Source of the DNA: a virus
Virus record (IMG/VR): IMGVR_UViG_3300031578_000010
Span: 69,428-90,431 of that record
Reading direction: 5' to 3' (one strand)
Length of the DNA: 21,004 bases
How positions within the stretch are numbered: the first letter of the stretch is position 1; the number at the start of each line of letters is the position of its first letter. The notes beneath the pieces were generated by a model. The model was not told the origin of the DNA, searched no databases, and saw nothing but the letters and a program-made list of their open reading frames with translations. Of the stretch, positions 1-21,004 are shown piece by piece. The position numbers and the translations under genes were made by a program.

Positions 1-12
1 CGAAATGCTAAT

Positions 13-42
13 AACCCGGCTGCAATTTCTCACAGCCGGATT
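13..42 (-). repeat. Conserved intergenic hairpin, copy 1 (13-bp stem, GAAA tetraloop on the minus strand)
   Basis: Minus strand AATCCGGCTGTGA-GAAA-TTGCAGCCGGGTT pairs fully only with G-U wobbles. It shares the loop and the 3' flank GGGTTATTAG with 322-353. Confidence 0.75.
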
Positions 43-47
43 GATAA

Positions 48-263
48 TTAAAAACCTGGAACCCTCATCGCCTTCTGTTCCGTCGCCGAAAATACAAGGC
101 GATATTCACACCAATCCTCGCCAGGATCAAGGAATGAAGAACCGAGTATTTCCAGGCATTCCGCCCTGTTGATCTCCTCGTCGGAGAAAAAGTCCTTGGC
201 TGGCCCCCACAGGGCCCCTTTTATTTTCGCCTTGTCCTTGATGGTTTCGATTAAATGTGGCAT
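48..263 (-). CDS. Small hypothetical phage protein (71 aa, MPHLIE...), early-region orphan
   Basis: ORF 48..278. The ATG at 263 is preceded by the SD-like GGAAGGAATATTC shared with neighbouring genes. Confidence 0.75.
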   Translation of the reverse strand: MPHLIETIKDKAKIKGALWGPAKDFFSDEEINRAECLEILGSSFLDPGEDWCEYRLVFSATEQKAMRVPGF

Positions 264-321
264 GAATATTCCTTCCAATATATTTTGATATTACCTTGCA
301 ACGCACAAGGCAATTAACTAA

Positions 322-353
322 TAACCCGAGGGCAATTTCTCGCCCTCGGGTTA
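322..353 (-). repeat. Conserved intergenic hairpin, copy 2 (14-bp stem, GAAA tetraloop)
   Basis: Minus strand TAACCCGAGGGCGA-GAAA-TTGCCCTCGGGTTA, just downstream of the stop of 367..825. Confidence 0.8.
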
Positions 354-366
354 ATGGGTTAATGGG

Positions 367-825
367 TTACTTATTCCCCTTGCTCCCCTTGCCCGCCAGC
401 CGTTTGATGATCCGGATTACGTTCTGGATTCCGTTCCGAACGGAATCCTTCTCCGCGCAAAGGGCGTGGACGCGACTCTCCAGGCGGGCGATCTCGCTTT
501 CGATTTCCAGGTTCGCCGCCTCCAGTTTTTTCAGGGCGTCCGTCAGGCGATCGGCGGCCCTTCCGTGCAGGCGCATCGGCAAAGTTGCGATTTTCTTTTC
601 CTTACGTGGGATCTTTTCCCTTTTCACCACCATGTTCGCCGGATCCTCCATCACCCGCAGTTTCCCGAACTTCTTTTCGTCCCGGTAGTCGGCGTACAGG
701 TCGAGGGCGTCTGCCCTGTGCCCCTCCTCGTTCAGTTGCAGGATCATCCTCCGCAACTGCCGCCTCTCCTTCTTCTCCACCAAGGTGCGATCCTTCTGGT
801 TCTGGTTTGTCTTTTCCTTTTTCAT
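367..825 (-). CDS. Hypothetical basic, coiled-coil protein (152 aa)
   Basis: SD GAAAGGGAATACCG before the ATG. Heptad-like C-terminal helix (LKKLEAANLEIESEIARLESRVHAL). Same strand as all neighbours. Confidence 0.8.
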   Translation of the reverse strand: MKKEKTNQNQKDRTLVEKKERRQLRRMILQLNEEGHRADALDLYADYRDEKKFGKLRVMEDPANMVVKREKIPRKEKKIATLPMRLHGRAADRLTDALKKLEAANLEIESEIARLESRVHALCAEKDSVRNGIQNVIRIIKRLAGKGSKGNK

Positions 826-898
826 CGGTATTCCCTTTCAGTATAGGGTTCCTATATTTCTTTCCTGCGCAACTCACGCAAGAATTAATCGTTCTCTT

Positions 899-1120
899 TC
901 AATGTTTTTGCTTTGTTGGACGATTCGGATTTGCTTGCCCGCTTGGAAGTCGATGATTTATCGTCTCCCCAATACATTTTTTGCACAAATGCCCCAACCG
1001 CCCCATATCTTTTTTAGTAAAATATATATAAGTTTTTAATTCTCCACTTATCGGCGACCTACAACGATGGCAGGTTGTATCGTCGCAGACTAAATAACTT
1101 TCCTTAAAACGGTTTCTCAT
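899..1120 (-). CDS. Small putative zinc-finger protein (73 aa)
   Basis: CHRC...HLCKKC (two CxxC pairs). SD AAAGGA before the ATG. Confidence 0.7.
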   Translation of the reverse strand: MRNRFKESYLVCDDTTCHRCRSPISGELKTYIYFTKKDMGRLGHLCKKCIGETINHRLPSGQANPNRPTKQKH

Positions 1121-1134
1121 TTGATATCCTTTAA

Positions 1135-1317
1135 TTATTCTGTTTCCTCCGCTTCTTTATCTCCAGTTTCGTCGTACTCCGCCAATTCCCGCCGATTCCT
1201 TTCGAGCATCCGGTTTATGCGCGTCTGATATTCCTTCCAGGTAAAGGATTTCATCCCCATCCGCTCGCGCTTAGCGTTTGTTTCTCTCCACAGAGATTTA
1301 TAATATTCTTTATCCAT
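1135..1317 (-). CDS. Small hypothetical protein (60 aa, MDKEYYK...) with acidic C-terminus
   Basis: ORF 1135..1350. The internal ATG at 1317 has TTGAAAGGAAATATC upstream. Confidence 0.72.
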   Translation of the reverse strand: MDKEYYKSLWRETNAKRERMGMKSFTWKEYQTRINRMLERNRRELAEYDETGDKEAEETE

Positions 1318-1355
1318 GATATTTCCTTTCAATACCAATGTCAATGCCACATTAA

Positions 1356-1634
1356 TTATTCGAACTGGCTGAACGTTGCAAGGTTACTAACGTGCAAGGC
1401 GGCATTAAAGGTATCTCTCGCAACTTGCTCGGCCAATCTCAAAATATAGCCAGCGTATTTACTCGCCGCCTGCAAGTCTGTTTTCTGCATCGCTAAAAGT
1501 ATCTCGTTGAATTCCGCTATTGCTTCCAGTTTGCAGGCATTTAGTGCTGCCTGAAACGCTTCTCGCCTTGAATTATCGGCGGCATCCCTTGCCTGAAAGC
1601 TCTGGTAACGAAATTTTTCGCTTACCTTTGACAT
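1356..1634 (-). CDS. Hypothetical Ala-rich helical protein (92 aa, MSKVSEK...)
   Basis: ORF 1356..1709. The ATG at 1634 has TTGAAAGGAAATACC upstream, and the longer start lies inside a hairpin. Confidence 0.75.
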   Translation of the reverse strand: MSKVSEKFRYQSFQARDAADNSRREAFQAALNACKLEAIAEFNEILLAMQKTDLQAASKYAGYILRLAEQVARDTFNAALHVSNLATFSQFE

Positions 1635-1687
1635 GGTATTTCCTTTCAAATGTATGGGTTTGAATGTCCGGGCTTGGTTTATTCTGA

Positions 1688-1719
1688 TAGGGCATGGATA
1701 ATTCTTCACCCATGCCCTA
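1688..1719 (-). repeat. Conserved intergenic hairpin, copy 3 (14-bp stem, AGAA loop)
   Basis: Minus strand TAGGGCATGGGTGA-AGAA-TTATCCATGCCCTA. Same stem length and GYGA/TTRY top as copies 1 and 2. Confidence 0.7.
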
Positions 1720-1720
1720 A

Positions 1721-2392
1721 TATCTTAAACTTACGTTTCCCGCCATTTGTCCGGCAACCTCACGGTTGTTAACCAAAGAATAAGCGCTCTTTATTTCCGC
1801 TTTTATTTTGGCGAATTGCGTCAGCAACGCCAAAAGCGGAATATATTTTTAGCATTATTATTGGGCGGGCAGAAAACGGGTTGAAACTCGGCGTTTCCGG
1901 TTACTGGATATTCCAGCCCTCCCGGCTAACCCATAGGTTAGGCTTCCGGTTTTTGGTTCAAATACGGGAACCGAAAAACCCTAAAGGGCGTGGCATTAGG
2001 CGGGCGTTTTTGGTAGGCGAAATATAAACAACCATGAACCGCTTGTATTGCAAGCATGTTTCTTTCGCGCTTTCGCGTTTTCGATCTGAGGTAGAAACAT
2101 TCTTTCCTGCAAACTCGCGGTCCGGCTGGCTGGGAATATTTGCCATCGCCGGCGTCCACCTCTCTCCCCTTGTATTCGCGTTGCGGTCCGTTATTCCTCG
2201 CGTTCCTGTCCTGGCAGGCTCCAGGTTGCGCTCAGGCGTTACCTCGCGGCGGATCTCCCGGCGTTACAAGTTTCGCAAGTCGCGTCGCCCCCGTATTTGG
2301 GTTTGAGGCTCGTCCTTAATTCCTGTAACTGCCTCCCGGGCTAATCCGGTTTCGCGTTTCCGCAACCAAGTGTCAAAGATCAGGTTTCCCTA
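1721..2392 (-). ncRNA. Candidate large structured non-coding RNA or 5' leader (~670 nt)
   Basis: No credible CDS. It lies immediately downstream of the promoter motif at 2391-2430 and contains more than 10 hairpins, several GNRA tetraloops on the minus strand and one long-range helix (2266-2279 with 2106-2118). Boundaries are approximate. Confidence 0.6.
2371..2392 (-). promoter_or_regulatory. boxB-like hairpin plus boxA-like antitermination site
   Basis: Minus strand TAGG-GAAA-CCTG runs directly into GATCTTTGACA, which resembles rrn boxA (E. coli TGCTCTTTAACA). It sits at the predicted transcript 5' end. Confidence 0.6.
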
Positions 2393-2430
2393 CCTCTATA
2401 TACGCTATATCAGGGAAAAGTTAACAAAAA
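2391..2430 (-). promoter_or_regulatory. Putative promoter, copy 1: TTTTTGTTAA-N15-GCGTATATAnAGGTA
   Basis: The same bipartite motif with identical spacing occurs at 5960-5999. Both copies are at the head of a gene module. Confidence 0.7.
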
Positions 2431-2583
2431 TCTTCAGGAAATTTTTCAGGTTTTCCCTAAGTCCTTATTACTTATAGATTTAGGTAAGAAAAAAATCTTC
2501 ATTTTTCTTTGGTACATCCCTTGGATCTCCCCCATATTTCCAGAAAGCGCAGGCTCCGGGGCGCCGGCGACGCCGTATGAAAC

Positions 2584-3642
2584 CTATCCAGAACCAGAAC
2601 ATGCCGAAAACGCTTCAAAATCTACCCGCTTTATTCCCGTTTTTGCATTTTTCCATTCCTGCAAAGTACAAAGACATGGATCGGCGCCAACGGGCATTTC
2701 CACGCGATAAACGGCGACTTCTGGAAACAACATTTCAATAGCCCGCCTATATCCTTTTTCTCCGCCAGTATCGTTATCGTAGGCAAAAATAACAGAATCA
2801 AAATTCTCAGTAATTAATTCTGCCTGCCTTTCGGATAAAGAAGTAGAAAAGCTTGAAACTGCCTTATCTCCAAAATCTCTTATTCTTAAAGCATCCCATA
2901 TTCCTTCGGCTATAAAAACTTTCCTCGTTTTATCTATTACTCTATCCAAACCAAAAAGATAATTACCTATTTTTGAACCTTTCGGAAATTTCTTATCTGA
3001 ATTATCCCTATAATTCTGTGCAAAGAATGTTTTCCAATTTCCTCTCTCATCTTTTATAGGCACTATAATTCTTTTCTTTCCTCTAAATCTAGCCATACCA
3101 ATAGAATATTCCCTTATTATATCAAATACCTTAGCAGAAGAGAAATTCCTTTGATTATCTGTTATAAGATACTTTGCTATTAAAAGATCATCCCTCCACA
3201 TTTGAGGAATAAAATCGTTCTCTTCTTCTAATTCCTGTTCTTCCTCTTTCTTATTTTCATCTAAATCCTCAAATTCTCTATCGAGATTCCTTTCAGAATA
3301 AATTTCTCCTCCAGAACTAAAATCCTTCAGAAAAGAAAGAACATCATTAAAAGTACATTTCTCCATCGTAATAATAAAATCAGCAACGCTTCCTTTCCCA
3401 CATTTATAACACTTAAACCACCCATTCCAGGAACTTCCAGGTTCACTAATCATTCCGAAAGATGGTTCGTTGTCCGGCCCACCATGAGAAGGCAGCGGGC
3501 ATGACCCGTTTAAATATCTTCCATTCTTATACAGGTTTCTAACCTTATAATGCTTTAATAAATCTTCAACATTCAGCCCTTCTTTCAACGACTTAAAATA
3601 AGCTTGTTGCTCGCTTTGTTTTCTCCTTGATCTTTTTTCCAT
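2584..3642 (-). CDS. dnaG: DNA primase, DnaG-like (CHC2 zinc finger plus TOPRIM)
   Basis: CPLPSH...EPSF...FKCYKCG zinc-binding domain. TOPRIM motifs IAEGIWDAL and YDNDTGGE. Confidence 0.92.
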   Translation of the reverse strand: MEKRSRRKQSEQQAYFKSLKEGLNVEDLLKHYKVRNLYKNGRYLNGSCPLPSHGGPDNEPSFGMISEPGSSWNGWFKCYKCGKGSVADFIITMEKCTFNDVLSFLKDFSSGGEIYSERNLDREFEDLDENKKEEEQELEEENDFIPQMWRDDLLIAKYLITDNQRNFSSAKVFDIIREYSIGMARFRGKKRIIVPIKDERGNWKTFFAQNYRDNSDKKFPKGSKIGNYLFGLDRVIDKTRKVFIAEGIWDALRIRDFGDKAVSSFSTSLSERQAELITENFDSVIFAYDNDTGGEKGYRRAIEMLFPEVAVYRVEMPVGADPCLCTLQEWKNAKTGIKRVDFEAFSACSGSG

Positions 3643-4222
3643 TAAGAAACTCTCCTATTCTTTTCCAATCTTTCTTGGCCTTATTTTTATAATTCTCCTG
3701 CCTTATAACTGCCGATGGATGATAACTAATAAATAACTTAGCAGAGAAAGAACTCTGGTAATTATATTCTCTTAATCCTCTATTCTGCCCAACTCCATGT
3801 TTACTTATTAAAGCAAATATAGCTGTATCGCCAAGAGCTATAATAAGTTTCGGTTTTAAAATATGAAGTGTCATCATTAACCTTGGCGCACACTTAATAA
3901 TTTCTTCTTCTCCAGGTTTATTAAATCCCCCACTTTCATTCCTTCCAGGATAGCAAAGAGAGACATTACAGATAAAAGTATCATTTCTTTCAAGGCTGGC
4001 TATCCTCATTAATTTATCTAATATCTTTCCAGCCCTACCAATAAAAGGATTACCTTTTCTATCTTCATCCGGCCCTGGCGCCTCTCCAATAATAACAATT
4101 CTTTTTCTAAATCCTCCTCTTCCAAATACTAATTTATTCCGCATAAGATGAAAAGGGCATTTCTGACAATTCTGATATTCCTTTCTTAATTTCTTTAACA
4201 ATTTAATCTTCTTCGGCTTCAT
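3593..4222 (-). CDS. Uracil-DNA glycosylase family 4 (Fe-S cluster type, SPO1 DNA polymerase N-terminal-related)
   Basis: CQKC...VFGRG...IIGEAPGPDED...PFIGRAG...NVSLCYP...C...YHPSA. ATG 4222 (MKPKK) is preferred over the ORF-track start at 4336. Confidence 0.92.
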   Translation of the reverse strand: MKPKKIKLLKKLRKEYQNCQKCPFHLMRNKLVFGRGGFRKRIVIIGEAPGPDEDRKGNPFIGRAGKILDKLMRIASLERNDTFICNVSLCYPGRNESGGFNKPGEEEIIKCAPRLMMTLHILKPKLIIALGDTAIFALISKHGVGQNRGLREYNYQSSFSAKLFISYHPSAVIRQENYKNKAKKDWKRIGEFLNGKKIKEKTKRATSLF

Positions 4223-4351
4223 TTTATTCCCGTTAAATGAATCGACATAGACAACTTCGCTATAACCTTCTACTATCGTAGAGTTGTTTAGCTTATGTCT
4301 AAGTAAACGTCTGAAGAAGAATAAATAGCCAGACAACGAAGAAGATAGATA

Positions 4352-4387
4352 ACTAAGAACACTAAGAACACTAAAAACACTACAATC
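4352..4387. repeat. 9-bp tandem repeats (ACTAAGAAC x2, ACTAAAAAC, ACTACAATC) in a candidate replication origin
   Basis: Directly visible, in the ~320-bp gap between helicase and UDG. The inverted repeat TAGAAGG-N5-CCTTCTA is adjacent at 4395-4413. Confidence 0.7.
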
Positions 4388-4545
4388 TGCTAAATAGAAG
4401 GAGACACCTTCTACGTCTGACTGTTCTTAACTACAAATAGGACTGTTTCTAATTAGCCCTTGTGACGTAGGCACGTAGCCTATATATTCGTGGGCGCGTA
4501 TACTTAGGGCGAGTATTTAAAGATCATATCTCAAGTAAGTTGATA

Positions 4546-5910
4546 TTATCTATCTTTCTTCTTTGTCTTATATAGCCTTTTCACTCTTGGATCATGGAGC
4601 CTAATTAAATTAAAATTAGGTATTATCTCAATAAATTCTCTTGTTTTCCCTTCTCTGATTTTCAGGAACTGAATCTTAGCGCGTGGCGGCATTCTCATTT
4701 TCATAGCCTTTGTCTGAATAATGGCAAACAAACAGTCCGCCCATTGTGATAAAGCCTGTTTAGAAATAGCGATATCTTTAATTTCAATTTCGCTTTTCCC
4801 TTCTGCTTCTGGTTTTAACTGGCCGGCAGAAATAATAGGAATCTTTCTTTTCAAGGCGAGGTTTTTAGTTTCTCTTACAATTTGCGCTTGTGGTTGGGCG
4901 TCGGCCGCATATTCTCTATTAGTTAGAACATTTGGAACCATATTCTGGATATAATCAATAAAAAGAACAGTTGGCTTAAAATTAATTTCTTTTAATTTGG
5001 CGTCTATAGCGGCGGCAGAGCAATTATCGTGCATTCCTAATATTTTAATGCGATTCTTACTTAATTCTTTCATACTTGTCTTCCATTTTAATAAATCAAC
5101 TCTTCGCATATTAGGCGGGCGCCTGAATTTTCCATAGCGTATCTCTGCTAGCCTTGCGTCCATTCTATAGGCAGTTTGTGTCGCTGTCATTTCGTTAGTC
5201 ACGTAAGCTATACGTTCATTTTCTTCGATCGCCATATAAACTGTCTGATCTTGCATACAAATAGATTTGCCGCCAGACGTCTGAGAAACAAAAATAATAA
5301 GATCGCCAGGGCAATAACCACAAGTTTGTTCATCAAATCTATCATCTATCCCGGAACTAATGCCACGTACAAATTCTCCCTTCTTTTTCAAATATAAAAT
5401 ATGTTTATACCTTTCTCTAAAATCTTTTCTTAAATCTAATACTTCAACATCATGTTGTTCTCTTGACTGATTTGCAGATATTTCGTCATTAATAAAATCT
5501 CTAACAATAAAAGGATTACCAGTATCTTTAAATATATCCTTGGCATTAACTAATAATTTCTGGATATTTCTGCTGTGTTCGCAAAGAACTAATTCTTCTA
5601 TAATATAATCTAATAATTTAATAGAAATTTCAGAAGAAGCTAATTTCTTTATCATTCTTTTTAATTTTTTACGTGATGCATTATCTATATCAATTTCTTC
5701 TGATTTATTTAATGCCACTTCAGGACTTATAGGAGCAAAGTATTTTCCATAATAATCGCGAATTAAAATAAATAAATGGCGAGTTATAGGCGTTGTAAAA
5801 GTAGTAGGGACAACTTTCTGCAATAGATCATATTTATTTATCCTTCTGGTTTTAAGCATAATTGCAAGGAAAGCTTTTTCTTTTTCGATGTCGCGATATT
5901 TAATTGGCAT
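4546..5910 (-). CDS. dnaB: Replicative DNA helicase, DnaB-like (SF4)
   Basis: Walker A SQTSGGKS, VTNEM, Walker B FIDYIQ, AGQL, KIREG. ATG 5910 has AAGGA 7 nt upstream; GTG 5940 is an alternative start. Confidence 0.92.
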   Translation of the reverse strand: MPIKYRDIEKEKAFLAIMLKTRRINKYDLLQKVVPTTFTTPITRHLFILIRDYYGKYFAPISPEVALNKSEEIDIDNASRKKLKRMIKKLASSEISIKLLDYIIEELVLCEHSRNIQKLLVNAKDIFKDTGNPFIVRDFINDEISANQSREQHDVEVLDLRKDFRERYKHILYLKKKGEFVRGISSGIDDRFDEQTCGYCPGDLIIFVSQTSGGKSICMQDQTVYMAIEENERIAYVTNEMTATQTAYRMDARLAEIRYGKFRRPPNMRRVDLLKWKTSMKELSKNRIKILGMHDNCSAAAIDAKLKEINFKPTVLFIDYIQNMVPNVLTNREYAADAQPQAQIVRETKNLALKRKIPIISAGQLKPEAEGKSEIEIKDIAISKQALSQWADCLFAIIQTKAMKMRMPPRAKIQFLKIREGKTREFIEIIPNFNLIRLHDPRVKRLYKTKKKDR

Positions 5911-5959
5911 AAAGAATTCCTTTATTACGTCTTTCTCCACTCCTCCCCATAAGAGCCCA

Positions 5960-5999
5960 TACCTATATATACGCGAATTTCCCGAAGTTTTAACAAAAA
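5960..5999 (-). promoter_or_regulatory. Putative promoter, copy 2, upstream of the replication module
   Basis: Minus strand TTTTTGTTAA-AACTTCGGGAAATTC-GCGTATATATAGGTA matches 2391-2430 in both conserved blocks and in spacer length. Confidence 0.7.
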
Positions 6000-6036
6000 A
6001 ATAACCCCTTTTAAGCCTTGATGGCTAAAGGGGTTA
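5995..6036 (-). terminator. Intrinsic terminator after the 98-aa holin-like gene
   Basis: Stem TAACCCCTTT/AAAGGGGTTA with inner AGCC/GGCT, followed on the minus strand by a T-run that overlaps the promoter's upstream block. Confidence 0.75.
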
Positions 6037-6078
6037 CATTAAGGGGTTCCCTCAGATTTGCGGTCGCGGGTTCCCTCC

Positions 6079-6375
6079 TTATTTATTCAGATTGAACTTC
6101 TCCAAATAATCAGAAAGCGGTTTCTGCACTTCTGCCCCGACTGCCTTGATATCGATTAATTCTGTCAAGGCTTTAGAAGCGGGTTTGTTTTCTCCTTTAA
6201 AGGCCTCGACAGAAGAGGCAAGGATATGTATTACATCTTCTGCGTCCTGTGCCTTTTCCCTGCTGATCGTTCCCTTGCGGACCAGAATACCGATGATGGT
6301 CAGAAGTATAGGCGTTAAAATAGCGATGATTGTCGCTATATCCTGAAGAGTTGACATCAAGTTTAAGAGTACCAT
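6079..6375 (-). CDS. Putative holin-like membrane protein (98 aa, single N-terminal TM helix)
   Basis: Hydrophobic IATIIAILTPILLTIIGILV followed by RK. Strong SD AGGAGG. Located at the end of the late module. The function is inferred. Confidence 0.65.
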   Translation of the reverse strand: MVLLNLMSTLQDIATIIAILTPILLTIIGILVRKGTISREKAQDAEDVIHILASSVEAFKGENKPASKALTELIDIKAVGAEVQKPLSDYLEKFNLNK

Positions 6376-6414
6376 TTCAAACCTCCTAATTATTTAGGTC
6401 TTTGGTCAAGTCGT

Positions 6415-6464
6415 AAAAAAACGGGGATTTTCCCCTAAAAAATAGGGGTTTTATCCCCGTTTTT
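6415..6464. terminator. Intrinsic, possibly bidirectional terminator
   Basis: AAAAACGGGGAT...CCCCTA...TAGGGG...ATCCCCGTTTTT long hairpin with A/T runs on both sides. Confidence 0.75.
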
Positions 6465-6558
6465 CCGCTATTTTTCTCGCTTTACCAAAGAGGGGAGGGT
6501 CCAAGGAAGGGATGTACCTGTTCATGCAAGTTTGCATCCTCATAGGCGCCAGCGCCAT

Positions 6559-6786
6559 TTAGGCAAGAATTTTGAACAGGTCCCATGCCCGATTTAATAC
6601 CGCTTTTATAGTATCTTCTGCGAGTTTATTATCCTCCAAATCCTGCACTGCCTTTGTGAAAATAGCGATGGCGTCGGCAGGAGTAAAATCGTTCTTTGCC
6701 ACGCTGGGATTTAAACCCATCTTCTTGAAATATTCCTTCGCCTTTTCAAGGGGCGATTCTAAGTCGGCCTTTTCTTCCACGGCCAT
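6559..6786 (-). CDS. Hypothetical protein (75 aa)
   Basis: Starts 1 nt after the upstream stop; helical, protein-like composition. Confidence 0.75.
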   Translation of the reverse strand: MAVEEKADLESPLEKAKEYFKKMGLNPSVAKNDFTPADAIAIFTKAVQDLEDNKLAEDTIKAVLNRAWDLFKILA

Positions 6787-6787
6787 G

Positions 6788-7204
6788 TTACTTGCCTTTC
6801 AATTTGTTGATAAATTCCTGTATTTCCGGCGCGCTCTGGTTCACTGTCTGTATCGCCGCCAGCACTTCTTCGATTGTCAAGGTTTTATTGTGGACCCAGT
6901 CATGTGCCAAGGCGACGAATTTCCCGTTTATAATTGTTTGTTCCTTCAGCGTCGAAACCTGTTCCTCTACATTGCCCAGAACAGCCGTTCTTGTCACCTC
7001 ATCCATTTCGCCGGCTGTAACCTGTTTCTGTGTATCCTGCGAAATGAACTTGTAGTAATTGGAAGCTAGGATATCCACGTTCGCGTTCAGGTTGCCCGAA
7101 TTCTCCAGAGCTATTTCTGTTGACCGGATATAGCTTTGGGGAGTTGGACAACCGACCAGAAAAACCAAAGCGAAAAGGACCAAGAATAGGCAGGGAGTCT
7201 TCAT
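6788..7204 (-). CDS. Putative lipoprotein (138 aa)
   Basis: Signal peptide MKTPCLFLVLFALVF with lipobox LVG-C. SD AGGAG. Confidence 0.85.
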   Translation of the reverse strand: MKTPCLFLVLFALVFLVGCPTPQSYIRSTEIALENSGNLNANVDILASNYYKFISQDTQKQVTAGEMDEVTRTAVLGNVEEQVSTLKEQTIINGKFVALAHDWVHNKTLTIEEVLAAIQTVNQSAPEIQEFINKLKGK

Positions 7205-7214
7205 TTCTTCTCCT

Positions 7215-7628
7215 TTAAAATCGAGGAAATCTTCCAGTATCCCGCCTCAACTGTTGGGCGGCTATTGCTACTTCGATCGACTCGGGAAGTTCATTTACTT
7301 TCTCGGGAGTGCCAATAAAATCAAACGCTCTGGAGCCAACAAATTGCTGCCTTGAAATGGCACAACTTTCAGCCAAAGCTCCATTTAATATAACTTCAAT
7401 ATCTTCAAACCTATTCGCTATAAAGTTTGTAAAAGCCAAAGCATCAAGTTCAGGGACTTCTATTCCACAAACAACGACTGATATATTCATATTTTGCAGA
7501 ATATGAATAGCGCTTTGAGGATTATTAACATAGATGATATCCCATTTCTCCTTAGCCTGTTTCAACAATTCCTCGAATTGTGAGAGATTCTTCTCGTTTT
7601 CAATAATCAAAACCTGAGGTTTTTCCAT
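7215..7628 (-). CDS. Single-domain pseudo-receiver (CheY-like REC fold lacking the phospho-acceptor Asp)
   Basis: VLIIEN...VVVCGIEVPELDA...EVILNGA...AFDFIGTP aligns with the REC consensus VLIVDD...LVLLDIMMPGMDG...PVIMLTA...ADDYLTKP. Confidence 0.8.
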   Translation of the reverse strand: MEKPQVLIIENEKNLSQFEELLKQAKEKWDIIYVNNPQSAIHILQNMNISVVVCGIEVPELDALAFTNFIANRFEDIEVILNGALAESCAISRQQFVGSRAFDFIGTPEKVNELPESIEVAIAAQQLRRDTGRFPRF

Positions 7629-7641
7629 GACGTGCTCCTCT

Positions 7642-7908
7642 TTATTTCAGAATAGTTGCCGCAATGGTCACTCCCATTCCAGCGATCGCCCCAACAATGC
7701 CAGCATATATTGCCGCTTTAACTTTTAATATCGCTATCTCCATACAATGTTGAGCTATCTTTTTATTAAGTTCATCCAGTTTAATAACTAAGGTATTCTG
7801 CTTCTCTCGGATATATTTCAAGTCTAATTTGACTTCAGCCTTGAATTCAATCATCTTATCCCGATCTTCTTGTTCGTTATTCGACAGCGTCATTTTAATC
7901 TCGTTCAA
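7642..7908 (-). CDS. Coiled-coil protein with C-terminal TM helix (XhlA-like holin/hemolysin architecture)
   Basis: Heptad-rich N-terminal part and hydrophobic C-terminal AAIYAGIVGAIAGMGVTIAATIL, positioned after the tail-fibre genes. The start is uncertain (TTG 7908 or a downstream ATG). Confidence 0.65.
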   Translation of the reverse strand: MNEIKMTLSNNEQEDRDKMIEFKAEVKLDLKYIREKQNTLVIKLDELNKKIAQHCMEIAILKVKAAIYAGIVGAIAGMGVTIAATILK

Positions 7909-8312
7909 AGGGAGGCTTCAAGCCCAGAAATTCTCTGAATAATAATTTCCTTGACTTCATCCCATTTCGGGCCTGACATTCCGGCCGCCTCCGCCTTATA
8001 AGAATATAATTTTAATAACTGAAAACGAACGGATAAATCTCTGGCTTTATCGGTCCTTTCTGTGATAGCGCTATTTAATAATTTGCATATAATATTTCCT
8101 GTCTTTTTATCGATAGTGTAATCTGCCAAACTTGTTCCAGACTTGAAGTGAATTTCATCCTTTCCCGTTATATCCCAAACTGAATAATCAGGTTCAGGAT
8201 ATTTGGCCTGAACGTTTGCTACATCCTTTGAACGAGTTATAATAAATAAAGAGTTGGCCTCATTATGTACAACAGCAAAAGATTTGCCAAAGGTTATTTT
8301 TTTATCTGCCAT
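7905..8312 (-). CDS. Hypothetical protein (135 aa), positionally a tail-fibre chaperone candidate
   Basis: Directly after the fibre gene, with SD AGGAAG. The function is inferred from position only. Confidence 0.7.
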   Translation of the reverse strand: MADKKITFGKSFAVVHNEANSLFIITRSKDVANVQAKYPEPDYSVWDITGKDEIHFKSGTSLADYTIDKKTGNIICKLLNSAITERTDKARDLSVRFQLLKLYSYKAEAAGMSGPKWDEVKEIIIQRISGLEASL

Positions 8313-8323
8313 TTTAACTTCCT

Positions 8324-10567
8324 TTAAAAGCTGTGTGAATCTGCCCTCTCTTCTGTGAATTCTTTGTAACCTCGGACATATATTCCGGCCTCGTAAGCAC
8401 CAGTCGATCCGCTTACGACACAGTTATAGAAAATAGCCTGAATATCATCGGTATCGCACCAACCAACACTTTCGTCATTACTTATCGAATCCCCCGTATC
8501 AGAAGCAACCTCACAATAAATTTTCCAGGCAGCAGATAAAGGGGAAATGGGAGTCGCATCCTGCAAGGGCAGATTTCCAGAAACAGGATGAGGCGGGGAA
8601 ATATAAATTCCTAAACCCGCATCATCATGAACATTAGCATGAATATTAAAGAATGCCCTCATCGAAGTTGGTGGCACACGAGTTGCAACAGATATGTTTC
8701 CGGATGTAGTTGAAATAGGAACACTATAAACAAGTTGCTCTTGTTCATATTCTACGTGGTTCCCAACCTTCCTCATCGGAACAATTTCCCACGATAATGC
8801 CTGGCCATTTCTTACATATCCGATGAATTTATACCAGACGTATCCGTTCCCAACAAAATCATATTCATTCGCCTTACCAGTTAAAGCAAAAACTGGCCCA
8901 TTGAAGGGGTTTCTTGTGGGGGCGCCATAAACAAGGGCGGCTGTTTTAGTCCGATTTGCATCAGCATTGACTTTCCAAATAACCCAAACGGGGAACCAAT
9001 CAACGGAAGGGGTGGGAGAATGAGCCAAATCATTATCCTCGCCCCCCAATCCCGGATTAGCCCCGAATGTAACAGCGATAGGATAATTACCTATACTGAT
9101 CCTCCATCTTCCGAAGTTTAAATAAGAAGGAGACATACCATATCCCTGCCAATTTCCAAATCCATTAAACTGATGCAACCTGTATTTTGTCTGCCAATTC
9201 CCATCTTCTGGCAGGAATATAATAGATTGCTCTCCCGCCAATCCTTTTAACCTGCTCCCCAATTCGAGTTCCTTGAGCATCCCGTCTGTATGACTAAATA
9301 CATCAAGGCGGGCCCCAAGGTTTGGCAAAGTTCCTCTTGCCGTTGTTTGTTCTGCTTCAACTGAATTAAGGCTTCTTGTTGCGTCGGTTTCCCAGTCGGC
9401 GGAACCTTTAGCAACTTTTAATTCATTTCTTAATCTATTTAGATCATCCTCTAAATCTCCAGCGGCTGCAACAAAGGTATCATCATATACCAAAGATTTA
9501 TATATTTTAGATTGCCTTATATCCGCAGTAGCAACGACATTAACATTTGCAACAACATCGGCCTGTAAATAGCCATCGAGATCCAGAGAAACAAGAAGGC
9601 GGGCAGCAAGCGAAACGGCGTTCCCTCTGGCTGCGACTATTTCAGCAGCAATTGCAGCAATAGCGAACAGGTCGCGCCAAACGAGATCCGTAATAGTGGG
9701 GCCAGTAGGCGGAGCGTGTCGAATAGTGTTGTCGCCATTCTTTCGGAATAGCCGGGCAATCCCAAAATACCAATGAATATTTCCATCAGGATCAGTATAA
9801 GGTCCGGCGGCTATTACCGAAGTATTTTCTCTAACCCCAATTACATGATGAACCTTTCCTCGCAAGGCAGAAGCAAAAGGAGTTCCGCCAGTAAGAGGGT
9901 GCAGCAAATTAGTATCTTCTGTCTCATCCTCCTCATCTATATAAACGTCAACATAGACAGTATCCGTTCTATCGCCCGCCCCAGGCGTTGAAGGGTCTAC
10001 TCTAAAATAATCGCCGGCAGCAGCGACAGTTGTCATATCTCCTGCGGAAATAGTTATTTCATTAATTGTGTTGCTTAATACTGTAAAGCCTGTTCCGCTT
10101 GTTACATTAGGATATATCGTTCTGCCAGCGAATTCATTGACTATCCAGTTTGCGGAGGTATCTGTTAACTTTGTTGCTGTGAGGCCAGTCGATAGAGAAT
10201 GAATTAATACACCATCAACTAAAGAATTCGTATCCCATTCAATAAATGTTGGCGACAGGATACATTTTAATCCATGCAACCAAAATAAACCCGCGCCTTC
10301 GGGGCTCCCGGTTCCATCCCCCCCTCCTACTTTAAAATTATTGACATTGCTAATAATAGATTCTTCTATTTTAAACATAGTAGAAGAAGGCGAGCCATCT
10401 CCGAACAATTGCTGTACTCGCCTTAAATGAGTCCATATCGCCATCATGCCATCATTTATATCCGCATCCACAAGAGGTTTATTGGGCCCCCTTTGGAAAA
10501 GAGGATAAGCATATTCTTTCAGTTCATCGAACATGTCTCGCGAATACTGGCCATTGTGCGAACCCAT
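8324..10567 (-). CDS. Tail fibre protein with DUF6519-like N-terminal domain (747 aa)
   Basis: YSRDMFDELKEY...FQRG..PLVDADIND and RTDTVYVDVY...ED..L..LTGG resemble the eCIS-associated DUF6519 N-terminus. Two ExxxARG...LxARL fibre repeats. SD AGGAGG. Confidence 0.75.
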   Translation of the reverse strand: MGSHNGQYSRDMFDELKEYAYPLFQRGPNKPLVDADINDGMMAIWTHLRRVQQLFGDGSPSSTMFKIEESIISNVNNFKVGGGDGTGSPEGAGLFWLHGLKCILSPTFIEWDTNSLVDGVLIHSLSTGLTATKLTDTSANWIVNEFAGRTIYPNVTSGTGFTVLSNTINEITISAGDMTTVAAAGDYFRVDPSTPGAGDRTDTVYVDVYIDEEDETEDTNLLHPLTGGTPFASALRGKVHHVIGVRENTSVIAAGPYTDPDGNIHWYFGIARLFRKNGDNTIRHAPPTGPTITDLVWRDLFAIAAIAAEIVAARGNAVSLAARLLVSLDLDGYLQADVVANVNVVATADIRQSKIYKSLVYDDTFVAAAGDLEDDLNRLRNELKVAKGSADWETDATRSLNSVEAEQTTARGTLPNLGARLDVFSHTDGMLKELELGSRLKGLAGEQSIIFLPEDGNWQTKYRLHQFNGFGNWQGYGMSPSYLNFGRWRISIGNYPIAVTFGANPGLGGEDNDLAHSPTPSVDWFPVWVIWKVNADANRTKTAALVYGAPTRNPFNGPVFALTGKANEYDFVGNGYVWYKFIGYVRNGQALSWEIVPMRKVGNHVEYEQEQLVYSVPISTTSGNISVATRVPPTSMRAFFNIHANVHDDAGLGIYISPPHPVSGNLPLQDATPISPLSAAWKIYCEVASDTGDSISNDESVGWCDTDDIQAIFYNCVVSGSTGAYEAGIYVRGYKEFTEERADSHSF

Positions 10568-10580
10568 TTGAACCTCCTGT

Positions 10581-12122
10581 TTACGGGAACTGAATTTTGA
10601 AATCTACTATGTAACGAACCTGGCCATTTATATATCTTATCGGGAAGAACTTTTCACATAATAAAGTTCCTGCACTCAGCGTATTTTCAAATAAACCTGC
10701 CTCCCTATTATATAAATTAGTAAAAGTCTCTAAATCCATAAAACATCTGACAAGAAGTTTATTAGTTGGCGTTGTAGTAGGATTATCAGATCCATCAAGA
10801 TAAACTACATTTCGAGGCACATCCCTGAAAACTTCATTCTGTAAAGCGGTATCTGTTGGGCTTTCAGAAGGGGGAGCCGAATAATAATCCCAATCATCGT
10901 CTCCGCTTCCAAGGGCAAATTCTTCAAAGTAATCCGGCAGAGTAGGGAAGGGGAATGGACCAGAACCTATTAACGCCACACCCGCTGTAGTAAAGTCCGC
11001 AGGATAATTTAAATCAATAGTTTGATGTACTATTAAAAACACCGTATCAAGTATACAGAAGAAATCTCCCACAATATCTTCAAGTTTAAGCATCTGTGAT
11101 GAAGTTATCTTTAACAGAATATTTGCCGCTATATTTATAGCAATTTGATTAAACCCGATAGATGACTCCGCAGTTATATCACAGAAGACAAAGATATCGC
11201 TTAACGCTGTCAAGAAATTTACATTCCTAACTATATCCGTAGTATCGATTAAAGTACACTGAGGATAGCCATTTAAGTCCAGAACTTCATCAGGAGTTAT
11301 TATAGTTACAGTATGACCCATTAATATGTCATTGATCATATCCTCCGTAATATCCCGCCTGCCTTTTTTCTTATATAAATCCGGAAGCCTCTTTATCTCT
11401 GCCCTGGAATTAACAACGGGGAGCTCAAAATCAAACTTCCATCCATATAGCTTCGCCATATAATCTAAATACTGTGGCGACGTTCTATCTATATCAAAAA
11501 TTGGCCCCAGCCCATCCCTTGTTGCCAAAGCCCGAATTCTTGAAAGAGCCTCATTAAAAAATATATTCATTATTTTTAAGAAACGCCTGAACTCTCCTTG
11601 TTGTGTTTCTCCGTCTTCTGCCAATAATATCTTTTCTTCAGAATCCAAATCAACAGGAGATAAAGCCTGTTGCCTTGAACCCGCCCTTAGTTTATCTAAA
11701 GCCCGATATATTTCTGGCAATTCATTATAAAATTTATCCTGCTTTTCAGATTTAGTGTCGAGGGCAAGTTCTACGATTTCGGTCAATCTCGTCGATATCC
11801 ACCATGCACCAAATAAAGAGAAAACCTTATAATAATAAAATTCTGGAGCATAGTCAGGGAAATCGGTGAAGGTTTCAACTTCCGTATCAGTTGAATCAAG
11901 AAGTATTTTTCCATCTGTTTCGTCCGCAGGATATGAACCCATTTTCCTAACAAGTCTTATTTTAATAAGGGAGCCATACAAGAGAGGTTTTATCCAATTC
12001 AATATAATTTGCGGTCCTTCAATTCCTCTTCTGGAAGATAGCCCGCTTATAGTCATGTTGGCAATATTCGGAGGAACATATATAAAACTAAAAGGACCAG
12101 TAATATAAGTAGATGTTGACAT
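10581..12122 (-). CDS. Baseplate wedge / phage tail protein (P2 gpI-like core) with FN3-like N-terminal domain (513 aa)
   Basis: FYNELPEIYRALD...FRRFLKI...FDIDRTSPQYLDYMAKLYGW...RAEIKRLPDLYKKKG is a typical wedge motif. N-terminal LNW.KP...YYYKVFS is FN3-like. C-terminal ALGSG...TDTALQNEVFR...REAGLF resembles a fibre-attachment domain. Confidence 0.78.
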   Translation of the reverse strand: MSTSTYITGPFSFIYVPPNIANMTISGLSSRRGIEGPQIILNWIKPLLYGSLIKIRLVRKMGSYPADETDGKILLDSTDTEVETFTDFPDYAPEFYYYKVFSLFGAWWISTRLTEIVELALDTKSEKQDKFYNELPEIYRALDKLRAGSRQQALSPVDLDSEEKILLAEDGETQQGEFRRFLKIMNIFFNEALSRIRALATRDGLGPIFDIDRTSPQYLDYMAKLYGWKFDFELPVVNSRAEIKRLPDLYKKKGRRDITEDMINDILMGHTVTIITPDEVLDLNGYPQCTLIDTTDIVRNVNFLTALSDIFVFCDITAESSIGFNQIAINIAANILLKITSSQMLKLEDIVGDFFCILDTVFLIVHQTIDLNYPADFTTAGVALIGSGPFPFPTLPDYFEEFALGSGDDDWDYYSAPPSESPTDTALQNEVFRDVPRNVVYLDGSDNPTTTPTNKLLVRCFMDLETFTNLYNREAGLFENTLSAGTLLCEKFFPIRYINGQVRYIVDFKIQFP

Positions 12123-12550
12123 TAGTAATCAACCTCTATTTTTAACCATATTTGATTTGCAGGAGGAGAAACAGGAATTATAACAGGAAGATTAAAAACC
12201 TCTCCGCCTGGAGTCCCGATAGCAGGAAAAGAAAATAGAGCGTCCGAAATTAGAATTCCTCCTGACATCCAAGGACCAGTCGGCGAATAACCATAATAAA
12301 GGGCATCCAGAACGATGGGGCCGCCTATTGAATTAAATACTTTTCCTCCCACATCCACTACATCTTGCCCAGACCTTTGAACTCCTGAATATATTCTCGT
12401 TTCTACAACAGCTGAAGAATCGATAGCAACGTCGGCATCCTGTTTATCTATTTTATTATTTCCAGATATAAGAACATCCGCGAAGGAAGGGCTATAGCCT
12501 TTGTTCGGGCCAAACAACAAAGCGGCAAATTGTGTAGCATAATTAGGCAT
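12122..12550 (-). CDS. Hypothetical beta-rich structural protein (142 aa)
   Basis: Translationally coupled within the baseplate operon. Confidence 0.75.
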   Translation of the reverse strand: MPNYATQFAALLFGPNKGYSPSFADVLISGNNKIDKQDADVAIDSSAVVETRIYSGVQRSGQDVVDVGGKVFNSIGGPIVLDALYYGYSPTGPWMSGGILISDALFSFPAIGTPGGEVFNLPVIIPVSPPANQIWLKIEVDY

Positions 12551-12552
12551 AA

Positions 12553-14580
12553 TTATTCCGTATCAACGGAAAGGCCGATCACCTTGTTTATTCCAGCCCC
12601 AAGATCAGTTATATGATCCCAGGCAAAAAGATGCTCCATTAAACCATCGTATAAACCAAGACTGCCCGCCCCAGCGACTATTATATCATTAAATCCAGGT
12701 CCAGGATCAGCGGCACACCAAGTGGTTGCAAAGCGGCCAAGGCATCCTGCCCATATTTGTGCAGGTTCGGGATATAACGTTCCAGTTCCGGGATCTATTA
12801 CCTCGGGGGCGCCAAGAGGATCGACAGTAATAGTGAATGCTCCCGCTGCATCTCTCTCTATTCTAATCCTCGTTCCCTCGACTGGATTAAAAGTAGCGGC
12901 AGCAGAATAGACAATATTAACATTTTTCCTCATAACATAAGCTTTTATATAGTAAGGAGACGCACCGGTCCTATAAACTTTGAAGCCGTATCCTTCATTT
13001 GTTGCGATTTTTACCTGGCCATTTAAAGTATAATCTTCGGTGGCGTCTAATTCAAGGCTGGCTATATCCTGAATAATAAAATCTATCTGAAAAGCTCCGG
13101 TCATATAATATTTAGATTTTATAAATACGCCAGACTGATTGCCACCAACCTGAGCAAGAGACCCGAAATGAACGCCTCCTCCGCTTTGAGAAATAGGATA
13201 TAAAGGAGGGGCAGCCTGATAACCCGGCCCAAAATCCAAAGTATCATAATAGGTATATTGAACAACCTTTTCCCATTTTTCTAAATCAAGGCTTGCCCCA
13301 CTAAAATCATCCGAAAGATCTGCAATAGCCGAAATTCCCGCAGGTTTACTTATTAAAGATACCTTTCCCTCTGATCCCACTCCTGCCATTTCTGTGCAGA
13401 CATGATAAGGAGGATTGTCTGGCGTTTCGCTATAATCCCGATATCTTGGATCTATATCAACATCATCATTATTAGATAACTGGGCGACTTCCACGCCTAA
13501 GGAAGCATAAGAAGAAGGAATAGAATCGGCAGCTGAAGCTATTTGAGCCCCCGACCCAAGTTCATCATATAAAACTCCGGAATAAGGATATATTGCCTCT
13601 GCGCCATCGGAAACCCAATCAAAAGCAGTCTCATTAAACTCGTAACATTCCCATCCGCCAGCGGTTTTATAATTGCAACGAATCAAGAAAACTTTTTCTG
13701 TCACTCCCGTATCATCTCTAACCTCAAATATTTTTCCATTAGTTGCTGCTGGGGAGGCTTTCCAGCCCGCAGGAATAACGTCGGGCGTTCCTGAGCCATC
13801 CCATTCTGTCGCAGTTCCAAGAACAGTATCCAATAAATAACACCGAGCCATCCAAGTTCCGGCATTGGAGTGATGAACAAGAAGAAATAGCTTATCGTTA
13901 AATTTAAACATAGCAACAGAAGTCGCCGTCGCCAAAGCCGATGCGCTTTCTGTCAAAACAAATCCCGAACCTATATTATTAAATACTCCGCCTGAATATA
14001 ACTTTAAATAAGAAGTTCCTCCAGGAACTATTTGAACGCCATACATATTATTTTCAAATTCGCACATTTTATGAACAACTGTTGAAGCTAGCGTTGAAAA
14101 GGAACCGCTAAAAGGATAAGATAATATATAGACGACTGAGGCCAATGGCGAAGACATGAAAATAAGATCTCTGAGCCGCGCCCAATCGTTGAGAGAATTG
14201 CTAAAGGCTGTAGCATCTCTTGTATCATTATAGAAAACACTTGGACCGGTTGCACGCCCAGAAGTATTTATTTTTAGAACCAAATCTTTAAAAGCTAGGA
14301 TATAGGTTGCAAGAGTAGGCAAACCTAATCCCAAATGAGCTTTTGATAATCCGTGATTGTAGGAGGCCCATCCATAAGCAGAAGAAGAGCCCCTTCCTTG
14401 TGGAATATAGACATGCCCGCCGTGAACCATCGCCTGCCTGGCACAAGTATCTAAAGCGGCAAAAGCAACATCTTCCTCTATATCAATAGCCGCCGATCCT
14501 CCTGCCACTATTTTCAAAAGGCTCCCTGCTCCTGCGGGACTTCTATACGTTCCAACCATAATTGAGTGAGTAAGAGCCAT
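12553..14580 (-). CDS. Hypothetical virion protein (675 aa), candidate receptor-binding or baseplate accessory protein
   Basis: Long G/S/A/aromatic-rich, beta-strand-like ORF coupled to baseplate J by TAATG. Confidence 0.75.
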   Translation of the reverse strand: MALTHSIMVGTYRSPAGAGSLLKIVAGGSAAIDIEEDVAFAALDTCARQAMVHGGHVYIPQGRGSSSAYGWASYNHGLSKAHLGLGLPTLATYILAFKDLVLKINTSGRATGPSVFYNDTRDATAFSNSLNDWARLRDLIFMSSPLASVVYILSYPFSGSFSTLASTVVHKMCEFENNMYGVQIVPGGTSYLKLYSGGVFNNIGSGFVLTESASALATATSVAMFKFNDKLFLLVHHSNAGTWMARCYLLDTVLGTATEWDGSGTPDVIPAGWKASPAATNGKIFEVRDDTGVTEKVFLIRCNYKTAGGWECYEFNETAFDWVSDGAEAIYPYSGVLYDELGSGAQIASAADSIPSSYASLGVEVAQLSNNDDVDIDPRYRDYSETPDNPPYHVCTEMAGVGSEGKVSLISKPAGISAIADLSDDFSGASLDLEKWEKVVQYTYYDTLDFGPGYQAAPPLYPISQSGGGVHFGSLAQVGGNQSGVFIKSKYYMTGAFQIDFIIQDIASLELDATEDYTLNGQVKIATNEGYGFKVYRTGASPYYIKAYVMRKNVNIVYSAAATFNPVEGTRIRIERDAAGAFTITVDPLGAPEVIDPGTGTLYPEPAQIWAGCLGRFATTWCAADPGPGFNDIIVAGAGSLGLYDGLMEHLFAWDHITDLGAGINKVIGLSVDTE

Positions 14581-16478
14581 TATCCGCCTCCTGAATACGT
14601 TAAATCATCAGTATCCAAAATAGCAATTTCATCGTCAAGAATTTCTACATTCCCACGATAATCAGATGTTCTAAACCTCGCATTATCCCCTATTGACATT
14701 GGCGTAGACCCCGCAGTTATAGTAAAAGATATCTCACTATTATCGCTTGTATATACAGCCCCCAAAGTTCCTAACGCCGTCTGAATTCCAGAGATAGAAC
14801 CACGAACTGAAAACGCCGTTGGAGAAAAGAAGGTAATATACCAGTATTCTTCAACAACTGCCGATCCTACGCTAATATCCCCAAAAATAGCATCTCCGGA
14901 CCAACTTAAAAGATCGATGTCATCGGTACGAGGAATCAAAGTTATTTCTGTAAGATCTACATAATCAACTCCTTCGACTTCATCTATGACTCTCGAAATA
15001 TCCGATTCTCTTATTGATTTGCCAAATTCTAAATTATTAACTGCAAAGAAATCGGCAAGAGCCGCCTCGACTGCCGCTTCGACCAAAATACGGAGATAAT
15101 TAGAAAGTAAGTATATTGTTCCGCCTACTGCAATTCGACCAAAGCCAGGATCAAAAACTCCTGGAACTACTCGAATATCGCACTTCGATTCGAGTTCTGC
15201 CTTGACAGCATTCTTTAAAGTAGTAGTAGGAACTCCTCCTCCGGTCGGAATTATATAAACGGCCACATTATAAGTAGAGCCTGGCTCAGTTAACCTTATA
15301 GCGTTGGCGTTCCCAACTCCAAAAACGGATTTGGCGCCTGCAATAAAATCAGGAGTAGAAATATATCTATCATTTGCCCTAATAATTTCAGGCCCCCGAA
15401 CCTTTGCCTCATCCAAATCCATCCTATCAGTTCCGCCAGAAGCCTCGGACGGATTATTCACAGTTATACTTATAGGACTTCCAGAAACATATATTAAATC
15501 ATTTATTTTCTTAATAGTATTAGCGCCAACTTTTCCTTGCGCCCCGCCTCCTTCTCTGAACTCCGCTTTAACAGTCGCGCCATTAATTGGAATCTTTCCT
15601 TGTGCCCCGTCTCCAGTCATTAAGAAAATGGTATCATCCCATTTCCTCCTCCAAATAAAATGAGTATCTGTAGACCCGCTTTCATAAAAAGTCTCTTTAG
15701 CTGTCCAGGTAATATCTCCTGCACCTTCATTTATAACCAAAGAAAGCGTTCCATCTATAATTAATTTAGAAATAGTTCTCCATTTCTGGAATTCAGTTCC
15801 ATCAGAATTTAACAAAACCTCTTCGGTTGTTTTTCCTTCCGTTGCATCTATCTCACCATCCAAAGCAGATATATAAGCATTATCTGCTGTAGTAAATCCA
15901 GAAGGAACCACAGAATCAAGTTGAATTTGAGTAGGGCTGACTATTTGAATAATCGTTCTTTGTATTTTGGTCCCAATATCGTCATTAATTTCAACTAATT
16001 GGCCAACAGCAAAATTTGTTGAGACACAGGATACCAAATCCGTTCCGTCAGTATCCGCAGTTAATAAAGTATATTTTAAGATAAGGATGCTATCCGTTTC
16101 GAAATATATAGGAGAAGAATTAGACAATGTCTGACAAAGCGTTCCTGCCGGGATTTCTACATCATTTTTTAAACTGGCAAGAATAGAAAACTTTAAAGAG
16201 ATAGTTGCAGGCGTTTTTCCCGGTATATTCCAAAAGAAAAATATCTTCTGTAAACTCTCCCTTTTTATGCATCCATTATCAATATCTGCAAAAGCCTCCT
16301 TTCCTGCTCGGTCTATATAATAATGAGCGACAGATAGCGCTTCGCTCATTTCATCTAATAATCCGATTCCTAAATCATTCTCGTTATGGTCGGTCCATTC
16401 CGAAGTAATAAATGGAATTCTTTTGACCATATCCGCTTTTATAGCGGCTTCGTCTCGGCTTGTAAAATCTGCAACCAT
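14580..16478 (-). CDS. Baseplate J / gp47-like wedge protein (Afp11-like, 632 aa)
   Basis: DFTSRDEAAIKADMVKRIPFITSEWTDHNENDLGIGLLD N-terminus; GDGAQGKIP, GGGAQGKV, ASGGTD, RYISTPDF and VEGVDYV motifs. Confidence 0.9.
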   Translation of the reverse strand: MVADFTSRDEAAIKADMVKRIPFITSEWTDHNENDLGIGLLDEMSEALSVAHYYIDRAGKEAFADIDNGCIKRESLQKIFFFWNIPGKTPATISLKFSILASLKNDVEIPAGTLCQTLSNSSPIYFETDSILILKYTLLTADTDGTDLVSCVSTNFAVGQLVEINDDIGTKIQRTIIQIVSPTQIQLDSVVPSGFTTADNAYISALDGEIDATEGKTTEEVLLNSDGTEFQKWRTISKLIIDGTLSLVINEGAGDITWTAKETFYESGSTDTHFIWRRKWDDTIFLMTGDGAQGKIPINGATVKAEFREGGGAQGKVGANTIKKINDLIYVSGSPISITVNNPSEASGGTDRMDLDEAKVRGPEIIRANDRYISTPDFIAGAKSVFGVGNANAIRLTEPGSTYNVAVYIIPTGGGVPTTTLKNAVKAELESKCDIRVVPGVFDPGFGRIAVGGTIYLLSNYLRILVEAAVEAALADFFAVNNLEFGKSIRESDISRVIDEVEGVDYVDLTEITLIPRTDDIDLLSWSGDAIFGDISVGSAVVEEYWYITFFSPTAFSVRGSISGIQTALGTLGAVYTSDNSEISFTITAGSTPMSIGDNARFRTSDYRGNVEILDDEIAILDTDDLTYSGGG

Positions 16479-16482
16479 TTTT

Positions 16483-16923
16483 TTACTCCAGATTTACTCT
16501 TACTTCCGCTAAAGTCGGCCTCCCGTTAGATCCAGAATAAAAGGGGAATACTAAACTTCCAGACCTTGGCGAATTAGTAAAATCTATATCGACTCTTACT
16601 TCAACCTGGCTTCTATTTGCATTAATAGCAGTATTAATAGATTTCAAAGTCGCTCTCGGCTCTTGAATTATAACATCCTCGATAAATCGAGCAGCAAGTC
16701 CAGGACTTTTAGTTAGGACTTCAAAAGATAATTCGAATAAACGGCTGCCAAACGCCCTATTAAATCTCCTGCTTTTTCTCTGGACAAGAACTAACTGTTG
16801 TAATCCCTCTATAATATGTCTTTCGTATTTAGACTGTTCAGGCCCATCATGAGAAAAAGAATCCCCTCCGAAACGAAAAGGAAACTTCAGCCCTTTGCCA
16901 AGAATTTCTCTATTATAAGCCAT
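16483..16923 (-). CDS. Baseplate gp25/GPW-family protein (sheath initiator)
   Basis: ILGKGLKFPF...RRFNRAFGSRL..L.FE...QEPRA...LVFPFY. Confidence 0.88.
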   Translation of the reverse strand: MAYNREILGKGLKFPFRFGGDSFSHDGPEQSKYERHIIEGLQQLVLVQRKSRRFNRAFGSRLFELSFEVLTKSPGLAARFIEDVIIQEPRATLKSINTAINANRSQVEVRVDIDFTNSPRSGSLVFPFYSGSNGRPTLAEVRVNLE

Positions 16924-17323
16924 TATTAAAATCTTTCAGCATTCCTTCTACTATTGGGGCCCGCCTTCGAACTCGATCCCGCACTTTAACTAACATAAAC
17001 CTTTTTTTATCCAAATCTGAGATATCCGTTTTATCCATCATTTCAAGAATCTCGTCTCTCCATTCTTCAAGTAACTGTAGAACAGCCCCCGGAATTTTGG
17101 CAATTCTTAATTTATCAAGAGCAACCTGAACCCCTTGTAATTTGTCTTTTAAATTGGCTTCCCGTAACTGAATATGCCTAATTCTCTGATTTAATTTCCT
17201 AATTCTATCATCCAACTGTTTAAGCAGAAGGGGGGAGGATTCCTCCTCCATCTGCTTTAACAAGCAGATAAACTTAGCGAGTTCTGTTTCTTCCAAGTCC
17301 TGTAAATAATTTGTTAATTCCAT
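16913..17323 (-). CDS. Hypothetical coiled-coil protein (136 aa)
   Basis: L/E/K/R-rich heptads, SD AAAGGGGA, located between spike and gp25. Confidence 0.75.
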   Translation of the reverse strand: MELTNYLQDLEETELAKFICLLKQMEEESSPLLLKQLDDRIRKLNQRIRHIQLREANLKDKLQGVQVALDKLRIAKIPGAVLQLLEEWRDEILEMMDKTDISDLDKKRFMLVKVRDRVRRRAPIVEGMLKDFNNGL

Positions 17324-17341
17324 ATTAGATCCCCTTTCTTT

Positions 17342-18157
17342 CTACTCGCCCTTCACTTTTTGCGTTTCATCTGTTGCAGGAACAAATACAGCTGGAGCAA
17401 GCGGTGGGCCGCTTGGACTTCCGACAGTTACCGGATGAGTATGAAAATTATATTTATTTAACCCAAACGATCCGAGTATCAATCCCTGAACGGCAGTTTT
17501 TCCAAGTTTTATAGTAGCCGCTTCTATTATCCTCGTTATAGACTTCTCCTCCCAACTCCCTTCCGCCGTCACAAATATTGAACCTAATATATGATTTAAT
17601 ATATCTCCTGCGACAGATTTCCACTCATCCGAATTTACTTTTATAACACATTTTCCATCCGATCTCATTTCAATAAATGTTCCAAGGGGATGATATAACT
17701 GGATCCTTTCTTTTCCTGGCGTATTATCAAACTCTATTAAAATCCCACCAGCAAATTTAATCATTTGATTAAAAGGATATTGAGCGGCAAAATTACTGGA
17801 AGGTTCGTTCTTAGTTGTTCCTAAAGCAGTTTGAAAACTATCTGTTCCTTTTATACTCTCGACGCCATCATCTTCCCCACGGCTGCGGCTTGGCGCTTCA
17901 GTTAATCCGCCAGGAGCTCCATAAAAACAACCCGTCCAAATAGGTCTATCCGGATCTCCGCCTATGAATTCAATCCATACTTTAGAATTTAATGGCGGCA
18001 ATTTAAATTCGCCAGGATATATATAAGAAGGTTCTGCCCAAGTTGTTGATATAGTATCAAATCCGACCTCTGGAACTATCGCCTTTATTCTTCCTCCGCT
18101 TTCAGGATCAGAGATATCTACAACTTTTCCTCTATATTTCCCATAATATTTAGTCAT
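17342..18157 (-). CDS. Baseplate spike, gpV/gp5 OB-fold family
   Basis: KYYGKYRGKVVDISDPESGGRIKAIVP...LPPLNSKVWIEFIGGDPDRPIWTG; IEFDNTPGKERIQLYH; C-terminal HTH. ATG 18157 has SD GAGG. Confidence 0.9.
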   Translation of the reverse strand: MTKYYGKYRGKVVDISDPESGGRIKAIVPEVGFDTISTTWAEPSYIYPGEFKLPPLNSKVWIEFIGGDPDRPIWTGCFYGAPGGLTEAPSRSRGEDDGVESIKGTDSFQTALGTTKNEPSSNFAAQYPFNQMIKFAGGILIEFDNTPGKERIQLYHPLGTFIEMRSDGKCVIKVNSDEWKSVAGDILNHILGSIFVTAEGSWEEKSITRIIEAATIKLGKTAVQGLILGSFGLNKYNFHTHPVTVGSPSGPPLAPAVFVPATDETQKVKGE

Positions 18158-19310
18158 AATTAACCTCATTAATTATCTCAGGCTGTATTTCTTGCCCCGG
18201 ATTTATTTGTGTTGTCTGATCCCCTTTTGTTACAGAACTCGGAATAGCCCGCAGAGGCCCGACTCTCGATTTAGTTCCTATAAATTCAACTATATATCCT
18301 CGAACATCGTCATATATATGTGACGCAGATTCAATATAATAATAGCCGGATAAATGACCCAATCCTTTTAAAGTAATAATCTTCCTGGCAGTTATTTTAG
18401 GATTTCCTGTTGCCTTGCCCCAACCAACAACAAAGCGAGAATCGTCCTGTTCCCTTGTTTTAAGAAAGGCATCGACAGAAGGAAAGCTAAACAGGTTTCT
18501 AATTCCCTGTTCATATTTTGTCGGCCTTTGTATTAATAACTCCTTTAAAGATTTATAATCTGGATATCTCGCTTTGTCCTGTGTTTCAATTATATCAGGA
18601 GTTCCTTTTGATATATTAGTTACCAATTCTCCGCTATCTCTATCGAGGAATGAAGAATGAAATTGAGAGGCCGTTCTTAATAAATTCTTTTCAGGCCAGA
18701 ATTCAAATAAAGCATTTTTCTCATCATTCCCATAATTTAAAGCTATATTTGTATTTTCGAAACGGATAGGATGAAAATGTAAAGTCCCATCTTCAACATA
18801 GAAAAGATATCCGTTCCTATGCGCTAACCTCGCGACTAATTCTAAATCAGTCTCATTTAATTGACTCTCTTGATTTCTCAATTCTAATGTCGGCGTTATA
18901 TCCGTTATTAATCCATATTCCGCAGCAATAGAAGTAACGATGTCGGAATCCAACATATTAGAAAACTGGTTTCTTTTCTCGCCCTTTTCTTTTAATTTTG
19001 AACTTTCATCCAGGCCAATTAAACGAATAATAGGGGCATTCTTTTCAGGGAAGCCGAATTTAGGTTTTTGTAAAATATATCTGCCCATATATTTGAGAGG
19101 TCCACCAATCCCCAACCAAATATCTAATATTGCCCTTTCCCGTATTATATTAGAATCTAAAAATGTTTTCTGAGAATTCCAAAGATCAATAACTGCCATA
19201 TCGCATTTCCAAGGATCTTGAAATAAATTGATTCCAAAGAGCTTGCCTTTAAAGCCAAGGCTCTCTATTAACTGATTATCAATATATATTTTAGCTACAA
19301 AGTGTTTCAT
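18150..19310 (-). CDS. Baseplate hub, phage late control D / VgrG N-terminal-like (386 aa)
   Basis: DSDIVTSIAAEYGL...QLNETDLELVARLAHRNGY.FYVEDGTLHF...GNPKI...LSGYYYIESASH. Confidence 0.88.
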   Translation of the reverse strand: MKHFVAKIYIDNQLIESLGFKGKLFGINLFQDPWKCDMAVIDLWNSQKTFLDSNIIRERAILDIWLGIGGPLKYMGRYILQKPKFGFPEKNAPIIRLIGLDESSKLKEKGEKRNQFSNMLDSDIVTSIAAEYGLITDITPTLELRNQESQLNETDLELVARLAHRNGYLFYVEDGTLHFHPIRFENTNIALNYGNDEKNALFEFWPEKNLLRTASQFHSSFLDRDSGELVTNISKGTPDIIETQDKARYPDYKSLKELLIQRPTKYEQGIRNLFSFPSVDAFLKTREQDDSRFVVGWGKATGNPKITARKIITLKGLGHLSGYYYIESASHIYDDVRGYIVEFIGTKSRVGPLRAIPSSVTKGDQTTQINPGQEIQPEIINEVNYD

Positions 19311-19630
19311 TAGTTTGCCTGCAAGTCTTCCAGAGAAGGAATATTTATCAACATCCCCGTCTCTATTTCGTCATCAGGATAAAAGAATTCATTTATATCA
19401 GCTATAACCCACCATTTCTGAGAATCCGCACAAGCATCGAATGCCAATAAATCGAGCAATTCTGTCCCTTGCGCCTCATGCAAATTAACAGGCCGCCGCA
19501 TATCTTTTAATTTTAAGGTTCTTCGATCATGTAAAAAAGCAAAAGCAATATCTCCAACTATAACGCGAGTAGCAGATATTCTCTGTTTATTCTCTCCCAA
19601 CGCATATCGCGAGCCTGCAAAAACTGACAT
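19310..19630 (-). CDS. LysM / tail-X-like baseplate protein (106 aa)
   Basis: MSVFAGSRY...LLDLLAF...DSQKWWVIADINEFFYP...GMLINIP. Confidence 0.8.
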   Translation of the reverse strand: MSVFAGSRYALGENKQRISATRVIVGDIAFAFLHDRRTLKLKDMRRPVNLHEAQGTELLDLLAFDACADSQKWWVIADINEFFYPDDEIETGMLINIPSLEDLQAN

Positions 19631-20223
19631 TATGATTCCTCCCCGCTTGTCTCTCTTTCTCTAACTCTAAATACCTTTCTAAAAGTCACACTAACAGTTG
19701 CTCGAATTGGAGTAAAAGTTACATCTTGCATTTCTTCAATGCCGTCTATTTTAAGAATAACTGTCCTAATTGCTTCAAATCCTTTTTCAACAAAAATAAC
19801 TGGAGGTGCCTGTATTAACTGGCCGTCAACCTCACGATATATTGGCTTGGTCTTCTTAAATAGCCACGCCAACTTCCAGGCCGTAGTCTCGCTGAATTTC
19901 TTTTCTTTATAAAAACCATAATCAGAGAAAAATAGTGCAAGAGTAAATTCCTCTGCCCCTCTTCCCTTATATTCAAGGGCATCATCCCCATTAATGACCG
20001 TTTGATCATTATACTCAACACTTGCCGAGATTGGCCAAGTTGTAGGGTTAAAATCCATTTCTATAAAATCATTTAAATCGGTCTCATCTCTTAAAAGAAG
20101 TTTTCTACCAAAATAGAAGCGAGACATATTTAATTCTTTATCTCCCCCCCTTTTTTTGTCAAGACCCCTCCTACCAACGATCGCGTTTTTAATATCTTCA
20201 AGTTCTATTCTGTCTTCTGGCAT
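19630..20223 (-). CDS. Tail tube initiator (CIS-tube / Afp7 N-terminal-like, 197 aa)
   Basis: MDFNPTTWPISASVEY...LEYKG...FTLALFF...APPVIF...TPIRATVSVTFR. Confidence 0.78.
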   Translation of the reverse strand: MPEDRIELEDIKNAIVGRRGLDKKRGGDKELNMSRFYFGRKLLLRDETDLNDFIEMDFNPTTWPISASVEYNDQTVINGDDALEYKGRGAEEFTLALFFSDYGFYKEKKFSETTAWKLAWLFKKTKPIYREVDGQLIQAPPVIFVEKGFEAIRTVILKIDGIEEMQDVTFTPIRATVSVTFRKVFRVRERETSGEES

Positions 20224-20224
20224 T

Positions 20225-21004
20225 TTATGCTACGGCAAAGCCATAACCTCGCAAAACTTCAAGATCTGATAGTTCCTTTTGAGTCCTTTTTATTTCCCTG
20301 CCATCCAGGAAAATCCTATTTTCAATCGTTATTTTACTCGGCATGCTTCTTCGCCCGCCCGCATCCCCGGCTTTAATCTTATCAAAAACCATTTTTAAAT
20401 CGGCGGGCTGTAAACCTGTCGGCAGAGGCATAACTAATTCGGAATTTCTCTTCTCAGATAATATAGCTGATGTAGGTTTATTAGTAACTCCGCCATGCTG
20501 CATCCCAACAGCCCCGCCGAAAACGAAAGACAAAGCCCCTTTCCCGATTGCCCAACCAAAATTTGCAACCTTTGCCATCCAAGATGCAAATTCTTTTAAG
20601 GGAACTAAGCCGTTTTTTACCTTATTAGTTAGCCATGTTATTGCATCAATTGCCTTAGTTACAATAGTTACTAATGGGTTCAAACACGCCCTGACAACAA
20701 AGCGAACTATAATCCCAAATACTCGCCATAAACCAAGATTCGTCTTACCTGGCCCAAAAAATGCAATTGACAATTCATCAAACGCCTTCCCTAAAGCATC
20801 TATCGCAGGGATAAGAGGTTGGACAGCCGCTTCTATCTCTTGAATAATTATAGTAATAACAGCTCCTAATATCGTCGCCACCTTCGCTATAAAATCAAAA
20901 GCAATCCGCAAAGGGAGCATAACGAACTTCATGAGGCCAACAAATAGCTTATGAATAGCTGATCCTCCGCCTTCCAATGAACTAAATATCATGCCAATCG
21001 GCTT
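20225..21004 (-). CDS. Tail tape measure protein, C-terminal part (5' end beyond the window)
   Basis: The frame stays open to the window edge. Amphipathic A/I/F-rich helices, then MQHGGVTNKPTSAIL.E...ELVMPL and IFLDGREI, typical of tape-measure C-termini. Confidence 0.85.
   Translation of the reverse strand, partial: KPIGMIFSSLEGGGSAIHKLFVGLMKFVMLPLRIAFDFIAKVATILGAVITIIIQEIEAAVQPLIPAIDALGKAFDELSIAFFGPGKTNLGLWRVFGIIVRFVVRACLNPLVTIVTKAIDAITWLTNKVKNGLVPLKEFASWMAKVANFGWAIGKGALSFVFGGAVGMQHGGVTNKPTSAILSEKRNSELVMPLPTGLQPADLKMVFDKIKAGDAGGRRSMPSKITIENRIFLDGREIKRTQKELSDLEVLRGYGFAVA

What the first reader, a model, noticed from the sequence alone, without database searches (positions are those of the whole stretch)
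1721..2392. Candidate novel ~670-nt structured phage RNA at the head of the early operon
Seen: the largest gene-free stretch in an otherwise tightly packed genome, GC-richer than the replication genes and starting right after a repeated promoter motif. Hairpins in + coordinates: 2381-2392 and 2354-2363 (GAAA loops), 2305-2309/2331-2335, 2210-2225, 2122-2152, 2056-2063/2093-2100 (enclosing CGC-GAAA-GCG), 2041-2055, 1948-1980, 1926-1941, 1904-1916, 1795-1841 and 1755-1768 (GUGA loop). A long-range helix CUUGCGAAACUUGU (2279-2266) with GCGAGUUUGCAGG (2118-2106) closes a ~170-nt multibranch domain. The GNRA loops and G-U pairs favour the minus strand. I see no tRNA, tmRNA, RNase P or intron signatures. 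Established: phages carry large ornate RNAs (GOLLD, ROOL) and RNA antiterminators (HK022 put). Inference: a large ncRNA or antiterminator leader, possibly of an undescribed class.
Basis: partly seen in the sequence, partly recalled or inferred. Interest (0 to 1): 0.85.

Follow-up and report, generated by a model that had tools for sequence, protein, structure and literature searches.

The report
New boxA-led large phage RNA family
The gene-free gap in this uncultured soil phage encodes a real, intricately folded non-coding RNA of about 650 bases, kept by compensatory mutations in five distantly related phages and always starting with the signal that bacteria use to transcribe their ribosomal RNA; it matches no catalogued RNA family and its job is unknown.

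Summary
The RNA is real. Window 2391-1734 (minus strand) has four homologues in related myoviruses (41-51% identical). One was found after the model was built and scores 58 bits (E 3e-13). All five share, in order: an rRNA-type boxA, a 5' domain closed by helix P1 with a loop-E-like motif, a long-range helix Pa, an H-type pseudoknot plus hairpin (64/65 cells paired, 7 of 13 pairs with two-sided changes), a three-way junction and a 3' domain. No reading frame is conserved. There is no Rfam hit, and no similarity to eight GOLLD loci or to the phiEco32 early RNA. Best reading (0.55): a stand-alone large ornate RNA, made from the early operon, whose boxA recruits host Nus factors to protect and fold it. 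Main rival: a cis antiterminator (0.22). Expression and function are untested; no RNA run holds it. The scan has noted boxA-led large early RNAs in other phages before; the one I could test is not homologous.

The parts
2391..2430 (-). Promoter-like motif of the early operon (twin at 5960-5999, ahead of the helicase)
   Evidence: Repeat D3. Only two good copies in the 90-kb genome. The same motif heads the early operon of relative L003 at 7480. Function inferred.
2382..2391 (-). Short GAAA-capped 5' hairpin directly before boxA; probable first nucleotides of the transcript
   Evidence: B. subtilis rrn leaders also have a small hairpin then boxA (PMC13753749). Relatives have other hairpins here; L001 and L065 share a roughly 110-nt leader instead.
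2371..2382 (-). rRNA-type boxA (NusB/S10 site)
   Evidence: 11 of 13 bases match the B. subtilis consensus; the L065 copy matches 11 of 12 of the E. coli consensus. Present at the 5' end of all five members and of the duplicate cassette in L001/L066. Only one other match on the minus strand of the genome.
2180..2366 (-). 5' domain: P1 (2366-2360 with 2186-2180), loop-E-like internal loop (2353-2349 opposite 2195-2192), P2 (2348-2343 with 2255-2250)
   Evidence: With sequence-only anchors P1 forms in all five members (empirical p 0.001-0.023 each) with different base pairs. The loop-E assignment is by motif only.
1983..2171 (-). Central variable domain closed by long-range helix Pa (2171-2166 with 1988-1983)
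   Evidence: Pa has 5-6 of 6 pairs in each member, with unrelated sequences; in out-of-sample L065, 7 of 8. The interior is not alignable.
1946..1981 (-). H-type pseudoknot, the most conserved sequence (S1 1981-1979 with 1968-1966; S2 1974-1971 with 1949-1946; U-rich loop 1, A-rich loop 3)
   Evidence: S2 is 100% paired, with 3 of 4 pairs changed on both sides. S1 is only 3 bp, 14/15 cells paired, one pair changed on both sides.
1897..1941 (-). Hairpin HP1 (1941-1926) and three-way junction (1925-1923 with 1899-1897, inner hairpin 1916-1904)
   Evidence: HP1 is 100% paired with 3 two-sided changes. The junction helix changes CG to UA at two pairs in L004 and has one mismatch in L065.
1734..1879 (-). 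3' domain: long irregular stem with conserved core helix P3a (1867-1864 with 1744-1741), A-rich bulge and variable distal hairpins (1841-1795, 1768-1755)
   Evidence: In the window the energy model prefers a shifted register (1879-1869 with 1744-1734). The 1674-1823 tile has z -4.3.
1677..1730 (-). Intercistronic hairpin just after the RNA, one of three with a shared apical motif (1708, 342, 32): candidate RNase III-type processing site or protein-binding (boxB-like) hairpin
   Evidence: Inverted repeat I10. Motif scan finds related hairpins flanking the RNA or early genes in L003, L065 and L066. Role inferred.
1356..1647 (-). First early gene with strong SD (start 1634, not the 1709 GTG)
   Evidence: 86% identical homologue in L001. 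No PHROG match.

Best explanation
A stand-alone large structured non-coding RNA (about 650 nt here, 660-750 nt plus optional leader in relatives), made as part of the early polycistronic transcript. Shown: conserved multi-domain secondary structure with a pseudoknot core, non-coding status, strand, boxA at the 5' end of every member. Inferred: (1) host RNA polymerase starts near 2391; (2) boxA loads host NusB/S10 and the rRNA-type antitermination complex, so that about 700 untranslated bases escape Rho and fold co-transcriptionally, and polymerase continues into the early genes; (3) flanking hairpins let a double-strand nuclease release the RNA; (4) the folded RNA acts in trans early in infection as a scaffold, oligomer or binding partner, like GOLLD/ROOL. 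Its target is unknown. That it is a real structured RNA: about 0.93. This mechanism as a whole: 0.55.
For: Five members at 41-51% identity keep the same helix order with compensatory changes. L065 was found after the model was built. All five fold better on the sense strand (z -2.2 to -3.4 against -0.1 to -1.9). boxA and the RNA occur together: both are absent from the early module of the sister clade. The RNA heads the operon in four phages but follows four early genes in L003, so it behaves as a cassette. No U-run follows its 3' domain in any member. boxA is established to load NusB:S10 and block Rho on untranslated RNA (PMC12360218, PMC13753749). The size and motif density far exceed known cis antiterminators (own knowledge: put about 70 nt, EAR about 125 nt).
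Against: No transcript evidence either way. Only five distinct sequences, and the long-range helices were aligned by hand: a loose test without sequence anchors was not significant (product 0.057), and the anchors of the strict test were chosen after seeing all five. The consensus helices cost 6-21 kcal/mol over the MFE (14 in the window; L004 not comparable because of an indexing slip in that run) and have low pair probability in the window without pseudoknot or tertiary terms. No intrinsic terminator or proven cleavage site defines a free RNA. No partner protein identified.
Confidence: 0.55

Rival explanations
1. Cis-acting processive antiterminator leader: boxA plus the folded RNA (and perhaps the repeated boxB-like hairpins with a small basic early protein) modifies RNA polymerase for read-through of the early operon, as HK022 put, lambda nut/N or EAR do.
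For: Location at or near the start of the early operon. boxA in all members. A second boxA plus 5'-domain cassette lies 2.4 kb further down the same operon in L001/L066. Repeated hairpins have purine-rich apical loops resembling lambda boxB (resemblance from memory).
Against: The early region has no excess of terminators (10 found against 10.8 expected). Early genes carry strong SD sequences. In L003 four genes precede the element. The sister clade runs a similar early module without it. boxA alone suffices for the rrn complex, so the 650-nt fold would be unexplained.
Confidence: 0.22
2. Decoy or sponge: an abundant rRNA-mimicking transcript that titrates host Nus factors, ribosomal proteins or an RNA-targeting defence nuclease or toxin (the pseudoknot acting like a type III antitoxin mimic).
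For: Early timing, an rrn-like start (hairpin then boxA), loop-E-like and T-loop-like motifs, a compact pseudoknot.
Against: No rRNA, ToxI, AbiQ or CptI match in Rfam even at E 10. The pseudoknot is single-copy, not an array. No consistent leader-trailer processing stem like that of rRNA.
Confidence: 0.12
3. A catalytic RNA or mobile element (new ribozyme, or intron-like).
For: Size, complexity and a conserved pseudoknot with invariant unpaired bases. A partial duplicate in L001.
Against: No intron, RNase P or ribozyme family hit. It interrupts no gene. No reverse transcriptase or homing endonuclease family among the genome's ORFs scanned. It stays at one locus in one clade.
Confidence: 0.06
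4. Not an RNA: short genes, or a DNA-level site (origin, packaging or promoter region) whose hairpins are incidental.
For: ORFs of 59-90 codons overlap it on both strands. Gene callers place ORFs in the homologous gaps. It lies next to primase.
Against: No frame is open across the core in all five members on either strand, and no SD-led start lies inside. The ORFs have no PHROG match and differ between relatives. 20 of 203 curated pairs are G-U, folding is strand-asymmetric, and pairings span 170-240 nt.
Confidence: 0.05

Closest known systems
GOLLD and ROOL large ornate RNAs (PMC12286853, PMC5737381)
   Same: Phage-encoded, 0.6-0.8 kb, multi-junction, pseudoknotted, GNRA-rich, with a conserved core and variable domains; function unknown.
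   Different: No Rfam match; my models do not hit eight GOLLD loci. Not beside tRNA genes (the genome's only such gene, a tmRNA, is about 30 kb away). Sits in the early operon behind boxA.
rrn operon leader (5' hairpin plus boxA; NusB/S10/NusA/NusG/SuhB complex; PMC13753749, PMC12360218)
   Same: Near-consensus boxA within about 10 nt of the inferred start, after a small hairpin, ahead of a long untranslated structured RNA.
   Different: The downstream RNA is not rRNA. No consistent leader-trailer stem. The hairpin before boxA is not conserved.
HK022 put, lambda nut, Bacillus EAR (cis antiterminator RNAs; own knowledge)
   Same: Early-operon position, boxA, repeated hairpins with purine-rich loops.
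   Different: 5-10 times larger. Hairpin precedes boxA where they are adjacent. No N-like protein shown and no terminators in evident need of read-through.
boxA-led early structured RNA of phiEco32-like coliphages (earlier scan notes e1-340927, e1-227822; unpublished)
   Same: Same design: early promoter, boxA, about 0.8 kb untranslated folded RNA, then early genes. I confirmed several boxA copies in EU330206.
   Different: No sequence or structure similarity to this family. One boxA per cassette here, several there.

Membership tests
GOLLD | Conserved 3' domain matching the Rfam covariance model | tested here: not met
   cmscan of four members (window, L010, L009, L004) and of L065 at E 2-10 gave no GOLLD hit.
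GOLLD | Similarity to GOLLD 5' domains (outside the Rfam model) | tested here: not met
   Model R2 and a full-length family HMM against eight phage GOLLD loci: best 13.6 bits on the wrong strand. A 10-bit resemblance in phiCbK recurs in none of the other seven.
GOLLD/ROOL | Usually next to tRNA genes | tested here: not met
   No tRNA in the genome or the loci; one tmRNA far away.
GOLLD/ROOL | Homo-oligomeric nanocage | not testable with these tools
   Needs mass photometry or cryo-EM.
ROOL, OLE, raiA, HEARO, IMES and other Rfam large RNAs | Covariance-model hit | tested here: not met
rrn-type boxA | Match to the 12-13-nt consensus | tested here: met
   11/13 to the B. subtilis consensus (window); 11/12 to the E. 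coli consensus (L065); conserved in position in all members.
rrn-type boxA | Binds NusB/S10 and blocks Rho | not testable with these tools
   Host unknown; needs a binding or reporter assay.
put/nut/EAR antiterminator RNAs | Downstream terminators that are read through | tested here: inconclusive
   No excess of intrinsic terminators in the early region. Rho sites cannot be scanned.
put/nut/EAR antiterminator RNAs | Sequence or structure match to the known elements | tested here: not met
   No Rfam cis-regulatory hit above noise.
tRNA/tmRNA | Cloverleaf or tRNA-like domain with tag frame | tested here: not met
   ARAGORN finds nothing in the element. No conserved frame after the pseudoknot.
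Group I/II intron, RNase P, small ribozymes | Catalytic core motifs or Rfam hit; interrupted gene | tested here: not met
   Flanking genes are intact.

The most novel reading that the evidence does not exclude
This is one of several independently evolved giant phage RNAs that are built like a miniature rRNA operon: loaded onto the host's Nus/rrn machinery by boxA, cut out of the early transcript, and acting in the first minutes of infection as an RNA-only machine (oligomeric cage, catalyst, or inhibitor of host transcription, translation or defence) with a new fold and a new function.
Probability: 0.2. Interest if true: 0.9.

Novelty: new variant of a known kind. Interest (0 to 1): 0.68.

Why it matters
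Only a few bacterial or phage RNAs of this size and complexity are known, and the function of GOLLD and ROOL is a long-standing open question. This family adds a new fold with a defined minimal core and natural deletion variants (the window member lacks a hairpin that three relatives have; L001 carries a 5'-domain-only copy). The strict pairing of boxA with the RNA gives a testable handle: phages may route a non-coding RNA through the host's rRNA transcription complex. Limits: five sequences, unknown host, no expression data.

Tried and rejected
Homologue search: blastn against 50,697 phage records gave nothing. Exact and degenerate DNA patterns in viral, metagenome and GTDB contigs returned only known members plus chance matches that failed the model. 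Relatives were reached only through primase and helicase. The representative-protein search gave only distant primases. An early-gene search gave one identical protein. The sister clade (primase 42% identical) lacks RNA and boxA in the parts held; its contigs are partial. Expression: no RNA holder listed, which is no evidence; laying DNA contigs showed no variants inside the element. Similarity to tmRNA pk1 and the preQ1-I aptamer is general H-type topology only (no resume frame, no ligand-pairing C; by eye). GOLLD 5'-domain resemblance in phiCbK rejected. Leader-trailer stem not better than shuffles in any member. A loose chance test of P1 plus Pa was not significant; only the anchored test is. 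Searches were input errors or refusals; one search used wrong S1 columns and is replaced; the L004 P1 row is mis-indexed and corrected. Host not determined. R-scape could not be run.

Full report
CONTEXT. The window is the last 21 kb of a 90,431-nt virus record held by soil metagenome DNA runs. It is a myovirus: baseplate and tail genes, DnaB helicase, uracil-DNA glycosylase and primase in the window; sheath, tube, RecA, Pol III alpha, ligase, an NYN nuclease and a tmRNA elsewhere. All genes are on the minus strand. After the primase stop (2584) come a promoter-like block (2430-2391, twin at 5999-5960), the flagged gap, and a run of short SD-led genes without database matches, typical of an early module.

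OBSERVATION. The gap, its GC content and the twelve hairpins are there. Energy alone is only suggestive: z -2.65 for 1721-2392 and -3.4 for boxA to the 3' end against -1.6 for the opposite strand. Most 150-nt tiles are unremarkable against a genome in which 11% of tiles have z below -2. Rfam gives nothing. The case therefore rests on comparison.

HOMOLOGUES. Neighbouring proteins led to four related phages: L001, L003 and L004 and L065. The RNAs are 41-51% identical in a multiple alignment. A covariance model built from the first four found L065 at 58 bits, E about 3e-13, and one copy per complete genome. Pattern scans of three large collections added no member. In four phages the RNA follows the primase and promoter directly; in L003 four early genes come first. 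L001 has a second, truncated cassette (boxA plus most of the 5' domain) 2.4 kb downstream. A sister clade has neither RNA nor boxA at the head of its early module.

STRUCTURE. (a) boxA, 2382-2371, begins every member. It matches the B. subtilis rrn consensus at 11 of 13 bases; L065 matches the E. coli consensus at 11 of 12 (PMC13753749). (b) 5' domain: two sequence motifs, each unique within its search range in every member, mark the strands of a loop-E-like internal loop. The segments outside them pair as P1 in all five (-9.8 to -17.3 kcal/mol; empirical p 0.001-0.023 each), with different base pairs. P2 follows. Three relatives carry a T-loop-like hairpin here that the window lacks (by eye). 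(c) Pa joins the end of the 5' domain to the base of the pseudoknot across a variable 170-210-nt domain: 5-6 of 6 pairs in each member with unrelated sequences. (d) Pseudoknot and hairpin HP1: 64 of 65 cells paired, 7 of 13 pairs with two-sided changes, covariation score 0.615 against 0.29 in shuffles (0/500) and at most 0.29 in slid controls (for the MAFFT alignment of four). S1 is only 3 bp and is the weakest part. (e) A three-way junction with a double compensatory change in L004 and one mismatch in L065. (f) A 3' domain with a conserved 4-5-bp core. Over eight curated helices, 203 of 206 cells pair and 20 are G-U. Caveats: five sequences; long-range helices curated by hand; anchors chosen after seeing the data; an unanchored test was not significant; the energy model does not favour P1, P2, S1, S2 or P3a in the window.

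NOT CODING. No frame is stop-free across the core in all five members on either strand, and no SD-led start lies in any member, whereas the early genes have strong SD sequences.

MECHANISM. Established: boxA in nascent RNA loads NusB:S10 and builds the rrn antitermination complex, which blocks Rho on untranslated RNA; boxA also precedes CRISPR arrays and suhB (PMC12360218, PMC13753749). Here boxA and the long untranslated RNA are present or absent together. The simplest inference is that boxA serves the RNA, protecting and folding it and carrying polymerase on to the early genes. No U-run follows the 3' domain, so a free RNA would need processing. Irregular hairpins with a shared apical motif flank it and recur between early genes (1708, 342, 32); these are candidate RNase III-type sites, or protein-binding hairpins. 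What the folded RNA does is not shown. I favour a trans-acting ornate RNA (0.55) over a cis antiterminator (0.22): it is far larger than needed, is not fixed to the promoter, and the operon has no terminator excess. The duplicated cassette in L001 and the boxB-like loops keep the rival alive. Decoy (0.12), ribozyme (0.06) and non-RNA readings (0.05) follow.

COMPARISON. It looks like GOLLD and ROOL in size, context and complexity (PMC12286853, PMC5737381), but fails the membership tests: no Rfam hit, no similarity to eight GOLLD loci including their 5' halves, no tRNA neighbours. Four literature searches aimed at such an RNA found no description; the library is incomplete. Earlier scan notes report boxA-led large early RNAs in phiEco32-like, cyanobacterial, gut and soil phages. 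I confirmed the boxA copies in phiEco32 and found no homology to this family; the others could not be compared.

VERDICT. A real, uncatalogued family of large structured phage RNAs with an rRNA-type start signal: a new variant of a known kind. Interest 0.68; 0.9 if it proves to be a new RNA machine (probability 0.2).

Noticed in passing
G000 C1:40179-40563 (minus); L074 3120-3486: Both complete phages encode a tmRNA with a related, unusually long tag peptide of 23 residues ending in ARMVA; a possible host clue.
   Followed up: partly
L001 6810-7085 (L066 15870-16150): Second, truncated copy of the element: motif hairpin, boxA and most of the 5' domain, without the P1 3' strand or pseudoknot, followed directly by a gene.
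   Followed up: partly
window 1708, 342, 32; L003 8727; L065 4608 and 5982; L066 15450, 17823, 18133: Repeated intercistronic hairpins of the early operon with a shared purine-rich apical motif; processing sites or boxB-like protein sites.
   Followed up: partly
L001 4380-4490 and L065 3690-3790: An extra conserved leader of about 110 nt upstream of boxA, absent from the window.
   Followed up: partly
window 1321-1727 against L001 6038-6482: Early genes and the 1677-1730 hairpin are 86-96% identical to L001 but in a different order, while the RNAs and primases are under 50% identical: recent exchange of early cassettes. Contigs in two soil runs show the other order.
   Followed up: partly
G000 C1:32293-34154: 1.9-kb, 31% GC stretch without ORFs of 70 aa or more; candidate origin, terminal region or second non-coding locus.
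   Followed up: no
G000 C1:41000-57000 (L071/L072 ORFs): NYN-domain ribonuclease, three DNA methylases, a PLP-dependent enzyme, RecA, RuvC and SbcCD-like genes; the NYN protein is a possible RNA-processing partner.
   Followed up: no
window 5992-6064 and 6415-6465: Strong hairpins with U tails (terminator-like) around the conserved 98-aa gene, separating the structural module from the helicase promoter.
   Followed up: no
window 17191-17344: Weak Rfam SIB match (27 bits, below gathering) over a complementary stretch between baseplate genes; probably chance.
   Followed up: no
window 367-825 and 1135-1320: Small basic early proteins with arginine/lysine-rich stretches, conserved in L001 (the second in two copies); candidates for an RNA-binding partner.
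   Followed up: no
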